This document shows positions 1 to 64,000 of a stretch of 64,000 nucleotides of DNA, one piece after another. The translations under genes were made by a program, and so were the position numbers. Positions within the stretch are counted from its first letter, which is position 1, and each line of letters begins with the position of its first letter. The notes beneath the pieces were generated by a model. That model worked only from the letters and a program-made list of their open reading frames with translations, did no database searches and was not told where the DNA came from. Source of the stretch: an uncultured bacterium (GTDB lineage Bacteria > Verrucomicrobiota > Kiritimatiellia > RFP12 > UBA1067); contig CACYQU010000005.1 of assembly GCA_902776615.1 (NCBI GenBank), forward strand, positions 1,408 to 65,407, given 5' to 3'.

Positions 1-1
1 G

Positions 2-370
2 ATTCTGCAGTCGCTCGTGATCGTGCGCGACACGACAGGCAACCGCGTGGTGTCGAAGGCCCTTCAGGAAGTGCACGACGCCGTAAAGGAAGGCGAGGGC
101 ATGACCCAGCCCCTGTCGCAGTGCCCGGTGTTCCCGCCGATGGTCGTGTCGATGGTCGAGGTCGGCGAAGAGACCGGCGCGCTGGCCGACATGCTTACGC
201 GAATCGCCAACACCTACGACGACGAGGTCGATAACGCCGTCGCGGGCATGACCGCCGCCATCGAGCCTGCGCTGATCATCGTGCTCGCCGTGGTGGTCGG
301 CACTATCGTCATCGCAATGTTCCTGCCTATGATCAAGATCATCTCGTCCGTGTCGGGAGGTGCGGCCTAA
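2..370 (+). CDS. gspF: Type II secretion / type IV pilus platform protein (GspF/PilC family), C-terminal fragment; the gene starts upstream of the window
   Basis: The frame is open from the window edge. The sequence ...MVEVGEETGALADMLTRIANTYDDEV...IIVLAVVVGTIVIAMFLPMIKII matches the conserved C-terminal T2SSF repeat plus last TM helix. Pseudopilin genes follow directly. Confidence 0.85.
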   Translation: MLQSLVIVRDTTGNRVVSKALQEVHDAVKEGEGMTQPLSQCPVFPPMVVSMVEVGEETGALADMLTRIANTYDDEVDNAVAGMTAAIEPALIIVLAVVVGTIVIAMFLPMIKIISSVSGGAA

Positions 371-1555
371 GTGAAAAAGGGCTTTACGCTTGTCGAACTG
401 CTCATCGTGGTCGTCATACTCGTGACGCTCATGTCGATGGTGTTCCGCCTCAGCTCCATAGGCGGCGACTCGTCGCGCCGCAATATCACGATAAGCAGGC
501 TGCAGCGCGTCGAAAACTGCCTTTCGGGGTATTACGCTGCGTTCGGAACGTATCCGCCCGTGAAGGTCCACGGAACGCGCAACATCTACGCCCGGGCGAA
601 CGACCACGGCATACAGAGCAAAACCGAAGAGAACAAGAATCTGTGGAACTGGTCCAACATCGGCGAGCGCGCGGAGCTGGAGGCGTGGCGGCAGGTGAAG
701 GCCGCGTGCCGCGCCCAGCCGGTCGACGCGTGCTTCCCGTTCCCCGACAAGTACTCGTCGCACGTGAAGTCGATAAGCGACATGCTGCGCGAAAAGGCCA
801 ACTCGGGCGACGACAGATACAAGGAGTATTGGTCCGACCCGAACAGAAAGGCGACTCTTTCCGCCGGCTTCGACGATGCTTCCGGGTCGAACATAGGCCG
901 CTTCAATTCCTATAAAGGCGATACGGACTGGGCCGACGTCCAGCTTTTCAAGTTCGGCCTCATGAGCTACCTGCTGCCGCGCTATCTCGTGATGATCAAC
1001 GGCGACGAGTCGTTCCTCCAATACAGCCAGTGGACTGAAAACAACACCCTGCCCCGCGACCCTCTCGACGACCAGCCGCTTACGTGGGAGAGAATCCGCC
1101 GCTATCAGCAGAACGACGATGCGACGGATCAGGCGCATGTAAAGTACATTCCCTCCCAGGCGGTCACGGCGCGCTGGCTGCCCAATCTGGAAGGGATCGT
1201 TTCTGGCGAGCACAAGTGGGATCTCTACGGCATCGTCGTTTCCTCCGACAGCAAGTGGGATAAAACCGTCCGCTCCGACAATCCCGATATCGACGTCTAC
1301 GAGCCCGGCGATTTCGACAGCAATTCCCACAGCCAGCAGTATGTTCTAGACTGCGTTACCATAAAGGACGGCTGGCGGCGCGACATATACTATTATTCCC
1401 CCGCGCCGTACCAGAGCTACGTTCTGTGGTCGGGCGGGCCGAACGGGCGCACTTTCCCGCCGTGGGTTCCTCTCGACTCCAGCGATCTGAGCGCGACCGC
1501 GCGGCAGTGCATCGGCAAGTGGGTCGTAGACGACATAATCCAAATGAGCAACTGA
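371..1555 (+). CDS. Large atypical pseudopilin (394 aa) with a prepilin-type N-terminal cleavage/methylation signal
   Basis: A GTG start abuts the gspF stop. The N-terminus MKKGFTLVELLIVVVILVTLM has the G|FTLxE class-III signal plus a hydrophobic helix. Confidence 0.8.
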   Translation: MKKGFTLVELLIVVVILVTLMSMVFRLSSIGGDSSRRNITISRLQRVENCLSGYYAAFGTYPPVKVHGTRNIYARANDHGIQSKTEENKNLWNWSNIGERAELEAWRQVKAACRAQPVDACFPFPDKYSSHVKSISDMLREKANSGDDRYKEYWSDPNRKATLSAGFDDASGSNIGRFNSYKGDTDWADVQLFKFGLMSYLLPRYLVMINGDESFLQYSQWTENNTLPRDPLDDQPLTWERIRRYQQNDDATDQAHVKYIPSQAVTARWLPNLEGIVSGEHKWDLYGIVVSSDSKWDKTVRSDNPDIDVYEPGDFDSNSHSQQYVLDCVTIKDGWRRDIYYYSPAPYQSYVLWSGGPNGRTFPPWVPLDSSDLSATARQCIGKWVVDDIIQMSN

Positions 1556-1556
1556 C

Positions 1557-2186
1557 ATGAATACACACAAGGCGAAAAACGGTTTCACCCTCATCGAGAT
1601 GCTGATAGTGATCGGCATCATAACGGTTCTCGTGGGCGCGTCGATATCGGCGTTCTCGAAGATGCGCTCGTCAGCCGACCGTTCGCGCGCGCAGGAGCTT
1701 GTCCACAACACGGCGGTCGCCCTCACGGCGATCTTCCAGCAGGAGGGCTCGTGGCCGAAACGCCTCGCCGCGAACGGCGCGAGCGACGGCATTCTCGATG
1801 CGTATACGGCGCTGCCTCTCGCGAAAGGCGGCTACATGTCGCTTACCATGAACAGCGACAAGTCCGCGCTCGGCGGGCTCGACAAACTGGGGATAGTCGA
1901 TCCTTGGGCCGCCGCCGTGATCAAGACGAAAGGGGATTCCGCGTCGCTTTCCGACATGGTCAACACGCCGCGGACAATACAGGACCACATCCTCCACTAT
2001 GCGCTCGATCTCGACGGCGACGGAATCGTCGACAATGCGTCCGTGGGCGGCGAAACGGTGAGCGTCAGGGCGTCGGCGATCGTATGGTGCGCCGGAAAGG
2101 ACGGCAAGATGGAGCCGTACACCAGCGGACTCAAGAAAGACGACATCTACAGCTGGACGCCCGGGCAGGCGAGAAAGGCCAAGTGA
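1557..2186 (+). CDS. Pseudopilin-like protein with a prepilin-type N-terminal signal (209 aa)
   Basis: The N-terminus is ...KAKNGFTLIEMLIVIGIITVLVGA. There is a 1-nt gap to the upstream gene. Confidence 0.8.
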   Translation: MNTHKAKNGFTLIEMLIVIGIITVLVGASISAFSKMRSSADRSRAQELVHNTAVALTAIFQQEGSWPKRLAANGASDGILDAYTALPLAKGGYMSLTMNSDKSALGGLDKLGIVDPWAAAVIKTKGDSASLSDMVNTPRTIQDHILHYALDLDGDGIVDNASVGGETVSVRASAIVWCAGKDGKMEPYTSGLKKDDIYSWTPGQARKAK

Positions 2187-2189
2187 CAC

Positions 2190-2744
2190 ATGCGCCGCAA
2201 AGGTTTCACTATCGTCGAATTGCTGATGGTCGTCGGCATCCTTTCGGTGCTGATGACGATCGTAACGACCGCCGCCGCAGGTGCGCTGAAGCAGTCGCGC
2301 GAGCGGCGCGCGGACGCGCTTGTCGCCATGGTGCAGGCCGGAATCGCGACTTATTACGCGCAAAACGACGAATGGCCCGATTTCGACGGCGAAGGCAAAA
2401 CGGGCAACTACAAGCTCGGCGGCGACGAGATCGATCCCGACCGGTATGAACTCACCGACACAGAGTGCGACAATGTCGTTCGCGAGCTCATCCGCAAGTC
2501 CGTCTCGCAGGGCGCGAATCCGCTTCTGGATGTCACCGGGCTTTTCGTCGCGAGGCAGGGCGCCGTTACGTCGAAGACCCACGGTATGGATTTCATGCAG
2601 GCCCTCAAGGGAACGAAGCGGTCGCCCGAAAAGATGAAGATCGCCCAGATGATGTTCGGCTACCCCAACCAGGCCGACGGCAGGTTCAAGCGGTTTAAGA
2701 TGATCTACTCAATTCCAACTGACCAGTTAACGGTGTCAAAGTGA
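2190..2744 (+). CDS. Pseudopilin-like protein with a prepilin-type N-terminal signal (184 aa)
   Basis: The N-terminus is MRRKGFTIVELLMVVGILSVLM. The gene is tightly packed in the operon. Confidence 0.8.
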   Translation: MRRKGFTIVELLMVVGILSVLMTIVTTAAAGALKQSRERRADALVAMVQAGIATYYAQNDEWPDFDGEGKTGNYKLGGDEIDPDRYELTDTECDNVVRELIRKSVSQGANPLLDVTGLFVARQGAVTSKTHGMDFMQALKGTKRSPEKMKIAQMMFGYPNQADGRFKRFKMIYSIPTDQLTVSK

Positions 2745-3607
2745 TGTCTCGCAAAGGATTTTCTCTATTGGAGCTGCTCGTGGTCGTAGGTATCATGGGC
2801 TTCCTCGGCACGATATCGATCGGCGCCTACAGGTCGGTCGTGCGTGGAATGGAAGAGCGCGGCGCGGTTCAGAACGCCAACCAGTTCATGCATGCCGCGT
2901 TCCAGCGCGCGATGATCGACAGGCAGCCGACCGCCGTGTACTACTGGAACGAGACGTTGCGTTCCAGTACTGCCGACGACAACGAAATCGTCGTCGGCAA
3001 GGCCGTCGCCGTGCGGCGCGGCGGGCGGCTGAGCGGCGTAGACGGCAAATACCTGTATGACGAGTTCGCCGATCTCAATCTTACCTATTCGACCAACTCC
3101 AGCGGGTCGGCCAAAAGCTCGGCCATGTACCTTTACAAGCTCGACAACGTTCAGGAAGGGCTCAAGCGCAGCCGCGTGCGCGATACCGTAGTGCGCGAGA
3201 GCTTTTCGGAGATTTTCCTGCTCGACCCCACGGACGGCCAAGCCGAGCAGACGGTAAACCTGCCGCCCCCGTCCGGCGCCGCCGAGATCACGGTGTACGG
3301 TTTCGAGATCATGGACGGAGGAAACGCCAGCTGGTCCACGGGCGATGCATACGGCTTCGAGTTCCAGTCGCTTGAGCTGCCGCACAATTACATATTCGGC
3401 TCGGCGTACTCGACCGACATATCAAACCCTGTGCGCGGCGAAGGCTCGGTGGTGTTCGGCGGCGGCGCCGGCGGTTACGAAAAGCTGTCGGGCAATATGT
3501 CCGGCAGCGGCACGATCGACATCTACGCCCTGAGGCCGGATTCCTCCGGCAGCCTCAAGCCGACCAAGGTCGGTACGACAAGAAATCCGACGGAGGAGGG
3601 TATCTGA
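2741..3607 (+). CDS. Pseudopilin-like protein with a prepilin-type N-terminal signal (288 aa)
   Basis: The N-terminus is MMSRKGFSLLELLVVVGIMGFLG. The start is ambiguous between GTG 2741 and ATG 2744; both overlap the upstream stop. Confidence 0.8.
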   Translation: MMSRKGFSLLELLVVVGIMGFLGTISIGAYRSVVRGMEERGAVQNANQFMHAAFQRAMIDRQPTAVYYWNETLRSSTADDNEIVVGKAVAVRRGGRLSGVDGKYLYDEFADLNLTYSTNSSGSAKSSAMYLYKLDNVQEGLKRSRVRDTVVRESFSEIFLLDPTDGQAEQTVNLPPPSGAAEITVYGFEIMDGGNASWSTGDAYGFEFQSLELPHNYIFGSAYSTDISNPVRGEGSVVFGGGAGGYEKLSGNMSGSGTIDIYALRPDSSGSLKPTKVGTTRNPTEEGI

Positions 3608-3608
3608 G

Positions 3609-4148
3609 ATGAGACGCGCATTTACGCTTATTGAGGTAAACCTGGCCATACTGATCATGGCCGGCGGAATTCTTGCAATGGTTTCGCTCTTCTCCTTCGG
3701 CTACCGCGAGAACAGCCAGAGCCGCGAGGATGTCGCCGGGGCGGCCATGGCCGACGCGGTGGTAAGCCCGCTGATGATGGCCTGCAGCGCGACAAACCTG
3801 AAATGGAGCGTTTTCAAGCAGGGTTTCAAGTTCCCGGCAAACGGCTGGGCGGATTACATGAACGGCTCGTCGGGGCTTGTCACCTCCGACCCGGAGGGCA
3901 AGGCCGAGAGCGCTTTCAGCAGCGCGATGTCGAAGATGAGCGGCGCGGCCGAGGGACCGTTTGACGTAAAGACCGGCTTTCCTTCCGATGCTCTCAGCAA
4001 GGGAATGCGCTGCGGGCTTGTCGTGATACACGAGGAGGATTCTCCCGTCGTGAAGATCGCCTTTCGCGCGACGCACAAGCCGGGCATGCTCATGTCGATG
4101 CCGATCTACTACACTGAAGCGAGATTCCAGGGAGACCCCAACAAATGA
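3609..4148 (+). CDS. Pseudopilin-like protein with a prepilin-type N-terminal signal (179 aa)
   Basis: The N-terminus is MRRAFTLIEVNLAILIMAGG, with Glu at +5. Confidence 0.75.
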   Translation: MRRAFTLIEVNLAILIMAGGILAMVSLFSFGYRENSQSREDVAGAAMADAVVSPLMMACSATNLKWSVFKQGFKFPANGWADYMNGSSGLVTSDPEGKAESAFSSAMSKMSGAAEGPFDVKTGFPSDALSKGMRCGLVVIHEEDSPVVKIAFRATHKPGMLMSMPIYYTEARFQGDPNK

Positions 4149-4618
4149 GAAGAGGCTTCACGATACTTGAGCTTCTCGTGGCGAGCCTTCTTCTGGGAAT
4201 GCTCGTGACGATACTCACGATGATATTCAACCAGTCGTCCATCGCCTGGCGAACCGGCATGGCCGGTGTCGCCGATCTGGACCAGGTTCGCGACAACATA
4301 GCCGAGATACGCGAAGAGGCCGACAACATATTCGTATACGGGCAGTCGGCCTACCGCCTCACGGGGCTGTGGGACAAGAGCGGCAATCTGCGCAAGCGGG
4401 CCTGCTCGTACGGAGACTCGCATGCCGAGGATGAAATCGTGCTTTTGAAAAGCGTGAACGGGTCTATGCGCGGCAACCAGATCGGCACCGTTTCCGTGGG
4501 GTCTGGAAATGGTGGCCGCAATGTAAAGACATACACCGTCGGCGTGACTTCGTGGGGGCCTGACGGGAAGGAAAACACCTACGACGACATAACAACATGG
4601 CCGGACGAGATAGAATGA
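4145..4618 (+). CDS. Pseudopilin-like protein with a prepilin-type N-terminal signal (157 aa)
   Basis: The N-terminus is MRRGFTILELLVASLLLGML. An ATGA overlap links it to the upstream gene. Confidence 0.75.
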   Translation: MRRGFTILELLVASLLLGMLVTILTMIFNQSSIAWRTGMAGVADLDQVRDNIAEIREEADNIFVYGQSAYRLTGLWDKSGNLRKRACSYGDSHAEDEIVLLKSVNGSMRGNQIGTVSVGSGNGGRNVKTYTVGVTSWGPDGKENTYDDITTWPDEIE

Positions 4619-5082
4619 TGAAAAAGGCATTTACACTTGTTGAGCTGCTGGTCGTGATTGCAATGATCGCGATACTGACCGGCGCCGTCGGAACATCTGT
4701 TTCCGGCGCGCGGGCACGCGCCCGCGAGATGAAGGCGACCGCCGAGGTGAAGGAGATGACGAACGCGATTCTCGCATACGAGAACTACGCGCGCGCCGGG
4801 GGCTATGGTCTCGAGACGATGGACGCCGACGCCACCATAAGCACGGTCGGCTTCATACTCGGGAAGGGCGAGACTTCCGATTCGGGCGAGAAGATACCGG
4901 TGCTTTACAACGGCGCGGTCGGCGCGGACGGCACTTTGCGGGATCCATGGGGCAAACCTTACAGGGTGAGGATTGTCGAGGGCACAGTTCCTTCAGTCTC
5001 GTCCACCGCCGCCAGTTCGATGGCGACCGGCTATATGATGCCTAACTTCTACAGACTTTCGATAGGGGAGCGCAACAGATGA
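4615..5082 (+). CDS. GspG-like (major-type) pseudopilin paralogue
   Basis: ATG 4615 overlaps the upstream TGA. The N-terminus is MMKKAFTLVELLVVIAMIAILTG and the C-terminal DPWGKPYRV matches the GspG DPWGxxY signature. The longer ORF-track start at 4597 is unnecessary. Confidence 0.75.
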   Translation: MMKKAFTLVELLVVIAMIAILTGAVGTSVSGARARAREMKATAEVKEMTNAILAYENYARAGGYGLETMDADATISTVGFILGKGETSDSGEKIPVLYNGAVGADGTLRDPWGKPYRVRIVEGTVPSVSSTAASSMATGYMMPNFYRLSIGERNR

Positions 5083-8000
5083 AATCGACACGTTCCAGAC
5101 GGGGAAGCGCGCTTCTCATAGTGCTCGGCATGCTTGCGTTCATCGTCGTGTCGGCCGTGGCGTTTGCGGCCTATATGCGTGCATCGCGCCTGCCCTCAAG
5201 CTATCTAAGGCGAACCGCCGCCGCGAGAATGCTCGCCAAGGCCGCGATATCGCAGGCGATAGAGCAGATCGACACCGCAATCGCCAACAATCCTTATCCA
5301 GACCAGCGCACGGGAACGCAGCTGCCTTCTCAGAAGCGCGTCGAGAATCTGAACGAAACAGGCGGCGAGTGCCGCAACTACTGGTGGCACAACATCTTCA
5401 TCGGCGACGATACCTGGATGCGCCCGGAGGACACGGTCTCAACGCTTACGCTCGAGGGCCTCGCCTACATTCCGCCGCCGCTCGTGAACGAGGCGCGCCG
5501 CTATTCGCGCATGTCAAAGGCCGCGACCTGGCACACGATGGGTTTCGATTCGGGGCGGTATGCGTTCTGCGCGATTGACGTGTCGGACTGCCTGGACATC
5601 AACCGCCTCGTTGCTGATGGTCGCCGCAATTCTGGCGCGCGCCGCATAACGCTCGCCCACCTGTTCGAGAATGACACGCACACGTCGTATGCACAACAGC
5701 CGTCCGGCTGGGAAACGTTCATGAGCGACTACCGCGCCAAACTCGCCGACGATCAGGAATCTTCCCAGCCGAGGTTCACGCAGGCGAAGCTGCCGCTCGT
5801 GTCGCTTGCCGACTGGAACCTCGCCGCGTACGCGAAATCGGCAGGTGGAGTGGAAAGCCCGTTCTGCAAGTTCATCGAAGGCTCTGGTACGGAATTCTAC
5901 AAGGGCGTAGGTTCTCCTACCGGTGCTGAAGCAGACAAAGTGCGTGCCATGCATTTCGTTACCGACAGTTACTTCCCGCCGGTGGAGCTTCAAAGCGACG
6001 AGTGCGACCTTTGCTCTTACGAAGGCCAGCCTTTCGATTCGTTTAGCGACAATATACCGCTGTTTAGGATTCTCGCAATGGGCGAAACCGGTTCGCGCGG
6101 CATGCAGCTGATAAACAAGAAGGTTTCAAAGATGGATCTAATAAACCTCTACGACTACCTCGACGGCAACGACGTGCCAGTTTCTCTCGCCGTGCCCACG
6201 ACAGAGCGTGTTCCAATGATTTGCGCAGTAAAGCCCGGCTTGGTATCGTCTTTCGCGCTCAACGGCAACCCGCTTGTTTCCGAAGACAAGAACGCGCAGA
6301 CGAAGACCAACACACAGATTTACGAATACAAGTTGAACGGTGCTGAACTCCTTAAGATGGGAATGATCGAGACATGGGCCGCCTTTCCATTCCGTCGCGA
6401 CGAGGCCTCGAATGACAACTTCACTTATGAGGGAAGCCTTAGGCTCTTTCTGGCACCATCTGGTGTTCCGCTAAGATGCGGAAGCGGCAGTCAATTTAAT
6501 AGATTGCGTCCTGCCGACGATGCCGACTGGCAGAAAGACAGGCAGTATGAAAATGGCGTGTTCAAGGTGAAGCTTGCCGCGCAGGGCCAGCCGATATTCA
6601 CCAATATCCAAAAAGAGGAAGACGCCGTAAAGAAGTTGAACTTTCCAGTGCAGCTGGGAAGTCTCGCCAACGCATTTTCAGACCCCGTGTTTCGTCTAAA
6701 AGTTAGCTACCCGTACGATCCGAAGACGGGTGTTACCGATACCACCCAGCCTACATATCTGGAGGCTCATTGCTCCTATCCCCCGCTTACGATTGACGGC
6801 GAGATAAACGACGCGTACGCGAACGACGCCAAGTTCCTTCAGATGATGAAGGATGGTGGCGGCGAACAGCTTACGCTATATGCGGCTGTCTACATACGGG
6901 TGAAGAACAGTGAAGGCAAGACGGTTGATATGGTGCCAGCAGGATATAAAGATGATTTGTTGAACGGAGTTAATAATGAGCAGCCACGACCGGATATCCC
7001 TATCTCGATATGCGGTCAACCTGTTCCGATTTTGCGCTTTACAGGGTCGCAACAGATTACATACAGCCCGAGGGGGTTTGATTCCCTGCCAACGGGTCAG
7101 CAGACATTTACTCCGAGCTGTGTGATGTGCCCCGACCCGCGATTCAACCATGCTCCCGAGAACTGGATGGAGAAAAATGTCGCGTCCGAGGCCGACTGGA
7201 TAAGGGAGTGCGGCGCGGCAGGTCGTGATGGCGATATCTTCATGTTCGTATCCAATCAAGAGTATCTGCAATCTATTTACGAACTGTCGTTCCTCCCCAA
7301 CTTCAGTGAGTTGAACCGCTCTGGCGACATGATGCGGGGCAATTGTCATACGCCGGCTGGAAACAGTACGGCGTATCCGCAGAGTATTGCGGATTGTGCC
7401 AACGGAAACCTCATGTGGAATACATATCGCTGCTATCCAAACCAAAACGGCGGTCGGCACGACTTCGAGAGTATCGGGCTTGTAGTGAACGATGGTGCGT
7501 TTCGCGTCAATCCCTTTGCACAGTCCGTGGACGCTCTTATGCCGGCTTTCGCCAACACGCCGTACGACTGGTGGGCTGCCTCCACAAACAATCCCGATAT
7601 AACCGTAAGCGACTGCGATTCTGCAAAGACATTCAACTCTAAGTATGCTTTCAGCCAGATGAACAACAAGGCAAAGTTCGCCTGGGAAGATTTGCGGAAT
7701 ATAGCGAAGTATTTCCGCGAAGAGGTTCGCAACAGTGAGGGCAATTGGGAAGATGCCTTCGACAAGCTAAAGTGGGATGGCGACAGCGACCACTTCGGGT
7801 CTGAAACCGAACTGAGCAGCGATACGGACGAGCTTTACGGTGTGGATCGCAAGTTCCTTTACGGTTTCTGGCATGATTCGTTCGCGAACCGCCAGCAGCT
7901 GTTTTTGGTGTTCGTTCGCGCCGAGCCCATGATGATGGGCGGCGGTGGCGTCGGGCAGACGCCGCCCTCGCTTGGCGCGCGCGCCGTCGCGCTCGTCTGG

Positions 8001-8090
8001 CGCGATCCGGCGGCTCCAGAGCCGCAAGGCGGCAATAGCCTGGATACGCCGCACCGTACGCGAATTCTCTTTTACAGGCAGTTCGACTGA
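5079..8090 (+). CDS. Giant GspK-like minor pseudopilin (1003 aa)
   Basis: The N-terminus MKSTRSRRGSALLIVLGMLAFIVVSAVAF resembles the GspK leader (RGxALlxVL with no Glu at +5). It occupies the last position of the pseudopilin run and is about three times normal GspK length. Confidence 0.6.
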   Translation: MKSTRSRRGSALLIVLGMLAFIVVSAVAFAAYMRASRLPSSYLRRTAAARMLAKAAISQAIEQIDTAIANNPYPDQRTGTQLPSQKRVENLNETGGECRNYWWHNIFIGDDTWMRPEDTVSTLTLEGLAYIPPPLVNEARRYSRMSKAATWHTMGFDSGRYAFCAIDVSDCLDINRLVADGRRNSGARRITLAHLFENDTHTSYAQQPSGWETFMSDYRAKLADDQESSQPRFTQAKLPLVSLADWNLAAYAKSAGGVESPFCKFIEGSGTEFYKGVGSPTGAEADKVRAMHFVTDSYFPPVELQSDECDLCSYEGQPFDSFSDNIPLFRILAMGETGSRGMQLINKKVSKMDLINLYDYLDGNDVPVSLAVPTTERVPMICAVKPGLVSSFALNGNPLVSEDKNAQTKTNTQIYEYKLNGAELLKMGMIETWAAFPFRRDEASNDNFTYEGSLRLFLAPSGVPLRCGSGSQFNRLRPADDADWQKDRQYENGVFKVKLAAQGQPIFTNIQKEEDAVKKLNFPVQLGSLANAFSDPVFRLKVSYPYDPKTGVTDTTQPTYLEAHCSYPPLTIDGEINDAYANDAKFLQMMKDGGGEQLTLYAAVYIRVKNSEGKTVDMVPAGYKDDLLNGVNNEQPRPDIPISICGQPVPILRFTGSQQITYSPRGFDSLPTGQQTFTPSCVMCPDPRFNHAPENWMEKNVASEADWIRECGAAGRDGDIFMFVSNQEYLQSIYELSFLPNFSELNRSGDMMRGNCHTPAGNSTAYPQSIADCANGNLMWNTYRCYPNQNGGRHDFESIGLVVNDGAFRVNPFAQSVDALMPAFANTPYDWWAASTNNPDITVSDCDSAKTFNSKYAFSQMNNKAKFAWEDLRNIAKYFREEVRNSEGNWEDAFDKLKWDGDSDHFGSETELSSDTDELYGVDRKFLYGFWHDSFANRQQLFLVFVRAEPMMMGGGGVGQTPPSLGARAVALVWRDPAAPEPQGGNSLDTPHRTRILFYRQFD

Positions 8091-8111
8091 TAATCGGAGG
8101 GATTGCAGACA

Positions 8112-9017
8112 ATGGTCAAATCATATGCGGGAAAAGGCTTCACCCTTGTGGAGCTGCTGGTGGTAATCGCCATCATTGGAATACTCACCGGTGTTCTTTT
8201 GAGCACTTTCGGCGGCGCGACGGAGTCCGCGCGCTCGGCGAAGTGTCTTTCGAACATGCGCAACCTGGCGGCCGCCTGCCAGAATTACGGCATGTCGGCG
8301 GGGCACTATCCGCTGGCCGCGTCGCTCGAATACTCCGAGCTGGACGAGTCGCAGGGCATTCGCCGTGTAAAGGAGCTCTTCCACGAACGCAAAGGTTGGG
8401 TTTCGTGGGCGTCGGAGGGTGCATACAACGGCGCGGTTACGAGTTCGAAGGCAAGCAAGGGCTGGTTCAAGTCGGCATACGAAGACGACGATCGCGTGGT
8501 GAAGCACTGTCTGACCAATGGCGCGATATGGAAGTACGTCTCGGCCAACGCAGCCGTGTATACGTGCCCGGCGCATATCAAAAAAGCCAAGCGAAACGTG
8601 AACTGGAGCTATGCCATGAACGCGTACTTCAGAGGCGATGTCACAATGTCATGCAAGGCGTTCGACAGCACTGACGCAGGCGTCGAATACGGGCGGCTCG
8701 CCCGCGCTGACAGGCGGCTGCTCTTTGCGGAGCTGCCTTTCGCCGACGAACTGGACGAAACGCTTGAGGCGAGCGATCCCATTCTGCAGTACAAGGGACT
8801 TACCGGCTACGGCGGTACGCCCGACAGGCTGCACTTCAATCACATAATGGGCAAGCGGCGTTGTGCGCATGTTGCGTATGCTGATGGCCATGTCGACAGG
8901 CTTATCATGCCCACGGCCGGCATATCCGACGGAGAAAGCACCGAACTGCTCCAGTGGCTCTGCGAAGGCAAGGACATAAGCTTCGGCGGCTCAGAGTATA
9001 GAAAGATGGACGACTAA
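8112..9017 (+). CDS. DUF1559-type prepilin-leader protein
   Basis: The N-terminus is ...GKGFTLVELLVVIAIIGILTG. This is followed by ARSAKCLSNMRNLAAACQNYGMSAGHYPLA and a C-terminal ...AHVAYADGHVD motif, as in DUF1559 proteins. ATG 8112 lies 11 nt after GGAGG; TTG 8103 is too close to the SD. Confidence 0.75.
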   Translation: MVKSYAGKGFTLVELLVVIAIIGILTGVLLSTFGGATESARSAKCLSNMRNLAAACQNYGMSAGHYPLAASLEYSELDESQGIRRVKELFHERKGWVSWASEGAYNGAVTSSKASKGWFKSAYEDDDRVVKHCLTNGAIWKYVSANAAVYTCPAHIKKAKRNVNWSYAMNAYFRGDVTMSCKAFDSTDAGVEYGRLARADRRLLFAELPFADELDETLEASDPILQYKGLTGYGGTPDRLHFNHIMGKRRCAHVAYADGHVDRLIMPTAGISDGESTELLQWLCEGKDISFGGSEYRKMDD

Positions 9018-10469
9018 ATGTCCGCCACCCTCCTTTTCGTGGCCGCCGCAGTCGTCGCAGGGGGGTTGGCAGACTTCTCCGGCGGGGCTAGGCGCGAATT
9101 GGAGAGCCGCATATCCGCAACGCTGGCGCAGGCGGGGACAGTCTCCGCAGTTTCAGGAACCGTCACTTTTGCAAACGACGAGTTTTTCTTCGTCCAGGAC
9201 GGAATAGACGCACTTAAGGTTTTGACTAGGGGGACTGTCCCCAGGAGAAAACGGGGGACTGTCCCCAGTGCAGGCGATGTTGTATCGGTCTCTGGCCGAC
9301 CTGTTTTGGAGGGCGGCCGCGTAGTGATGGCGGCGGACGGTTGGAAAACAACCAGCCACACTAATTTGCCGGAATCGGTCGCTTCTGGCGCGGATTCATT
9401 GGTTTACGCAGGTACAAGCGGGGACTGTCCCCGCGATTCCCGCGATGTGAACTGGCGAAGGGTTAAGGTGGTTGGGCGAGCAATGGGCCGTACCGAAAAC
9501 GGTTTTTCGCTGGAGGTCGCAGACGGGTTGCTGATAAGCGTAATGATTGGGGACAGGCCCTCGTTCATCGACGACTGCGAGCGGTTGCATCCCAAAGTAT
9601 CGGTTCAAGGGGTGGCCGAGCTGTTTCTCGACCAGAGTGCGCTTTCCGGACGCGGAAGGTATGTAATCGGCGTAAGATTGTGCGTCGCGTCTGAAGACGA
9701 TGTAACGTTGCTGCCGGACATAGGGTATCAGATGCGGTTGCATGAGCGGCGCGTCGCCATCGCCCTGTGGACTTCGGTGGGGTTGCTTATCGCCGGGCTG
9801 GTAGTGTTGATGCTTGTGTTGATGCGCCATCGCCGCGACCGCCACGCCACAGCAATGGTTATGGCCGACCGAAAGCGCATGGCCGACGATCTCCACGATA
9901 CGATCGAACAGCACCTCGCGGGCGCGGGTATGCTTCTCAAGCTGGCGCGAATGCCGGCGAACAAACTACCGGAACGCGCCGACCGCCCGATACGCGAAGC
10001 GCAGGACATACTTGTGCGGGCCAAGCGCGAGATGCGCGAAATCGTCTGGGGGCTGAAGAACGACGACATGATGCGCAAATCGCCCGCCGAGATGCTGCGC
10101 GAGATGGCGGCCGATATGACGCGCCAGGGGCTTTTCAGGGTCAGGACGCGTCTGGAGGGTCTGCCGGAGAGGATGGATGGCGGCAAAATGCGCGACCTTT
10201 CCCTCATCGTTCGCGAGGCGATCGGCAACGCGGTTCGCCACGGGCATGCGCGAAAGATTGCGGTGACGTGCGATCCGGTCGGCGAGGGGCCGGGCTGGGT
10301 GCTGAGGGTCGCGAACGACGGGCGTCCGTTCGACAGGGATTCCGCGCCCGGGCCGGGCGACGGGCATTTCGGCCTTGAGGGAATGTCCGAGCGTGCGCGC
10401 CGCATCGGCGCGGAGCTTGCTTTCGACCGCAAGGGGAAGTGGACGATTGCAATAATCGAGCGCCGCTGA
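9018..10469 (+). CDS. Sensor histidine kinase of the HisKA_3 (NarX/LiaS-like) type with a periplasmic or extracytoplasmic N-terminal domain; no response regulator is adjacent
   Basis: It has an H-box DDLHDTIEQHLAG, the HATPase motifs REAIGNAVRHG and GHFGLEGMSERA, and a TM segment WTSVGLLIAGLVVLMLVLM. Confidence 0.85.
   Translation: MSATLLFVAAAVVAGGLADFSGGARRELESRISATLAQAGTVSAVSGTVTFANDEFFFVQDGIDALKVLTRGTVPRRKRGTVPSAGDVVSVSGRPVLEGGRVVMAADGWKTTSHTNLPESVASGADSLVYAGTSGDCPRDSRDVNWRRVKVVGRAMGRTENGFSLEVADGLLISVMIGDRPSFIDDCERLHPKVSVQGVAELFLDQSALSGRGRYVIGVRLCVASEDDVTLLPDIGYQMRLHERRVAIALWTSVGLLIAGLVVLMLVLMRHRRDRHATAMVMADRKRMADDLHDTIEQHLAGAGMLLKLARMPANKLPERADRPIREAQDILVRAKREMREIVWGLKNDDMMRKSPAEMLREMAADMTRQGLFRVRTRLEGLPERMDGGKMRDLSLIVREAIGNAVRHGHARKIAVTCDPVGEGPGWVLRVANDGRPFDRDSAPGPGDGHFGLEGMSERARRIGAELAFDRKGKWTIAIIERR
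9230..9266. repeat. Two copies of the 13-bp palindrome GGGGACTGTCCCC, 24 bp apart, inside the kinase sensor domain
   Basis: Exact copies lie at 9230-9242 and 9254-9266. Each is a perfect inverted repeat (GGGGAC-T-GTCCCC). They translate as RGTVPRRKRGTVPS. Confidence 0.9.
9419..9433. repeat. Third copy of the GGGGACTGTCCCC palindrome, extended to the 15-bp CGGGGACTGTCCCCG
   Basis: An exact 13-mer lies at 9420-9432. It is read in a different codon phase (S-G-D-C-P-R) from the first two copies. Confidence 0.9.
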
Positions 10470-10480
10470 GGCCGTGCGCG

Positions 10481-10509
10481 TTGACTGCGGAAGGGATTTT
10501 TTGTATACT
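10481..10509 (+). promoter_or_regulatory. Near-consensus sigma70-type promoter for the MFS transporter gene
   Basis: TTGACT (10481-10486) and TATACT (10504-10509) are separated by exactly 17 nt. A GAAGGAG SD lies at 10567-10573 and the ATG at 10584. Confidence 0.6.
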
Positions 10510-10583
10510 TTCCATCAATCCGACAATCACAACCAAACCTAAACTACAATCATCAAAACAAAAGAAGAAGGAGTAATCCACAA

Positions 10584-11867
10584 ATGAGCTCGCAAGAGAA
10601 GCAGGGTGGCAACATCGCGGCGATAGCGACGATGTTTGCGTTGTTTTTCATGATCGCTTTCGTAACGAACTTCGCCGGTTCGATGGGCGTTATAGTGAAG
10701 AACCAGTTCGGCGCGTCGAACACGGCCTCGCAGCTCGGCAGCGCGGCGAACTTCTTCGCGTATCTCTTCATGGGCATCCCGGGCGGGCTCATCCTCAAGC
10801 GCAAGGGCTACAAGTTCACGTCGCTTCTCGCAGTCGCGATCGGTTTCGCCGGCGTGGGCGTGCAGCTGCTTTCGGGCTATGTCGAGAGTTTCTCGGTCTA
10901 TGTGACCGGCGCGTTCGTCGCGGGCTTTTCGATGTGCCTGCTGAACCTGGTCGTGAACCCGCTTCTCAACACGCTCGGCGGCGAGGGCAAGAAGGGCAAC
11001 CAGCTCGTGCAGATCGGCTGCTCGCTCAACTCCGTCGGCGCGACTCTGGCCCCGATACTTCTCGGCTATCTGATCGGCGGTGAAGTGGCCAAGGCGAAGG
11101 TCGCCGACGCGGCGCCCGCGCTTATGATCGCAATGGGGCTCTTCGCGCTCGCGTTCGCGATCATCGCCCTCTCCAGAATTCCCGAGCCCCACATGGAAAC
11201 CGCCGAGGAGAAGGCGGCCCGTCTCGCCGGGGGTTCCTCTGTCGTGAAGGACATTGTCGCGACGCTCAAGTTCAGGCACTTCACCTTCGGTGCGCTCGGC
11301 ATCTTCTTCTACATCATCATCGAGTGCGGCATTCCGAACATGGCCAACCTCTACATGACCCAGGAGGGCCAGCCCTGGTACGTCGGCGCGACGGTCGCCG
11401 GTTCGGTGGTCGGCGCATACTGGTTCTGCATGATGATCGGTCGTCTCGTCGGCGGCGCGATCGGCGGCAAGATCTCCTCCAAGACGATGGTCACCTGCTG
11501 CGCGCTCGCAGGCATCGCCCTGCTTCTCGCGGCGATGTTCGCGCCGGTGAAGATGATCACCGCCTTCGGAAAGGAGTTCCCGCTTTCGATGGGCCTCGTC
11601 GCGCTTTGCGGCCTTTGTACCTCGGTCATGTGGGGCGCGATCTTCAATCTCGCGGCCGAGGGCCTCGGAAAGTACGTGCCGATGGGGTCGGGTATTTTCA
11701 TGGCCATGGTCTGCGGCGGAATCGTGCTTCCCGTCCAGGGCTACATCGCCGACAAGGTCGGCATTCTCAACAGCTACTGGCTCACAATCGGCCTTCTCGC
11801 GTACGTGCTCGTCTACGCGCACGTACTCTCCAAGCCGGCGAAGAGCGTCGGCGAACAGGTGAAGTGA
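10584..11867 (+). CDS. MFS sugar transporter of the FucP/GluP (glucose/galactose or fucose permease) type
   Basis: It is a 427-aa, 12-TM-like hydrophobic protein. The N-terminus ...IAAIATMFALFFMIAFVTNFAGSMGVIVKNQF...FFAYLFMGIPGGLILKRKGYK is typical of this family. Confidence 0.7.
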   Translation: MSSQEKQGGNIAAIATMFALFFMIAFVTNFAGSMGVIVKNQFGASNTASQLGSAANFFAYLFMGIPGGLILKRKGYKFTSLLAVAIGFAGVGVQLLSGYVESFSVYVTGAFVAGFSMCLLNLVVNPLLNTLGGEGKKGNQLVQIGCSLNSVGATLAPILLGYLIGGEVAKAKVADAAPALMIAMGLFALAFAIIALSRIPEPHMETAEEKAARLAGGSSVVKDIVATLKFRHFTFGALGIFFYIIIECGIPNMANLYMTQEGQPWYVGATVAGSVVGAYWFCMMIGRLVGGAIGGKISSKTMVTCCALAGIALLLAAMFAPVKMITAFGKEFPLSMGLVALCGLCTSVMWGAIFNLAAEGLGKYVPMGSGIFMAMVCGGIVLPVQGYIADKVGILNSYWLTIGLLAYVLVYAHVLSKPAKSVGEQVK

Positions 11868-12307
11868 AGGCCTGGCTCCAGCGGGTCGGCGAGGCTTCGG
11901 TCGAAATCGGCGGCGAGCGCGTCGCCGGGATTGGCCGGGGCCTTCTCGTTCTTCTCGGCGTGACCCACGGCGACACCGAGGCCGCCGCAGACAAGATCGC
12001 CGGGCGAATCGCCGAGCTCAGGATGTTCGAGGACGAAAACGGCGCCACGAACCTCTCGCTCGAAGATGTCGGCGGCAGCGTGATCGTGGTGTCGCAATTC
12101 ACGCTATACGCCGACACTTCGCGCGGACGGCGTCCCGGTTTTTCGAACGCCGCCCGGCCGGAGCTCGCCGAGCCCCTCTACGAGCGGGTGGTCGCCAGGT
12201 TGCGCGAACGCCTCGGCTCGGGGCGCGTCGGCACGGGGCGCTTCGGGGCGGACATGAAGGTAAGGCTGCTGAACGACGGGCCGTTCTCGCTGGAGCTTTT
12301 GGCATGA
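11864..12307 (+). CDS. dtd: D-aminoacyl-tRNA deacylase
   Basis: GTG 11864 overlaps the transporter stop. The protein shows (M)KAWLQRVGEASVEI...LLVLLGV...VVSQFTLYADT...GRRPGF...NDGPFSLEL, which are Dtd hallmarks. The ORF-track start at 11324 is a spurious upstream extension. Confidence 0.9.
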   Translation: MKAWLQRVGEASVEIGGERVAGIGRGLLVLLGVTHGDTEAAADKIAGRIAELRMFEDENGATNLSLEDVGGSVIVVSQFTLYADTSRGRRPGFSNAARPELAEPLYERVVARLRERLGSGRVGTGRFGADMKVRLLNDGPFSLELLA

Positions 12308-13011
12308 CGATCCACCGGCTCGACGTAACCGACTCCACAAACACAGCCGCCCGGGCAGGCCGCCCGGGCGATGTTTTCACGGCAGAGCGCCAGCTCTCCG
12401 GCCGTGGACGCCTCGACCATGCGTGGCATTCCGCGCCCGGCGCGAACCTCACTTTTTCCGCCGTGCTCTCCGCCGCCGGGCGTCCGCCACAGGAGGTCGC
12501 CACGCTTCCTCTCGTAGTCGGCCTTGCGACGCTCAAGGCGCTTGCCGCGCTTCTGCCGCCTGCGGCCGGGCCCGCGCTCAAATGGCCGAACGACGTGCTC
12601 GCGGTCGGGCGCAAGCTCGCCGGGATTCTCTGCGAACGACATGGCGACAGCGTAATAGCCGGCGTCGGCGTGAATGTCAACGAGACGGATTTCCCCCAGG
12701 CGATAGCCGCCCGCGCGACATCTCTCGCCGCGCTCGCCGGTCGCCCGTTCGACAGGGACGACGTGCTGCGCCGCCTTTTAGCGTCGATCGAGAGCTGGCA
12801 CAAGCGCTGGCTCGACGCCGGCTTTTCCTCGCTCCACGCCGAGTTCGCGCCGTTCGACTGGCTCAAGGGACGCGTCGTGAGCGTCTGGCAGACCGACAGC
12901 GACCCCGCGCCCATCAAAGGCGTCTGCGGCGGAATCGCCGCCGACGGAACTCTCGACATCGCCGGAACGCGCGTCTACGCCGGCGAAGCCCACGTGGAGG
13001 CTGATGCATGA
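12304..13011 (+). CDS. birA: Biotin--[acetyl-CoA-carboxylase] ligase, group I (no HTH domain)
   Basis: Motifs present are ...DSTNT...QLSGRGRLDHAWHS...KWPNDVL...GRKLAGILCE. Confidence 0.85.
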   Translation: MTIHRLDVTDSTNTAARAGRPGDVFTAERQLSGRGRLDHAWHSAPGANLTFSAVLSAAGRPPQEVATLPLVVGLATLKALAALLPPAAGPALKWPNDVLAVGRKLAGILCERHGDSVIAGVGVNVNETDFPQAIAARATSLAALAGRPFDRDDVLRRLLASIESWHKRWLDAGFSSLHAEFAPFDWLKGRVVSVWQTDSDPAPIKGVCGGIAADGTLDIAGTRVYAGEAHVEADA

Positions 13012-13700
13012 AGAGCGCGCGGACGATCGACATTCTCTTCGAGGACGATGACATTCTCGTCGTGGACAAACCCGCAGGAATGATCGTGCATTCCGCGCCG
13101 GGCCACGAGGAGGAATCGCTTGCGGGGCTGCTTGCGGCGAGCCGTCCGCAAATGGCGTCCGTCGGCAGCCGCGAACGGCCCGGTGTCGTCCACCGGCTCG
13201 ACATCGACACAAGCGGCGTGATGGTCTTCGCGAAAAGCCGCCGCGCGTATGAAGGCCTGCGCGCCGCATTCGAATCGCACGACGGCGTCGTCAAGACGTA
13301 TCTCGCCGTTCTGCACGGCGCGATAAAGCCCGCGACCGGCACGCTCGAAACGACTATAGGCCGCAAGCCGTGGGACGCAAAGCGCATGGCCGTAGACGCG
13401 CCCGGCGGCAAACGCGCCGTCACCCGCTGGACCGTCCTCGAGCGCCGCGGTCCGCTCGCCCTCGTGGAATTCGTCATAGAAACCGGCCGCACCCACCAGA
13501 TACGCGTGCACGCCGCGCACCTCGGCCACCCGATAGTCGGCGACGCGCTCTACGGCGACGCGGCGAAAGACCGCCGCCTCGCCTCGCCGCCCCGCCGCCA
13601 GCTTCTGCACGCGGTGCAGCTGGAGTTTCGCCACCCCTCGACCGGGCGTGCCATGCGCTTCGCGGCGCCGCCGCCGAACGACATCATCTATGCGCGGTAG
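13008..13700 (+). CDS. RluA-family pseudouridine synthase
   Basis: Motifs present are ILFEDDDILVVDKPAGMIVH, HRLDIDTSGVMVFAKS and GRTHQIRVH. Confidence 0.9.
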   Translation: MKSARTIDILFEDDDILVVDKPAGMIVHSAPGHEEESLAGLLAASRPQMASVGSRERPGVVHRLDIDTSGVMVFAKSRRAYEGLRAAFESHDGVVKTYLAVLHGAIKPATGTLETTIGRKPWDAKRMAVDAPGGKRAVTRWTVLERRGPLALVEFVIETGRTHQIRVHAAHLGHPIVGDALYGDAAKDRRLASPPRRQLLHAVQLEFRHPSTGRAMRFAAPPPNDIIYAR

Positions 13701-13750
13701 CGCCGCATGCGGCGGCGGCGACTTGACTTGAAAACAAAAACAAAGGAGCG

Positions 13751-14332
13751 ATGGACATGAACGAAGAACTTTGCAGGCGGGCCGTCGAAGGCCTCAGGAA
13801 GCGCGGCTACGAGGCCGTGTTCGCGCGTACGCCGGAAGAGGCGGCCGATCTCGTGATGCACGAAGCCGAGGCCGCCGCAAGCGTCGGCTGGGGCGGAAGC
13901 GAAACCATAAAGGCCCTCGGCGTCAGGGAGCGCCTCGCCGCCGCGGGAAAAGAGATTCGCGACCACCAGCTGGTGATGGATCTCTTCCTTCTCAGCGCCA
14001 ACGCGCTGACGGCGGACGGGAGAATCGTGAACATCGACGGACGCGGCAACCGCGTTGCGGCGTCCATCGCAGGACCCTCCCGCGTCGTGTACGTGATCGG
14101 ACGCAACAAGATCGTCGAAGGCGGCGTGGACGAGGCCATCGCGCGAATCAAGCGCTGTGCCTGTCCGCCGAACTGCCGACGCCTCGGCAAGAAGACGCCC
14201 TGCGCCGCAACGGGCGTCTGCGCCGACTGCGACTCGCCCGATCGCATCTGCAAGGTGACGGCGGTTTTCGACCGCCGGCCCACCGGCATATCGACGCTTG
14301 CGATAGTCGTCGACGCCGATCTCGGCTATTGA
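13751..14332 (+). CDS. LUD-domain (lactate-utilisation LutC/YkgG-like) protein with a C-terminal Cys cluster
   Basis: Motifs present are ...SVGWGGSETI...LLSANALTADGRIVNIDGRGNRVAA...VVYVIGRNKIV..., plus CACPPNC...CAATGVCADC. An AAGGAG SD lies upstream. Confidence 0.6.
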   Translation: MDMNEELCRRAVEGLRKRGYEAVFARTPEEAADLVMHEAEAAASVGWGGSETIKALGVRERLAAAGKEIRDHQLVMDLFLLSANALTADGRIVNIDGRGNRVAASIAGPSRVVYVIGRNKIVEGGVDEAIARIKRCACPPNCRRLGKKTPCAATGVCADCDSPDRICKVTAVFDRRPTGISTLAIVVDADLGY

Positions 14333-14361
14333 GGGATGTGGCGTTTTGCGGCACAATATAG

Positions 14362-14367
14362 TATAAT
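14362..14367 (+). promoter_or_regulatory. -10 box (TATAAT) 7 nt upstream of the eda ATG
   Basis: This is an exact TATAAT with no SD between it and ATG 14375. It lies inside the longer ORF-track reading of eda (14336). Confidence 0.45.
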
Positions 14368-14374
14368 TTCTCTC

Positions 14375-15022
14375 ATGGAAGAAATCAAAGCATCAGTGCT
14401 GGAAGGGCGCATAATCGCGATCATCCGCGGCTTTGCGCCCGACGTGTGCCTCAAGCTGTCCGAGGCGTACGCCCGGGGCGGAATAAAGCTGATCGAGGTG
14501 ACGTTCAACCAGAAGTCGCCCGAGACGTGGAAGGATACCGCGGCCGCAATCCGTGCCGTCAAGGAGCGCTTCGCGGGTAGCGTGCGCGTAGGCGCGGGAA
14601 CCGTGCTCACCGAAGAGCAGCTCGACATGTGCGAGCAGGCCGGCGGCGAATACATGATAACGCCGAACGTCAACCCCGCGCTCATCCGCGAATGCGTCCG
14701 CCGCGGACTCGTCGCGATGCCCGGCGCACTCACGCCGTCCGAGGCGGTTGACGCGTGGGAGGCGGGTGCGGGCTTCGTGAAGATATTCCCGGCGGGTTCG
14801 CTCGGCCCGGCGTATGTGAAGGCTCTGCGCGCGCCGCTCTCGCACATACCGTTCCTCGCCGTGGGCGGCATCGGGCCGGACAACGTTGCGGACTTCATGC
14901 GCGCCGGCTGCGTAGGCGCGGGCGTGGGCGGCAACCTGACGAACAAGGAATGGATCGCCGCCGGCGAGTGGAGCAGGATCGAAGACGTCGCTAGACAGCT
15001 TATCGAAAGGTCGAAACTATGA
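14375..15022 (+). CDS. eda: 2-dehydro-3-deoxyphosphogluconate / 4-hydroxy-2-oxoglutarate aldolase
   Basis: Motifs present are ...IIAIIRG...GGIKLIEVTF...GAGTVLT...ITPNVNP...MPGALTPSE...GAGFVKIFPA... Confidence 0.85.
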   Translation: MEEIKASVLEGRIIAIIRGFAPDVCLKLSEAYARGGIKLIEVTFNQKSPETWKDTAAAIRAVKERFAGSVRVGAGTVLTEEQLDMCEQAGGEYMITPNVNPALIRECVRRGLVAMPGALTPSEAVDAWEAGAGFVKIFPAGSLGPAYVKALRAPLSHIPFLAVGGIGPDNVADFMRAGCVGAGVGGNLTNKEWIAAGEWSRIEDVARQLIERSKL

Positions 15023-16044
15023 GAATCGTTACATTCGGAGAAATAATGATGCGCCTCAACCCTGAAGGATTCCGCCGCTTCGTGCAGGCGGACAGGTTCG
15101 AGGCAAGCTACGCGGGCGGCGAGGCCAACGTCGCCGTCTCGCTCGCCAACTACGGGCAGGACGCCTCGTTCGTCACCAAGCTGCCGTCGAATCCGCTCGG
15201 CGAGGCCGCGCGCAACGCGGTGCGCCAGTTCGGCGTGGATACGTCGTCCATAGTCTGGGGCGGGCCGCGCCTCGGCATCTACTTCGTCGAGAAGGGCGCG
15301 TCGCAGCGGCCTTCGAAAGTCGTCTACGACCGCGCGGCGAGCTCCATCGCGCTGGCGAAGCGCGGCGACTTCGACTGGGCGAAAATCCTCAAGGGCGCGA
15401 AGTGGTTCCACTTCACCGGCATAACGCCGGCGCTCGGCGGCGAACTGCCGGAGATATGCCTCGACGCGCTCAAGGTCTGCAAGGCGAAGAAGATCACGGT
15501 CTCCTGCGACCTCAACTACCGCGGCAAGCTCTGGACGAAGGAGGCCGCCGGAAAGTGCATGGCGAAGCTCGTGCCGTTCGTGGACGTTCTTATCGCGAAC
15601 GAGGCCGACGCCGCCGACGTTTTCGGAATCAAGGCGAAGGGAAGCGACGTCGAATCGGGCCGTCTCGACAAGGCGGGCTACGTCTCCGTGGCGGAGCAGC
15701 TCGTCGGTCGCTTCGGCGTGAAGAAGGTGGCGATAACCCTGCGCACGTCGATTTCCGCCTCGCGCAACCTCTGGGCGGGCATGATCTACGACGCCAAGAC
15801 GAAGAAGGCCTGCTTCTCCGCCGAGCACGACATACTCATCGTTGACCGCGTCGGCGGCGGCGATTCGTTCGGCGGCGGGCTTATACACGCGCTTGCGAGC
15901 GGCAAGAACCTGCAGGGGGCCATCGACTTCGCCGTGGCGGCGAGCTGCCTCAAGCATTCGATTGAGCACGACTTCAACCTCGTGACTGCGGCGGAGGTCG
16001 AATCCCTCGCGGCCGGAAACTCGTCCGGGAGGGTGCAGAGATGA
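15019..16044 (+). CDS. kdgK: 2-dehydro-3-deoxygluconokinase (PfkB family)
   Basis: Motifs present are MRIVTFGEIMMRLNP...FEASYAGGEANVAVSLANYG...DRVGGGDSFGGGLIHAL. The gene overlaps the eda stop. Confidence 0.85.
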   Translation: MRIVTFGEIMMRLNPEGFRRFVQADRFEASYAGGEANVAVSLANYGQDASFVTKLPSNPLGEAARNAVRQFGVDTSSIVWGGPRLGIYFVEKGASQRPSKVVYDRAASSIALAKRGDFDWAKILKGAKWFHFTGITPALGGELPEICLDALKVCKAKKITVSCDLNYRGKLWTKEAAGKCMAKLVPFVDVLIANEADAADVFGIKAKGSDVESGRLDKAGYVSVAEQLVGRFGVKKVAITLRTSISASRNLWAGMIYDAKTKKACFSAEHDILIVDRVGGGDSFGGGLIHALASGKNLQGAIDFAVAASCLKHSIEHDFNLVTAAEVESLAAGNSSGRVQR

Positions 16045-16844
16045 GAAACATACTCATCACCGGCTCGTCGCACGGCATCGGGGCGGGCTGCGCCGTCGCC
16101 TTCGCGCGCGACGAAGGCGCGAACATCGGCATCTGCGGCAACAAGGACGCGGCCGGGGCGGAAGCCGTCGCCCGCGAGTGCGAGAAGTTCGGCGTTAAGA
16201 CCAAGGTATACCTCGGCGACGTCGGCTCGCACGACTTCTGCAAGGCGACGATGGAGGATTTCATAGCCACCTTCGGCAAGATCGACGTGCTCGTGAACAA
16301 CGCGGGCGGCGCGCTGAAGATACCGGGCGGTCCAAAGGGCGAGTTCAAGGACATGCCCATGGACTACTGGGACAGCCAGATCGCGCTCAACCTCAACTCC
16401 GCCGCGTACCTCTCGCGCTACGCCGTCGCGGACATGGTGGAGAAGAAGACCGAGGGCCGCATCGTCAATGTATCGTCGGTCCACGGCCAGGTGACATGGG
16501 TCCACCGCCGCATGCTGCCGTATTCGGCGGGCAAGGCGGGACTCAACATGTTCACGCGCGCGCTCGGCGTGGAGGTCGCCAAATACGGAATACGCGTCAA
16601 CTGCGTCGCGCCGGGCCTTATCTATACAAAGATAATGTCGCGCTATTCCGAGGCGGACGTCCGGGGCTTCAACCACAAGATACCGGTCGGACGCGGCGGG
16701 ACGGTGGATGAGATTGTGCCGATGATCCAGTTCCTCGCCGATGTGGAGAAGACGCGCTTCATCGTCGGTCAGGTGATATGCGTCGACGGCGGCCAGTCGT
16801 GCGACGGCTCCATAGAGTCAATGAACTTCAATATCGAAGGATGA
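16041..16844 (+). CDS. Short-chain dehydrogenase/reductase (SDR), possibly a sugar 1-dehydrogenase or KduD-like
   Basis: Motifs present are ITGSSHGIGAG, NNAGG, and S...YSAGKAG (the catalytic YxxxK). Confidence 0.8.
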   Translation: MRNILITGSSHGIGAGCAVAFARDEGANIGICGNKDAAGAEAVARECEKFGVKTKVYLGDVGSHDFCKATMEDFIATFGKIDVLVNNAGGALKIPGGPKGEFKDMPMDYWDSQIALNLNSAAYLSRYAVADMVEKKTEGRIVNVSSVHGQVTWVHRRMLPYSAGKAGLNMFTRALGVEVAKYGIRVNCVAPGLIYTKIMSRYSEADVRGFNHKIPVGRGGTVDEIVPMIQFLADVEKTRFIVGQVICVDGGQSCDGSIESMNFNIEG

Positions 16845-16857
16845 AAGGAAAATTCAA

Positions 16858-18546
16858 ATGAGCACCTGTGACGGAAACTGCAAACTCAAACTGCGCAGCA
16901 AGTGGGAGTTCGGCGAGGCGAGCGAATGCCGCCGCGGACTTCTCTGCGGCATGGGCATATCGCCCGAAGAGCAGGCGAGGCCGCTTATCGGCGTCGTAAA
17001 CTCGTGGAATGAATACAACCCCGGCCACGTCCACCTGAAAGGTCTCGCCGAGCGCGTGAAACAGGGCATACGCGACGCGGGCGGCTACCCGGTCGAGGTT
17101 ATGACGACGGCCATCTGCGACGGCATGGTCCTCAAGGATCCGAAATACATCGAGATCCCTTCGCGCAACTCCATCGCAGACCAGGTAGAGATAACGGTCG
17201 ACGGCAACTTCTTCGACGGCATGGTGATGCTGTCGACGTGCGACTCGATCGTCCCCGGCCACCTCATGGCGGCCGCGCGCCTGGACATACCGACCGTGCT
17301 CGTCACCGGCGGCTACATGCCGCTCGGCACGTTCCGCGGCAAGGAGGTTCTGCACATCCACGCGCAGGACAAGGTCGGCACGATGCAGGACGGCAAGATC
17401 GACCCCGACGAATACAACGGGCTCATCGAGCACTCGTGGGGAACCTGCGGCGGCTGCACTTCGATGACGACGGCCAACTCCATGTGCATGGTCGCCGAAG
17501 CGCTCGGCATGTCGCTTCCCTACAACTCGACGGTGAGCGCCGTTTCGAGCGAGCTCGCGCTTATCGCCTACCGTGCCGGCGAGCGCGTGATGGATCTCCT
17601 GCGCAAGGGCATAACCGCGCGCAAGATCATAACCCCGGCCGCGATACGCAACGCGATCAAGATGGACATGGCCGTCGCTGCGTCCTCCAACCTCATCCTC
17701 CACATTCCGGCGATCGCACACGAGGCCGGCTACGACGAGCCGTGGTGGAAGTATTTCGACGAGGCGTCTAACGACATTCCGCTCCTGTCCCACCTCGCGC
17801 CGTCCGGCCCGTACAACCTTCACGACCTCGACCTCGCGGGCGGACTGCCCGCCGTCATGAAGGAGCTTCTGCCGAAGATCGACGGCGACGCGCTTACCGT
17901 CACCGGCAAAACGATGGCCGAGAACGTGGCCTCGGCCAAGGTCTACAACCGCGACTGCATCCATACGCTCGAAGACCCCGTGATGAAGAAGCCGGGCATC
18001 GGCGTTCTCTACGGTTCGCTCGCGCCAGAGGGGGCGATCATCAAGATCGCGGCCGTGCCGGACGCTCTGATGAACACGTTCAGCGGCCCCGCGCGCGTCT
18101 TCGATTCGCTGGACGAAGGTCTCGCCGCGCTCCGCGCAGGAAAGATCAAGCCGGGCGACGCGTGCGTCCTGAGGTTCCTCGGTCTCAAGGCCCGCTTTGG
18201 CACGACGGCCTTCATGTTCCAGGAGGAGCTCAAGGGCAGGCCCGAGCTGTACAACTCGTGCGCGGTCATCACAGACGGACGCTTCTCCGGCGGAACGTCG
18301 GGTCTCTCGGTCGGCTACGTATCGCCGGAAGCCGCCCTGTGCGGTCCTCTCGGCCTCGTCAAGGAGGGCGACACAATCGAGATCGACCTCCCCGGCCGCC
18401 GCATCGACCTCAAGATCGACGACGCCGAGATGGCCAGGCGCAAGGCTGCGTTCAACTGGAAGTTCGACGAGTCCAAGTATCCGCGCTTCCTCAACCTCTT
18501 CGTGAAGAACGTCGGGTCGATGGCGCACGGCGGCATCTGGGAGTGA
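16858..18546 (+). CDS. IlvD/Edd-family dehydratase, probably a sugar-acid dehydratase
   Basis: It is 562 aa and shows ...PLIGVVNSWNEYNPGHVHL...CDGMV...STCDSIVPGHLMAAARL...TDGRFSGGTSGLSVGYVSPEA. Confidence 0.8.
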   Translation: MSTCDGNCKLKLRSKWEFGEASECRRGLLCGMGISPEEQARPLIGVVNSWNEYNPGHVHLKGLAERVKQGIRDAGGYPVEVMTTAICDGMVLKDPKYIEIPSRNSIADQVEITVDGNFFDGMVMLSTCDSIVPGHLMAAARLDIPTVLVTGGYMPLGTFRGKEVLHIHAQDKVGTMQDGKIDPDEYNGLIEHSWGTCGGCTSMTTANSMCMVAEALGMSLPYNSTVSAVSSELALIAYRAGERVMDLLRKGITARKIITPAAIRNAIKMDMAVAASSNLILHIPAIAHEAGYDEPWWKYFDEASNDIPLLSHLAPSGPYNLHDLDLAGGLPAVMKELLPKIDGDALTVTGKTMAENVASAKVYNRDCIHTLEDPVMKKPGIGVLYGSLAPEGAIIKIAAVPDALMNTFSGPARVFDSLDEGLAALRAGKIKPGDACVLRFLGLKARFGTTAFMFQEELKGRPELYNSCAVITDGRFSGGTSGLSVGYVSPEAALCGPLGLVKEGDTIEIDLPGRRIDLKIDDAEMARRKAAFNWKFDESKYPRFLNLFVKNVGSMAHGGIWE

Positions 18547-18547
18547 T

Positions 18548-19669
18548 GTGACCGACGTGCTTGTGATCGGCGGCGGACTTGCCGGATGGCGCGCGGCGGA
18601 GGCGGCGGCGAAACGCGGCGCTTCCGTCGCGCTCGTCGCCAACGGTGCAGGCAATTCGCCCGACATACATGCGCTCAACGTGCCTGTCCGGGCGGACGAT
18701 TCTGTCGAGCTGTTCATAGACGACACTCTTAGGAGCGGACGTGGCGCCTGCGACCCGAAGCTCGTCGAGGTCCTCTGCCGCGAGTCGGTCAAGCTCGCCG
18801 CCGAATTCCCGTTCGACCGCAACCCCGACGGCTCCTACAAGCTTCTGCAGCCGCTCGGCTGCAGTGTGCCGCGCTGCGTCTCGATCGATCACAAGATCGG
18901 CGCGTGGGCGCTCGCCAGGATCAGGCGGGAGCTTTCCGGAAAGGTCGAGGTGCGGCATGCCCGCGTGGAGCGCATAGACTTTTCGCAGGCGCGCGCCGTG
19001 GTGGTGGCGACCGGCGGATGGTGCGGCAGGTACGAATTCTCCGACAATCCGCCGGAGCTGCGCGGCGATGGAATCGACATGGCCGTCGCCCTCGGTGCGG
19101 CGACGCGAGACATGGACGCCGTCCAGTACGAGCCGACCGTCGCGCTCGCCCCGGCGAAACTGCGCGGGATTCCCGTGATAACTACGATGCTCTATGAGGG
19201 GGCGACGTTCCGCAACAAGGACGGCGCGGAGTTCCTGCCAGACAAGCATGCCAACAAAGACGCGATTTCACGCGCGATTCTTGCCGAGGTCGCGGCGGGG
19301 CGCGGCGTAGACGGCGGCGTGTGGTTCGACGCCACGGATGTGCCGAAAACGCTTCTTGAGACGGTATATGTCGACACTCTGCGCCGCTATGCAGCGGCGG
19401 GCGTCGACATCACGCGCGAGCCGATGCTTGTCGCGCCCGCGCCCCATACTTCGCTGGGCGGTCTTGCCATCGACGCGCACTGCCGAGTGCTTCGCGCCGA
19501 CGGTTCGCCCGTACCGGGCCTTTTCGCGGCAGGCGAGGTGACGGGCGGAATCCACGGCATGAACCGCATCGGAGGAAATGCAGGCACGGAAGTCCTCGTC
19601 TTCGGAAGAATCGCCGGCGAGTCTGCCGCCGCATTCGCAGAAACAAAACGACACAACACGCCATGCTGA
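18548..19669 (+). CDS. FAD-binding oxidoreductase (FAD_binding_2, fumarate reductase/L-aspartate oxidase-like flavoprotein, short form)
   Basis: Motifs present are TDVLVIGGGLAGWRAAEAA (Rossmann GxGxxG) and the C-terminal GLFAAGEVTGGIHGMNRIGGNAG. The start codon is GTG. Confidence 0.7.
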   Translation: MTDVLVIGGGLAGWRAAEAAAKRGASVALVANGAGNSPDIHALNVPVRADDSVELFIDDTLRSGRGACDPKLVEVLCRESVKLAAEFPFDRNPDGSYKLLQPLGCSVPRCVSIDHKIGAWALARIRRELSGKVEVRHARVERIDFSQARAVVVATGGWCGRYEFSDNPPELRGDGIDMAVALGAATRDMDAVQYEPTVALAPAKLRGIPVITTMLYEGATFRNKDGAEFLPDKHANKDAISRAILAEVAAGRGVDGGVWFDATDVPKTLLETVYVDTLRRYAAAGVDITREPMLVAPAPHTSLGGLAIDAHCRVLRADGSPVPGLFAAGEVTGGIHGMNRIGGNAGTEVLVFGRIAGESAAAFAETKRHNTPC

Positions 19670-20913
19670 ACCAACTAGATGTTCTGGAATATTCCGGCGA
19701 AGGCTATTCGCGAGTCGTCAGCGGCGCCAAGTGGACCGTCGCCTCGCTCAATTACGCGCCAAGGTTCGACGGGAAGAACATAACCGACCTTGAGCGCCAC
19801 AATCTCACCGACGAGACATTCGTGCTGCTGACAGGTCGCGCCACGCTTCTCGTCGGCGAAGACGCCAGGCGCGTCGAGATGGATCCGCTCAAGTTCTACA
19901 ATGTTCGCGCCGGGGCGTGGCACAACATCATCGTCTCGGAGGATGCGCGCGTGCTTGTCGCTGAAAACGCCGACACGTCAAGAGACAACACCGACTACCT
20001 GGAACTCAAGACGCGCAGGATATACAGGAAGCTCCCGTCCTTTGAAGAGGTTCTGCCGGGCACGTTTCTTCTGAAGGTTCCGTTCGGACCTGTGTGGACA
20101 GGCGTGATCCTGGTTCGCGGCGAGAAGAATTTTCTCATAGATTCCTCACACCTCGAGCCGGAGCGCTATCTCATACCGGCTCTCGACGAAATCGGCCTGA
20201 AGCCGTCCGACATCGACTGGCTCCTGTGCACGCATGTCCACGGCGATCACATCGGCGGGCACTATGCGCTGCACGGGAAATACGGAATCAAGGTGGCGAC
20301 GCTCGCCTCCGCCGCGGACGCTCTGCGCGATCCGGTAAAGGTGGCGATTCGCGTGAGGACGCGTTTTCCGGAGAATTCCCCGCCGCCGCAATCGTACTTG
20401 AAAGGCGTCCGGCCGGACCGTCTCCTCTCTGAAGGCGAACTGCTCGAAGGGCGTCTGCGCGCGGTCGCCGCGCCGGGGCATGACGACGACTGTCTTGTGT
20501 GGATCGACTCCAAGACGGGCACCGCATTCGCCGGCGATTCTCTGCAGGCCAACGGCACGGTCTGCCAGGGCGTGGCGTTCTACCGCGACCTCGCCGCCTA
20601 CCGCTCAACCCTGGCGAAGCTTTCGCGCGAGAACATACGCAACATTGTCTTTGGCCACGCATATGACGGCGCAGGAACGGTGGTTGCCGGCGAAGACGCC
20701 GTCGCGGCCGTGCTTCGCTATTGCAAAGAGAGGGTCGATCTTTACGCGCAGCGCATCGCGGCGTATGTCAAAGAGGGCGTTCCGGTCGAGAAAGAGCCGG
20801 TTTCCCTCGCAAGGCGGCTGATAGCGGATGTCGGATGCGGCATGCCCGAAAAGCTGTTTCTCGCGCTTCACACGGTTTCCGGGCATTTGAAGGAGCTTGG
20901 CCATGACATCTGA
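19663..20913 (+). CDS. Two-domain protein: an N-terminal cupin-like domain plus an MBL-fold metallo-hydrolase
   Basis: The metallo-beta-lactamase motif CTHVHGDHIGG is present, with a later GHDDD. The N-terminal roughly 115 aa has a beta-rich cupin-like pattern. Confidence 0.65.
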   Translation: MLNQLDVLEYSGEGYSRVVSGAKWTVASLNYAPRFDGKNITDLERHNLTDETFVLLTGRATLLVGEDARRVEMDPLKFYNVRAGAWHNIIVSEDARVLVAENADTSRDNTDYLELKTRRIYRKLPSFEEVLPGTFLLKVPFGPVWTGVILVRGEKNFLIDSSHLEPERYLIPALDEIGLKPSDIDWLLCTHVHGDHIGGHYALHGKYGIKVATLASAADALRDPVKVAIRVRTRFPENSPPPQSYLKGVRPDRLLSEGELLEGRLRAVAAPGHDDDCLVWIDSKTGTAFAGDSLQANGTVCQGVAFYRDLAAYRSTLAKLSRENIRNIVFGHAYDGAGTVVAGEDAVAAVLRYCKERVDLYAQRIAAYVKEGVPVEKEPVSLARRLIADVGCGMPEKLFLALHTVSGHLKELGHDI

Positions 20914-21955
20914 AGAGTTGCGCGAGCTTGGCGATCCGTACTGGGTTGACGTGCTGCCTGCAGGAGAGTTCCTGGGGCTTCCCGACAAAACGGTTCTGCA
21001 CTCCGGCCCGCCGATCGAATACGGGCGCATGTGCGAAGGCCATCGCCGCAGCATGGTCAACGCATGCATTTTCGAGGGCTGGGCCGGTGGCGCCGAAGAG
21101 GCGCGAGCCCTTCTCGAAAGCGGCGAGGTCAAATGCGAGGCGGCGTGCGACTACGCTACGGACGGTTCCGGCTACGGCGTGATCACAAAGTCCGTTCCGC
21201 TGCTGATCGTAGAGGACCGCGAGGTCGGATCTCGCGCCGGTCTTTTCCCCGCCGAGGGACGCTTTGGAGGCGGTTTCTGCGGATGGGGCGTGTATTCCGC
21301 CGAGATTGCGTCAAACCTTGCATGGATGCGCGATGCATTGTTTGCCGATCTCGTCAAGGTGCTGAAGGGCGAGGGCGGCTTTCCGATGCGCAGACTTTTC
21401 GCCGAGGCGCGGCGCATGGGCGACGACCTTCACTCGTGCCAGAATGCGATAGACGCGCTTTTCACCCGTGCCATCGTGCCGTTTGCGCTCAAGTGCGGCA
21501 ATGCGCCGGAGCTGCTAAGCTATTTCGCATCCACCTCGCGCTTCACCCACAACTTCGGGCAGGCCGCGAGCCGCGCGCTCGTGCTCGGTCTTGAGGCGCG
21601 CGGCGAGCGCGGCTTCATGACGGCTGCAGGGGGAAATGGGGTGGAATACGGAATCAAGGTCGCGGGATGCGGCAAATGGTACACGGCGCCTGCACCGATG
21701 ATAGAAGGCCCTTATCTCGCACCTGGCGCGAAGCGCGAAAACCAGCTGCCCTGGCTCGGCGACAGTTCCATCACCGAATGTCGCGGCTGGGGCGGACGGA
21801 TCAGGCCGGTCAATCCGGCGATCGCGGGCGGCGTAGTGATCAACGGGGGCATGATGGATGTAAACGGCGGCTGGATGGGCGCGGGTTCGACGCGCATCCC
21901 GGCGGAGTGTTTCGAAAAGGCAAGGGAGGACGGAAATGGACTTCAACTGGATTGA
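20903..21955 (+). CDS. DUF1116-like (YlbE/AllG-like) protein
   Basis: ATG 20903 lies 7 nt after AAGGAG. The stretch ...WVDVLPA...TVLHSGPPIEY...ACIFEGWA...ESGEV... resembles my recollection of the E. coli YlbE N-terminus. This is memory-based only. Confidence 0.5.
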   Translation: MTSEELRELGDPYWVDVLPAGEFLGLPDKTVLHSGPPIEYGRMCEGHRRSMVNACIFEGWAGGAEEARALLESGEVKCEAACDYATDGSGYGVITKSVPLLIVEDREVGSRAGLFPAEGRFGGGFCGWGVYSAEIASNLAWMRDALFADLVKVLKGEGGFPMRRLFAEARRMGDDLHSCQNAIDALFTRAIVPFALKCGNAPELLSYFASTSRFTHNFGQAASRALVLGLEARGERGFMTAAGGNGVEYGIKVAGCGKWYTAPAPMIEGPYLAPGAKRENQLPWLGDSSITECRGWGGRIRPVNPAIAGGVVINGGMMDVNGGWMGAGSTRIPAECFEKAREDGNGLQLD

Positions 21956-23576
21956 CTGGAGCATCGTCGCGCTCTTCTTCGCGTCTCTTGTCGCGATTCC
22001 CGCGTTGGCATCGCGAGTCGCGCGCACAAAGGATTCCGCCGAATACTTCAAGTCCGCAGGCTCTATGCCCTGGTGGCTTCTTGGCATTTCGATGGTTGCG
22101 GCGACCACCTCCACCAACTCCGCAAATCTGTTCACCGAGATCATCCGCCGCGATGGCTTGGGCGGCAACTGGGTTTGGTGGGCTTTTCTTCTGACGGGCA
22201 TGCTGACGGTGTTTGTCTATTCCCGCCTTTGGATGCGTTCGGGCGCGGCCACCGATATTTCCTTCTACGAGCTTAGATATTCCGGCAGGCCAGCGGCCTT
22301 CCTTCGCTGCTTCAGAGCCGTATATCTGGGCGTGATCTTCAACCTCGTAGTGATGGCGATGGTGCTTCTGGGCGCGATAAAGATAGGCGTAGTGATGTTC
22401 GGCGTATCCGCATGGACGGTTCTCGCCGTCACTTCCGTCGCTTCGCTCGTCTACTCGTGTCTCAGCGGAATACGCGGCACGATCTATACGGACTTCTTCC
22501 TTTTCGCTGTTGTAATGGCCGGCGCATTTGCCGTTATGCACTACGGCGTGAACCACCCGTCGGTCGGCGGCTGGTCCGCGCTGATGGCGAATCCCGCAGT
22601 TGTGGAGAAATCGCGTTTCCTGCCCGACTTCTCCAGGACGGACGCCTTGATCGCGGTGTTCGTGATTCCCGTCGCAGTGCAGTGGTGGAACGTATGGTAC
22701 GCCGGTTCCGAGCCGGGCGGCGGCGGTTACATAGTGCAGCGCATGCTGACGGCGAAGTCGACGGCGCACGCCCTCGGCGGAACTCTGTTCTTCAATCTGC
22801 TCAATTACGCCATTCGCCCATGGCCGTGGTATATCGCCGCTTTCGCGTCTATCCTCGTCTTCCCGGACCTCGCCTCCATCCGCACGGCTTTCCCGGGCGT
22901 GGATCCCGCGCTCGTTGGCGACGACATGGCGTATCCCGCGATGATCAAGATCGTGCCAAACGGATGGATGGGGCTTGTCGCCGCGTCGCTGATGGGCGCG
23001 CTGTTTTCGACCATCGCCGCGCACCTGTCGATGGGCGCCAACTACATCTCAAACGACATCTGGCGGCGGTTTGTCCGCAAGAATGCCTCTGGACGCGAAC
23101 TTGTGCTCGTCGCCCGCGTGTCCTCCGTCGCGCTGATGGCGCTTGGGTGCGTGCTGGCGCCGTTTATGGAAAGCGCCAAGTCCGCCTTCGACCTCGTGGT
23201 GCAGATTGGCGCAGGGACGGGCGTGATTTTCCTTCTGAGATGGTTCTGGATGCGCATCAACGCATGGACTGAGATCGTGGCGATGGCCGTATCGCTCGCC
23301 TGCGCCGTGTTCTTCCAGCTCGTTCTGCCGCGCTTCTCCCAGGTGCAGATGCTGTTTTGGCAGAAACTGCTTTGGACGATCGGCGTCACCACGGCGGCGT
23401 GGATCGTCGCCACTTTCGCCACCCCGCCGGAGGACCAGGCGACGATTGTGCGATTCAAGGCGCTTGTCCGCGCGGACGGACGAGATATAGGCAAGGGCGT
23501 TTTGGCGGCATTTCTCGCCGCAATCGCCATATTTGCGTCGATGGCCCTCGTCACATGGCTCGTCCTGCGGCACTGA
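21936..23576 (+). CDS. Sodium:solute symporter (SSF) family transporter
   Basis: It is a 546-aa polytopic membrane protein and the last gene of the catabolic operon. It shows the SSF-like ...YFKSAGSMPWWLLGISMVAATTSTNSANLF... Confidence 0.75.
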   Translation: MDFNWIDWSIVALFFASLVAIPALASRVARTKDSAEYFKSAGSMPWWLLGISMVAATTSTNSANLFTEIIRRDGLGGNWVWWAFLLTGMLTVFVYSRLWMRSGAATDISFYELRYSGRPAAFLRCFRAVYLGVIFNLVVMAMVLLGAIKIGVVMFGVSAWTVLAVTSVASLVYSCLSGIRGTIYTDFFLFAVVMAGAFAVMHYGVNHPSVGGWSALMANPAVVEKSRFLPDFSRTDALIAVFVIPVAVQWWNVWYAGSEPGGGGYIVQRMLTAKSTAHALGGTLFFNLLNYAIRPWPWYIAAFASILVFPDLASIRTAFPGVDPALVGDDMAYPAMIKIVPNGWMGLVAASLMGALFSTIAAHLSMGANYISNDIWRRFVRKNASGRELVLVARVSSVALMALGCVLAPFMESAKSAFDLVVQIGAGTGVIFLLRWFWMRINAWTEIVAMAVSLACAVFFQLVLPRFSQVQMLFWQKLLWTIGVTTAAWIVATFATPPEDQATIVRFKALVRADGRDIGKGVLAAFLAAIAIFASMALVTWLVLRH

Positions 23577-23592
23577 CGCGTTTCACCGTTCC

Positions 23593-23631
23593 CTTGCATT
23601 CTTTGCATTCTCACCTTTGCGATCTTTGCGT
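23593..23631 (+). promoter_or_regulatory. Four iterated (C)TTTGC(A/G) boxes upstream of the pilM-like operon
   Basis: The boxes are CTTGCATT, CTTTGCATT, CCTTTGCGA and TCTTTGCGT, at 23593, 23601, 23614 and 23623. Confidence 0.3.
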
Positions 23632-23658
23632 GAGATATATGCACCGCTTCGGGAATTT

Positions 23659-23667
23659 TGGTATAAT
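23659..23667 (+). promoter_or_regulatory. Extended -10 promoter (TGgTATAAT) 11 nt upstream of ATG 23679
   Basis: The TGnTATAAT match is exact and no SD intervenes. Confidence 0.5.
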
Positions 23668-23678
23668 ATCCCGAAACA

Positions 23679-24905
23679 ATGGCAGATAGTATACAGGTTG
23701 CAGCCTTTGAGGGCGGCGAATTGAGGGTAATGGCGTCGAAGGAGAAGTCCAACGAGGCCGTGCTCGCTCTTCCTCTGTCGCGTCTTATCGTCAAGGTCGT
23801 GCGCGTGCCGAACGAGAGCGCCGAAGAGCCGGTGGCGTTTGCGGCGCCGCTTTTGCAGGCCATGAGCCCGTATCCCGACGAGCCGCTCACGGTGAGTTGC
23901 GAGATTGTGCGCGAGTCTGACCGCGGAAGGGTCTTCGTCGCTGCGGCGCTGCCCGAAAGCGCGGCGGACGATATTGCCGAGGCGCTCGACGCGCACAAAC
24001 TCAATGTAACGCGCGTGGACGCGCTTGCGCTCGGGGTTCTGCGCGGCGCTTGGGGCGCGATTGCGCCTTCGGGCGGCGACGAGAGGCGGCTTGTGCTTGT
24101 CGGCGGGCGCGACTGCATTTCGGTTTTCGTGCTTGATGGCGACATGCCTTGCGCCATTCGCGCGGTGAGCGCATCGGGCGACATGCGCCGTGAATTGACC
24201 CTTTCGCTGCTGGAGGCGGAGGATTTCGGCGGCGCAAGAGGCGTCGCAGAGGTCGTCTGCATAGGCGACGTGCCGGGCGAGGGGCTTGATTCGTTCGGCC
24301 CCGTGAGGAAAATCGAGGTCGGCGAAGACGCCGCGCTTGTCGGCGTCGCCGAGCGGTCGCTTGAGGAATCGTCGCTCAACGCCCTGCCGGTGAGTTGGCG
24401 CGAGGTTCTCGAAGAGACGCGCTTCAAGGCGAAACTCAAGCGGCGGCTCTCCATCGCGGGCGGAATATGGGCCGCGATCATGCTGGTGCTTTTCGGCGTG
24501 CCCGTCGTCTACGGCTACATGGCCGACCATCAGAAGGCGCTCTGCAAGGAGCATTCGCGCCAGTATCGCGCCGTCGCGGAGATGCGCGACAAGGTGAAAC
24601 TCGTCCAGAAATACTCCGACCACGCGCGGGGGGCGCTTGAGATAATGAAGGCCGTCAGCGACCGTCTGCCGCAGGGCATAACCCTCAACAGCTGGAACTT
24701 CAGGCGCGACGAGGGCGTGAAGGTCTCGGGCGAGGCCGACTTGGCCGAGGATGTGTACGAGTTCAAGGACAACATGTCCGAGACGGGCTCGGAGGATGGC
24801 GGCGAGAAGGTCTTCGCCGAAGTGAATCTCAGCGGTCCGTCGGCGTCGCGCGGCGGCAAGCAGAAGTTCGATCTCGAGTGCAACTACGAGACGGAGGAGG
24901 AATGA
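23679..24905 (+). CDS. GspL/PilM-like cytoplasmic domain fused to a PilN-like TM/periplasmic domain
   Basis: It is 408 aa with a single TM segment (IAGGIWAAIMLVLFGVPVVYGY). This is followed by a PilN-like coiled segment. PilO-like and secretin genes lie downstream. Confidence 0.55.
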   Translation: MADSIQVAAFEGGELRVMASKEKSNEAVLALPLSRLIVKVVRVPNESAEEPVAFAAPLLQAMSPYPDEPLTVSCEIVRESDRGRVFVAAALPESAADDIAEALDAHKLNVTRVDALALGVLRGAWGAIAPSGGDERRLVLVGGRDCISVFVLDGDMPCAIRAVSASGDMRRELTLSLLEAEDFGGARGVAEVVCIGDVPGEGLDSFGPVRKIEVGEDAALVGVAERSLEESSLNALPVSWREVLEETRFKAKLKRRLSIAGGIWAAIMLVLFGVPVVYGYMADHQKALCKEHSRQYRAVAEMRDKVKLVQKYSDHARGALEIMKAVSDRLPQGITLNSWNFRRDEGVKVSGEADLAEDVYEFKDNMSETGSEDGGEKVFAEVNLSGPSASRGGKQKFDLECNYETEEE

Positions 24906-25441
24906 TGAACGGAATGTCGCTGAGAGAGAAGGCGGTTCTTTCGTCCCTGGGCATGATTCTGCTCTACGGTCTTGCGATCGCGCTCTGGTTCACCAGCCAG
25001 GAGGCCGCGTGGCGCAAGGCCGCGAAGACGTACGAGCGCGCCAAGTCGCAGTACGAGAGCGAGCGGCGGCTAATCGGCGAAAAGGCGAAGTGGAACCAGG
25101 CCTACGAGGACGAAAAGGCGCTCATGCCCACGTTCGAAGTCGGCAAATCCACCGACACCACCTGGCTCGGCAAGATGGACTCGCTTGCCGCCAAGCACCA
25201 CATAACGATCTCGCAGCGCCAAAGCGGCAAGGAGACGGAGTCCGGCGAGGTTCTGGAGCTTCCGATAGAGGTGAAGAACTGGGAGGGCGCGCTCGAGTCG
25301 CTGGTGAAGTTCATGCACGAGCTGGAGAACACCGACGAAGGCATGTTCGACATCCGCTCGCTCAATTTCAAGCCAAGTTCCAAAAAAGGCTATCTCAAGG
25401 GATCGTTCACGCTCACGTGCGCGTATATGAGGGAGAAATAG
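24902..25441 (+). CDS. PilO/GspM-like inner-membrane assembly protein
   Basis: An ATGA overlap links it to the upstream gene. It has an N-terminal TM segment (VLSSLGMILLYGLAIALWF) followed by a coiled coil. The position between the PilN-like gene and the secretin supports the call. Confidence 0.55.
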   Translation: MMNGMSLREKAVLSSLGMILLYGLAIALWFTSQEAAWRKAAKTYERAKSQYESERRLIGEKAKWNQAYEDEKALMPTFEVGKSTDTTWLGKMDSLAAKHHITISQRQSGKETESGEVLELPIEVKNWEGALESLVKFMHELENTDEGMFDIRSLNFKPSSKKGYLKGSFTLTCAYMREK

Positions 25442-25444
25442 AAG

Positions 25445-28264
25445 ATGATCAAGAATACATTCGCTTTCCTTGTTTGCACGGTCGCGCTTTTCGCGGCCAC
25501 CGAGTCGTCGGCGCAGTCGCGTTCGCCGTCGCTTCTGCGGTCTGGCGCCGCATCGCGCGCGAGGCGCTCTGCGGAACCGCCTGCGAACGAGACGCAGTCC
25601 GCCGCGGCGGACGAGGCGCAGTCGGGCGATGCCGCCGAGCCGAAAGAGGCCCCTGCCCTCAATTGGGACGCCGCGCCCGTCGACATTGTGCTTCAGACCT
25701 ACGCCGAGCAGATCGACAAGACGATTCTCAAGGATCCCGCCGCGCCTACGCCTACGATCACGCTCAAGACGCGCGAGGGCCAGAAACTCACGAAGGAGGA
25801 GTATCTTGAGGCGATCGAGGTTGTTCTTGAGATGAACGGCATCCACCTCGAGCCGTACGGCGAGCGCTTCATCCGCGCACTGCCGAGAAAGGACGTGCGC
25901 AAGGAGGGCATTCCGCTCATCATGGATCCCGAGACGAAGCTCGGCGACACGGGGCGCGTCGTTTCGATGATGATACCCTTCAAGAACATCGGCACCGAAG
26001 AGGCACAGAAGGCGCTGGAGGGCTTCAAGTCCAACAGCGGCATTCTGCTTGTCTTCGAGCGCACGAACTCCATTCTCGTGACCGACACCGAGCAGAACAT
26101 AAACCGCATGCTCGAGATCGCCCGTTCGATCGACATCGCGACGCCCGTTCTCGAGAACGTGTTCGTGCGGCAGGTCAAGAACGCGAGCGCGCAGGACATA
26201 AAGACCGCGCTCGAGGCGATAGTGCAGGAATCGCAGAAGGAGCTCGAGAAGAACGGCAAGGCCGCCAACAACCAGAATGCGTCGCCGGCTTCGACGCTGG
26301 CGGGCCGCCCGATGATGCCGAGGCTTCTCAATTCGCGAAACTCCAACGCCAACCAGCCTGCCCCGCCGGTGAACAACGAGTCGCTTGTGATGAGCGTTTC
26401 CGACGCAGATCGCGGCATGATACGCGGCAAGGTTCTCATTCTCGCCGACGAGCGGTCGAACAAGCTGATAATCGTTACGCAGAAGGCCAACATGGACTTC
26501 TTCGACAGGGTGATCGAACAGCTCGACGTCGAGACCACGCCCGATACCGTGGTCAAGGTATACCGCCTGAAGTACGCCGAGGCCGAGGAGGTCAGCGACA
26601 TGATAAACGACCTTATCGGCAATTCGTCGTCGTCCAGTACGCGCTCCGGCCAGAACCAGAACGCGAACGCCAAATCAGGCAGCGGCGGAAACCTTACGAG
26701 AAGCAGCTCGCAGGCATCGGCGGCGGTCAAGAAGTCCGCAAACCAGCGCTCGGGCGACGCGAAGGCGGGCGAGCTCACGAAGGAGAATACGACAGTCCTC
26801 GCCGACAAGCGCATCAACGGAATCGTCGTCATGACCGAGAAGGAGCTGGTGCCGACCATCGAGCAGATTATCGAGTCGATGGATGTAAAGCTCAGCCAGG
26901 TTCTCATCGAGACGGTGATTATCGAAGTCACGCTCGGCGACGACCTCAAAACCGGCATCGACTGGGTTATGCGCGGGCGTCAGCGCGGTAGCGAGCAGGC
27001 GACCGATCAGTACGGCAGAAAGCTGTATCTGACGACTGGCGAGGACGGGAAAATCACCACCACTACAGAAGAGACCGACACGCCGTATATGGTCAGCCGC
27101 CTTTTCAGGGACGGTCTTGTCAACGCAAACAACTACATGCTTGGCGGCGGTGGCGGAAATGGAAGCGGAGTGCTGGGCACCATGATGGCGGTTGGCACGA
27201 ATGTGGCTAATGCGGCTGCATGGGGTGGCGCAAATCCGATCAGCGGAGGCCTTAACTACTTCCTGAAGAGCGACAAGCTAAATCTCGCCGCGGTCGTTCA
27301 GGCTTCGAAGTCGGACTCCCGCTCGAAATACATTGCGTCGCCTATTGTCATGACAGTCGACAACAAGGAAGCGACAATCGATGCAACTGAAAACAGGCAG
27401 TTCCTCACGGGTTGGTCCGCCCAGTCGGGCTCTTACGGCAACAGCGGCCAGCCTACGCCGAACTACAGCGCAAAAGACATCGGCATAAAGCTTAAGATTA
27501 CGCCGAAGATCAATCCCAACGGAACGGTGATGCTCACTGTCGAGGAGGAGTATTCGCAGTTCCATGAAAACGGTCAGTCGATGCTGATTCCTGAAAACGG
27601 CGTGTACAAGGCGGGCTTTGTCGATCTCGCAGTGGAGCGCAAGATGTCCGCCGACATACTTCTCGACAATATGCAGACTGTTGTTCTCGGCGGCCTAACT
27701 GAAACCGTCAAGGCTGAAAGCGAGAGCGGCATTCCGATTCTGAAAGACATTCCATGGATCGGCAAGTGGCTCTTCGGCAGCGTTACGCAGACGGAATCGC
27801 GCAAGGAGCTTTTGGTGTTCATGACGCCCTACGTGCTGGACGATGGCGATATGGCGCAGGCAGAGGCGTTGCGCCGCAAGAAGTCGCTCAGCGACGCAAG
27901 GCCCTGGGAGGATCACGGCTGGAGCGCGTCCGAGCTGGCTGATCCTGTCAGCAAGAAGGAGCAGATGCGCCGCCTCAAGGACGAGTGGAAGAAGCAGGAC
28001 GAAGAGCGTAAGACAAAGCTCGCCATCGAAAGCGAGAAGATCAAGCGCGCCAAGGCGCTTGAGGCGATGTCCGAAGAAGAGCGCAAGTTCTGGCTTGAGA
28101 TGCACATGGAAGAGTTGCAGGAAGAGCAGCGCAAGGAGCTTGAGAAGAAGATGCTCGACCCCGAGAGCCAGGATATGCTGAGAGAGCTCATCGATGACGT
28201 TCGCGAGCGCAAGCAGGCCGAGGCCAACGCCGCGCTCGACAAGGCCGAACAAGAGGCCAAGTGA
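25445..28264 (+). CDS. gspD: Secretin (GspD/PilQ family) with a roughly 140-aa charged C-terminal extension
   Basis: It has a signal peptide, repeated secretin N-domains, and the canonical C-domain motif ...VVLGGL...ESGIPILKDIPWIGKWLFG...LLVFMTPYVL. Confidence 0.9.
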   Translation: MIKNTFAFLVCTVALFAATESSAQSRSPSLLRSGAASRARRSAEPPANETQSAAADEAQSGDAAEPKEAPALNWDAAPVDIVLQTYAEQIDKTILKDPAAPTPTITLKTREGQKLTKEEYLEAIEVVLEMNGIHLEPYGERFIRALPRKDVRKEGIPLIMDPETKLGDTGRVVSMMIPFKNIGTEEAQKALEGFKSNSGILLVFERTNSILVTDTEQNINRMLEIARSIDIATPVLENVFVRQVKNASAQDIKTALEAIVQESQKELEKNGKAANNQNASPASTLAGRPMMPRLLNSRNSNANQPAPPVNNESLVMSVSDADRGMIRGKVLILADERSNKLIIVTQKANMDFFDRVIEQLDVETTPDTVVKVYRLKYAEAEEVSDMINDLIGNSSSSSTRSGQNQNANAKSGSGGNLTRSSSQASAAVKKSANQRSGDAKAGELTKENTTVLADKRINGIVVMTEKELVPTIEQIIESMDVKLSQVLIETVIIEVTLGDDLKTGIDWVMRGRQRGSEQATDQYGRKLYLTTGEDGKITTTTEETDTPYMVSRLFRDGLVNANNYMLGGGGGNGSGVLGTMMAVGTNVANAAAWGGANPISGGLNYFLKSDKLNLAAVVQASKSDSRSKYIASPIVMTVDNKEATIDATENRQFLTGWSAQSGSYGNSGQPTPNYSAKDIGIKLKITPKINPNGTVMLTVEEEYSQFHENGQSMLIPENGVYKAGFVDLAVERKMSADILLDNMQTVVLGGLTETVKAESESGIPILKDIPWIGKWLFGSVTQTESRKELLVFMTPYVLDDGDMAQAEALRRKKSLSDARPWEDHGWSASELADPVSKKEQMRRLKDEWKKQDEERKTKLAIESEKIKRAKALEAMSEEERKFWLEMHMEELQEEQRKELEKKMLDPESQDMLRELIDDVRERKQAEANAALDKAEQEAK

Positions 28265-28455
28265 AGAGGGATGACGTGAGGGACGTGAGAGACGCGAGAG
28301 GCGAGAGAGGGACGACGTGAGGGACGCGAGAGGCATGAGAGACATGAGCGAGCGGGACATGAGAGACGCGAGAGACATGAGGCCCATGTCCCTCACGCCC
28401 CCCACGTCTCTCACGTCATCAAAGCCTCTCCCTCTCACGTCATCAAAGCCTCGCA
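28265..28455. repeat. Left copy of a flanking repeat element, expanded and internally duplicated, with purine-rich and pyrimidine-rich halves
   Basis: The core 28328-28412 matches 29227-29311 at 82/85 positions. The 17-mer GGATGACGTGAGGGACG is shared at 28269 and 29209. A 24-bp tandem CTCTCACGTCATCAAAGCCTCTCC lies at 28408 and 28432. Confidence 0.85.
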
Positions 28456-29201
28456 TCATTGGTGCTTATGGGGGCTACCGCAAGACTCTGTCATTCGGAT
28501 ATGTGTGCCTTGTCTATCACGCCACTACGACTTTCTGCCGCCGCAACTACGACTACAAGAACGACCCTCTTGGCAAGACCGTCGGCCAGATGGTCGGCGC
28601 GGCGCGTTCGGCGCGTCAGAATATCGTAGAGGGCTCCGCCCGCGCAGGAACATCGAAAGAGACCGAACTGCGCCTTTACGATGTGGCCAAGGGTTCTCTT
28701 GAAGAACTGGCCGGCGACTACGAAGCTTTTCTCATTGACGCGGGAATCGCGCCATGGGCGGAAGACGATCCGCGCCACGCTTCTTTCGCATCGGCTGTTC
28801 TTGATGTATATGAAGGCGGCTATTCGCGTCACGATTATGCGGAATACATGCTTGCGATGCGAAAGCGCTTCGCTCCCTTTCTGGAGAATGAAGACCCGAT
28901 CATTGCGGCAAACGCGATTCTCGTGATTATCGACCGCGCGTGCGGTCTCCTTTCCAGGCAGATGCAGGCGATAGGCGAAATCTTTACCGACGAGGGCGGT
29001 TTTACGGAGCGTCTCTCGAAAGCGAGACTTGCGGCGCGTGATGCCAAAGACGCTTCACAGGGTGCTCCGACATGTCCTGATTGCGGCGGAGCCATGCGCA
29101 AGATGATCGCGCGAAAGGGGCGCAACGCGGGCAAACCGTTTTGGAGCTGCTGCGACTATCCCCACTGCCAGGGAACCAGGCCATGGAAGGGAGGGGTATG
29201 A
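28386..29201 (+). CDS. Four-helix-bundle protein (23S rRNA IVS-protein family with suffix domain) fused to a topoisomerase-type C4 zinc ribbon
   Basis: Motifs present are ...GGYRKTLSF...YHATTTFC...QMVGAARSARQNIVEGSARAGTSKETELRL...GSLEEL..., plus the C-terminal CPDCGG...FWSCCDYPHCQG. The start is uncertain between 28317 and 28386 because all candidate ATGs lie inside the repeat. Confidence 0.7.
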   Translation: MSLTPPTSLTSSKPLPLTSSKPRIIGAYGGYRKTLSFGYVCLVYHATTTFCRRNYDYKNDPLGKTVGQMVGAARSARQNIVEGSARAGTSKETELRLYDVAKGSLEELAGDYEAFLIDAGIAPWAEDDPRHASFASAVLDVYEGGYSRHDYAEYMLAMRKRFAPFLENEDPIIAANAILVIIDRACGLLSRQMQAIGEIFTDEGGFTERLSKARLAARDAKDASQGAPTCPDCGGAMRKMIARKGRNAGKPFWSCCDYPHCQGTRPWKGGV

Positions 29202-29206
29202 GAGAG

Positions 29207-29320
29207 AAGGATGACGTGAGGGACGAGAGAGGCATGAGAGACATGAGCGAGAGGGACATGAGGGACGCGAGAGACATGAGGCCCATGTCCATCACGCCCC
29301 CCACGTCTCTCGCGCCATCA
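29207..29320. repeat. Right copy of the flanking repeat element
   Basis: See the left copy. It starts 6 nt after the four-helix-bundle stop and ends about 18 nt before the next ATG. Confidence 0.85.
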
Positions 29321-29337
29321 ACAAAAGGGGGCAACCA

Positions 29338-30336
29338 ATGAACACTAAATTCATCTCTATAATCGCCGTATGCATCGCCGTGGTTGCGGCGGCCATCGCC
29401 GGCGTGGTTGCAATGAACGACCGCGCGGCAATCGCGCGCGCCAACGCCACCCGCGCCGAGAGCGAAGAGGCGCGCGCCTCGAGCGAGGCGAAAAAGGCCC
29501 GCGCCGAGGAATCCGCCGAGGCAAGCCGCGCCGCTGTGAAGGAGAGCGAGGCCAAGGCCGCCGAGGAGAACAGCCGGGCCAAGGAGATCGAGCGCGAGAC
29601 CGAGCGTCTGGCCGGCGAGCGCGCGAAGGAAGAGGCTGCGAAAGCGAAGTCCGAAGCCGAGGCTGCGAGGGCGAAGGCGCGCGAGGCCGCCGACCTCAAG
29701 GCCGCCGAGAAAGCGAAAGCCGACGCTGCGGCCGCAGAGGCGCAGGCCAGAATCGACGTGGCGAAAGAAGAGGCCGCAAAGGCCCAGGCCGAAGAGGCGG
29801 TGCAGGCGGCGCTGCTGGAGCGCGAGCGCATCGCGTCCGAGAAGGTGATTGCCGAGAAGACGGTCTACGAGATGCGCCAGCGCGATCTCGCCGCGCTCGA
29901 GAGCGAGCTTATCGACTGGCAGCGCGATCTCGCCGAGCGCGAGGCGGCGCTCAGACCCGAGAAGACCGCCGCCGATCTCACATGGGTCGGCGAGCGCGAG
30001 GCCGATGTGATAGGCGGCGAGACAAACCGCGTGCGCCGCGCCGCTAAGCCCGCGCCGGAGAACGATCCCGACCTGCCGCGCGAGACGCGCGAGCTCGCCA
30101 GGGCGGATCGCCTGAAGCTCGATGACGACAGGCTCGTCGCCAACGTCACGAGCAACACGGTCGTTTCGGCGCTGGAGAGGCTTTATCTCGAGGCGATACG
30201 CGACGACCGCGTGGTCGACGCGCAATACTACCTGAAGAACATAAAGATGTACTATCCCAACTGGCGCTACACGCCGCCTGCCGAGGCGAAGCCTGCGCAG
30301 GAGGAAGAGGTCAAGAAGGAAGAAGAGGAAAAATGA
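29338..30336 (+). CDS. Membrane-anchored Ala/Glu/Lys-rich coiled-coil protein, function unknown
   Basis: It has an N-terminal TM segment (FISIIAVCIAVVAAAIAGVVA). About 170 aa of AEAKxxAEE-type low-complexity coiled coil and a conserved-looking C-terminal domain follow. Confidence 0.6.
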   Translation: MNTKFISIIAVCIAVVAAAIAGVVAMNDRAAIARANATRAESEEARASSEAKKARAEESAEASRAAVKESEAKAAEENSRAKEIERETERLAGERAKEEAAKAKSEAEAARAKAREAADLKAAEKAKADAAAAEAQARIDVAKEEAAKAQAEEAVQAALLERERIASEKVIAEKTVYEMRQRDLAALESELIDWQRDLAEREAALRPEKTAADLTWVGEREADVIGGETNRVRRAAKPAPENDPDLPRETRELARADRLKLDDDRLVANVTSNTVVSALERLYLEAIRDDRVVDAQYYLKNIKMYYPNWRYTPPAEAKPAQEEEVKKEEEEK

Positions 30337-31451
30337 GTCTGGCAGTAGGTATAGTAGGGTTGCCGAATGTAGGCAAGTCCACTCTTTTCAATGCGCTGAC
30401 AAAGAAACAGCAGGCCGCGGCCGAAAACTATCCGTTCTGCACGATCGAGCCGAACACGGCCGTCGTGGAGGTCGCGGACGCGCGCCTTGAGAAGCTCGCG
30501 GAGATCGTGCACCCCCAGCAGATCATTCGCGCCACGGTCGATTTTACCGACATCGCGGGGCTGGTGAAGGGCGCGTCGAAGGGCGAGGGACTCGGCAACA
30601 AGTTTCTGGCCAACATCCGCGAGTGCGACGCAATCCTCCATGTGGTGAGGTGCTTCGAGAACGACGACATCATCCATGTGCAGGAAGGCGGCAACAAATC
30701 CGCGCCGATCGATCCGGCCGGCGACGCGGAGGTCATCGAGACCGAGCTTGTGCTCGCCGACATGGAGCAGCTGCAAAAACGCTACGACAAGATAAGGAAG
30801 GAGGCCCAGGCCAAGCCGCAGATGCGTCCCGAGGCCGAGGCATGCGCGGCGCTCTTGAAGCATCTTGAGGAGGGCAGGAGCGTCCGCTCGTTCCCGCGCA
30901 AGGACGGCGACCCGATACTGCCCGTGCTGAAGGATCTTCACTTCCTTACCGACAAGCCCGTCATCTTCTGCGCGAACGTAGCCGACGACAATGTTACGGG
31001 CGAGGGCAATCCGCACGTGGCGGCACTCAGGGACTACGCCGCAAGGCAGGGCGCGGAGCTTGTCGTCATATGCGCGCAGATGGAGGCCGACCTCGCCGGG
31101 CTTTCCGACGCCGAGGCGAAGGAGTTCCTCGAGAGCTACGGCCTGACCGAGAGTTCGCTCGACCGCACGATCAAGCTCGCGTACCACACGCTTGGCCTCG
31201 CCAGCTATCTTACCGCCGGACCGAAGGAGGTCCGCGCCTGGACCTTCCGCCGCGGCTGGAAGGCGCCTCGCTGTGCCGGCGTGATACACACCGACTTCGA
31301 AAAGGGCTTCATCCGTGCGCAGGTGGTCTCGTTCGACGACTACGTGAAGTACGGCGGCGAATCCGGCGCGCGCGCGGCGGGCGCCCTCAGGCCCGAAGGC
31401 AAGGAGTACGAGATGCAGGATGGCGACGTTGTCGAGTTCATGTTCAACTAA
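30333..31451 (+). CDS. ychF: Ribosome-binding ATPase YchF
   Basis: It shows MSLAVGIVGLPNVGKSTLFNALT...NYPFCTIEPN...DIAGLVKGAS.GEGLGN... Confidence 0.95.
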   Translation: MSLAVGIVGLPNVGKSTLFNALTKKQQAAAENYPFCTIEPNTAVVEVADARLEKLAEIVHPQQIIRATVDFTDIAGLVKGASKGEGLGNKFLANIRECDAILHVVRCFENDDIIHVQEGGNKSAPIDPAGDAEVIETELVLADMEQLQKRYDKIRKEAQAKPQMRPEAEACAALLKHLEEGRSVRSFPRKDGDPILPVLKDLHFLTDKPVIFCANVADDNVTGEGNPHVAALRDYAARQGAELVVICAQMEADLAGLSDAEAKEFLESYGLTESSLDRTIKLAYHTLGLASYLTAGPKEVRAWTFRRGWKAPRCAGVIHTDFEKGFIRAQVVSFDDYVKYGGESGARAAGALRPEGKEYEMQDGDVVEFMFN

Positions 31452-31463
31452 GGAGGTTCAACC

Positions 31464-31901
31464 ATGCAGATAAGACAGATATCAATCTTCCTTCAGAACA
31501 AGCCGGGGCAGCTTTCGCAGATATGCCGCGACCTCGCGGACGCAGGCATAAACATAGCGACGCTGTCGCTCGCCGATACCAGCGACTTCGGAATAGTGCG
31601 CATGATCGTCGACGACCACGAGCGCGCGCAGAACGTGCTTACCGACAAAGGGCACGTCGTGAACGTGTGCAAGGTGGTGGCGGTTTGCGTTCCGGACCGT
31701 CCCGGCGGCATGGCGGAGGTCATGTCGATTCTCGACAAGGCCGGCGTCGATATAGAGTACAGCTACGCCTTTTCATTCCACAGCGGAGAGAAGGCGGTTC
31801 TGGTTTTCAGGTTCAACGACAACGGCAAAGCCGAGACGGCTCTTGCAGCCGCCAACGTGGCGACGCTCGACGAGAGCCAGGTTCTGGAAGCGGGCAGGTG
31901 A
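31464..31901 (+). CDS. ACT-domain protein
   Basis: It shows MQIRQISIFLQNKPGQLSQICRDLADAGINI. An AAGGAGG SD lies upstream. Confidence 0.75.
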   Translation: MQIRQISIFLQNKPGQLSQICRDLADAGINIATLSLADTSDFGIVRMIVDDHERAQNVLTDKGHVVNVCKVVAVCVPDRPGGMAEVMSILDKAGVDIEYSYAFSFHSGEKAVLVFRFNDNGKAETALAAANVATLDESQVLEAGR

Positions 31902-31906
31902 GGAAG

Positions 31907-33289
31907 ATGAAATACGCAAGTACGCGGACCGGGGCGGAAGCCGGCGCGGTCGAAACCGTCTTTCAAGGGCTTGCGCCGGACGGCGGGCTGTATGTGCCGC
32001 TGATTTCTGACGAAGCGGCGACTGGTTTTGCAAAGGACTGCGAAACGCTCGCAGGGGCCGAGAGACATGTGCTCGCCCGGCTCTTCGGCGACTTCCCGGA
32101 GACTGTGCGCGAGGCGGCAGTCGCTCGGCTCGCGTCGCGCTTTCCGGAGGGCGATCCGATTCCGCTCGTCGATGCGGATGGATTCAAGATTCTCGAACTT
32201 TTCCACGGCAGAACGGGCGCGTTCAAAGATGTCGCCCTTTCGATGCTGCCGGTCTTCATGCGTCATTCGGCCGGCGGGCGCCGCGTACTCGTGCTCACCG
32301 CGACAAGCGGAGACACCGGGTCGGCTGCAATGCAGGGCTTCGCGGGCGTGGATGGAACCGAGATCGCGGTGTTCTTCCCGAACGTCGGCACTTCGCGCGT
32401 GCAGCGCCTGCAGATGACGACGCCGGCGGCCGCGAACGTCCACGCGATAGCGATCAAGGGCAATTTCGACGACGCGCAGGCGGCGGTCAAGCGCATCTTC
32501 GCCGACAAGGCGATCGCGGCCGAGGCCGCGGCGCACGGCGTTGCGCTATCAAGCGCGAACTCGATCAACACCGGCCGCCTTGTACCGCAGATAGGCTACT
32601 ATGTGCTTGCGGCGGCGCGGCTCGGCGGAGAGTTCGACGTCGTTGTGCCGTCCGGAAACTTCGGTAACATACTCGCGGCCTACTATGCGAAGAAGCTCGG
32701 CGCGCCGGTGCGCAGGTTCATCGTCGCGTCGAACGTGAACGACGTGCTGGCGCGGTTCGTGAAGACGGGCGTGTACGATCCCGGGGAGAAGTTCACGGTA
32801 ACCAACTCCCCGTCTATGGACATACGCAAGTCGTCGAACGTCGAGCGGCTTCTGTGGCTTATGAACGACGGCGATTGCGCCGAAGTCGCGAGGCTGATGG
32901 CCGATCTCGCCGAAAAGGGACGCTACGAGCTGCGCGACGCGGCGAAGGAGAGGCTGTTCGCGGATTTCGAAGGCGGAGTCGCGACACCCGAAGAGACAGA
33001 GGCCGAGATGCGCCGCATGCGCGACGCTTGCGGATATGTGCTGGATCCCCATACGGCGGTTGCGACGCACGTCGCGCGCGCGTTGGGCTATCCGAAGGGC
33101 GGAGTGCCCTGCGTGATAGCGGCGACTGCGACGCCATACAAGTTCCCCGAGACGTGCCGCCGCGCTTTCGGCGCAGACATTCTGGACAATCCGCCGCCTG
33201 GCTTCCGCGAACTTGAGGCTCTGCCCGTGGTGCAGAACAAGGTCGTGGAGGTGGGCGCGATCGACGAGGCTGTCAGGGAGCTTTTCTGA
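31907..33289 (+). CDS. thrC: Threonine synthase
   Basis: It shows MKYASTRTG...GLAPDGGLYVP...FHGRTGAFKDVALS (the PLP lysine). The ORF-track start at 31070 is a spurious extension across ychF and the ACT gene. Confidence 0.9.
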   Translation: MKYASTRTGAEAGAVETVFQGLAPDGGLYVPLISDEAATGFAKDCETLAGAERHVLARLFGDFPETVREAAVARLASRFPEGDPIPLVDADGFKILELFHGRTGAFKDVALSMLPVFMRHSAGGRRVLVLTATSGDTGSAAMQGFAGVDGTEIAVFFPNVGTSRVQRLQMTTPAAANVHAIAIKGNFDDAQAAVKRIFADKAIAAEAAAHGVALSSANSINTGRLVPQIGYYVLAAARLGGEFDVVVPSGNFGNILAAYYAKKLGAPVRRFIVASNVNDVLARFVKTGVYDPGEKFTVTNSPSMDIRKSSNVERLLWLMNDGDCAEVARLMADLAEKGRYELRDAAKERLFADFEGGVATPEETEAEMRRMRDACGYVLDPHTAVATHVARALGYPKGGVPCVIAATATPYKFPETCRRAFGADILDNPPPGFRELEALPVVQNKVVEVGAIDEAVRELF

Positions 33290-33963
33290 AAAAGCCGCCT
33301 CTGCCCATAATCTACGAAGACCGCGACCTCGTCGTAATCGACAAGCCCGCGGGACTCCTCACTACGCATACGCGGGTTCAGGGGCGCGCGGCGCGCGAAA
33401 GCCAGCTCACGGCCGAAAACCTTCTCAACGACTGGGTCCGCAAAGGACAGGCGCGAAGCCGTGCACGGGTGTGGCTTGTGCACCGGCTGGACCGCGAGAC
33501 GAGCGGGGTCATGATGTTTGCGAAATCCGAGGCCTTGGCCGACCGGATACGCGACAACTGGAACGCGCTTACGGTCAAGCGCTATCTGGCGCGCGTGGAG
33601 GGCGAGATCCCCGACGAGAGCGGGGTGTTCGAGTCGTATCTCAGAGACGACCCCAGAACCATGAAAGTATCGAGCGTCGCCGATCCTCGCGAAGGCAAGT
33701 TCGCCCGCACCGAGTGGCGGCGACTGGGCGGCGGACGCGGCTGGACGCTTGTGGAGGTTACGCTCAAGTCCGGGCGGAAGAATCAGATACGGGTTCACTT
33801 CTCGGAGGCGGGGCATCCGGTCGTGGGCGACGTGAAGTATGGCGCGGCGAAGGCCAGGCGGCTTTTCCTGCATTCGTGCGAGCTGGAGTTTACCCATCCT
33901 TTGACCGGCCGCCGGTTCCATTGGACCAGTCGCGGATGCACGTCAGCGCAGGATATGGTATAA
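33286..33963 (+). CDS. RluA-family pseudouridine synthase with no ATG/GTG/TTG start available; a CTG start is proposed
   Basis: The conserved [19 protein letters not shown] (33301-33357) lies upstream of the first canonical start (GTG 33469). The frame opens at 33217. CTG 33286 is preceded by AGGGAG at 33275-33280. The motifs [16 protein letters not shown] and GRKNQIRVH are present. Confidence 0.6.
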
Positions 33964-33964
33964 T
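33956..33964 (+). promoter_or_regulatory. Extended -10 promoter (TGgTATAAT) 17 nt upstream of tRNA-Arg
   Basis: The motif is exact and overlaps the RluA-type gene stop codon. Confidence 0.45.
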
Positions 33965-33981
33965 ACTTCAAATTGCATTGC

Positions 33982-34058
33982 GCGACTGTAGCTCAATTGG
34001 ATAGAGCGTTGGCCTCCGAAGCCGAAGGTTGTGGGTTCGAACCCCGTCAGTCGCACCA
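33982..34058 (+). tRNA. tRNA-Arg (anticodon CCG), CCA encoded
   Basis: A manual cloverleaf fold fits. The acceptor is GCGACTG/CAGTCGC and the D-arm is GCTC-AATTGGATA-GAGC. The anticodon arm is TTGGC-CTCCGAA-GCCGA and the T-arm is GTGGG-TTCGAAC-CCCGT, followed by A-CCA. Confidence 0.9.
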
Positions 34059-34082
34059 AAGAAAGCGAAAGGAATCACGAAG

Positions 34083-35426
34083 ATGAATTACGCCGAGGCG
34101 GAAAAGGTTCTCAAGAGCTGTGGTCAGGAGCACGCGCTCGCCTTCTGGAAAAAGCTTTCCAAGAAGGAGCGCGAGCAGCTTCTTGCGCAGATAGCGACAA
34201 TCGAGCCGAAAAACATCAAGTATTGCCAGAACGCGCTTGCCAAGGGCGCCGAGGTGCCCGACAGTTCCAAGGGCAAGGCCCCGAAAGTGGCGGTGCTGAA
34301 GGGCAAGAAGCTCGCCGAGGCTGTGGCGGCCGGCGAAAAGGAGCTTGCGGCGGGGCGCGTCGCGGCGCTTCTTGTGGCTGGCGGGCAGGGTTCCCGCCTC
34401 GGTTACGACGGCCCGAAGGGATGCTATTCGATAGGTCCTGTCACGAATGCGCCGCTCTTCTATTTCCATGCGCGCAAGGTGCTTGCGCGAGGGAATCGCT
34501 ATGGCGCGCCGATTCCGTTCTATGTCATGACCAGCGAGGCCAACAATGCCGCGACGGTCAAGTGCTTTGAAGACAACAACTACTTCGGCCTCGACAAAAA
34601 GGACGTGTTCTTCTTTACGCAGGGCATGTGGCCCGGAATGACGAAAGACGGCAAGATAATCCTCGACGCGCCCGGCCATGTGTTCATGAGCCCCGACGGG
34701 CACGGCGGTCTTCTCGCGGCGCTCAAGAGGTCCGGCGCGCTGGCCGACATGAAAAAGCGCGGCATAAGGTCGGTCTTTTTCTTCCAGGTCGACAATCCTC
34801 TCGTGGAGATCGCCGATCCGGCGTTCATCGGGTATCACGTTCAGGAGCGGTCCGAATACTCCCTCAAGCTCTGCGCCAAGCGCGATCCGTTCGAGAAAGT
34901 CGGCGTGCCGATGCAGTTCGGTTCGCAGTATCGCATGGTCGAATATACCGAGATGACCGACGAGCAGTGCAAGCGCAAGGGCAAGGACGGCAAGCTGTAT
35001 TTCCTGTACGGTTCGCCCGCCATACATGTTTTCGACCGTGCGTTCCTCGAGCGGGAGGCGTCGAAAAACATGCCGCTTCATCTTGCGTTCAAGAAGATTC
35101 CGGTCGTGGACGGCAAAGGTTGCGTGGCAAAGCCTTCCGAGCCAAACGGATACAAGTTCGAGAAGTTCATATTCGACATACTCCCCAACGCAAAGCGCGC
35201 GGCGTTCCTCGCCTTCGACCAGAAGGACGAGTTCTCGCCCGTGAAGAACGCGGAAGGCGCCGACTCCCCGGCGACCTGCAAGGCCGACTTGCAGGCCAAG
35301 TGGCTCAAGTGGCTTGCCGAGGCGGGGGTCTCGGTGAAGAAGGGCGTTCCGGTGGAAATCGACCCCGCGTACGCGCTGGACGCTGCGGACATCAAGCGCA
35401 TCGGGCTTTGCCTTGGCGCGGAGTGA
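34083..35426 (+). CDS. UDP-sugar (UDP-N-acetylhexosamine/UTP-hexose-1-P) pyrophosphorylase, UDPGP family
   Basis: It shows ...ALLVAGGQGSRLGYDGPKGCY...FFQVDNPL.... ATG 34083 was chosen because the ORF-track start at 34029 overlaps the tRNA. Confidence 0.8.
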   Translation: MNYAEAEKVLKSCGQEHALAFWKKLSKKEREQLLAQIATIEPKNIKYCQNALAKGAEVPDSSKGKAPKVAVLKGKKLAEAVAAGEKELAAGRVAALLVAGGQGSRLGYDGPKGCYSIGPVTNAPLFYFHARKVLARGNRYGAPIPFYVMTSEANNAATVKCFEDNNYFGLDKKDVFFFTQGMWPGMTKDGKIILDAPGHVFMSPDGHGGLLAALKRSGALADMKKRGIRSVFFFQVDNPLVEIADPAFIGYHVQERSEYSLKLCAKRDPFEKVGVPMQFGSQYRMVEYTEMTDEQCKRKGKDGKLYFLYGSPAIHVFDRAFLEREASKNMPLHLAFKKIPVVDGKGCVAKPSEPNGYKFEKFIFDILPNAKRAAFLAFDQKDEFSPVKNAEGADSPATCKADLQAKWLKWLAEAGVSVKKGVPVEIDPAYALDAADIKRIGLCLGAE

Positions 35427-35463
35427 GCACCATTCAGACGGAATGCTTGGCGTGAAACGCGGC

Positions 35464-36459
35464 ATGTCGCAGAATCGTCCGGTCGCAAGGGTGCTAGGCG
35501 TCCTTGCGGTCGTGGCGTTCGCCGCCACGGCTGAAGCGGCATGGTACTGGCCGTTCGGGTCCGGTGCCGGTCGCGGCGGCAAAGCCAGGCTTTCCGAGAT
35601 CATGGAAGACGCGAACGCCGCTATCGACAACGCGGCCGATTTTGCGGCCGATGGGAAAACGACCGAAGCGATAGCGGAGTACCGCAAGGCGCTTGACGAA
35701 CTCGACAAGGTCGAGCGCGACAATCCCGAGCGCGCGGCCACGGTCGAATTCGCGTCCGTCAGAAACAAGCGTGCTTACGTAAACGCGGCCATAGATTCGC
35801 TGTTGATGGCGCAAGCGCGTGAAAACGCCAAGGCAGTCGCGGTTACCGACACGACCGAGCTTGAGAAGAAGTTTGCGGAGAGGCGGGGACGGCAGTCCGG
35901 CAATGACGTTTCGAGGGGGCGTCCGCCCGCCCAAGCAGGCGCGCAGGACGGCTCGCAATCCCGGGCTGGCGCGCAGGGGCAGGATATGCCGAAGCTGGAA
36001 AAGCAGAAGGATGCGTTCATGGAAAAGGAGCGCGCGCGCCAGAGGGAGATGCAGCGAAAGGCCGCGCGCGCGAAGACGGAGGAAAAGATAGCGGAACTTC
36101 TCCAGAAAGATCCGTCCAGCGGCAGAGCGCGTGTCATGCAGGCTGGTCTTATGATGGGCGACGGCGATCTGGCCGGAGCGAAGCGGAAACTGGCAGAGGT
36201 GCTTGCCGAGACGCCCGAAGATGTCGCCGCGCTAAACATGATGGCCGTATGCGCTGCGAGAGAGGGGGGCTTTTCCGAGGCGGACGATCTGCTCTCGCGC
36301 GCAATCAGGGCCAATCCCAGAGATTATCGCGCTTATTACAACATGGCGAATCTCGTGATGCAGGCGACTGGAAACAAAGCGGTTGCCCTCAGGTACTATG
36401 AGACTGGGCGCAAGGCGGGCGGTCCGGAGGACAAGGAGTTGGAGGCGTCTTTGAAGTGA
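35464..36459 (+). CDS. Secreted TPR-repeat protein
   Basis: ATG 35464 gives a clean signal peptide, MSQNRPVARVLGVLAVVAFAATAEA. TPR-like repeats follow (...AIAEYRKALDELD..., ...YRAYYNMANLVM...). Alternative starts are 35413 (TTG) and 35443. Confidence 0.65.
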   Translation: MSQNRPVARVLGVLAVVAFAATAEAAWYWPFGSGAGRGGKARLSEIMEDANAAIDNAADFAADGKTTEAIAEYRKALDELDKVERDNPERAATVEFASVRNKRAYVNAAIDSLLMAQARENAKAVAVTDTTELEKKFAERRGRQSGNDVSRGRPPAQAGAQDGSQSRAGAQGQDMPKLEKQKDAFMEKERARQREMQRKAARAKTEEKIAELLQKDPSSGRARVMQAGLMMGDGDLAGAKRKLAEVLAETPEDVAALNMMAVCAAREGGFSEADDLLSRAIRANPRDYRAYYNMANLVMQATGNKAVALRYYETGRKAGGPEDKELEASLK

Positions 36460-37031
36460 TTGCGCTCATAGCCAGTTTCATGATCGCGACGAACGCGACG
36501 CCCGCCGAACTTGTGGCGAGCTGCCGCACGATGGTGCCTGCGGACGTCGAGCTTGACGGGCGCATAATCCTCAGGAATCGCAAGGGCTTCACGCAGGCGG
36601 AGTACGGTTATACGCTTACGCGCAAGGGCGGCGAGACCGATCTTGTCGTGAGGGACGGCGCGGGCGAGGCGGTCGCCTTCGAGAAGGACGGCCGTATACT
36701 CGGAACAGACGTGACGTGGAGCGACATAACTCTCGACTATCTGTGGTGGGACGATTTTTCCTTTGACGCCGAGCGCGAGGCCGAGTCGGTGCATGGCCAG
36801 AAGTGCGCCGTGATCGTGATGAAGAAGGGCGACCGCGCCGTGCGTGTGTGGGTGGACCGTAAGACCGGCGCGCTGATGCAGGCCGAAGAGTTCGCCTCGG
36901 GCCGTCCTGTGAGGCGGCTCTGGGGAACCAGAATAAAGAAATTTGGCGATCGCTGGATGGCGAATGTCATGGAAGTCGAAACCCTTGGTTCGGGACACCG
37001 AACCAAAATAACAGTGGAGGAACTCAAATGA
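36456..37031 (+). CDS. LolA-like outer-membrane lipoprotein-sorting fold protein
   Basis: The pattern ...LDGRIILRNRKG...YGYTL...DITLDYLWWDDF...GQKCAVIVMKK...VWVDRKTGALMQAEEF... is typical of LolA-like proteins. Confidence 0.5.
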   Translation: MIALIASFMIATNATPAELVASCRTMVPADVELDGRIILRNRKGFTQAEYGYTLTRKGGETDLVVRDGAGEAVAFEKDGRILGTDVTWSDITLDYLWWDDFSFDAEREAESVHGQKCAVIVMKKGDRAVRVWVDRKTGALMQAEEFASGRPVRRLWGTRIKKFGDRWMANVMEVETLGSGHRTKITVEELK

Positions 37032-38137
37032 AAAAAGCAGTTAAAACAGTGTTCAAGACGCTCCTTTGGATCGTCGTGGCAGTCGTGGCGGCCGTTCTGG
37101 CCCTGCCGCTTTGGATATCGCCCGTTGCGAAAAGCGCGGCCAACGGAGCCGTGCCCAAAATAACGGGAACGGCGTTCAGGCTGGGCGACTTCGGGCTCAA
37201 CTTCTATACGGGGAAGTTGCGCGTTGGCGATGTTACGCTCTTCAATCCGGAGGGCTACACGCCGGCGGAGGCGTTCAAGCTCGGTTCGCTGAACGTGGAG
37301 CTTGAGGTGCTTTCGGCGCTTTCCGATACGGTCGTCATAAACGACATAACGATACGCGACGTGTTCGTATCCTATGTGAGCAAGGACGGCGTGAACAACT
37401 TCGAGGCCATTCTTGAGAACGTGCAGAAGGCGACTGCCGGCGAATCCAAGGAAGAGCCTGCCAAAGAGGCGGAAGAGCCTGCCGCCAAGGACGAGAAGCC
37501 CGCGAAGAAGGTCGTCATCGACCACCTGCTCATCGACGGCGTGAAGGTGCAGTGGGGCCCCGTGCCGATTACGCTTCCGACGAAGATCGAACTTACCGGC
37601 ATCGGACGCGAGTCGAACGGTGTCGACTGGAGCGAGGCCGCGAACGAGATATTCGACGCCATCATGAAGCAGATGAACGCTCTCGGGCAGGGGCTCGTGG
37701 ATTTGGGCGGTGCGCTCAAGGACATGGGGCTCGACGGCGCCAACCAGGTTTTGGACGCGGTGAAAGACGTCGATGTGCAGGGCGCGGTCGATGCCGTGGG
37801 CGGTGCGGCCGGAAAGGCGATGGACGCCGCAGGCTCGGCATTGGGGTCTGCAACGGACGGCGCCGGCGCGGCCTTCAATTCCGTGAGCAAGACGCTCGGT
37901 TCCGCGACGGAGGGCGCGGGCGAAGCGGTTGGCTCCACCGCCGCGAGCGTCGGCAAGGCGGCGGGATCCGTCGCCGAGGGCGCAGGGAAGGCGATCGGCT
38001 CGGCGGCTGACGGTGCAGGCAAGGCGCTTGGCGCGACGACTGACGCCGTGAAGTCCGGCGCGGGCGCCGCGGTGGATGTCACCACCGATGCGCTCAAGGG
38101 TGCAGGCAACGCGGTCAAGGGGCTTTTCGGCAAGTGA
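37028..38137 (+). CDS. Membrane-anchored AsmA/DUF748-like protein with a C-terminal Gly/Ala 11-mer repeat array
   Basis: It has an N-terminal TM segment (LLWIVVAVVAAVLALPLWI). The C-terminus carries repeats GSATDGAGAAF, GSATEGAGEAV, GSVAEGAGKAI and GSAADGAGKAL. Confidence 0.5.
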   Translation: MKKAVKTVFKTLLWIVVAVVAAVLALPLWISPVAKSAANGAVPKITGTAFRLGDFGLNFYTGKLRVGDVTLFNPEGYTPAEAFKLGSLNVELEVLSALSDTVVINDITIRDVFVSYVSKDGVNNFEAILENVQKATAGESKEEPAKEAEEPAAKDEKPAKKVVIDHLLIDGVKVQWGPVPITLPTKIELTGIGRESNGVDWSEAANEIFDAIMKQMNALGQGLVDLGGALKDMGLDGANQVLDAVKDVDVQGAVDAVGGAAGKAMDAAGSALGSATDGAGAAFNSVSKTLGSATEGAGEAVGSTAASVGKAAGSVAEGAGKAIGSAADGAGKALGATTDAVKSGAGAAVDVTTDALKGAGNAVKGLFGK

Positions 38138-38189
38138 TTAGCCGCGAGCGGACGCAAGTTTGATTTGAGGCAAGACAACAGGAAAGAAC

Positions 38190-40658
38190 ATGGAAAAGAA
38201 AACAGCTACGAGGAAGAAGGACCGCCGCGTCGAGATGTCGGTGGAAGGGCTCAAGGAGGATTTCGCCTGGCACCTGCGCTATTCTCTCGCGAAGGACGAG
38301 ACCAAGGCCACTCCGCGCGACCAGTACACGGCTTTCGCAAACGCTGTGCGCGACCGCATAGTCGAGCGTTGGATCAACACGCAGGAGGAATACCACCGCC
38401 AGAACACAAAGCGCGTCTACTATTTGTCGCTTGAGTTCCTCATCGGCCGTCTCCTCGGCAACAACGTCATCAACCTCAAGGCCGACCAGCTCTGCCGCGA
38501 CGCTCTGAAGGAGTATGGCATCGACTGGAACAGCCTGCGCGACTACGAAAGCGACGCCGGTCTCGGAAACGGGGGCCTCGGGCGGCTCGCCGCGTGCTAC
38601 CTTGACTCGATGTCTACGCTGGATCTTGCCGGAATGGGCTATGGCCTCAGGTACGACTACGGAATCTTCCGCCAGAAGATCGTCAACGGCAGCCAGGTGG
38701 AAGAACCCGACCACTGGCTCAAGGACGGCTATCCGTGGGAGATGGCTCGCCCGGAATACGCGCAGACCGTGCACTTCGGCGGACATGTCGAGTGTGCGAC
38801 GATCAAGGGCCGCCAGCAGTGGCGCTGGGTTCCGGACGAGACGGTCGAGGGCCTGCCCTACGATCTGCCGATCGTGGGCTACAACAACGCGGTCAACACG
38901 CTCAGGCTGTGGTCCGCGAAGGCTGTCGACGAATTCGACCTTGCGGACTTCAACAAGGGCTCGTATGTCGAGGCCGTGGAAACCAAGGTTCTCGCCGAGA
39001 ACCTCACGAAGGTTCTCTACCCGAACGACAACACAACGGCGGGAAAAGAGCTGCGTCTGAGGCAGCAGTACTTTTTCGTCGCCTGCTCGCTGAAGGACAT
39101 CCTGCGTCGCTACCGCGAGACGAACGACGGCTGGGACGCGCTGCCGGACAAGGTGTTCATACATCTCAACGAGACGCATCCCGCGCTAGTCGTGCCTGAA
39201 CTGATGCGCATTCTCATCGACAAGGAGGGACTCGATTGGGACAAGGCGTGGGACCTTACCCGTCGTTCGACGGGCTACACCAATCACACGATCCTTCCCG
39301 AGGCGCTCGAGAAGTGGCCCGTGCCAATGATGGAGAGGCTGCTGCCGCGCCATCTGCAGATAATCTACGAGATCAACGGCCGCTTCCTTCAGCAGATAAG
39401 CGCGCTCTATCCCGGCGACATACGCCGCCTGCAGAGGATGTCGCTAATCGACGAGTCGGGCGAGCGCTATGTGCGCATGGCGAACATGTGCCTCGTGTCG
39501 ACGTCTTCGGTGAACGGCGTCGCCGAGCTCCACTCGCAGATTCTCAAGGACAGCCTCTTCAAGGATTTCTACGATCTCTTCCCGGAGCGCTTCCACAATG
39601 TGACGAACGGCATAACGCCGCGCCGCTGGCTTCTCAAGGCCAACCCGGCGCTGGCGCAGCTCATCACAGAGTCGATCGGCGACACGTGGATAACCAGTCT
39701 CGACCAGCTCAAGAAGCTCGAAAAATTCGGGAGCAACCCGAAGTTCCTCGCCGCGCTAGCCAAGATCAAGCGCAGCAACAAGGGCCAGCTCTCCAACTGG
39801 GTCATGAGGAATCTCGGCGTCAAACTCGATCCCGATGCCATATTCGACGTGCAGGTGAAGCGCCTCCACGAGTACAAGCGCCAGCTTCTGCTCGCGCTAT
39901 ACATCATTATCTTCTACAACAGGCTGCTGGCCGATCCGAAGTACGATCCCGTGCCCAGAAGCTTCATATTCGCCGCAAAGGCCGCGCCCGGCTATTACAT
40001 GGCGAAGCTCATCATCCGTCTCATACACGGTATTGCGGGCGTGGTCAACTCGAACCCGAAAACGCGCGGCAAGCTTTCCGTCGCGTTTCTGCCCGACTAC
40101 CGCGTCTCGCTCGCCGAGAAGATCATGCCGGCCGCCGAGGTCTCGGAGCAGATTTCGCTCGCCGGCATGGAGGCCAGCGGAACGGGAAACATGAAGTTCA
40201 TGATGAACGGCGCGCTGACGCTCGGAACCTACGACGGCGCAAATGTCGAGATCAACCAGGAGGTCGGCGACAACAACATGTTCCTCTTCGGAATGAGAAC
40301 CGAGGATGTCGCCCTGCGCCGTCCCTCCTATGTCTCGCGCGACGTCTACAAGAACGATCCCGAGATACGCGAGGCACTCGACATGATCAAGGCCAACGTG
40401 TTCTCGCTTCTGGAGCCGGGGCTTTTCGATCCGATTCTGAGGAGTCTTCTCGACTACAACGACTACTACATGCTTCTGGCCGACCTCCGCAGCTACATGG
40501 AGGCGCAGGATCGCGTGGATGCCACATATCGCAACGTGAAGAAGTGGAACGGCATGTCGCTCGTGAACATCGCGAGGTCCGGCAGGTTCTCTTCCGACCG
40601 CGCGGTTCTGGAGTATGCGCGCGACATCTGGCACGTCGATCCGGTGAAGTTCTCGTAA
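38190..40658 (+). CDS. glgP: Glycogen/maltodextrin phosphorylase
   Basis: It is 822 aa and shows ...YYLSLEFLIGR...GLGNGGLGRLAAC...EASGTGNMKFMMNGALTLGTYDGANVE (the PLP site). Confidence 0.95.
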   Translation: MEKKTATRKKDRRVEMSVEGLKEDFAWHLRYSLAKDETKATPRDQYTAFANAVRDRIVERWINTQEEYHRQNTKRVYYLSLEFLIGRLLGNNVINLKADQLCRDALKEYGIDWNSLRDYESDAGLGNGGLGRLAACYLDSMSTLDLAGMGYGLRYDYGIFRQKIVNGSQVEEPDHWLKDGYPWEMARPEYAQTVHFGGHVECATIKGRQQWRWVPDETVEGLPYDLPIVGYNNAVNTLRLWSAKAVDEFDLADFNKGSYVEAVETKVLAENLTKVLYPNDNTTAGKELRLRQQYFFVACSLKDILRRYRETNDGWDALPDKVFIHLNETHPALVVPELMRILIDKEGLDWDKAWDLTRRSTGYTNHTILPEALEKWPVPMMERLLPRHLQIIYEINGRFLQQISALYPGDIRRLQRMSLIDESGERYVRMANMCLVSTSSVNGVAELHSQILKDSLFKDFYDLFPERFHNVTNGITPRRWLLKANPALAQLITESIGDTWITSLDQLKKLEKFGSNPKFLAALAKIKRSNKGQLSNWVMRNLGVKLDPDAIFDVQVKRLHEYKRQLLLALYIIIFYNRLLADPKYDPVPRSFIFAAKAAPGYYMAKLIIRLIHGIAGVVNSNPKTRGKLSVAFLPDYRVSLAEKIMPAAEVSEQISLAGMEASGTGNMKFMMNGALTLGTYDGANVEINQEVGDNNMFLFGMRTEDVALRRPSYVSRDVYKNDPEIREALDMIKANVFSLLEPGLFDPILRSLLDYNDYYMLLADLRSYMEAQDRVDATYRNVKKWNGMSLVNIARSGRFSSDRAVLEYARDIWHVDPVKFS

Positions 40659-40667
40659 GCCAAGGCC

Positions 40668-41528
40668 ATGCCCGAAAAGGACAGTTCCGGTTATTACATC
40701 CGAGGCGAGGACGGAAAGGCGTTCGGCCCTGTCGAGATCGCGACGCTTGTCGAATGGGCGGGCGATTCGCGGATAGGGCCGACGTCGAGCGTCTCAAAGG
40801 ATCAGAAGCACTGGGTCGCCGCCCCGCTTGTGCCGGAACTTGGCATGACGTGGCTCGTCGAGGCCGAGCAGGGCGTATTCTACGGTCCGTTCAACCGTCG
40901 CGTCGTCGACGGGCTTTTGGAGGCGGGTACGATTGCGCGCGATACGCGCCTTTACGAATTGAGCGGCGGCGCCTCTGCAGAGCAGGCGAAGCTCAAGGCC
41001 GAACTGGACGCGAAGACTGCGGCGCTCGCGGATCTCGAGGTGCGCGTGGCCGCGCAGGCCGAGACCACGAAGAAGACGATTGCGTTCATGGAGGCAAAGA
41101 TCGCGGAGCTGTCGTCCGCTCAGGCGAACGCGTCGAAGGCGGCCGAGGCCGAACGCGAGGCGATGAAAGCCGACGTGTTCCGCACGCGCGAGCGGGCCGA
41201 GAGCGCAGAATCCCGCGCCGCAAAGGCCGAGGCCGAGCGGGACGCGGCAGTCAAGAAGGCCGGGGTTCTCGAGACGGAGCTGGCCGACTTGAGATCCCAG
41301 CTGGAGGCGGTAACAAAGTTCTCGGCGCTTGTGAAGAATGCCAACGCGGAGGTCGTCCAACCCGAAGTGATCGTGTCAGACGCTCCGCCGCCGAAGGCGG
41401 AACCGCGCTTCTCCGGCGCTGGCGGAGCGGCCGGGCTGGCGGCGCTTGAGGCGGCGGCGAGGCGCGAACTTGCCAGCGCAAAGAAGCAGGGCATTTCTCT
41501 GGGCGGAATCTTCGGAGGCAAGAAGTGA
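40668..41528 (+). CDS. Protein with tandem GYF_2 (DUF4339)-like domains plus a coiled coil
   Basis: It shows YYIRGEDGKAFGPVEIATLVEWAGDSRI...HWVAAPLVPEL and a second copy WLVEAEQGVFYGPFNRRVV. An Ala/Glu/Lys coiled coil follows. Confidence 0.55.
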   Translation: MPEKDSSGYYIRGEDGKAFGPVEIATLVEWAGDSRIGPTSSVSKDQKHWVAAPLVPELGMTWLVEAEQGVFYGPFNRRVVDGLLEAGTIARDTRLYELSGGASAEQAKLKAELDAKTAALADLEVRVAAQAETTKKTIAFMEAKIAELSSAQANASKAAEAEREAMKADVFRTRERAESAESRAAKAEAERDAAVKKAGVLETELADLRSQLEAVTKFSALVKNANAEVVQPEVIVSDAPPPKAEPRFSGAGGAAGLAALEAAARRELASAKKQGISLGGIFGGKK

Positions 41529-42781
41529 GCGACAATGAGGCCAAATGGTTCCTGCGCACGCAGGACGAGACGTTCGGACCCGAATCGGAAGAGAAGCTTG
41601 TTGCATGGGCCAAGATGGGCCGCATACAGCCTGGGCAGGAGCTGTCTGACGACAACATCGTATGGCGGCGCGTCGAGGAAGTCCCTTTCCTCGACATGCG
41701 CTATTCCATAGATTTGGGCGATGGCAATCCTAGAGGTCCGTTCCACAGAGCCGCCGCGGAGGCGCTTCTTGCGTCGGGGCGCCTCCCCAAGACGGCCACC
41801 ATTGTAGAGGTGCGCGCTCCGTTCGTGGAAGACGAGCGCCCTGTCGAGCCGGCCTCGCCGGTCTCTCCTGCCGCGCCTGAACAGCCTGCGCCGAAGGTGA
41901 TTGTGCAGGAGAAGGTTGTCGTCAAGGAAGTCCGCGTCGAGGTTCCCGTCGAGAAAGTTGTCGTCAAGGAGGTCCGCGTCGAGGTTCCGGTGGAAGTCGA
42001 GAAGATCGTCGTGGACGAGACGCGCGTCAAGGAGCTTGAGGCGCAGGTCGTCGCCGACGCACAGCGGTTGGCGGATGCGAAGCGCGAAGCCGACAAGCTC
42101 AAGGAGCAGGTAACGTCGCTTGAGGACGAGCTGCGCCGATTGCCGCAGGCCGCGAGCGAAATCGCCGACATCCAGGCGGCGATGTTTTCGGCAATGACGA
42201 ACGAGGCCGGGGAACTGCAGAAAATGCTCGAGGAGGAAAAGCGCGAGGCTGATGAATTCCGCAAGCGCCACCAGGAACGCGCCGACAGGCTTCTCGAGCG
42301 TCGCCGCAACCTTCTCAAGCGCGCGGGCGCAAACATCGAAGAGATGACGCGCAAAGCGCTTGTCGAGCGTCCGGAAGATCCCCGTACGGCGCAGTACCGC
42401 AAGGAGCTGGAGGAGCTCAGGCGGGTGAGTGAGAGAAGGGCGTTCGAGTATGAAGACCGCATTCGCGATTTGACCGAAAAGCTCAAGGTGCGGGAAACCG
42501 AAATCGCTCGGGCCGCCGCCGGCGTTAAAGATGTCACGCAACTTCAGGCGGAGGCACAGGCGCTGAGGGAGCAACTGCATCTTCGCGAGAAGGAGCTTAT
42601 GGCCGAACGCCAGAAGAGCGAGGAGATGCGCCAGCAGCAGGCATTCGCGCAACAGGCCATGATGGCGCGCCTTGCGTCGCTCGAGTCCCCTTCGATAGGC
42701 ACGGCGCAGTCGCTTTCGACCAACCAGAGCCGCGAAGCCAAGATGGTCAAGCTTCCCCGCTGGATGAAGATCGGATTATGA
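41525..42781 (+). CDS. Paralogous protein with tandem GYF_2-like domains plus a coiled coil
   Basis: It shows KWFLRTQDETFGPESEEKLVAWAKMGRIQPGQEL...VWRRVEEVPFLDM. Its start overlaps the upstream stop, and a long coiled coil follows. Confidence 0.55.
   Translation: MSDNEAKWFLRTQDETFGPESEEKLVAWAKMGRIQPGQELSDDNIVWRRVEEVPFLDMRYSIDLGDGNPRGPFHRAAAEALLASGRLPKTATIVEVRAPFVEDERPVEPASPVSPAAPEQPAPKVIVQEKVVVKEVRVEVPVEKVVVKEVRVEVPVEVEKIVVDETRVKELEAQVVADAQRLADAKREADKLKEQVTSLEDELRRLPQAASEIADIQAAMFSAMTNEAGELQKMLEEEKREADEFRKRHQERADRLLERRRNLLKRAGANIEEMTRKALVERPEDPRTAQYRKELEELRRVSERRAFEYEDRIRDLTEKLKVRETEIARAAAGVKDVTQLQAEAQALREQLHLREKELMAERQKSEEMRQQQAFAQQAMMARLASLESPSIGTAQSLSTNQSREAKMVKLPRWMKIGL
41909..41992 (+). 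repeat. 42-bp tandem duplication (x2) inside the GYF_2 paralogue
   Basis: GAGAAGGTTGTCGTCAAGGAAGTCCGCGTCGAGGTTCCCGTC is followed by GAGAAAGTTGTCGTCAAGGAGGTCCGCGTCGAGGTTCCGGTG. Each unit encodes EKVVVKEVRVEVPV. Confidence 0.9.
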
Positions 42782-44355
42782 ACGCGCTGGCCTGCATATT
42801 TCTTGCGGTTCTGTCGATTTGGGACTATCCCGCGCGCCAGCCGGTGCATGAAAGGCTGAGGCTGCAGTTCATGGCCGCTCTTCGCGAGGGCGACACCTCC
42901 ACGATGATAGAGACGTGCCGCAAGGGCGTGAAGCTTCTGCCCGACGATCCGACATGGCATTACAACCTCGCCTGCTCCCTCGCGTACATGAAAAAGCCGG
43001 GCGAAAGCCTGGATGAACTGGAGAAGGCGATAGACCTCGGCTTTCGCGATCCCGAAATCATCGCGAACGACAGCGATTTGAAGCGGGTTTCTGGAGAACG
43101 GAGGTTCAAGGAGCTTGTGGAGTACGCGCGCGAGATGCGCACCAGGCCTATGATATCCGGGCCTCTCGCCAGCGTGGATGCCACAGGCGTGTTCGGGCGT
43201 TCCATAGCACTTGGCGCGCAGAATTTTGGTTGGGACTTCGATTTTGGCTGTTTTGTCGCCAAGCTTAAGCTTGCGAACGAAGGATCGGGCGGGAATGTTG
43301 GCGACCTGTACATGAATCGAGACCATTACCATTCGCCCAACGGGCGCGAAGCGCTGGATGCGTTTCTGGCGACATACCCCGGTCTTACGAATGTGACGCT
43401 TGACAACGAGGGGCGCGAACTCGGCGTGGATCTTGATTTCCCCAACATAATATTTCCTTATCCAACATTCGGCAACTGCTCGCGCGCACGGGTAGGCGAC
43501 GCGTTCTGGCGGTCGCTGCCCCGATCGCTGATGACTACGGACGCGTTTCGGCTGAAGGCCATGGCGCGGCTCTGGCTTTCGAACCAGACGTGGGTGTTCC
43601 CGTCGAACGCCGATACCGCTCCGGTCGGAACAAACGGCGATGTGTTTGCGTCCGTTGCGCCTTACTGGCTTACGACGGCTGGCCGCAGCTGGAGCGATCT
43701 GTACTATCTAAGGGCCGCATTGGAGGCCAGCCGTTCCATGAAAAGCGATACGAAGCAGGCGGCGGTGGAAAAGGGGCTCCTCGCGCCGTTGATACAGGTG
43801 CTTATCAGGAAGTCGCTGGCCGGTGTGACGAACGAAGTCGATTATCTGAGCGCCAAGGCGCACCCGACGGCGCTGCCTGCGAACGGGCTGGACATGAAAA
43901 GGCTAAAGGAGTCGGCGGCCGCTTTGCGTCCCGACGCCATACCGCCTCTTGCCGTGATAGCCGTGAAGCCCCGGCCTGTGGCGGAAGCTCCTGTTTGGCC
44001 GGAGCTCACATACGCCACGGCTTTTGCATGGGCGTATGTTCTCAGGGCGGAGGAGGAAGAGAGGGTGTTCACCCTGACGGCGAAGGGTTCGGAAGACTTT
44101 GCGTTCGCCGTCGTTCACGACGATCTCGGCGCGGCGAGACTGGATCGCCTTTCGCACGACACCGCGCTTGTGACGCTCGACAAGAGGAAAATGTCGCCGA
44201 CAAACCGCGTGGATGTCGCGGTGTTCGGGCGGCTGAAATCCACATCGTGGGGCGCGCCCAGCTATATATCGTTTGCGGTTGTCGATTCCGCGGCGCCTTA
44301 TTCCGATCCCGTTCTGACCCCTCTGGACCAGCCGCCGCCGCAGATGCCGGATTGA
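42778..44355 (+). CDS. Hypothetical protein (525 aa) with an N-terminal TPR-like segment
   Basis: It is a long ORF with normal coding composition. An ATGA overlap links it to the upstream gene. The stretch ...WHYNLACSLAYMKKPGESLDELEKAIDLGF... is TPR-like. Confidence 0.6.
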   Translation: MNALACIFLAVLSIWDYPARQPVHERLRLQFMAALREGDTSTMIETCRKGVKLLPDDPTWHYNLACSLAYMKKPGESLDELEKAIDLGFRDPEIIANDSDLKRVSGERRFKELVEYAREMRTRPMISGPLASVDATGVFGRSIALGAQNFGWDFDFGCFVAKLKLANEGSGGNVGDLYMNRDHYHSPNGREALDAFLATYPGLTNVTLDNEGRELGVDLDFPNIIFPYPTFGNCSRARVGDAFWRSLPRSLMTTDAFRLKAMARLWLSNQTWVFPSNADTAPVGTNGDVFASVAPYWLTTAGRSWSDLYYLRAALEASRSMKSDTKQAAVEKGLLAPLIQVLIRKSLAGVTNEVDYLSAKAHPTALPANGLDMKRLKESAAALRPDAIPPLAVIAVKPRPVAEAPVWPELTYATAFAWAYVLRAEEEERVFTLTAKGSEDFAFAVVHDDLGAARLDRLSHDTALVTLDKRKMSPTNRVDVAVFGRLKSTSWGAPSYISFAVVDSAAPYSDPVLTPLDQPPPQMPD

Positions 44356-44414
44356 AGAGAATGCAAAATGACAATGTTCAAAACCCTTGAGGGTAGCGCA
44401 GGTCAGGTTAAATA

Positions 44415-44423
44415 TGTTATACT
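44415..44423 (+). promoter_or_regulatory. Extended -10 promoter (TGtTATACT) for gspG
   Basis: An AAGGAG SD at 44437-44442 and ATG 44451 follow it. Confidence 0.45.
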
Positions 44424-44450
44424 ACAAAGACAGTGAAAGGAGTTTCGATT

Positions 44451-44885
44451 ATGAAGTCTGAAGAGAAGAAGGTTGCCGCTGCCATGCGCGCCGGCTTTAC
44501 GCTCATGGAAATTCTGGTCGCGGTGGCGATCATCGGCATTCTCGGCACGGTTGCAGTGCAGAGCATCGTTTCGAATCTGGAGCGTGCGAAGCAGACGGCC
44601 GCCAAGGAGTCGGTCGACAACATCTCCAACGCAATCACGTCGTACTATCTCGCCAACAAAAAGTATCCTGGCGATCTGCGCGACCTCATAAAGGACAATG
44701 GCGACGACGAGCCCATCCTCAAGGGCGGCGAAGGCGCGCTAGAGGATCCGTGGGGCACCGAGTACAAGCTCGAGAAGAAGGGTGCGCGGCGCTTTGTGGT
44801 GATTTCGGCAGGTCCTGATACGGAATTCGGCAACGATGACGACATTCGCAGCGACACCACCAGGAAATCGGGCGGCTCGAACTGA
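44451..44885 (+). CDS. gspG: Type II secretion major pseudopilin GspG
   Basis: It shows ...MRAGFTLMEILVAVAIIGILGTVAV...ERAKQTAAK...DPWGTEYKL...ISAGPDTEFGNDDDI. This is the classic GspG architecture and length. Confidence 0.9.
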   Translation: MKSEEKKVAAAMRAGFTLMEILVAVAIIGILGTVAVQSIVSNLERAKQTAAKESVDNISNAITSYYLANKKYPGDLRDLIKDNGDDEPILKGGEGALEDPWGTEYKLEKKGARRFVVISAGPDTEFGNDDDIRSDTTRKSGGSN

Positions 44886-44906
44886 TTCGGGCCTGTTCTG
44901 CGTAGC

Positions 44907-45689
44907 GTGATGCGCAGGGCCTTCACACTGATAGAGCTTCTTGCGATCGTCGCCATTATCGGGATAATGGTGACGGCCAGCGTGGTCAATGTGCGCGCCG
45001 GGCAGGGCGCGGCGCGTGTTCGCGCGGCGACGCGCGACATATTCGCCATGATACGCCACGCCAGGTCGGTCGCGCTTGTGTCGCAACAGCCGAGCGTGAT
45101 TACGTATTCCACGGCGACCGTTGACGACGAGCCGTGCGCAAAAGTCGATATAAACTCCGCAAAGATAATGTCGGCCGGTGAAGTAACGTCGGCCATGACG
45201 CTTGAGGGAACAACCGTGTCGCTGGTGGACGACGAACCGGCGGCGGGCGGCGAAGAATCGTCCGGCGAAGGCGGGCAGACGGTAGAAGACGTGCTTTTTG
45301 CTCCGATCTCGTCGGATGTCGTTCGCGGAATCAGGCTCAAGGTTCTCAAGGAGGGGGAAGAACTCGATTATTCGCCGGACGACGCGAAGGCCAAGCCAAA
45401 GATATCCGTGTTCTCGAACGTCGACTATCTGATAGGGAAGCTGAATGACGCGCAGGCGAAGGAGGCCGAGAAGAAGTCCGCCGGGAAAGACGACGCTTCC
45501 AATCCGCCGACGGTTTCGGCCGGGATTGACGACCAGGAGCCGGTTTCGATAGTCTGGGAGGTAAACGGGCGTACGGAACCGCACAAGGTCTGGGTATATC
45601 CTGACGGATCTGCGCCTGAAAACGGTCTTTGCATAAAGGTCGATCGCTTTGGTGCGGTGAAAGTGCTTGGCGCGGGGGAGGATGAATGA
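44907..45689 (+). CDS. gspH: GspH/FimT-like minor pseudopilin
   Basis: It shows MMRRAFTLIELLAIVAIIGIMV...AARVRAATRDIFAMIRHARSVAL. It sits directly after gspG. Confidence 0.65.
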   Translation: MMRRAFTLIELLAIVAIIGIMVTASVVNVRAGQGAARVRAATRDIFAMIRHARSVALVSQQPSVITYSTATVDDEPCAKVDINSAKIMSAGEVTSAMTLEGTTVSLVDDEPAAGGEESSGEGGQTVEDVLFAPISSDVVRGIRLKVLKEGEELDYSPDDAKAKPKISVFSNVDYLIGKLNDAQAKEAEKKSAGKDDASNPPTVSAGIDDQEPVSIVWEVNGRTEPHKVWVYPDGSAPENGLCIKVDRFGAVKVLGAGEDE

Positions 45690-46162
45690 TGGCGCGGCGG
45701 TTTGCGATGCGCGGCGGATTCACTCTGCTGGAGGTTCTCTTCGCCGCCTTGATACTGGGCTTCGGCCTCACGACGATTCTGGTCTCGATGTCGCAAAGCC
45801 AGAGGATGATGCTTTCGTCCACGTATCTTGAGACGGCGCAGGAGGTCATGGACCTTGGCGATATGGCATATCCGCTATCTGACGTGCAGGATCCCGACAA
45901 AGACCTTGACGTCCCCGAAACCAAGGCGACGGAACTTTGGGATATGATCGCCGGCAAGAACGCGCGCCTCACCAGGGCGCAAGAGGAGAAGTTCCACGGC
46001 TACACGTGGGAGCGCGAAGCACTGAACAGAAAGGACAGCGACGAAGATCTGAAGCGACTCGGATACCTTTACACCGTTCGGGTAACGGTCAGATGGGGCG
46101 ACCGCCGTCGCGGAAACGGCGAGGAAGAGAGCTATATCACATTCTGGAGGAAGCCCGAATGA
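45686..46162 (+). CDS. gspI: GspI-like minor pseudopilin
   Basis: It shows ...MRGGFTLLEVLFAALILGFGLTTIL. The 158-aa size and the position in the G-H-I-J order support the call. Confidence 0.65.
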   Translation: MMARRFAMRGGFTLLEVLFAALILGFGLTTILVSMSQSQRMMLSSTYLETAQEVMDLGDMAYPLSDVQDPDKDLDVPETKATELWDMIAGKNARLTRAQEEKFHGYTWEREALNRKDSDEDLKRLGYLYTVRVTVRWGDRRRGNGEEESYITFWRKPE

Positions 46163-46971
46163 GACGTTGCGGATTCACGATGGTGGAGATGCTTCTTGCG
46201 GTTCTTCTTGTCGGAGTTCTCACCTCGGTCGCAGTTGCCACGTTCAACGCCGTGAGCCGCGGTTGGCAGATATCGACCGACTACATGGACAAGATGCAGC
46301 GCACCGACTTCGCCCTAAACCAGGTGATTTCCGGTCTGCGCAGCATGTACTATCCGCATGACGGACAGCAGGACGACCGCTATGGATTTGTGCTGACCAA
46401 CAACGGCGACGGAGAAGATCCGGACGATTCCGATGTGATAGAGTGGTCCAAGACCGGCTCTGCGATAGTCGGCAACAAAAGCGCGGTCGCCGACACGGTT
46501 CACCGTGTGCAGGTGATGATTCTCGAGGAGGGGAATCACGACTACAAGGACAGAGTCGAGGTCACCGGCCTTTATGCCCGGCAGTGTCCGGATGTCGCGC
46601 TTCGCCCCAAGGACAATCCCGATGACATAGACTTCAGCTTCGCCAACGACGAAATGTATCAGCCCGTTCTCATATCCGATGGCATTGTCGGGTTCAACTG
46701 CCGCGTTCTCAAGACGGCCGACGAGGTGCAGTCCAAGAACGAAGAACGTTCTTTCGAGGATGAGTTTGCGGAATCGAATTCCGTTCCGTACAAGGTCGAA
46801 TTGACATTCCGCATTGCAGATCCCGAAGGGCGCAGCTACCGCTCGAACACAGCGCCCGTCATGCGCATAATCCGCATACCGATACACGAACAATCTCTTG
46901 ACGGCTCCGCAACGCCCGCCTCGGAGGAACGAAAGGGCGGCGGCCGCAAGACGCCTCGCGGCGTAAAATGA
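46159..46971 (+). CDS. gspJ: GspJ-like minor pseudopilin
   Basis: ATG 46159 overlaps the gspI stop. It shows MRRCGFTMVEMLLAVLLVGVLTSVAV...MQRTDFALNQVISGLRSMYYP. The ORF-track start at 45937 is spurious. Confidence 0.65.
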   Translation: MRRCGFTMVEMLLAVLLVGVLTSVAVATFNAVSRGWQISTDYMDKMQRTDFALNQVISGLRSMYYPHDGQQDDRYGFVLTNNGDGEDPDDSDVIEWSKTGSAIVGNKSAVADTVHRVQVMILEEGNHDYKDRVEVTGLYARQCPDVALRPKDNPDDIDFSFANDEMYQPVLISDGIVGFNCRVLKTADEVQSKNEERSFEDEFAESNSVPYKVELTFRIADPEGRSYRSNTAPVMRIIRIPIHEQSLDGSATPASEERKGGGRKTPRGVK

Positions 46972-46977
46972 TATAAT
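46969..46977 (+). promoter_or_regulatory. Extended -10 promoter (TGaTATAAT) 10 nt upstream of ATG 46988
   Basis: The motif is exact and overlaps the gspJ stop. The 15-mer AAAATGATATAATAT (46965-46979) is identical to 62095-62109. Confidence 0.5.
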
Positions 46978-46987
46978 ATTGCAACCA

Positions 46988-48271
46988 ATGAACAGACTAG
47001 CGAAACAGCTCAATGAAACGCTTGGCGCCGCCTCGTCGTTTCTTTCGGCGTCCGGAAAGCGCATGTACTTTCCGTATGGCGGAATACTCGGGCAGGGCGC
47101 GGAAGCAAGAACGTGCGAGATAAACGCAACCATCGGCATGGCTTTCGAAGAGGATGGTTCGCCTCTTGTGATGGATTGCTTCACCAAGAACGTCGGCCTC
47201 GGCAAGAAGGCATTCCTGTACGCCGGCAGCTTCGGTTTGCCGAAACTGCGCGAGGTGTGGAGGGCGATGGAGTTCAAAAAGAATCCGTCGCTCAAGGGCA
47301 AAACCTTTTCGAACCCCGTCGTCACAAACGCGCTCACCCACGGTCTCAGAGTCGCGGCGGAGCTGTTTGCCGGCTCTGGAGACGAGCTCGTGATACCAGA
47401 CCTGTACTGGGACAACTACGAACTCATCTTCAAAGAGGCGGTCGGCTGCCGCGTGCGGAAGTTCAACACCTTCAAGGACGGCGCGTTCGACGCCGCTGCG
47501 CTGCGCTCCGCGCTTTTGGCGCCCGGCGGGAAGAAGATACTCATACTCAACTTCCCGAACAATCCCACAGGCTACACTGCGACGCTTGAGGACGCTCCGA
47601 AGATCGTAGCCGCCGTCAAAGCCGCCGCCGAGAAGGGCAAGCGCGTGGTCGTTATCCTTGACGACGCCTACTTTGGTCTCGTCTATGAAAAGGGAGTGCA
47701 CAAGGAGTCGCTCTTCGCGGAGTTCTGCGACCTTGACGAACGCGTTCTTGCCGTAAAGCTCGACGGAACGACCAAAGAGGATTACGTATGGGGGCTTCGC
47801 GTCGGCTTCATGTCGTTCGCGTTCAAAGGCGCCACCGAGGATCAGCTGAAGGCTCTTGAAGCGAAGGCCGCGGGCGATGTGCGAAGTTCCATTTCGAATT
47901 CGTCGTCGCTCGGAGAGCATCTGGCGATAGCCGCGTATGCCGATCCTGGCTATGTGCGCCAGAAGCGCGAGAAATACAATGTGCTCAAAAGCCGCTACGC
48001 GGAGATAAGGCGCGTTCTCAGGCGTCATCCCGAATACGCCCGTCTCTTCGAAGCGATGCCGTTCAACTCGGGCTACTTCATGTGCGTGAAGCCTGTGGGC
48101 GTAGACGCCGAGCTCGTGCGCCGCCATCTGATTGAGAAATATTCGACGGGCACGATCGTGCTCTCCGGTCTTGTGCGGCTCGCTTTTTCGACGGTTCCAA
48201 AGGCCAAGCTCGCGAAGCTTTTCGCGAACGTCGCCGCCGCGGTGGAAGATCTCAGAACAAAAACCGCCTGA
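46988..48271 (+). CDS. Class I/II PLP-dependent aminotransferase
   Basis: Its size of about 427 aa fits fold type I. It shows ...LNFPNNPTGY...ILDDAYFGLVYE...KLDGTTKEDYVWGLRVGF... Confidence 0.7.
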   Translation: MNRLAKQLNETLGAASSFLSASGKRMYFPYGGILGQGAEARTCEINATIGMAFEEDGSPLVMDCFTKNVGLGKKAFLYAGSFGLPKLREVWRAMEFKKNPSLKGKTFSNPVVTNALTHGLRVAAELFAGSGDELVIPDLYWDNYELIFKEAVGCRVRKFNTFKDGAFDAAALRSALLAPGGKKILILNFPNNPTGYTATLEDAPKIVAAVKAAAEKGKRVVVILDDAYFGLVYEKGVHKESLFAEFCDLDERVLAVKLDGTTKEDYVWGLRVGFMSFAFKGATEDQLKALEAKAAGDVRSSISNSSSLGEHLAIAAYADPGYVRQKREKYNVLKSRYAEIRRVLRRHPEYARLFEAMPFNSGYFMCVKPVGVDAELVRRHLIEKYSTGTIVLSGLVRLAFSTVPKAKLAKLFANVAAAVEDLRTKTA

Positions 48272-48295
48272 AGAGGCAGAAAGGATACATCCGTG

Positions 48296-49837
48296 ATGAA
48301 GAAGTGCATTACAGTTTTCGCTGGCGTATTGGCGCTCGCGTCCTCCGCCGCGACTTGGGAGCGCGTCGGCTCTCTGCAGATCGCCGGAACCGACGGTCTC
48401 GTCGCCGCCGTCGCCAAGATCGGCGAGATCAGCGGCAACCAGATGCTGGGCGTCATGGCGGCGTCGCAGATACCGCAATTGCCCGGAAGCGACTTCTTCG
48501 GGCCGATGCGCCAGGGGGCGTCCATGGCGTTCGCCCTGTATTTCGACTCCGAGGAGCTTGCGAAAGCAGCGGCGGCGGACGGCAAGGATCTGGATGACAT
48601 TGACGATGTTCTCGAATACGCGGTCGTATATCCAATGGCATTGCCGAAGGAAGAGTTCCTCAAGATGCACGAAGGCGCTGTCGAGACGAACGGGATGGTT
48701 TGCGTGAAGGGTTCGCCGTTTGAAGCGGGCTCGGACGACCTCACATACGTAGCTTTCTCGCAGAGCGGCAAATGGGCGGTGGCCAGCGACAGGCGCGAAC
48801 AGGTGTCGCTCGCGCTGGCTGACGTTTCGTCTCTCGTGAAGCCCATGAAAGGCGATGTCGCGCGCGTGGACATTCTGCCGAGGGCGACGGAACTGCTCTC
48901 GCCGATACTGGACGCTGCGGTCAAGAAGATTGCCGAAGGAAAAGGCGAATGTCCTTTGAGCGCGGAAGATATTGATCTTGCAAAGGGCCTTTCGTCGATG
49001 AAGGGCGCGATTCGCGTAGGCGACGCCGGCGTTGACATTTACGGCGAATACAAAGCCCTGCCAGGCTCGGCGCTCGCCAGGCTTGGCACGGCGCCATTTG
49101 GCGACAGCCCTTTTGCCAACGCTGCCGCCGATGAACTCGTCTCGTCCGAGAACGCCTTCCAGAAGATCGACGCAGAGGCCGGCTGGAAAGCCGTCGCAGA
49201 GGTTCTGGCGAAGTACAAAATCGACACGTCGTCATTCATGAAGTTGACATTCGGCAAGGCCACGCGACTCGAGCTCGATCCATCCGCCCTCGTCTCGTGG
49301 AAAAAGGCCGCAGCGACCAACGAGCTTGCAGACGTGGACTTCGACGACTTGAACAAGGATATCGCCGCTGCGCTTTCCTGCCAGAAGAACGGTCGCGTTC
49401 CTGCGACGGAAAAGCAGGTTGGCGGTTTCGCGATCGCAGGCTTCAAGCCGCAGTTCACTCCGGCGCAGCGTTTCGCCGCGACGCTTCCCGAAACAGCCGG
49501 CGAAAAGTTTGCCGCGGCATCGGTCATGTCGCTTTCCGGAATTGTCCAGGCGGTTGCTCCGGCGGTTATCGCCTCGCTCGACGATGCGACTCGCGCATCC
49601 ATCGCGCCTGCTGTGGCGCTTCTGCCCAGGGAGACCAAAGGCGGAATCGCCTCCGCATACATGCGCGTCGACGAGGTGACGGTAAAAGGCATATGCCGCA
49701 TTTCGGCCGACGAGATAAAGAGCATCGGCGTAAGCGTCGGCGCGATCGCCGCGATGGTCATGATGAACAGCAATGTTACAGCCGGCTGCCCGGTTGACGA
49801 CGAAGACGAGGACGGCGACGGCGAAAATGACGACTGA
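48296..49837 (+). CDS. Secreted hypothetical protein with an acidic C-terminal tail
   Basis: It has a signal peptide MKKCITVFAGVLALASSAA. The C-terminus is ...VDDEDEDGDGENDD. I recognise no motif. Confidence 0.6.
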   Translation: MKKCITVFAGVLALASSAATWERVGSLQIAGTDGLVAAVAKIGEISGNQMLGVMAASQIPQLPGSDFFGPMRQGASMAFALYFDSEELAKAAAADGKDLDDIDDVLEYAVVYPMALPKEEFLKMHEGAVETNGMVCVKGSPFEAGSDDLTYVAFSQSGKWAVASDRREQVSLALADVSSLVKPMKGDVARVDILPRATELLSPILDAAVKKIAEGKGECPLSAEDIDLAKGLSSMKGAIRVGDAGVDIYGEYKALPGSALARLGTAPFGDSPFANAAADELVSSENAFQKIDAEAGWKAVAEVLAKYKIDTSSFMKLTFGKATRLELDPSALVSWKKAAATNELADVDFDDLNKDIAAALSCQKNGRVPATEKQVGGFAIAGFKPQFTPAQRFAATLPETAGEKFAAASVMSLSGIVQAVAPAVIASLDDATRASIAPAVALLPRETKGGIASAYMRVDEVTVKGICRISADEIKSIGVSVGAIAAMVMMNSNVTAGCPVDDEDEDGDGENDD

Positions 49838-50654
49838 GGCTTTCGCCAAAGTCAACCTCACGCTTGAGGTGTTCGGAGTGCGTGAAGACGGTTTTCACGC
49901 GCTCCGTTCCATTGTCGTACCGGTGTCTCTTTCCGATACGGTAAGCGTGGCTTCGGCGGACGGCCTTTCAAGCGACGCCGGTTTCGAGGACGACCTTTGC
50001 CTGAAAGCGGCGTGCGCGCTCGACCGGTCGCGCGGCGCGGCGATAGGCGTAGTGAAGCGGATACCCGTCGGCGGAGGGCTTGGCGGCGGCAGCGCGGACG
50101 CGGCGGCGACGCTTCTTGCGTTGAACGAGATGTGGGGCAAGGGGTTGTCGCGCGAAGAGCTTGCCGCCGTCGGCGCGTCGGTCGGTTCGGATGTGCCATC
50201 GCTGGTTCTTGGAGGACCTGTTCTCATGGAAGGGCGCGGTGAAATCGTCTCGCCGTTTTTGCCGGATGGTACGCCTTTCCCGGTTCTGAACCTCGTGCTC
50301 TGCAATCCGGGCGTTCCGAGTCCAACCCGCGAAGTTTATGCCAACTGCAAGTCGCGCGTGACAAACGATGCCTCAATAGTGTATAATATGCGCTCAGCCC
50401 TTGAAAGCGGTGATCTCGAAAGAATCGCCGCGTCGATGGTGAACGACTTGCAAGAGAGTGCCATTCGCCTCCATCCCGAGATAGGCGACGCGATGGCGCT
50501 GCTAAGGAGGTCTGGCGCGGTTGGAGCGGTTATGAGCGGTAGCGGATCGACTGTCTTCGGCCTAGTCCCGAACGAAGCGCGGGGACGAGAAATAGCGGCG
50601 TTTCTGAAAAGCCAAGGCTTTGCGGCCTGGTCGGTTCACGCGATTGTCCCGTGA
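49827..50654 (+). CDS. ispE: 4-(cytidine 5'-diphospho)-2-C-methyl-D-erythritol kinase
   Basis: It shows MTTEAFAKVNLTLEV...R.DGFH...KRIPVGGGLGGGSADAAATLLALN (the GHMP motif). ATG 49827 was chosen. Confidence 0.9.
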   Translation: MTTEAFAKVNLTLEVFGVREDGFHALRSIVVPVSLSDTVSVASADGLSSDAGFEDDLCLKAACALDRSRGAAIGVVKRIPVGGGLGGGSADAAATLLALNEMWGKGLSREELAAVGASVGSDVPSLVLGGPVLMEGRGEIVSPFLPDGTPFPVLNLVLCNPGVPSPTREVYANCKSRVTNDASIVYNMRSALESGDLERIAASMVNDLQESAIRLHPEIGDAMALLRRSGAVGAVMSGSGSTVFGLVPNEARGREIAAFLKSQGFAAWSVHAIVP

Positions 50655-50718
50655 TGTAATGGCAGCATAGGAGGTTTTGATCCTCTTCGAGGTGGTTCGA
50701 ATCCACCCGGGACAACCA
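50645..50718 (+). tRNA. tRNA-Gln (anticodon UUG), CCA encoded; the 5' end overlaps the last 10 nt of ispE
   Basis: A manual fold fits. The acceptor is TGTCCCG/CGGGACA (U1:A72, typical of tRNA-Gln) and the D-arm is ATGT-AATGGCA-GCAT. The anticodon arm is GGAGG-TTTTGAT-CCTCT and the T-arm is GGTGG-TTCGAAT-CCACC, followed by A-CCA. Confidence 0.9.
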
Positions 50719-50735
50719 ACAATGGAAGAGAATGT

Positions 50736-53096
50736 ATGAAATTGACTTCCAGACAACGCGAGGCCTTGCGCTTGGTGGCATGCGGAAGGTTTTATCCCGA
50801 CTTGGTCAAGGAGGAGGATGGATGGCACGCCAGGTGGCGAACGTTTAGCGGGTCCGACAACATCTGGATTGATGAATATGTGCGATCGTTCGTGATGACG
50901 CCGATTTCGGCCGACGCGGAGAATCGGCACCATGAGACTTTGCACGACGCCTGGATGATGGCCTTGAAGAGTCGTACCGGACTTGTAAAATGGGATGATG
51001 CGGAATGTGCCGAGTTTGCGGCAGACCTCGCCGAATGGCACGGGAGCGGCAAGGAGGATGCTGCAATCAGGAAGTCTCTGGTGTTTCGTTTTGCCGCCGA
51101 AAAGGATCGCTTCTCGGTGACATGCGATCTGCCGCATGGCCGTCGTGCACTGAAGGCGCTCGGACAGTCGGCTTATGTGTTCGGTCCGTTGAGAGGATTG
51201 AGATCCTGCAACCAGTCGCTTGTCGCAAGACTTTCGCACGCAGAGGCGGAATTGTTCGTAAAAAGCGGCGCTCGCGAGCTGAGCGAGGCGGGGTATGCTG
51301 TCGAAGGGGTTGACATGGCGGTGGGTATCACCGCAGTGGTGGAGATGTCGCCGAAATCTGGCGACGACGCCCCTTTGGAAGCCAAGATCGCAACGGCAAG
51401 GCTGCGTATACGTGTTGCCGGCGAAGAAGTGTCCGCCGAAGAGATACGCTTTCTGCTGGACCAAGGCTCGTCGCTGGTGTATTTCCGCGATCGTTGGATA
51501 GAGGTTGATCGCGGAATATTGAGAGAGGCCCTAAGGGCGCTGGAGAAATCCAGCGGCGCACAGATGACGCGCGCGGAAGTCATGTCTTTTGCGAGCGGCA
51601 TAGGGCGCATAGGGCGCATAGAAATCGACGAGTTGGCGACGCATGGCTGGCTGCGCGGACTGATAGAGCGGGTTCGCGCGTCGGGGCGCATTCCCATCGG
51701 GGACTGTCCGCATCCGCCAGGATTGAACGGGGTTCTGCGGGATTATCAGGCGCGAGGTGTAGCATGGATGCGCTTTCTCACAGATAATGGCTTTGGTGCG
51801 TTGCTTGCGGATGATATGGGTCTCGGCAAGACGATTCAGACGATTGCGTGGCTTCTGTTCCATGCCGATTCAGGCCGACCGGCTCTTGTTGTGGCCCCGC
51901 TTACGCTGCTGTCCAACTGGCGGCATGAACTGGCAATGTTTGCGCCGGGATTGAAGGTCTACATGCATCAGGGAGAATCGCGTCATCTTGCAAGCGGTTT
52001 TCTCAAGGTCGCGGCGGCCGCCGATGTGGTGGTGACGAGTTATTCGCTGCTTGTAAGGGACTATCGCGACATTGGCGAAGTGGATTGGCGCGCGCTCGTG
52101 CTAGACGAGGCGCAGGCCATAAAGAATCCCGATACGCAGGCCGCCCGCGCGGCAAGGGCTTTGGGCGTGCGTTGCCGCGTGGCGCTTACGGGCACGCCGG
52201 TCGAGAACTCCGCCGCAGACATCTGGAGCCTGGAGGAATTTCTCAACCCGGGTTTCCTTGGAGATGGAAAATCGTTTGCGGAGCGATTCCTGAAGCCGAT
52301 GGCATTTGACGAAAGCGGCGCTGCGGCGAAGAAGTTGAAACGCGCGCTTGAGCCGTTCATGCTGCGGCGGCTGAAGAGCGACGAGGGCGTTGCCAGAGAG
52401 CTTGGCCCGAAACGAGAGGTGCGCGAGTATTGTGCTTTGTCGCCCGAAGAGCGGCTGGAATACGAGACGGCCCTTGCGGATTTCCGCTCCAGCGAGCGGC
52501 GCCAGGGCGACATTCTCGCTCTCATAACGCGCCTCAAGCTCATTTGCGACGGAGAAGGAAAGTTTGCCAGGCTTGTGGAGATGCTTGATGAAATAACTGC
52601 GCGAGGCGAGAGCGCGCTTGTGTTTACGCAATATGCGAAGGTAGGCGCAAGGCTCAAGGTTGCGCTTGAAGAGCGGTTGCGGCGCAAAGTGCTGTTTTTG
52701 CATGGCGGAATGACTGCCAAGGAGCGCGATCGCGAGGTTGCGGAGTTTGTCCACGGCAAACGGCCTGATGTCTTTGTGCTTTCGCTGAGAGCCGGTGGAT
52801 TCGGACTGAATCTGGTAAAGGCGTCGCATGTCATACATTACGACCGTTGGTGGAATCCGGCCGTCGAGAACCAGGCGACGGATCGCGCACACCGAATCGG
52901 CCAGACCAAGACGGTGTTTGTGCATCTGCTAGTCGCCGAGGGAACGCTGGAGGAGCATGTCGACGATATACTGCGGTCCAAGAGCGCGCTTGCGGAATCG
53001 ATCGTCACAAATGGCGAGTCGTTCCTCGCCAAAATGTCGGCGAAAGAGCTGGAAGACGTCGTTGCCTTGAGCTGCACAGCCGACAATATGCCATAA
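50736..53096 (+). CDS. SNF2-family helicase with a bacterial SNF2-associated N-terminal domain
   Basis: It shows LRDYQARGVAWMRFL...LLADDMGLGKTIQ (motif I), LVLDEAQAIKN (motif II) and DRWWNPAVENQATDRAHRIGQ (motif VI). Confidence 0.9.
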   Translation: MKLTSRQREALRLVACGRFYPDLVKEEDGWHARWRTFSGSDNIWIDEYVRSFVMTPISADAENRHHETLHDAWMMALKSRTGLVKWDDAECAEFAADLAEWHGSGKEDAAIRKSLVFRFAAEKDRFSVTCDLPHGRRALKALGQSAYVFGPLRGLRSCNQSLVARLSHAEAELFVKSGARELSEAGYAVEGVDMAVGITAVVEMSPKSGDDAPLEAKIATARLRIRVAGEEVSAEEIRFLLDQGSSLVYFRDRWIEVDRGILREALRALEKSSGAQMTRAEVMSFASGIGRIGRIEIDELATHGWLRGLIERVRASGRIPIGDCPHPPGLNGVLRDYQARGVAWMRFLTDNGFGALLADDMGLGKTIQTIAWLLFHADSGRPALVVAPLTLLSNWRHELAMFAPGLKVYMHQGESRHLASGFLKVAAAADVVVTSYSLLVRDYRDIGEVDWRALVLDEAQAIKNPDTQAARAARALGVRCRVALTGTPVENSAADIWSLEEFLNPGFLGDGKSFAERFLKPMAFDESGAAAKKLKRALEPFMLRRLKSDEGVARELGPKREVREYCALSPEERLEYETALADFRSSERRQGDILALITRLKLICDGEGKFARLVEMLDEITARGESALVFTQYAKVGARLKVALEERLRRKVLFLHGGMTAKERDREVAEFVHGKRPDVFVLSLRAGGFGLNLVKASHVIHYDRWWNPAVENQATDRAHRIGQTKTVFVHLLVAEGTLEEHVDDILRSKSALAESIVTNGESFLAKMSAKELEDVVALSCTADNMP

Positions 53097-53113
53097 TTTG
53101 AGCGCGAGGCTGG

Positions 53114-54148
53114 TCAGTCGCTATAGCGCATCCAGAGGAGCTCGAAAATGTCGCTGAGGCGTATTGGCCACAGGCGCGAGGGAAGTTCCGACTCAAGCGG
53201 GGTCTGGATGAATTCCGGAAGCTCGGGCAGGAAGTCAAAGCCTGTCATTTCCTCCAGCTCGTCAATGGAAACTAGATAACGGGCGGCATATGCGCCATAA
53301 GGAACTTTCTGCGGTATTATCATCGCCAGCGCGCGGATGTCCAACCCTTCCTGCGCGACGATGAGCTGGTAGAACTGTGTGGGCACGTCTATTGAAGTGC
53401 CGCTTATGGTCTCATGGTTGTCGAGCGGAGAGACACACCCGACGATCACCCATATTTCGCCGTAGCGCGCCGTCCACAAGTCGGCGATACGGTGCTCGAT
53501 GTTGCGCCATACGCCACGGTTCAAGTTTGGCCTTTGCGGCGCGATGTTCGTCATGAGGAATGTGCGTTTCTGCATCGTGCTGCCGTAGCGTGTGGCAATT
53601 GCGTAGTTTGGCGCCATATGGCCGCGGTCGTAGCCGGAACGCTCGTACGCCGAAGGCGCAGGCGCCGAAGGCACCGAGTTGTCTCTGCTGAAGTTCGGGC
53701 GCTTGCCGGTTTGATGGCGTGGTTCTTTTGCGACATGATAAGCGCACCAGACCGGATGGCGCAGCTTGGGAGACCATCCTATGATGAATTCGCCGCGCTC
53801 AAGCACAACTATGTCGTTTGGAGCCGGCTGGCCGATGTGCCGCGGCGCGCCGGCAAAGAGCACCGAACCCGAAGGGGCCTCGGTATCGTATTCGTACACC
53901 GCGTCGTGCCCCGTCCAGCCCATGGCGTCGGTAATGTCGCCAATGGAGCTTCCTGCTGCCATGAGAGGAGCTGTCAGGAAACTCGGGTACTTGTTTTGCA
54001 TGCGATCCATCCAATCGCGCGGATGATGGACGAACCACACGGCTATGTAGGAGAATATCGCGAGCAGAATAACCAAAACCGTCCCGCATTTTAGCGCGAG
54101 ACTTCTGGATCTGCCACGACTTTTGCCGCCTTTGCGACGTCTGCTCAC
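53114..54148 (-). CDS. Membrane-anchored DNA/RNA non-specific endonuclease (NucA/EndoG family)
   Basis: The active-site motif SGYDRGHMAPN is present. There is an N-terminal basic stretch plus a TM segment (GTVLVILLAIFSYIAVWFV). Confidence 0.85.
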   Translation of the reverse strand: MSRRRKGGKSRGRSRSLALKCGTVLVILLAIFSYIAVWFVHHPRDWMDRMQNKYPSFLTAPLMAAGSSIGDITDAMGWTGHDAVYEYDTEAPSGSVLFAGAPRHIGQPAPNDIVVLERGEFIIGWSPKLRHPVWCAYHVAKEPRHQTGKRPNFSRDNSVPSAPAPSAYERSGYDRGHMAPNYAIATRYGSTMQKRTFLMTNIAPQRPNLNRGVWRNIEHRIADLWTARYGEIWVIVGCVSPLDNHETISGTSIDVPTQFYQLIVAQEGLDIRALAMIIPQKVPYGAYAARYLVSIDELEEMTGFDFLPELPEFIQTPLESELPSRLWPIRLSDIFELLWMRYSD

Positions 54149-54393
54149 AGACCGAGATCTCCAAGCTCGATGCGTATTGTGCGGCTTTTAAGCGCTTTTG
54201 GAGCCGCGTTCCCGAGGTCGCCCTCGGAATGCCGCACAACACCATCGTTCTCGTCGGTCTTGAGAGGGGCTGGAACCACCAGCCGGGCTCCGCAAGCAGG
54301 ACATTCGGTTTCCTCGCCGATCATGTCCTGCGTTGCTTCCAGCTCGGTCTGGCAGTTGCCGCAGAGGAAGCTTATGAAAGACTCCTCGCTCAT
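54145..54393 (-). CDS. Small zinc-ribbon protein (82 aa)
   Basis: It has CGNC...CPAC (a CxxC-N17-CxxC arrangement). Both its start and its stop overlap neighbouring genes by 4 nt. Confidence 0.6.
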   Translation of the reverse strand: MSEESFISFLCGNCQTELEATQDMIGEETECPACGARLVVPAPLKTDENDGVVRHSEGDLGNAAPKALKSRTIRIELGDLGL

Positions 54394-55169
54394 AGACCCA
54401 GTTTCGTCGCGCTACGCCACGCGTAGTAGTTGCGAAGCTTTAGCTTGGACGCGGCTTCCTCGTCGCAGAATATCCATGCGTCGTTGTGGGCCTGAAGCGC
54501 AGATGCCGTGCAGAATTGGCTCATTGGGCCTTCGACGCATCCCTTGATGGCATCGGCCTTGTTCTTGCCGAAAGCGAGCATAATGACCTTCTTGGCCTCG
54601 CATATTGTGCCGACGCCCATCGAAAGAGCGCGAGTGGGAACTTCCTTCTCCTTGCCCTTGAAGAACAGGCGCGCGTTGTCTTTGATGGTCGAGGGAGTGA
54701 GATACACGACACTGGTGCGGCTGGAAAGGGACGTTCCGGGCTCGTTGAATGCAATGTGCCCGTCGGATCCGATGCCCAGCACCTGAATGTCGATGCCGCC
54801 GGCCTTCTTGATCTGAGCCTCGTACGTTGCGCACTCCTTTGCGGGATCCTTCGCCATGCCGTTGAGCACGTGCGTGTTGGAGAGCTTGATGTCGATCTTC
54901 TCGAAGAGGTTCTTGTTCATGAAGTACCGGTAGCTCTGGTCGTGAGTGCCGGGGAGGCCGACGTACTCGTCCAGATTCCATGTCTTGACGGACTTGTACG
55001 ACACCTTCTTGGCTTTCACCGCCTTCGCCATCTCGGTATACATTGCCACCGGAGTGGAGCCCGTGGCGAGACCGAGAACGGTCTTGGGGTTCTTCTTTAC
55101 CGCAGCGGTAATCATGTCCGCGGCGAGTTTCGATGCCTCTTCTTTAGTCTTGCAGATTACGATTTCCAT
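54390..55169 (-). CDS. nagB: Glucosamine-6-phosphate deaminase
   Basis: It shows ...VLGLATGSTP...NLDEYVGL...LGIGSDGHIAFNEPG... Confidence 0.9.
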   Translation of the reverse strand: MEIVICKTKEEASKLAADMITAAVKKNPKTVLGLATGSTPVAMYTEMAKAVKAKKVSYKSVKTWNLDEYVGLPGTHDQSYRYFMNKNLFEKIDIKLSNTHVLNGMAKDPAKECATYEAQIKKAGGIDIQVLGIGSDGHIAFNEPGTSLSSRTSVVYLTPSTIKDNARLFFKGKEKEVPTRALSMGVGTICEAKKVIMLAFGKNKADAIKGCVEGPMSQFCTASALQAHNDAWIFCDEEAASKLKLRNYYAWRSATKLGL

Positions 55170-55213
55170 GTTTGATTAGTCCTTTTAGGTTTGGGTACAT
55201 TATACACTACATT

Positions 55214-55975
55214 TCAGTCAATGTAAAGTGGGGGTATTTCCTGCGGTGTGCGCGGGGCTGCGGCAGGCGTTTCGGCGGGTTCTCCATTGGTGCGCGATTG
55301 AGCCTGGGGCGGCGTTTCCGCCTCGACTGCCACATGCGGCTCGGCGGTGGGAGCTGTCATGGTCGCCCGATAGAGAATGCGTCCGAGCGCGGCCAGCGCC
55401 CATATCGCACCCGCCGCGACGATCACTACGATGCCTATGCGCAGAATTCGGGGATCCAGTTCCGGCAGGCGCCTCGGCGGTTCAGGGAATCTGTCGGCCG
55501 GAGAAGCCGTCGTCTGCCTTGGCGGCGCATACACGCTCCTAGGCCGCAAAGGCTGTGTCTCCAGAGAAGGCATCGGCTTTGGCGGTTGTGGCTGAAGCTC
55601 GGGCGGCTGCCGAGCCGCAACCGGCGGCGGCGGATCGGCGGGTTTCGGCGGCGGCGTAGCTTGCGGCTCGGCCACCGCCTGCTTTGGAGGCGCTTGTATT
55701 GCTCTCGCTTGGGGCTTCGCCGGCGCGGCGCTTGCCCGCTTGCCGGATTGCAATTCCATATATGCCGCTATGAACGGCTTCGGATCCAGGCCTACCGCTT
55801 CGCAGTAGAGCTTCACAAAACCGCGACCGTATATAGGCGCGGGGATGCGTGTGAAGCGCTCGATTTCCATCTCCTCCACAATCTGGTGCATGATGTGGGT
55901 CTTCTCGGCGAGCTGGCCAACGGTGTAGCCATTGGCCTCGCGCGCTTCACGCAGGGTTTTTCCGAACTCTATCAT
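55214..55975 (-). CDS. RodZ-like protein: an HTH (XRE-type) domain, a Pro-rich linker and a TM segment
   Basis: It shows MIEFGKTLREAREANGYTVGQLAEKTHI...YGRGFVKLYCEAVGLDP. A Pro/Ala-rich linker and a TM segment (ILRIGIVVIVAAGAIWALAAL) follow. Confidence 0.6.
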   Translation of the reverse strand: MIEFGKTLREAREANGYTVGQLAEKTHIMHQIVEEMEIERFTRIPAPIYGRGFVKLYCEAVGLDPKPFIAAYMELQSGKRASAAPAKPQARAIQAPPKQAVAEPQATPPPKPADPPPPVAARQPPELQPQPPKPMPSLETQPLRPRSVYAPPRQTTASPADRFPEPPRRLPELDPRILRIGIVVIVAAGAIWALAALGRILYRATMTAPTAEPHVAVEAETPPQAQSRTNGEPAETPAAAPRTPQEIPPLYID

Positions 55976-58551
55976 TGTGCTTCCTCTGTGGAGAAGAGGT
56001 CGCCCTCTTCTGTCGTTGACATGGAATTGTCTTCGTCGGGAACTGCCGACGCCGCTGTTTCGGCCGAGGCTTCCGCGCTTTGCGCGTCGCCGCCGTTGAA
56101 TATCGCAAGAAGCCGATCCTGATCCATGAGAATCTCGCGCGGCCCGGCGCCGCGCTGCGGACCGATCACACCCGCGTCCTCAAGCTTGTCGCACAACTTC
56201 GCAGCGTGGTTGTAGCCAATGCCAAGCCTCCGCTGGAAGTGGGATGTCGACGCACGCTTAGTGTTGATGATGCACTCCAGCGCGCGCTTGTACAGATCGG
56301 CGTCCTCGGCGGCCTTCACCATCTCGCGCGAACTCGGCGCATCATCTTCGCCGCCCTGCTGGTTGTCGGGATCGTCGGCGTTGTCGGCGAAGGGATCCTC
56401 TATGCCCGCCTCTTTGACCTTTCCGAGCTTCGTCGCGAACTTTTCGTCGAACTGCACGTCGGCGTGCTGCTCGATGAATTCCGTTATGCGGGCGATCTCC
56501 GAATCGCTTATCCATGCGCCTTGCGCACGGATGAGGAGGCCGTCCTTGGTCTTGAAGAGCATGTCGCCGCGACCGATGAGGTTTTCCGCACCGGTGTCGT
56601 CGAGAATCGTGCGCGAGTCGATGGATGTCGCCGTCTTGAAAGCGACGCGTCCCGGTATGTTGGCCTTGATCGTTCCGGTGATCACCTTCGCGTCGGGGCG
56701 CTGCGTCGCAAGTATGAGGTGTATGCCTGCCGCGCGCGCCTTTGCGGTGAGGCGCGAGATGTCGGGTACGACTTCCTTGGCCGCAGTCGCCATGAGATCT
56801 GCGACTTCGTCGATTATGATCACGATGTACGGCACGGTGCGGGGCATGTCGGCGTTGACCTGCTCGTCGTTGCCGAACATGTCCTGCTGGGTGAAGGTCT
56901 TGCGATGGTTGAAGTCGAAGATGTTCCTCACCTTCGCGCGCGCGAAAAGCTTCAGACGCTTCTCCATTTCGGCGACTGCCCAGTGCAGTGCGAAGACGAC
57001 TTTGCGGTTGTCTGTTATGACCGGCACCAGCAGATGCGGAATGGCTGAATACGATGTGAACTCCACCGACTTCGGATCCACCATTATCAGTTTCAGCTGC
57101 TCCGGCGTGCGCGTCATCAGAAGACCGTTGATGAGCGAGTTCAGGCAGACCGACTTGCCCTGCCCTGTCGCGCCGGCCACAAGCATGTGCGGCATGGAGG
57201 CGAGGTCGGCGACGAGTTCCTTTCCGGCCGCGTCCTTCCCGAAGAGAAGAGGCAGCTCGGCCTTGGTGTTGCGCCATGCGCTCGACTCGAATATCTCGCG
57301 GAAGCTTATTCCGGCCGCCTTGCGGTTCGGCACTTCGATGCCGACGAGATCCTCGCCGGGGATCGGCGCCTCGATGCGCAGAGACTTCGCGTGCAACGCG
57401 CCCATCAGGTTGTCCGAAAGGCTCTTCACCGCGCTGTACCGCGTACCGGGCGCAAGCGCTACCTTGTACTTCGTCACTACCGGACCCTGAACCGTGTCGC
57501 TGAGCGAGGCGTCGATGCCGAATATCTTCAGCGTGTTCACGAGCCGCTCGCTCATCTCTCCGACATCGCCGTGATCCGCCGTGGAAGCGGGCACCGGGTT
57601 CAGCAAGTCTATCGGCGGAAGCACATACGGACCTTTGTCCGGCGGCGGCGGGTTGGCCTCCGCCGCGCTTGCAGCGGCGGCCGGGGCGGCCGCTCTTCTC
57701 GACGGCGCCCTTCCGGGCGGCGGCGGAATGTCGCGCGCGCCGTCTTCGGCGGACGAAAAGAAGCCGCCCTCTTTTTCGCGTTTCGCCTGTTCCTTGGCGG
57801 CGCGGCGCTCCTCTTTGGCCCTGGCCTTCTCCTCCCGGGCCGCGCGCTTCTCTTCTTCGCGCTGGCGTTTGGCCTCCTCGCGCGCCAGCAGCGCCGCCTT
57901 GTATCGTGCCTGCTCGGCCTCGTATTCGGGCGTGCCTTCCCCGGCGGACGGCGCAGAAGCACGGCTCGCGCCGCCGGCGATCCATTTCAGCACCGCCATC
58001 GCGCCGCGCGCCAGATTGCCGAGCCCGACGGCGCTCACGATGGACGCCGCAAGCGTCAACCCCGTCAGCACGCACGAACCGAAGTTTCCGATCAGCGGCA
58101 CGAGGAACCGCTTCATCACAAGGTAGCCGACAATGCCGCCGGCGTCGGAGATGTTTGACGCTGCAAGCGCGGCGTCCAGCCCGGGCGCATGGCCTTGGGC
58201 GGCCTCCAAAAGGCATGCGAGGCTCGCGCACGAAAGCACCAGCCACAGTTTGCGCATCCCGGAATTGAGTCTGTGCCCGGTCAGGCGGAAGACGCCTGCC
58301 GCCAGACAGAAGACTGGAACCGTCCATATCGCAAGCCCGACGAGCGTGTAGCCCCAGTATGCGAAGCCGTCGCCGAGGGCGCCGATCCAGTTTGTGCTCG
58401 GGCTCGGTGGAGTTTGCAGGGCGGCAACGGCGCGCCAGTCGTATGTAAGCAGGGAGACCAGCGGGAATATCGCCAGAATCGGAAACAGGAACCAGCCTAT
58501 GGCATGACGCTCTTGCCTTCTGTTATCGGTAGTAGTATTGCTGTCTGTCAT
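55972..58551 (-). CDS. ftsK: DNA translocase FtsK
   Basis: It has N-terminal TM helices and a charged linker. The motor shows ...PHMLVAGATGQGKSV..., ...IIIDEVADLM... and the C-terminal gamma domain ...TSHFQRRLGIGYNHAAKL. Confidence 0.95.
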   Translation of the reverse strand: MTDSNTTTDNRRQERHAIGWFLFPILAIFPLVSLLTYDWRAVAALQTPPSPSTNWIGALGDGFAYWGYTLVGLAIWTVPVFCLAAGVFRLTGHRLNSGMRKLWLVLSCASLACLLEAAQGHAPGLDAALAASNISDAGGIVGYLVMKRFLVPLIGNFGSCVLTGLTLAASIVSAVGLGNLARGAMAVLKWIAGGASRASAPSAGEGTPEYEAEQARYKAALLAREEAKRQREEEKRAAREEKARAKEERRAAKEQAKREKEGGFFSSAEDGARDIPPPPGRAPSRRAAAPAAAASAAEANPPPPDKGPYVLPPIDLLNPVPASTADHGDVGEMSERLVNTLKIFGIDASLSDTVQGPVVTKYKVALAPGTRYSAVKSLSDNLMGALHAKSLRIEAPIPGEDLVGIEVPNRKAAGISFREIFESSAWRNTKAELPLLFGKDAAGKELVADLASMPHMLVAGATGQGKSVCLNSLINGLLMTRTPEQLKLIMVDPKSVEFTSYSAIPHLLVPVITDNRKVVFALHWAVAEMEKRLKLFARAKVRNIFDFNHRKTFTQQDMFGNDEQVNADMPRTVPYIVIIIDEVADLMATAAKEVVPDISRLTAKARAAGIHLILATQRPDAKVITGTIKANIPGRVAFKTATSIDSRTILDDTGAENLIGRGDMLFKTKDGLLIRAQGAWISDSEIARITEFIEQHADVQFDEKFATKLGKVKEAGIEDPFADNADDPDNQQGGEDDAPSSREMVKAAEDADLYKRALECIINTKRASTSHFQRRLGIGYNHAAKLCDKLEDAGVIGPQRGAGPREILMDQDRLLAIFNGGDAQSAEASAETAASAVPDEDNSMSTTEEGDLFSTEEAQ

Positions 58552-58702
58552 TTTCTGAATGCTGACGCGAGTCTTCTGATTTCATCGTGTGGTATATGAT
58601 GAGGGCGAGCAGCAGCGCCAAAAGCTTCAGCCCCCAATTGTCCGTCAGTAGCTTCAGCGCGGAACGGAAAAACTCCACTACGGGGTGTGTGCCGATTTTC
58701 AT
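58523..58702 (-). CDS. 59-aa single-TM protein resembling only the N-terminal membrane anchor of CdaR/YbbR
   Basis: An ATGA overlap links it to the cdaA stop. It reads MKIGTHPVVEFFRSALKLLTDNWGLKLLALLLALIIYH.... Its 3' end overlaps the ftsK start by 29 nt. Confidence 0.45.
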   Translation of the reverse strand: MKIGTHPVVEFFRSALKLLTDNWGLKLLALLLALIIYHTMKSEDSRQHSENDRQQYYYR

Positions 58703-59583
58703 GCCGCCGCCTCCGTTTTGGCTTTTGCGGCCTTGGCCTTTGCCGCTTTCGCGGCCTTCTTTTCGCGGCGCTTTTTTGTCCAGTCGTACAGCCTCGCGGC
58801 GAAACTGCCGCCGCCGTCGCCCGGCCGCATGGCCTTGTTGACCCATCGCATGAGAGAAGCCTCGCGCATGTCGCCCCAATACCTGAACAGTCGCCCGTTG
58901 TGCGCCACGGAGACCGCCCCCGACTCCTCCGAAACGACGACCACAAGCGCGTCGGTCTCCTCCGAAAGCCCCACGGCCGCGCGATGGCGCATGCCGCTCG
59001 AGAGAAGGTCGGGGTTGTTGGATACCGGGAAAATGCAGTGCGCCGACGATATGCGCCCGTTGCGCATGGTCATGCCGCCATCGTGCAGCGGCAGCGGCGG
59101 GGTGAATACGCTCTGCACGAGTTCGCGCGTGAACAGCGCGTCGAGCCTTACGCCGGTCTCTTCGTAGCCTCTCAGGGAAATGCCGCGCTCGAACGCTATG
59201 AGCGCGCCCATCTTGAGGTCGGCCAACTTCATCACGGTTTCCACCACGTGCTTCGGCTCGACCGCGCCGTCGGCCGTGTACTTTGGCCGTTCGAACGTGC
59301 CGAACGCGCCGACGGCCGCAAGGATGCGCCGTATCTCCGGCTGGAATATGACGACCGTCGACAGGGCGAGGTACATCAGCACCCACCGCACGATCTGCGA
59401 AAGAACGTCGAAGTGGAACACGAACGTGAAAAGCGCCGCCAGCGCCGCCAGCACGCCGACCCCCATCAGAGCCTGCCCGAAGCGCGAGCCTTTGGCGCTT
59501 TTGAGTATCGCGTAGATGGCGAAGTAGAGAATCGCCACCTGTGCGACGTCGTTCAGGTTTATGGCCGGCAGGTCGAAGTTCAT
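58699..59583 (-). CDS. cdaA: Diadenylate cyclase CdaA (three TM helices plus a DAC domain) with a Lys/Ala-rich tail
   Basis: It shows ...GALIAFERG...LHDGGMTMR...GMRHRAAVGLSEETDALVVVVSEESG.VS.... The C-terminus is KKRREKKAAKAAKAKAAKAKTEAAA. Confidence 0.9.
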   Translation of the reverse strand: MNFDLPAINLNDVAQVAILYFAIYAILKSAKGSRFGQALMGVGVLAALAALFTFVFHFDVLSQIVRWVLMYLALSTVVIFQPEIRRILAAVGAFGTFERPKYTADGAVEPKHVVETVMKLADLKMGALIAFERGISLRGYEETGVRLDALFTRELVQSVFTPPLPLHDGGMTMRNGRISSAHCIFPVSNNPDLLSSGMRHRAAVGLSEETDALVVVVSEESGAVSVAHNGRLFRYWGDMREASLMRWVNKAMRPGDGGGSFAARLYDWTKKRREKKAAKAAKAKAAKAKTEAAA

Positions 59584-61454
59584 GGTTCTGCCGCCTCCTG
59601 CGCCGGTCCGCTCTGGATGCCCGCCAGCGCGCGCACTTCGGAGCCATCCATCGTTTCTTTCTCGATGAGGGTTCTGGCGATCAGCTCCAGCTTGTCGCGA
59701 TTCTTCTTTATGAGCTTCTCGGCGCGCGAGTACGCCTCGTCGACGAGCCTTGAAACTTCGCCGTCAACCTCGCGGCACGTGTGTTCGCTGAGCGCCGGCG
59801 GCAGGGAATCCGCCGTCCAGCGGCTCTGCTCGGCAAACGCCTGAAAGCCGAACTTCTCGCTCATGCCGTAGCGGCACACCATGTCGCGCGCGATCTGTGT
59901 CGCCTGGGCGATATCCTGCGCGGCGCCGGTGGAGAAGTCGCCCGTGAACAGTTCTTCGGCTATGCGCCCGCCGCAGCATACGGCCATTTCGTCGAGGAAG
60001 TAGCTCTTGGTGCGGTTGAGAACGTCCTTTTCCGGAAGGGACATTGTCGCGCCCAGCGCGCGTCCGCGCGGTATGATCGTTACTTTGTGGAGCGGGTCGG
60101 CGTTCTTGACCAGCAGCTGCAGCAGCGCATGGCCCGCCTCGTGCCAGGCCGTGGTCTCGCGCTCTTTCTGGGAGTATCCGGCGGATTTCCTCTCGCGCCC
60201 CCAAAGCACCTTGTCGCGCGCCTCCTCGAGCGTCGCCATGTCAACGGCGTCGAGTTTCTTCCTCACGGCGAGCAGCGCGGCCTCGTTGAGCAGGTTCGCG
60301 AGGTCCGCGCCGGAGAAGCCCGGCGTGCCGCGCGCGATCTGCTTGAGGTCGGTGCCTTCTGCGAATTTGATCTTTCTGCCGTGCAGGGCGAGTATTTCCG
60401 TTCTGCCCTTGAGCGTCGGCAGCTCCACCACGACCTGCCTGTCGAAGCGCCCGGGCCTGAGAAGCGCCGCGTCGAGCGTATCGGGACGGTTGGTGGCCGC
60501 GATCACGATTACGCCTTCGTTGGCGTCGAAACCGTCCATCTCCACGAGCATCGTGTTGAGCGTCTGCTCGTAGGCGTGCGAACCGCCGATCGCGCCCGCG
60601 CCCGTGCGCTTCATGCCGATGGAGTCTATCTCGTCGATGAAGACGATGCACGGCGCGCGCTTCTTGGCCTCTGCGAACATGTCGCGCATGCGCGACGCCC
60701 CGACGCCCACGAACATCTCTTCGAAGTCGCTGCCGCTCATGGCGAAGAAGGGCACTTTGGCCTCGCCCGCGATGGCCTTGGCGAGAAGGGTCTTGCCCGT
60801 TCCGGGCGGACCCACCAGCAGCACGCCCTTTGGTATGCGCCCGCCAAGCTTCTTGAACGCCGCCGGCTCCTTGAGGAACTCGACGATCTCCTGCACCTCT
60901 TCGCGCGCCTCGTCGATGCCTGCCACGTCGGAGAACGTCACCTTCTTCGAATCGGCCTGCACGTTCAGAATCTTGGCCTTTGATTTGCCGAATCCGAAGG
61001 GGCCGCCGTCGCCGCCCATCTTGCGGTACATGAACCAGTACATGAGCGCAAGCATCCCGACGAAGAAAAGCGTCTGCGTGACGAAAGGCGAAAGCGCGCT
61101 GCGGTGCTCGACGATCTCGACTTTTATGTTGCTTTGCAGAAGGTCGTCCATGAGCCGCTCGTTTTCGCCCGGCACGAGTTTCACGATGAACTTCTCCTTC
61201 ACGGGATCGCCCTTGCCGTCGAGCGTATCGGTTTCGATTTCGCCGGTAAGATACGTCTCGCCCTCTTCGCGGTCGAGGTGGCGAACGACAGGCTCGACTA
61301 TTTTGCCTGCGTCGATTGCCCGGTAGAAGTCGAGGCTTGTGAGGTCGCGGGTTTTGACGGGGTTGGGGTTCGCACGGTAAAGGGAAAACATCACGGCCGC
61401 GACAAGCGCGATCGCGAGCCATGATCTAAAGGCGTTGCTTTGCATTTTTGGCAT
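59580..61454 (-). CDS. ftsH: ATP-dependent zinc metalloprotease FtsH
   Basis: It shows [18 protein letters not shown], the SRH motif and HEAGHAL. ATG 61454 (or 61445) was chosen. The ORF-track start at 61616 adds an Arg/Cys-rich non-coding-like extension. Confidence 0.95.
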
Positions 61455-61460
61455 GGGCGT

Positions 61461-61469
61461 ATTATACCA
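61461..61469 (-). promoter_or_regulatory. Extended -10 promoter (TGgTATAAT on the minus strand) 6 nt upstream of the ftsH ATG
   Basis: The reverse complement of 61461-61469 is TGGTATAAT. No SD lies before ATG 61454. Confidence 0.5.
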
Positions 61470-61501
61470 TATTCCGCAACCGCAAGTGCGGCAAAATCGT
61501 A

Positions 61502-62002
61502 TCAGGCGAAACTTTTTCGGCCAGCCCCGTCCGCCGCGTCGCCGAAGGAGGAAAACCCCATCGCCTTGGAGCGTTCGGCATCCATTATGTAATAGTCGGC
61601 GTCTGCCTCGGCGCACACATCGCCGCCGGCGTTGCGGACAGTGGCGTGGAAGCGGGCGATCTTGCCGTTGATCTGTTCAACATAGCCTGCGCGCGCCTCG
61701 ATTGCGCCGCCGTCGATGCGGACCGGCTTCATGAACTTCACGTCAAGCCGCGTTGTCATGGCCGACCTGTTGAACCGGCGCATCGCCGCCCAGCCGGCGG
61801 TCTCGTCAAGGATGGTTGATATTATGCCGCCGTGCAGCACGCCGTCCCAGCTTTGGAAGCGGGCGTCGGGAGTCCATCTGCACAACACTTCGTCGCCGTC
61901 CTCCTCGAATTCGAGATGAAGGCCGTGCGCGTTGCCGCCGGAGCATCCGAAGCATTTGTCGCCTCTGCCGCCGGTGAATGGATTGTCAAGAACTTTTCCC
62001 AT
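61502..62002 (-). CDS. PaaI/hotdog-fold thioesterase with an N-terminal CxxC-type segment
   Basis: It shows MGKVLDNPF...CFGCSG.N..GLHLEF...LHGGIISTILDETAGWAA.... ATG 62002 was chosen. Confidence 0.7.
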   Translation of the reverse strand: MGKVLDNPFTGGRGDKCFGCSGGNAHGLHLEFEEDGDEVLCRWTPDARFQSWDGVLHGGIISTILDETAGWAAMRRFNRSAMTTRLDVKFMKPVRIDGGAIEARAGYVEQINGKIARFHATVRNAGGDVCAEADADYYIMDAERSKAMGFSSFGDAADGAGRKSFA

Positions 62003-62012
62003 GCCACCGTGT

Positions 62013-62018
62013 ATTATA
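62013..62018 (-). promoter_or_regulatory. -10 box (TATAAT on the minus strand) 10 nt upstream of the thioesterase ATG
   Basis: The reverse complement of 62013-62018 is TATAAT, with no SD before ATG 62002. Confidence 0.4.
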
Positions 62019-62098
62019 CCGAAAACCCGCAGTTGAAGGCAATGGCGCAGGTGATTGCAGATTCCCACTTTCAATCATTGCCCATAAACGGCCGAAAA

Positions 62099-62107
62099 TG
62101 ATATAAT
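62099..62107 (+). promoter_or_regulatory. Extended -10 promoter (TGaTATAAT) for the antitoxin/toxin pair
   Basis: The motif is exact and belongs to the same 15-mer as at 46965. A GAAAGGA SD at 62124-62130 and ATG 62139 follow. Confidence 0.5.
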
Positions 62108-62138
62108 ATGCGCCGTAGCCAGTGAAAGGAACAAAGCC

Positions 62139-62363
62139 ATGCCAATAGCAATGATTATGGATGAAGTGCGGAGCCGCCCGGTCGAGGAACGTGCGGTTTT
62201 CGCTGATGCTATCTTGCAGACCTTGAATCCCGTGGATGACTCCCTTCAGAGTAAGTGGCTGAATGTCGCCGAAAAGCGTAGAGCAGAAATCCTGTCTGGC
62301 GCCATCCGTCCGATTCCGACCTCCGAGGTTTTGTCCGAAGCATACGCGCGAGCTATGGCATGA
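62139..62363 (+). CDS. Putative addiction-module antitoxin (TIGR02574-like, partner of RelE/ParE toxins)
   Basis: It is 74 aa and shows ...RPVEERAVFADAILQTL...SKWLNVAEKRRAEILSGAIRPIPTSEV.... This is the typical pattern for the family. Confidence 0.65.
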   Translation: MPIAMIMDEVRSRPVEERAVFADAILQTLNPVDDSLQSKWLNVAEKRRAEILSGAIRPIPTSEVLSEAYARAMA

Positions 62364-62569
62364 AAAGCGCAATGCACCCGGGAGCCCGCGAGGAGTTCCT
62401 TGCGGCAATCGACTACTACAACGACGCCGAACCTGGTCTTGGCATGGCGTTTTATTCAGAGATAGAAGACGCAATCGCAGTAGTTTTTCTTGTATTTGCG
62501 GGGTTTTGCCAGATATTACCATTCCGTATAGACATGATGCGCGGAATAGGGTATAATATCGGCATATAA
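62360..62569 (+). CDS. RelE/ParE-family toxin, short (69 aa), with a non-canonical C-terminus; possibly truncated or decayed
   Basis: The N-terminal 44 aa, ...HPGAREEFLAAIDYYNDAEPGLGMAFYSEIEDAI, match ParE-like toxins. The remaining 25 aa lack the usual ...RRFPYxIxY core, and the gene is about 25-30 aa shorter than usual. Confidence 0.5.
   Translation: MKSAMHPGAREEFLAAIDYYNDAEPGLGMAFYSEIEDAIAVVFLVFAGFCQILPFRIDMMRGIGYNIGI
62552..62557 (+). promoter_or_regulatory. Possible -10 box (TATAAT) for the DUF3990 cassette, inside the toxin gene 3' end
   Basis: An exact TATAAT lies 37 nt upstream of ATG 62595. Confidence 0.3.
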
Positions 62570-62594
62570 AAAACAAGTTAGGTGCGGGAAGCCA

Positions 62595-63083
62595 ATGACA
62601 GTCTACCATGGCAGCAATGTTGAGGTGCGAGAGCCCAAAATCCTGAAGCCAAACCGCGAGTTGGACTTCGGGAATGGGTTTTATACTACAACCAACATTG
62701 ACCAGGCGATAGCCTTTGCCAAACGGGTTGCGCGTAATCGCGGTACGGGCGTTCCAACGGTTTCTGTGTATGAAATAGATTTAGACACCGCTTTTTCGGC
62801 CTGCAACGTCGTAAAGTTCGACGGTGTCTGCGACGCATGGCTGGATTTCGTGTGCGACAACCGTGACGGGGCGTACTCCGGCCCTGCGTATGATTTCGCT
62901 TTCGGTCCGGTTGCCAATGATGACGTCTATCGTACTCTTTATCTTTATCGAGGTGGAGAGATAGATCGCGAAGAGACGTTCAAGCGGTTGAAGGTCAAGA
63001 CGCTTTACAACCAGTTGGTTTTTGCTTCGTCTTTGGCACTGTCGTTCATCCGCTTCAGAAAGTCGGAGGTGTTTGATGTATGA
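62595..63083 (+). CDS. DUF3990-family protein (162 aa)
   Basis: The N-terminus MTVYHGSN...DFGNGFYTT and the overall length match my recollection of DUF3990. DUF3791-type genes follow, which is the usual pairing. Confidence 0.7.
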   Translation: MTVYHGSNVEVREPKILKPNRELDFGNGFYTTTNIDQAIAFAKRVARNRGTGVPTVSVYEIDLDTAFSACNVVKFDGVCDAWLDFVCDNRDGAYSGPAYDFAFGPVANDDVYRTLYLYRGGEIDREETFKRLKVKTLYNQLVFASSLALSFIRFRKSEVFDV

Positions 63084-63318
63084 CAAACGGCACAGTGCGC
63101 TGCTGACGGTCATTGTGCCGATGGTTGTCGGAGAGATGGTTCGGGCATACGGCATTGACGAGAAAACCGCCGCCGAGAGGTTCTATGCGTCTCGTGTTTA
63201 CGCAGAACTCTCCGATGAAGGCCGGAAGCTGTGGCACTATTCGCCCAAGGTTCTCTTTTCTCTTTACGACGAAGAGATCAAAACCGGGAACATAACATAT
63301 CCAGAGGAGGCGTTCTGA
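63076..63318 (+). CDS. DUF3791-like small protein (80 aa)
   Basis: ATG 63076 overlaps the DUF3990 stop. It shows ...ERFYASRVYAELSDEGRKLWHYSPKVLFSLYDEE... Confidence 0.55.
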   Translation: MYDKRHSALLTVIVPMVVGEMVRAYGIDEKTAAERFYASRVYAELSDEGRKLWHYSPKVLFSLYDEEIKTGNITYPEEAF

Positions 63319-63521
63319 TGAGCGAGGAAGGAAAGTTTCTTGTCTTCTGCATGGAATGCTACCGTGCGGAGAAAGGCCTTACGGGTCGCGAGGTGTCTGA
63401 GTTGTTCGCGAAATACGGCGTTTCGGATTACGTGATGCGATATTTCGATTCACTTCATACGACCGGCGTCAAGTATATAGTCGCCGACATCGCTGATTTC
63501 ATCCGTTCACGTGCGGCATAG
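63318..63521 (+). CDS. DUF3791 small protein (67 aa)
   Basis: ATG 63318 overlaps the upstream TGA. It reads MSEEGKFLVFCMECYRAEKGLTGREVSELFAKYGVSDYVMRYFDSLHTTGVKYIVADIADFI, the canonical family pattern. Confidence 0.65.
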   Translation: MSEEGKFLVFCMECYRAEKGLTGREVSELFAKYGVSDYVMRYFDSLHTTGVKYIVADIADFIRSRAA

Positions 63522-63527
63522 GGGGCA

Positions 63528-63621
63528 GAATTGTTGCCAATGTGCAAATATCCAATACCAATGCCAATATCCAATTGGCAACATTGGCAGTGGCAACTGG
63601 CAACAATTCCACATTGGATAT
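63528..63621. repeat. CCAAT/ATTGG- and TGGCA-dense repeat block with interleaved inverted repeats
   Basis: About 85 bp contain 5x CCAAT, 3x ATTGG, 4x TGGCA and 2x TGCCA. ATATCCAAT occurs twice (63548, 63567) and its complement ATTGGATAT once (63613). GAATTGTTGCC (63528) pairs with GGCAACAATTC (63599). Confidence 0.8.
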
Positions 63622-63758
63622 TCTCTAAGGCATCTTCCAAAACACATTTCCTGCACTCGTTCGGCACGACCCGAAAGGCCGCGTCGCGGGCGCGCTTTGC
63701 GTCCAATCTGCTCATTTTCACGTGAATCATTCTTAACTCAAGTTAAAGGAGAAACGTC

Positions 63759-64000
63759 ATGACAACACCAATCAAAAAACTGATGCTCGCTATGGCTGCG
63801 GCGTTCGCCCTCTGCCTCGGCGCGCGGGCGGCGAACGAGGGCAAGACGTGGATGGTCGTCGATCTCAGGACCGGCGCGCTCTCGTACTACGGCTACGATC
63901 TCGCAACCGCCACCAACACCTTCAACACGCCGCTCTACAAGACCGAGAAGATGGTCTTCCGCCGCATACCGGCCGGCCTTTACTGGGTGCGCGACGGAGC
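63759..64000 (+). CDS. Secreted protein, N-terminal fragment (runs off the window); possibly an FGE/SUMF1-type domain protein
   Basis: An AAAGGAG SD lies 7 nt upstream. The signal peptide is MTTPIKKLMLAMAAAFALCLGARA. The stretch ...YKTEKMVFRRIPAGLYWV... resembles the entry into FGE-sulfatase domains. The functional call is weak. Confidence 0.4.
   Translation, partial: MTTPIKKLMLAMAAAFALCLGARAANEGKTWMVVDLRTGALSYYGYDLATATNTFNTPLYKTEKMVFRRIPAGLYWVRDG

Follow-up and report, generated by a model that had tools for sequence, protein, structure and literature searches.

A hairpin-bounded four-helix-bundle gene in a secretin-operon spacer points to a little-described kind of gene cassette

The DNA analysed here, called the window, is a 64,000-nt stretch from an uncultured bacterium of the Kiritimatiellia. 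On its plus strand, an outer-membrane secretin of the GspD/PilQ type (25445-28264, 939 aa) is encoded upstream of a gene for a four-helix-bundle protein with a zinc ribbon (28386-29201, the cassette gene), which is followed by an ORF for a 332-aa membrane-anchored coiled-coil protein (29338-30336). The secretin matches PF00263 (Secretin) at 1e-36 and scores 334 bits against TIGR02517 (GspD), slightly below the cutoff of 351. In relatives, the coiled-coil protein gene keeps its synteny with the secretin, lying after the cassette in loci L001, L002, L003, L012 and L014, and before it in L015/L016. A first-pass annotation of this DNA had described the cassette gene as filling the interval between gspD and the next gene, and these limits hold, with the secretin ORF closing at 28264 and the ATG of the following gene at 29338. 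The left repeat directly abuts the secretin stop codon and the right one begins 1 nt past the stop codon of the cassette gene. No rRNA family was matched in an Rfam search of 27500-30000, and a promoter and terminator scan of 28000-29600 left the plus strand empty, the hairpins carrying no T-run.

The left hairpin element (28265-28460, plus strand), delimited by repeat search and RNA folding, is composed of a purine-rich arm of GACRTGAGR units of about 9 nt (approximately 28270-28381) and a complementary pyrimidine arm (28382-28420), and internal duplications have enlarged it. A local tandem duplication (28408-28452, plus strand) affects the end of the pyrimidine arm, and the copies at 28408 and 28432 described in the first-pass annotation prove to be identical over 21 nt at a spacing of 24 nt. 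This duplication forms part of the N-terminal leader codons of the gene, and the equivalent segment in L001 and L014 has an in-frame ATG where the window has ACG. The right hairpin element (29202-29321, plus strand) is a direct-repeat copy of 28303-28422, with 93% identity over 120 ungapped nucleotides; of the 8 mismatches, 3 fall within 28328-28412, so that the 82/85 core match reported earlier is exact. The 17-mer GGATGACGTGAGGGACG was found again at 28269 and 29209, and a search that allows up to 3 mismatches finds it 4 times in the window, where 0.22 would be expected. Within the 64 kb, the hairpin tip GACATGAGGCCCATGTCC is confined to 28374 and 29273, and the notion of dispersed copies fails within the window, where no further repeat copies were found beyond the bracketing pair.

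The complementarity of the purine and pyrimidine arms noted in the first-pass annotation is real, and both copies fold better than shuffled sequence, with z-scores of -5.1 (left) and -3.9 (right) for the 120-mers. The right hairpin folds as RNA at -44.5 kcal/mol, and the whole left element (28262-28460) reaches a minimum free energy of -93.7 kcal/mol (z -6.3). Tandem Repeats Finder reports a 9-nt period with the unit GACGTGAGA. The left pyrimidine arm (28382-28420) is also 82% complementary over 39 nt to the right purine arm (29210-29248), and a stem enclosing the ORF can thus form from complementary termini, as is demanded of an intervening sequence (IVS); the long-range duplexes total -99.3 kcal/mol, equal to the -98.9 kcal/mol of the local hairpins. 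Plus and minus strands fold equally, and there is therefore no excess of G-U pairs that would point to selection at the RNA over the DNA level. RNAalifold on 12 orthologous hairpins gave a covariation term of +0.41, for an alignment whose register the iterons leave ambiguous, and the Rfam matches, all of them sub-threshold, were to miRNA precursors of plants and animals, as a generic long hairpin would give.

The cassette protein was assigned from profile hits, alignment and a structural model to the S23p/IVS-protein fold, followed by a TIGR04258 suffix domain (approximately 28902-29039) and a putative C4 zinc ribbon (approximately 29070-29186), and the protein call of the first-pass annotation was right. 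TIGR04258 scores 58 bits over residues 196-241 of the 294-aa ORF, above the cutoff of 40, which makes the protein a member of this NCBIfam family, and homologues are annotated at source as "four helix bundle suffix domain-containing protein". The matches to PF05635 (23.7 bits, gathering threshold 33.8) and TIGR02436 (22.8 against 24) are both sub-threshold in the window protein, and a precomputed PF05635 match is present in many homologues. An AlphaFold2 model (pLDDT 84.5) predicts a four-helix bundle like those of Xcc0516 and BT_0352; its top Foldseek match is 2gsc (Xcc0516; probability 1.0, TM-score 0.78), and 2rld was matched as well. The helix-2 motif R..S...N..EG, here ARSARQNIVEGS, is invariant in homologue alignments. 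The zinc ribbon is sub-threshold for PF01396 (Zn_ribbon_Top1; 23 bits against 32), which most homologues match in precomputed form; all four of its cysteines are unchanged across 38 sequences, residues 213-243 are predicted to form three strands, and the GRF zinc finger of NEIL3 is a weak sequence match (E 0.03). The protein is under strong purifying selection, with 70% identity across classes, and contains no recognisable catalytic motif of recombinase or transposase families; neither type of enzyme was found in the module. By homology to the pentameric Xcc0516/Avd bundle, and because the zinc ribbon resembles a single-strand-binding type, the protein is probably an oligomeric nucleic-acid binder, and it may recognise the GAC iterons described below.

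The only in-frame ATG in the window is that at 28386, at the tip of the left hairpin after GAGG, and the conserved core, of 248 aa, starts at 28455 (IIGAYGGYRKTL). The low-complexity N-terminal peptide between them is not conserved among 23 aligned homologues. In 69 of 85 loci, the hairpin lies wholly upstream of the start codon, an in-frame start being available within 12 codons of the conserved core, and it is thus non-coding there. A conserved N-terminal peptide had been named in the first-pass annotation as a mark of ordinary coding repeats, a reading ruled out by the non-conserved N-termini; the interpretation as an element therefore survives.

Similar bracketing was found around other four-helix-bundle genes, as the first-pass annotation had thought worth checking. 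A set of 74 non-redundant loci was drawn from genomes of Kiritimatiellia, Lentisphaerae and Verrucomicrobia. Direct repeats together with hairpins flank the gene in 38 of them, repeats only in 13 and hairpins only in 10, which makes 61 bracketed in one way or another, and 13 have neither. The median direct-repeat score is 78.7 bits for the flanks and 19 for geometry-matched controls, and 55 of 81 loci exceed the 95th percentile of the controls (Mann-Whitney p 3e-22); the palindrome score of the flanks also differs from that of controls (p about 1e-14). GAC/GTC trinucleotides make up 6.1% of the flanks and 3.6% of the controls (p 2e-23). The iterons have periods of 7 or 9 nt, in which GAC (GTC in the opposite arm) is fixed and the other positions vary freely. 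In 49 flanks the GAC arm leads, against 19 with the opposite order, so polarity relative to the coding strand is kept and sequence is not. The left copy ends a median of 60 nt before the conserved core, and the right copy starts a median of 12 nt past the stop codon.

Seven folded hairpins gave z-scores from -3.1 to -7.3, and GC-corrected fold windows at z <= -3 amount to 4.0% near the gene and 0.26% elsewhere. The raw minimum free energy of 240-nt flanks did not discriminate them from controls because coding controls are richer in G+C, and GC-corrected, palindrome and shuffle tests were used in its place; the first hairpin detectors (purine-fraction windows, and blastn against the minus strand) were dropped as too strict. 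A Prevotella suffix-domain homologue that has no zinc ribbon also has no flanking repeats. That most relatives are bracketed alike points to a little-described kind of gene cassette.

Genomes contain 2-4 paralogues, each of which has its own private hairpin pair. Repeats were compared both ways between the loci of 16 same-genome paralogue pairs. Across loci they score about 15 bits, equal to background, and each of the 16 pairs contains at least one locus whose own two repeats match at 65-228 bits. A window-specific stretch is common to the left and right copies and is missing from both copies in L014 and L001. Judged from such sequence comparisons, the two copies at a locus stay alike through episodic homogenisation, and for this reason their similarity gives no insertion date. 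Neighbouring accessory genes, too, can lie between copies of the same private hairpin.

Family members turn up in unrelated contexts: between fliR and flhB, downstream of a secretin, within type I restriction-modification operons and, for relatives of the window gene, between cas7 and cas4 of type I-C operons. The 101 neighbouring genes match 90 Pfam families, including cas7/cas4, HsdM/HsdS, fliR and glycosyltransferases. At the window locus, relatives with secretins of only 59-83% identity carry the gene at the same secretin junction, and the gene is more conserved than its neighbours. It is therefore not a recent insertion here, and by this comparison it is old and vertically inherited. The first-pass annotation had suggested a search for empty sites in relatives. 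In L015/L016, an orthologue 90.6% identical to that of L002 lies one junction downstream, and a solo hairpin is left at the old junction; the hairpins that flank the gene at the new L015 site are about 75% identical to those of the old site. A second occupied-versus-solo comparison is given by L073 (cas7, hairpin, four-helix-bundle gene, hairpin, cas4) and L239 (cas7, solo hairpin, Fic, cas4), Fic being present at the equivalent junction in L239/L240. Where the gene is absent, the solo hairpin is a chimera of the 5' end of the left copy and the 3' end of the right copy.

In L028, an array is formed by a hairpin, YhcG, a hairpin, the four-helix-bundle gene, a hairpin, Fic and a hairpin. Hairpin pairs also surround genes for a peptidase (L020) and a secretin (L012), and similar hairpins stand at other junctions in some genomes (e.g., L062 and L065). 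Look-ups of identical proteins (P0096, P0102, P0110) always returned the same upstream context, which gives no sign of recent transposition, and their downstream contexts differ. Contigs that carry family genes are mostly short and often broken at these genes, and the hairpins may break metagenome assemblies. The self-contained insertion module proposed in the first-pass annotation thus stands as a hairpin-bounded unit, bracketed family-wide and located at many unrelated intergenic sites, and its putative mobility is deduced only from rare relocations and the comparison of contexts.

The cassette resembles the 23S rRNA IVS of Leptospira, Coxiella and others, which carry an S23p / 23S_rRNA_IVP ORF, in the fold family of the protein, in the complementary flanks able to form a long stem around the gene, in the short tandem GAC-type units upstream of the ORF, and in being tolerated within a transcription unit. 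In Coxiella, RNase III cuts the IVS stem and GACAGAT heptamers precede the S23p ORF (PMC4990558). Unlike the IVS, the cassette lies between secretin and coiled-coil protein genes and not in a 23S rRNA helix, its flanks are each a full hairpin and direct repeats of one another (a a'-gene-a a') where the IVS has one terminal inverted-repeat pair, and its protein is twice as long, with the suffix domain and zinc ribbon in addition. Short classic S23p genes in cyanobacteria and Bacteroidota show the enclosure by an iteron stem (a-gene-a') known from 23S rRNA IVS: inverted iteron stems enclose 9 of 13 such genes above the 99th percentile of the controls, and the upstream arm is purine-rich in all 9. 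Genes of the same superfamily, named 23S_rRNA_IVP or "four helix bundle protein", have been noted inside cas and other operons (Zhang, Doak and Ye 2013, PMC3936711) and listed as CRISPR-associated (PMC10910872). Flanking repeats or hairpins are not described in the available text of these two reports; the bracketing, the repeat pairs private to each locus and the solo hairpins come from the present analysis.

The reading that we favour, with about as much confidence as doubt, is that the interval represents an accessory-gene cassette bounded by hairpins, which belongs to the S23p / 23S-rRNA-IVS-protein lineage and is set in the intergenic spacer of a secretin operon, and whose hairpins may be processed at the RNA level in an IVS-like manner. 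The hairpins would be the functional ends of the cassette, and the operon transcript would fold into long double-stranded stems, whether in local hairpins or in an isoenergetic long-range stem around the gene. By analogy with rRNA IVS stems, these would be cut by RNase III-type enzymes, and such processing would free the cassette mRNA from its host cistrons and reduce polar damage. At the DNA level, the repeated hairpins would give homology for rare deletion, relocation and cargo exchange. As local hairpins alone need no likeness between left and right, their similarity needs an extra explanation, either gene conversion or long-range pairing. The strong conservation of the protein, at 70% identity across classes, suggests a cellular role outside this IVS-like model. 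The 13 of 74 loci with neither repeats nor hairpins, as well as the Prevotella homologue devoid of flanking repeats, count against the model.

An unlikely alternative is a DNA-level cassette system, in which the hairpins are recombination sites that, like integron attC sites or REP/RAYT units, fold as single-stranded DNA, genes are inserted, excised and exchanged at them, and the protein is a dedicated binding or mobilising factor for its own hairpin family. For the solo hairpins that stand beside other cargo (L239, L028), a DNA-level recombination site fits at least as well as the IVS-like model. Solo hairpins at gene-less sites and the exchange of Fic (L239/L240) for the four-helix-bundle gene (L073) at one junction speak for such a system, as do the L028 array, the hairpin pairs around other genes in L020 and L012, the frequent contig ends at these genes and the differing downstream contexts of identical proteins. 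As in integrons, hairpin-forming elements of about 100 nt stand at gene boundaries with fixed polarity relative to the gene, arrays have varied cargo, and a single site remains when the cassette is absent. In contrast to integrons, the module has no integrase or attI (Phage_integrase was found among the neighbours of family genes in only 2 of 101 cases), the GAC-iteron hairpins show no GTTRRRY-type core sites on inspection, the single-gene cassettes are scattered singly inside functional operons, and each gene is flanked by two near-identical copies private to its locus.

The one-to-one pairing of each paralogue with its private hairpins recalls RAYT-REP specificity, with a gene flanked by cognate palindromic repeats, and the zinc ribbon is, by analogy, of the topoisomerase/GRF type that binds single-stranded DNA. 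Nevertheless, the cassette protein is a four-helix bundle with a zinc ribbon and not a Y1/HUH transposase, its repeats are long iteron hairpins in direct orientation, and the wide dispersal of REP/REPIN was not seen, with 2 copies in 64 kb and between-locus similarity at background. The lack of a recombinase or transposase catalytic motif, the constant upstream context of identical proteins, and the confinement of each hairpin family to a few kb also weigh against DNA-level mobilisation, and the approximately 75% identity between new-site and old-site hairpins in L015 is not predicted by a moving gene-plus-hairpin circle.

Another possibility, which we consider improbable, is that the GAC units are cis-regulatory iterons, bound by the gene's own oligomeric protein or by a host factor for autoregulation of translation or transcription, for instance through a sequestered Shine-Dalgarno-like arm, and that they have no role in mobility. 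The constancy of GAC at 7- or 9-nt spacing in an otherwise free unit agrees with this, and so do the purine-rich, Shine-Dalgarno-like arm 5' of the gene (in 9 of 9 short S23p genes, and in the excess of 49 to 19 flanks), the position of the window's only in-frame ATG after GAGG at the hairpin tip, the strong purifying selection on the protein, and the pentameric bundles formed by its homologues (2gsc; PMC4990558). The zinc ribbon is nearly invariant among paralogues with differing iterons, which argues against this possibility, as specificity could then reside only in GAC. Regulation in cis also leaves unexplained the upkeep of the downstream copy and its likeness to the upstream one, the solo hairpins beside other genes, and the diversity of insertion contexts.

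Avd, the accessory protein of diversity-generating retroelements (DGRs), belongs to the same fold family (PMC10053308), and its gene is often located between two direct repeats of about 100 nt (variable and template), whereas the cassette repeats are non-coding hairpins. The 598 left/right differences, counted over the repeat pairs of all loci with a score of 60 bits or more, are symmetric and chiefly transitions, with A in 28-30% on either side, a spectrum on which the DGR reading is rejected. Both repeats lie outside the flanking host genes, neither being at a target gene 3' end. No reverse transcriptase was found in the cassette or among the 25 neighbour families listed. Coincidence or ordinary sequence, whether as generic intergenic REP-like repeats, a low-complexity coding N-terminus or DGR template and variable repeats, is very improbable and largely refuted, given that the similar hairpins at other junctions (L062, L065), the window ORF that stays open across the left hairpin and the kinship of Avd are set against an association that, seen from the gene's side, is very strong, the greater share of well-folding windows near the gene (4.0% against 0.26%), an unconserved N-terminal extension with a hairpin non-coding in 69 of 85 loci, and repeat differences that are not adenine-specific.

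What the S23p / 23S-IVS protein family does has, to our knowledge, been an open question since 1993. Its members are annotated merely as "four helix bundle protein" and are unexplained inside cas, restriction-modification and other operons. We tentatively extend the favoured cassette reading, and hold this extension more doubtful than not, to all S23p/IVS-protein genes, the short and the long zinc-ribbon forms alike: they would be the cargo of an unrecognised, transposase-less class of cassettes, found in operon spacers (cas, restriction-modification, secretion, flagella) across phyla as well as in rRNA genes. Each would have a private stem of 7-9-nt iterons, read by its own oligomeric protein and cut from the transcript as an "intervening sequence of mRNA operons", and solo hairpins would be footprints or landing pads that capture other accessory genes.

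With a conserved, lineage-private pair of iteron stems or hairpins, persistent solo copies and cargo exchange, a vague "conserved hypothetical" becomes a defined genetic unit, with parts that can be tested: a cleavable RNA or DNA structure, a protein for binding assays and excision junctions to be sought. Annotation is affected as well, in that the hairpins lengthen ORF calls by spurious low-complexity N-termini and the cassettes interrupt operons that are usually treated as contiguous. PADLOC and PHROGs gave no matches, IMG/VR held no relative, and in phage and plasmid records only the zinc ribbon was matched. A metagenome scan with the generic iteron pattern GAGRGACRYGAGRGACRYGAG returned at least 120 matches; no homologue of the cassette gene was found among those inspected, most of which are 9-nt tandem repeats from varied environmental samples.

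Between the end of the secretin ORF (25445-28264) and the start codon that follows it, ATG 29338, lies a 1.07-kb gap with a single ORF, the cassette gene (28386-29201, forward strand), flanked by direct repeats of 120 nt (28303-28422 and 29202-29321) that align ungapped at 93% identity. The first-pass annotation had described this arrangement, and its coordinates were all correct on recheck: three of the eight mismatches of the 120-nt repeat fall inside 28328-28412, in agreement with the 82/85 core match it reported, the shared 17-mer is found at both 28269 and 29209, the tandem duplication at 28408 and 28432 has a spacing of 24 nt, and the complementary purine-rich and pyrimidine-rich halves form inverted-repeat pairs. 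The hairpin repeat unit is a 9-nt iteron, GACGTGAGA-like, and both 120-mer copies fold far better than dinucleotide shuffles (z -5.1 and -3.9), with the expanded left element reaching -93.7 kcal/mol (z -6.3). The two local hairpins sum to -98.9 kcal/mol, and the long-range pairs between the complementary arms a and a' (left a' with right a, left a with right a') to -99.3 kcal/mol. No further copies similar to the repeat were found elsewhere within the 64-kb window; Tandem Repeats Finder reported unrelated tandem duplications at 41909-41988 (42-nt unit, 1.9 copies, 94% matches) and 37982-38045 (33-nt unit, 1.9 copies, 80% matches). The tip ATG of the left copy recurs in the right one, where it opens an 18-codon frame, MSITPPTSLAPSTKGGNQ (29285-29341); the TGA of this frame shares bases with the start codon of the downstream gene (ATGA, 29338-29341), an overlap that would allow translational coupling; this arrangement is not conserved in the related loci L014, L001 or L002.

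The cassette protein scores 58 bits against the NCBIfam 'four helix bundle suffix domain' model, above its cutoff of 40, and has sub-threshold matches to PF05635, TIGR02436 and Zn_ribbon_Top1. Its AlphaFold2 model (pLDDT 84.5) shows a helical bundle and, C-terminal to it, a three-stranded ribbon, and the top PDB match of this model is Xcc0516 (2gsc; probability 1.0, TM-score 0.78), the pentameric bundle of the S23p family, with BT_0352 (2rld) as a further structural match. A profile search of PDB sequences gave a weak match to the GRF zinc finger of NEIL3, a type of finger that binds single-stranded DNA. The family is large and its conservation unusually high, with 788 matches, mostly at about 70% identity, from Kiritimatiellia and related metagenome-assembled genomes, and 147 representatives among 50%-identity clusters at E ≤ 1e-30; no match to it was found in the PADLOC or PHROGs libraries, IMG/VR or phage records. 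The conserved core begins with IIGAYGGYRKTL at 28455. An in-frame start lies at most 12 codons from the core in 69 of 85 loci, and the hairpin is therefore non-coding in those loci, and the N-terminal extensions of some homologues are translated hairpin, of low complexity and without conservation; the alternative of ordinary coding repeats with a conserved N-terminal peptide, raised in the first-pass annotation, thus fails. The window is among the 16 exceptions: the proximal ATG of its closest relatives, L001 and L014, six codons before the core, is replaced by ACG in both copies of the 24-nt duplication (28410-28412 and 28434-28436), so that the first usable canonical start is ATG 28386, at the hairpin tip.

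Whether other four-helix-bundle genes are bracketed in the same way was asked across about 90 collected loci, by comparing, in each, the 350 nt before the core with the 350 nt that follow the stop, and bracketing proved common across the family. The top-scoring direct-repeat match reaches a median of 78.7 bits where geometry-matched controls give 19, and 55 of 81 loci exceed the 95th percentile of the controls (p 3e-22). Median repeat length is 92 nt and median identity 85%; the left copy ends a median of 60 nt before the core and the right copy starts a median of 12 nt past the stop, and palindromy of the flanks is far above controls (p about 1e-14). Of 74 non-redundant loci, repeats together with hairpins are present in 38, repeats alone in 13, hairpins alone in 10, and neither feature in 13. 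The repeat sequence is wholly different between lineages, but all share one design, arms of iterated 7- or 9-nt units, one arm with an invariant GAC and the other with GTC (these trinucleotides make up 6.1% of flanks versus 3.6% of controls, p 2e-23), the GAC arm being first in 49 flanks and the order opposite in 19. A suffix-domain protein of Prevotella nigrescens (L223; NZ_CP082843.1, 260483-261172), 35% identical to that of the window and without the zinc ribbon, has no direct repeats in its gene flanks, which show a downstream palindrome only. Metagenome contigs from varied environmental samples that match the 21-mer pattern GAGRGACRYGAGRGACRYGAG (L094-L213) carry, among the matches inspected, mostly 9-nt tandem repeats of the GAGGGACGC/GAGAGACGC type, and in none of those inspected was a four-helix-bundle gene found.

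The repeats form private pairs. Genomes carry two to four paralogues at different loci, and the left flank of one compared with the right flank of another in the same genome gives background only (about 15 bits), while at least one member of each same-genome pair reaches 65-228 bits with its own partner flank. The two copies in the window share CACGCCCCCCACGTCTCTC, absent from both copies in L014 and in L001; at the secretin site of these two relatives left copies cluster with left and right with right; the two ends are thus homogenised episodically, and the 93% left/right identity therefore cannot date an insertion.

The gene stands directly after the secretin gene in the window, L014, L002, L003, L012 and L017, and in other relatives it has glycosyltransferase genes on both sides, separates fliR from a barnase/barstar-flhB group, lies within type I restriction-modification operons, or follows cas7 and precedes cas4 in type I-C operons; the 101 neighbouring genes match 90 Pfam families. 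At the secretin locus it is old and under purifying selection (window versus L002 identities: cassette gene 87%, secretin 66%, downstream protein 43%, YchF 91%). The first-pass annotation had read the locus as an insertion module and proposed a comparison of gspD loci in relatives for empty sites, and the reading held in part: the secretin junction of L015 is without the gene but keeps one hairpin, a chimera whose 5' part resembles the left copy of L002 and whose 3' part resembles the right one. In L015 and L016 the orthologue, 90.6% identical to that of L002, stands one junction on, between the coiled-coil gene (downstream of the cassette in the window) and ychF, a junction which in the window is a 4-nt gene overlap and hence empty. 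In type I-C operons that are closely related, the cas7/cas4 junction is a variable spot, with cas7, hairpin, gene, hairpin and cas4 in L073; cas7, a solo hairpin, again chimeric, Fic and cas4 in L239/L240 (4416-5565; Cas7 94% identical to that of L073); a spacer of 447 nt with a small palindrome of another kind, and neither GAC hairpin nor cassette gene, in L236 (4416-4861); and, in the region 4407-7465 of L237/L238, unrelated genes in place of cas4 in L237. Private hairpin copies also bracket neighbour genes, forming short arrays (hairpin, gene, hairpin, gene, hairpin), around a YhcG nuclease and Fic (L028, 4079-8060), a trypsin-like peptidase (L020, 10443-11757), the secretin itself (L012, 2562-5934) and a DUF1559 protein (L030, 6773-7991). 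Sequence-identical proteins have one upstream context in every case, which implies that movement is rare.

Elements of the 23S rRNA intervening sequences (IVS) that carry S23p ORFs are already known. In Coxiella the IVS has a 28-bp terminal stem cut by RNase III, with GACAGAT heptamers upstream of the S23p ORF (PMC4990558), and 23S_rRNA_IVP genes within cas loci are also on record (PMC3936711; PMC10910872). The same stem-enclosed layout is found here around short S23p genes, and the window form, a a'-gene-a a', is a variant of it. In contig L006 (8835-9363) a 40-nt terminal inverted repeat of GGAAGTTT units, 98% complementary, surrounds a classic short 23S_rRNA_IVP gene of 127 aa that lies between flhB and a sigma-factor gene; the related contig L007 is without the gene at this position, and its downstream genes differ too. 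Among 13 short S23p genes (Nostoc, Calothrix, Scytonema, Geminocystis, Stanieria, Leptolyngbya, Riemerella, Gemmatirosa, Azospirillum and a Kiritimatiellae genome), the upstream-versus-downstream inverted iteron stem exceeds the 99th percentile of controls in nine, and in all nine the purine-rich arm is the upstream one. Plasmid genes of cultured cyanobacteria and Bacteroidota that bear the label 'four helix bundle protein' or 'S23 ribosomal protein' (L224, L226, L227 and L230-L234; Nostoc, Leptolyngbya, Riemerella, Scytonema, Geminocystis and Stanieria) lie inside inverted stems whose 7-nt iterons are rich in purines (GGGAAAA, GGGAACA, GGAGATA, GGTTTAA and others); those of cyanobacteria may overlap the known heptanucleotide STRR repeats. 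In the literature searched, no account was found of flanking iteron hairpins, private repeat pairs, solo hairpins or the extension of iteron stems to short S23p genes in protein-coding operons.

By analogy with these elements, we favour an IVS-like cassette, a reading with about an even chance of being right, in which the hairpin stems would be processed in the transcript and the repeats would also serve as homology for infrequent events of loss, relocation and exchange of cargo; neither strand asymmetry of hairpin folding nor covariation separated RNA from DNA roles. The main rival, a recombination-site system acting on DNA with the protein as a hairpin-specific factor, draws support from the alternative cargo beside solo hairpins, but is rather unlikely given a protein without any catalytic motif, hairpins that are not dispersed and are non-identical at the relocated site, and no recent transposition seen. 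Still less probable are purely cis-regulatory iterons, which would account for the polarity and the constant GAC but leave both the downstream copy and the solo hairpins unexplained. Coincidence, coding repeats and a diversity-generating retroelement (DGR) are essentially excluded.

Three loci with an identical homologous protein, P0110, and the same upstream genes (L218, L220 and L222) continue into three different downstream contexts, diverging from about 75-170 nt past the stop of the P0110 gene, a pattern suggestive of a hot spot for rearrangement at the right-hand repeat or close to it.

Follow-up and report, generated by a model that had tools for sequence, protein, structure and literature searches.

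What is the function of three small overlapping genes near the end of a 64,000-nucleotide stretch of DNA (the window) from an uncultured Kiritimatiellia bacterium, and do they form a toxin-antitoxin (TA)-like or phage defense-like module, as was originally predicted? All three lie on the plus strand and are translationally coupled. Gene 1 (62595-63083; 162 aa) encodes a DUF3990 protein, the predicted effector, with a predicted ADP-ribosyltransferase (ART) fold; it overlaps by 8 nt (63076-63083) with gene 2 (63076-63318; 80 aa), whose acidic, all-helical product is a distant DUF3791 relative. The stop codon of gene 2 in turn has one base in common with the start codon of gene 3 (63318-63521; 67 aa; DUF3791) in the sequence TGATG (63316-63320). 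Open reading frame coordinates bear out both of the proposed junctions (63076-63083 and 63316-63318), and independent gene calls on metagenome contigs recovered the same three genes. On the same strand is a promoter-like site (62529..62557; TAGACA-17 nt-TATAAT, 11 of 12 consensus positions), followed by an AGGTG ribosome-binding site ahead of the gene 1 ATG; gene 2 has its own ribosome-binding site, GGAGG, 5 nt 5′ of the ATG. The sequence from ca. 62519 to the gene 1 ATG is kept in a related cassette (L001) whose remaining genomic context is unrelated, and two others (L002 and L003) have a TATAAT-like box at the equivalent place. Comparison with L001 gave dN/dS values of 0.059 (gene 1), 0.056 (gene 2), and 0.028 (gene 3), i.e., all three genes are under purifying selection (0.03 to 0.06). 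The cassette does lie in an AT-richer islet: the GC content of 62100-63750 is 0.505, versus a window mean of 0.608 (sd 0.03 for same-size windows). This is the lowest-GC stretch of the window, 10 points under the GC content of the host, and only 0.16% of same-size windows reach a value as low.

The cassette is not without a history. Its three adjacent, same-strand genes match, in order, the A, B, and C models of the PADLOC system PDC-M13 (8.5e-61, 5.9e-26, and 1.5e-30 for genes 1, 2, and 3, respectively), and in order and strand there is no structural difference between the two. PDC-M13 comes from the work of Payne et al. 2024 (bioRxiv 10.1101/2024.01.29.577857), where it is among 145 candidates left untested; it was predicted by “guilt-by-embedding,” falls outside the systems that those workers assayed, and owes its assignment to embedding in BREX. 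Their supplement gives two cyclic gene orders for it, and the two arrangements that we found agree with both. A further study reported 3,324 copies of PDC-M13 in rumen genomes (PMC13356809), and the Pfam ART clan already includes DUF3990 (PMC7955679). The notion that this uncharacterized module was uncharted therefore does not hold, given that both the Pfam clan and PDC-M13 precede it. The cassette in the window is intact and represents a widespread, catalogued candidate; being already listed, it is a good target for experiment rather than a new discovery. None of the three proteins is covered by an NCBIfam model, and our search of the literature on family members found no biochemical or genetic data. 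Our best reading, to which we give about an even chance, is that the cassette is a TA-like or abortive-infection module in which an NAD+-using ART effector would be held in check by two helical proteins.

Residues 1-154 of the gene 1 product span positions 1-152 of the 152 in the Pfam DUF3990 profile (PF13151; E value, 1.4e-42; 145.4 bits; gathering cut-off, 32.2). The AlphaFold (AF2) model of the protein has a pLDDT of 90.7, and all credible Foldseek matches of this model are ART folds. The top matches in the PDB were an Xre-RES toxin (9r35_A; 9.9e-4), PARP1 (9.7e-3), Arr (3.7e-2), and ParT (6d0h_A; 0.16), all of them ARTs, while the named proteins among the top BFVD structure matches were ART-PolyVal proteins (1.2e-5 and 7.2e-4). 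Sequence comparison gave fainter signals: ART-PolyVal matches of 15 to 20 bits, under the gathering score of 31.2, in 22 of 53 DUF3990 relatives, and matches of divergent relatives to Pfam PARP (5.4e-5 and 1.2e-4). PDB sequence searches with gene 1 and with the DUF3990 profile returned nothing meaningful. The model thus supports the proposed relationship and places gene 1, by prediction, among ART folds of the H-Y-[EDQ] clade. TM-scores against solved ARTs were just 0.41 to 0.45, however, and this counts against our reading. A precedent for toxicity comes by analogy, in that type VI secretion system Rhs effectors carry DUF3990 as their variable C-terminal domain (PMC4524185, PMC10763514); S. 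marcescens Rhs5 and E. bugandensis RhsA are Rhs-DUF3990 toxins.

The motifs YHGS (residues 4-7), GFYTT (28-32), and YNQLVF (138-143) are present as claimed, and the proposed H-Y-Q triad, with Q at the catalytic acid position, falls on predicted strands: H5 in strand 1 (E2-7), Y30 in strand 2 (E28-32), and Q140 in a later strand (E138-143). Among 53 DUF3990 relatives (34 to 53% identical), Y30 was invariant, Q140 was found in 52, H5 and G6 were each found in 51, and W/F41 was found in 47. Position 140 was E or D in none of the 53 and is preceded by D or N; W82, R90, D100, and D109 are also strictly conserved. The layout is that of PARP and diphtheria toxin, with HGS, (F)Y(T), and YN-x on strands 1, 2, and later at comparable spacing, although the DUF3990 domain is much smaller and its sequence similarity is sub-threshold (PARP at 5e-5 for divergent members). 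A second aromatic residue lies 11 residues past the Tyr, the same distance as in PARP1 (Y896-Y907) and diphtheria toxin (Y54-Y65). Motif and strand position suggest that Q140 is the counterpart of the catalytic Glu. Classical ART toxins are crippled by Glu-to-Gln substitution, so the DUF3990 enzyme may be weak, may differ in chemistry, or may only bind NAD+. In PARP1, the corresponding motifs are HGS/YFA/YNE (PMC7955679, Table 1); the HYYE tetrad is given in the same paper.

These findings bear on the suggestion that DUF3990 is a noncatalytic ART-fold sensor of NAD+ or ADP-ribose, or a scaffold, and that the trio is a regulatory complex. The near-universal Gln at position 140 would then reflect lost transferase chemistry. 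Such a role would also suit the mild acidity of all three cassette proteins, which present no basic toxin/acidic antitoxin contrast, and one locus (L093) that retains an intact DUF3990 gene beside a destroyed gene 2, with no gene 3; this locus is at the same time evidence against a toxin held in check by its partners. We nevertheless think a noncatalytic role decidedly unlikely. The strictly conserved residues (H-G-S, Y30, the aromatic at 41, Q140, W82, R90, D100, and D109) suggest a working active site, and DUF3990 serves as an Rhs toxin tip (PMC4524185). Moreover, in the part of PMC7955679 that cites Aravind 2015, the H-Y-[EDQ] clade is defined so as to include Q.

The original prediction described both small partners as DUF3791 proteins. 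Gene 3 does pass the Pfam model (PF12668; E value, 1.1e-18; 67.4 bits; gathering cut-off, 25), but gene 2 has no match to it at an E value of <0.1, and so the description is only loosely correct. Gene 2, which carries the conserved motif FY.S..Y..L..E..KLWH.SP...TG.I.YPEE, is linked by jackhmmer to L005:9887-10105 (2e-15), and this sequence itself passes the DUF3791 model (31.1 bits, 2.3e-7); gene 2 is therefore a distant DUF3791 relative, by transitive homology only. Direct comparison of genes 2 and 3 failed to show homology: BLASTP found none, and two hhalign runs returned a probability of 1 to 2%. In the model of a fused gene 2/gene 3 homologue (pLDDT, 85), each half consists of four helices; Foldseek found no match to this model below an E value of 1, and PDB sequence searches with both small-protein family profiles found none. 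We saw no recognizable antitoxin, DNA-binding, neutralizing, or ADP-ribose-removing fold in the small proteins, and the missing antitoxin fold also weighs against our reading.

These partners set the cassette apart from known ART toxins. It resembles DarTG in its compact operon, with a small ART-fold effector encoded ahead of its partner, in its mobile-island location, and in its proposed abortive-infection action. However, DarG has a macrodomain, whereas the partners here are two all-helical proteins of ca. 70 to 80 aa, and a macrodomain is absent from genes 2 and 3 and from the flanks; no enzymatic reversal is therefore evident, unlike in DarTG. DUF3990 and DarT also belong to separate Pfam families, and DUF3990 has Gln for the catalytic acid. 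ParST and Xre-RES, whose toxins were among the best structural matches of gene 1, are two-component systems in which an NAD+-using toxin is blocked by direct binding of an Xre-type HTH antitoxin. The cassette differs in having no HTH antitoxin, two partners rather than one, a different gene order, and an H-Y-Q triad as opposed to the R-E-S type.

The trio is a true unit, and co-occurrence of DUF3990 with the small genes, which had been put forward as a check, is essentially obligatory. Across many phyla, gene 1 is followed by gene 2 and then by gene 3 at every one of the 77 genome loci that could be evaluated. All three families were present in 45 of 49 viral-contig loci (IMG/VR), many of which start instead with gene 3, followed by DUF3990 and then gene 2; gene order is thus cyclically permuted between lineages. 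Natural fusions join DUF3990 to gene 2 (P0171 and P0222), DUF3990 to DUF3791 (P0201), and a gene 2-like sequence to gene 3 (Bacteroides plasmid proteins, pBF9343). This is linkage of the type II TA kind, with small genes, near-constant association, and an orphan that has only the partners (L064, a gene 3/gene 2 pair without DUF3990); the exceptions to three-family linkage are L093 and L137-L139. For three divergent DUF3990 genes on viral contigs, partners were not detected, and these genes run counter to the prediction of a lethal toxin.

DUF3990 relatives were present on 85 plasmid records, 28 of them conjugative, with the cassette near transfer genes on conjugative plasmids and, on those of Bacteroides (e.g., pBF9343), a zeta-toxin pair adjoining the cassette genes. 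Plasmid carriage of this kind would also be expected of an addiction (stabilization) module. The toxin-antidote logic would then be unchanged, but phage defense would not be among its functions, and the plasmid or other mobile element would be retained since any cell losing it would be poisoned. The unrelated chromosomal contexts of the cassette, its foreign GC content, the TA remnant adjoining the window copy, and the fact that most loci have no defense neighbors all fit such a module. On the other hand, the cassette lies inside BREX operons, between pglX and pglZ, in two species (L024 and L045; 2 of 80 loci), and it is BREX embedding that underlies the PDC-M13 assignment (bioRxiv 10.1101/2024.01.29.577857). 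We consider addiction alone unlikely, though many TA modules do both jobs, and the addiction and defense readings are therefore not exclusive. Indeed, the BREX-embedded copies, the zeta-toxin neighbor, the foreign GC content, and the PDC-M13 matches are also the context for our own reading.

We confirmed BREX-embedded copies, among them those of Blautia caecimuris DSM 29492 and Johnsonella ignava ATCC 51276, whereas the copy in the window lies within no defense system. The suggestion that the genes are enriched in defense islands fared poorly beyond the two BREX loci: flanking genes at 39 loci included no recurrent defense neighbor, and the commonest family accounted for 3 of 134 proteins. With neighbors so heterogeneous, we rejected defense-island enrichment as a general property, and this too argues against our reading. 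We also rejected the idea of a phage-typical gene family, since only 6 of 50,697 phage records matched and, in PHROGs, genes 2 and 3 are unrepresented and the sole family for gene 1 is weak.

The same survey bears on whether the cassette is instead a counter-defense or host-manipulation module, whose ART-like enzyme would modify a target of the host or of a rival element on entry, as proposed for ART-PolyVal, with the small proteins as adaptors or chaperones. ART-PolyVal (PF18760), represented by phage proteins among the structure matches, is the closest named relative of gene 1, both by structure and by the sub-threshold sequence matches noted above, and the proximity to transfer genes on conjugative plasmids, the 49 IMG/VR contigs, and the partnerless DUF3990 genes on viral contigs are all in keeping with such a role. 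However, ART-PolyVal is a domain of giant, multidomain phage and conjugative-element proteins that are thought to be injected with DNA, while DUF3990 is a stand-alone protein of 160 aa with dedicated partners. Moreover, the majority of copies are chromosomal and free-standing, in gut and rumen bacteria, the phage record is as sparse as described, and BREX embedding suits defense better. Taken together, we judge a counter-defense role very unlikely.

Under the TA-like or abortive-infection reading, the three genes, whose linkage and horizontal mobility the analysis shows, would act as one self-contained operon with tripartite logic. Gene 1 is predicted to bind NAD+ via H5-G-S, Y30, and the aromatic residue at position 41, and it would ADP-ribosylate some cellular or phage target, or consume NAD+ against it, using the obligate Q140 where PARP and diphtheria toxin have a catalytic glutamate. 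Genes 2 and 3, as distantly related four-helix proteins, would jointly bind the enzyme and silence it until a trigger released it, for example when phage infects or the element is lost. Toxicity and any anti-phage role are, like NAD+ use and this inhibition, inferred. A more ambitious version, which we hold tentatively and rather doubt, is that DUF3990 is a distinct ART branch (obligate Gln plus W82/R90/D100/D109) with noncanonical NAD+ chemistry, perhaps ADP-ribosylation of nucleic acid phosphates or bases. The enzyme would be caged by an anciently duplicated, DUF3791-type four-helix heterodimer of previously unseen fold that also senses phage, making this a new tripartite ART abortive-infection system abundant in the gut and rumen.

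ADP-ribosylating toxins, among them DarT, ParT, RES, and CmdT, are gaining prominence in bacterial immunity, and PDC-M13 is among the commonest uncharacterized candidates. To its catalogue entry we add the H-Y-aromatic-Q constellation, in which the last position is never Glu, and small genes that are distant paralogues, with pairwise natural fusions and a cyclically permuted order. If active, the cassette would represent a new effector-regulator architecture and possibly a new ART chemistry; if inactive, it would be one more small, mobile TA-like cassette.

As for its surroundings in the window, the cassette had been placed beside a TA module. The antitoxin of this module is intact (62139-62363, plus strand; PF09720, Pfam Unstab_antitox, 1.1e-8), but the toxin is reduced to a 69-aa RelE/ParE-like stump (62360-62569, plus strand). 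The likeness of the stump to RelE/ParE is limited to its ca. 38 N-terminal residues, of which residues 6-38 match annotated toxins weakly (E values of 0.1 to 0.5). The pair lies outside the cassette and was not found beside it in L001 to L003. The dense repeat block that was said to close the islet is real: the intergenic region downstream contains, at 63528-63622 and again outside the cassette, an imperfect palindrome rich in CCAAT/ATTGG that folds as a hairpin (-33.4 kcal/mol; z, -2.5). We rejected it as a part of the module because it matches no known RNA in Rfam, has no further copy within the window, and is not conserved at the related cassettes L001 to L003. Finally, in a search for empty sites, all contigs with the identical neighboring 4HBT thioesterase were found to carry the cassette as well.

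The cassette in this window is intact and an unexceptional example of a catalogued candidate kind, the PADLOC phage-defence candidate PDC-M13. Its three plus-strand ORFs, gene 1 (62595-63083, 162 aa), gene 2 (63076-63318, 80 aa) and gene 3 (63318-63521, 67 aa), form the overlapping cassette described in the original prediction, and genes called independently on six metagenome contigs with an identical locus are the same three. Genes 1 and 2 overlap by 8 nt, and gene 3 starts within the stop codon of gene 2, the two sharing one base (TGATG). Ribosome-binding sites are of the GGAGG type for genes 2 and 3 and AGGTG for gene 1, and a strong promoter-like site (TAGACA-17-TATAAT, an 11/12 match) lies at 62529-62557. 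The AT-richer islet noted earlier is also evident; GC content is 0.505 at 62100-63750 versus a window mean of 0.608 (sd 0.03), the lowest of the 64 kb. Gene 1 matches Pfam DUF3990 (E = 1.4e-42) and PDC-M13A (8.5e-61), and gene 3, one of two genes previously assigned to DUF3791, does belong to that family (E = 1.1e-18; PDC-M13C, 1.5e-30). The other, gene 2, gave no DUF3791 match in Pfam at E < 0.1 and instead matches PDC-M13B (5.9e-26).

PDC-M13 was built from two cyclic orders of these same three families (supplement of Payne et al. 2024, bioRxiv 10.1101/2024.01.29.577857), and 3,324 occurrences have been reported for rumen genomes (PMC13356809). DUF3990 already stands within the Pfam ADP-ribosyltransferase (ART) clan (PMC7955679). 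The original interpretation is supported in part, and it was largely anticipated by the Pfam clan assignment and the PADLOC entry; the cassette, of moderate interest, will be no surprise to the specialist. It is a sound experimental target, for which the conservation and fusion data point to clear mutants and complexes.

The expectation that DUF3990 and DUF3791 co-occur was borne out. Scanning a single genome for each GTDB species gave 555 confirmed relatives, of which the best 80 (46-93% identity) were analysed; these come from Kiritimatiellia, many Clostridia, Spirochaetes, Fusobacteria, Bacteroidales, Lentisphaeria, Phycisphaerales, Oxalobacter and Anaeroplasma. The tightly packed order gene 1, gene 2, gene 3 was present in 77 of these 80 loci, the other three being cut by contig ends. 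Of 49 contigs in IMG/VR that carry more divergent relatives, 45 likewise hold all three families, many of them in a permuted arrangement (DUF3791, DUF3990, gene 2). Natural fusions join every pair of the families: DUF3990 with a gene-2-like domain (proteins P0171 and P0222), DUF3990 with DUF3791 (P0201), and gene-2-like with DUF3791 in a 149-aa protein upstream of DUF3990 on pBF9343, a Bacteroides plasmid, and on about 80 plasmids related to it. Between the window and the close relative cassette L001, dN/dS is 0.059, 0.056 and 0.028 for genes 1, 2 and 3, respectively. One rumen genome (L005:6826-10108) holds three DUF3990 paralogues within 3.3 kb: one standing alone (228 aa), one in a cassette ordered as in the window and one in a permuted cassette (DUF3791, DUF3990, gene 2). 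In 22 of the 80 loci, mostly from Clostridia (e.g., L007:7693-8004, L079:7690-8004 and L070:7693-8004), a further conserved gene, about 103 aa long (LPKGT...YYYLKYRDGKKV...KRRHIE), overlaps the start of DUF3990 by 4 nt. The window lacks this gene, whose only match is sub-threshold (to DUF6788); it may be a fourth, optional part of the cassette.

The structural inference made for gene 1, although not new, holds: models and sequence comparisons alike point to an ART-like protein. With 30 homologues as input, AlphaFold gave a model (pLDDT 90.7, pTM 0.84) whose only credible matches in the PDB were ARTs, led by an Xre-RES toxin (9.9e-4) and PARP1 with an NAD+ analogue (9.7e-3), followed by Arr (3.7e-2) and ParT (0.16), with a diphtheria-toxin homologue, pertussis S1 and tankyrase ranking lower; TM-scores to these ARTs were modest (0.41-0.45). 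Among viral models, the strongest match was one unnamed protein (7.5e-12, TM 0.74), then two ART-PolyVal proteins (1.2e-5 and 7.2e-4), with PARP-like and Arr-like proteins lower. At the sequence level, 22 of 53 diverse DUF3990 family members gave sub-threshold matches to ART-PolyVal (best, 2.8e-4) and three matched PARP. Three viral contigs encode divergent DUF3990 proteins of 202-212 aa (L137:2884-3522, L138:2983-3591 and L139:2983-3594); the two that were scanned, L137 and L138, provide the strongest link by sequence to Pfam PARP (5.4e-5 and 1.2e-4).

The motifs YHGS (residues 4-7), GFYTT (28-32) and YNQLVF (138-143) are present in gene 1 as originally reported, and H5, Y30 and Q140 fall in predicted strands 2-7, 28-32 and 138-143, respectively. 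These motifs parallel the HGS, YFA and YNE of PARP1 (Table 1, PMC7955679), and the residue pattern fits the H-Y-[EDQ] clade defined by Aravind et al. (cited in PMC7955679). Over 53 gene 1 relatives (34-53% identity), Y30, W82, R90, D100 and G104 are invariant (53/53 each), and H5 and G6 (51/53 each), S7 (47/53), W or F at 41 (47/53), D109 (49/53) and D or N at 139 (43/53) are well kept. Q140 occurs in 52 of the 53, the remaining one having R, and E or D never occurs at this position. This virtually invariant Gln is the most interesting detail of gene 1. Classical ART toxins are disabled by Glu-to-Gln changes, and PARP1 becomes a mono-transferase upon such a change; the obligate Gln of DUF3990 would therefore imply either mono-transfer to a reactive acceptor or a different chemistry. 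A non-catalytic sensor remains a rival reading; a pseudo-enzyme seems less likely, because so many residues are invariant.

Direct comparison of genes 2 and 3 gave no demonstrable homology. Starting from gene 2, jackhmmer picks up proteins above the DUF3791 threshold, and a fused gene 2/gene 3 homologue models as two similar four-helix halves, a fold for which no relative was found among solved structures. We read the two genes as ancient paralogues.

The cassette is best read as a toxin-antitoxin-like module, perhaps one of abortive infection, in which an NAD+-using ART-fold enzyme (gene 1) would be the effector and a pair of predicted helical proteins (genes 2 and 3) would restrain it. A possible precedent for toxicity is found in T6SS Rhs effectors, where DUF3990 forms the variable tip at the C-terminus (PMC4524185, PMC10763514). 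Several observations, however, speak against a simple lethal toxin. The viral contig locus L093 (2629-4418) keeps an intact DUF3990 with gene 2 destroyed and gene 3 absent, and it appears to be a broken cassette retaining the putative toxin; the ORF after DUF3990 is gene-2-like for its first ~25 residues, and by eye the remainder resembles a ParB-like/DNA-methyltransferase-like protein. For the DUF3990 genes of L137, L138 and L139 neither a gene 2 nor a gene 3 partner was detected, there is no charge contrast among the three cassette proteins, and no known antitoxin fold is recognisable in the small proteins. A pure addiction module and a counter-defence module remain as further readings.

The suggested enrichment in defence islands or prophages was not found: no family recurs among 134 flanking genes of 39 loci (maximum, Resolvase, 3/134), phage records with the cassette are rare (6 of 50,697), and PHROGs holds almost nothing for its families. 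In two species (L024 and L045) the cassette lies inside a type 1 BREX system, with pglX on one side and pglZ on the other, and plasmid copies adjoin a zeta-toxin module near transfer genes. On B. fragilis pBF9343 (L087, 4555-6615), which belongs to a family of conjugative Bacteroides plasmids, the fused gene 2/gene 3 protein and DUF3990 are directly followed by a small ORF plus a gene of the zeta-toxin family, so that two putative toxin modules adjoin.

In the window, the cassette is flanked by housekeeping genes (FtsK, DAC, FtsH and a 4HBT thioesterase) on one side and an FGE-sulfatase-domain protein on the other. Homology with L001, whose gene 1 is 93% identical and whose flanks are unrelated, spans ~62519 to the gene 3 stop; the mobile unit, as judged from this alignment, is therefore the promoter plus three genes. 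The neighbouring TA module (62139-62569) retains an intact PF09720 antitoxin, but its toxin is reduced to a 69-aa stump whose weak RelE/ParE likeness is confined to the first ~38 residues, the remainder being low-GC sequence that runs into the cassette promoter. The antitoxin seems to have been orphaned through truncation of its toxin on arrival of the cassette, which probably replaced the 3' end of the RelE/ParE-like gene. The dense repeat block said to close the islet is real, a CCAAT/ATTGG-rich imperfect palindrome at 63528-63622 (CCAAT five times in its left part, copies of ATTGG in its right) that can form a hairpin (-33.4 kcal/mol, z -2.5). We rejected it as part of the module: it is not conserved beside related cassettes, has no Rfam match and has no second copy within the window. 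The only other low-GC stretch (~0.52, ~6000-7700) lies within a 1003-aa ORF without a Pfam match (5079-8090), and the next ORF (8103-9017) carries an N-terminal methylation (type IV pilin-like) motif.
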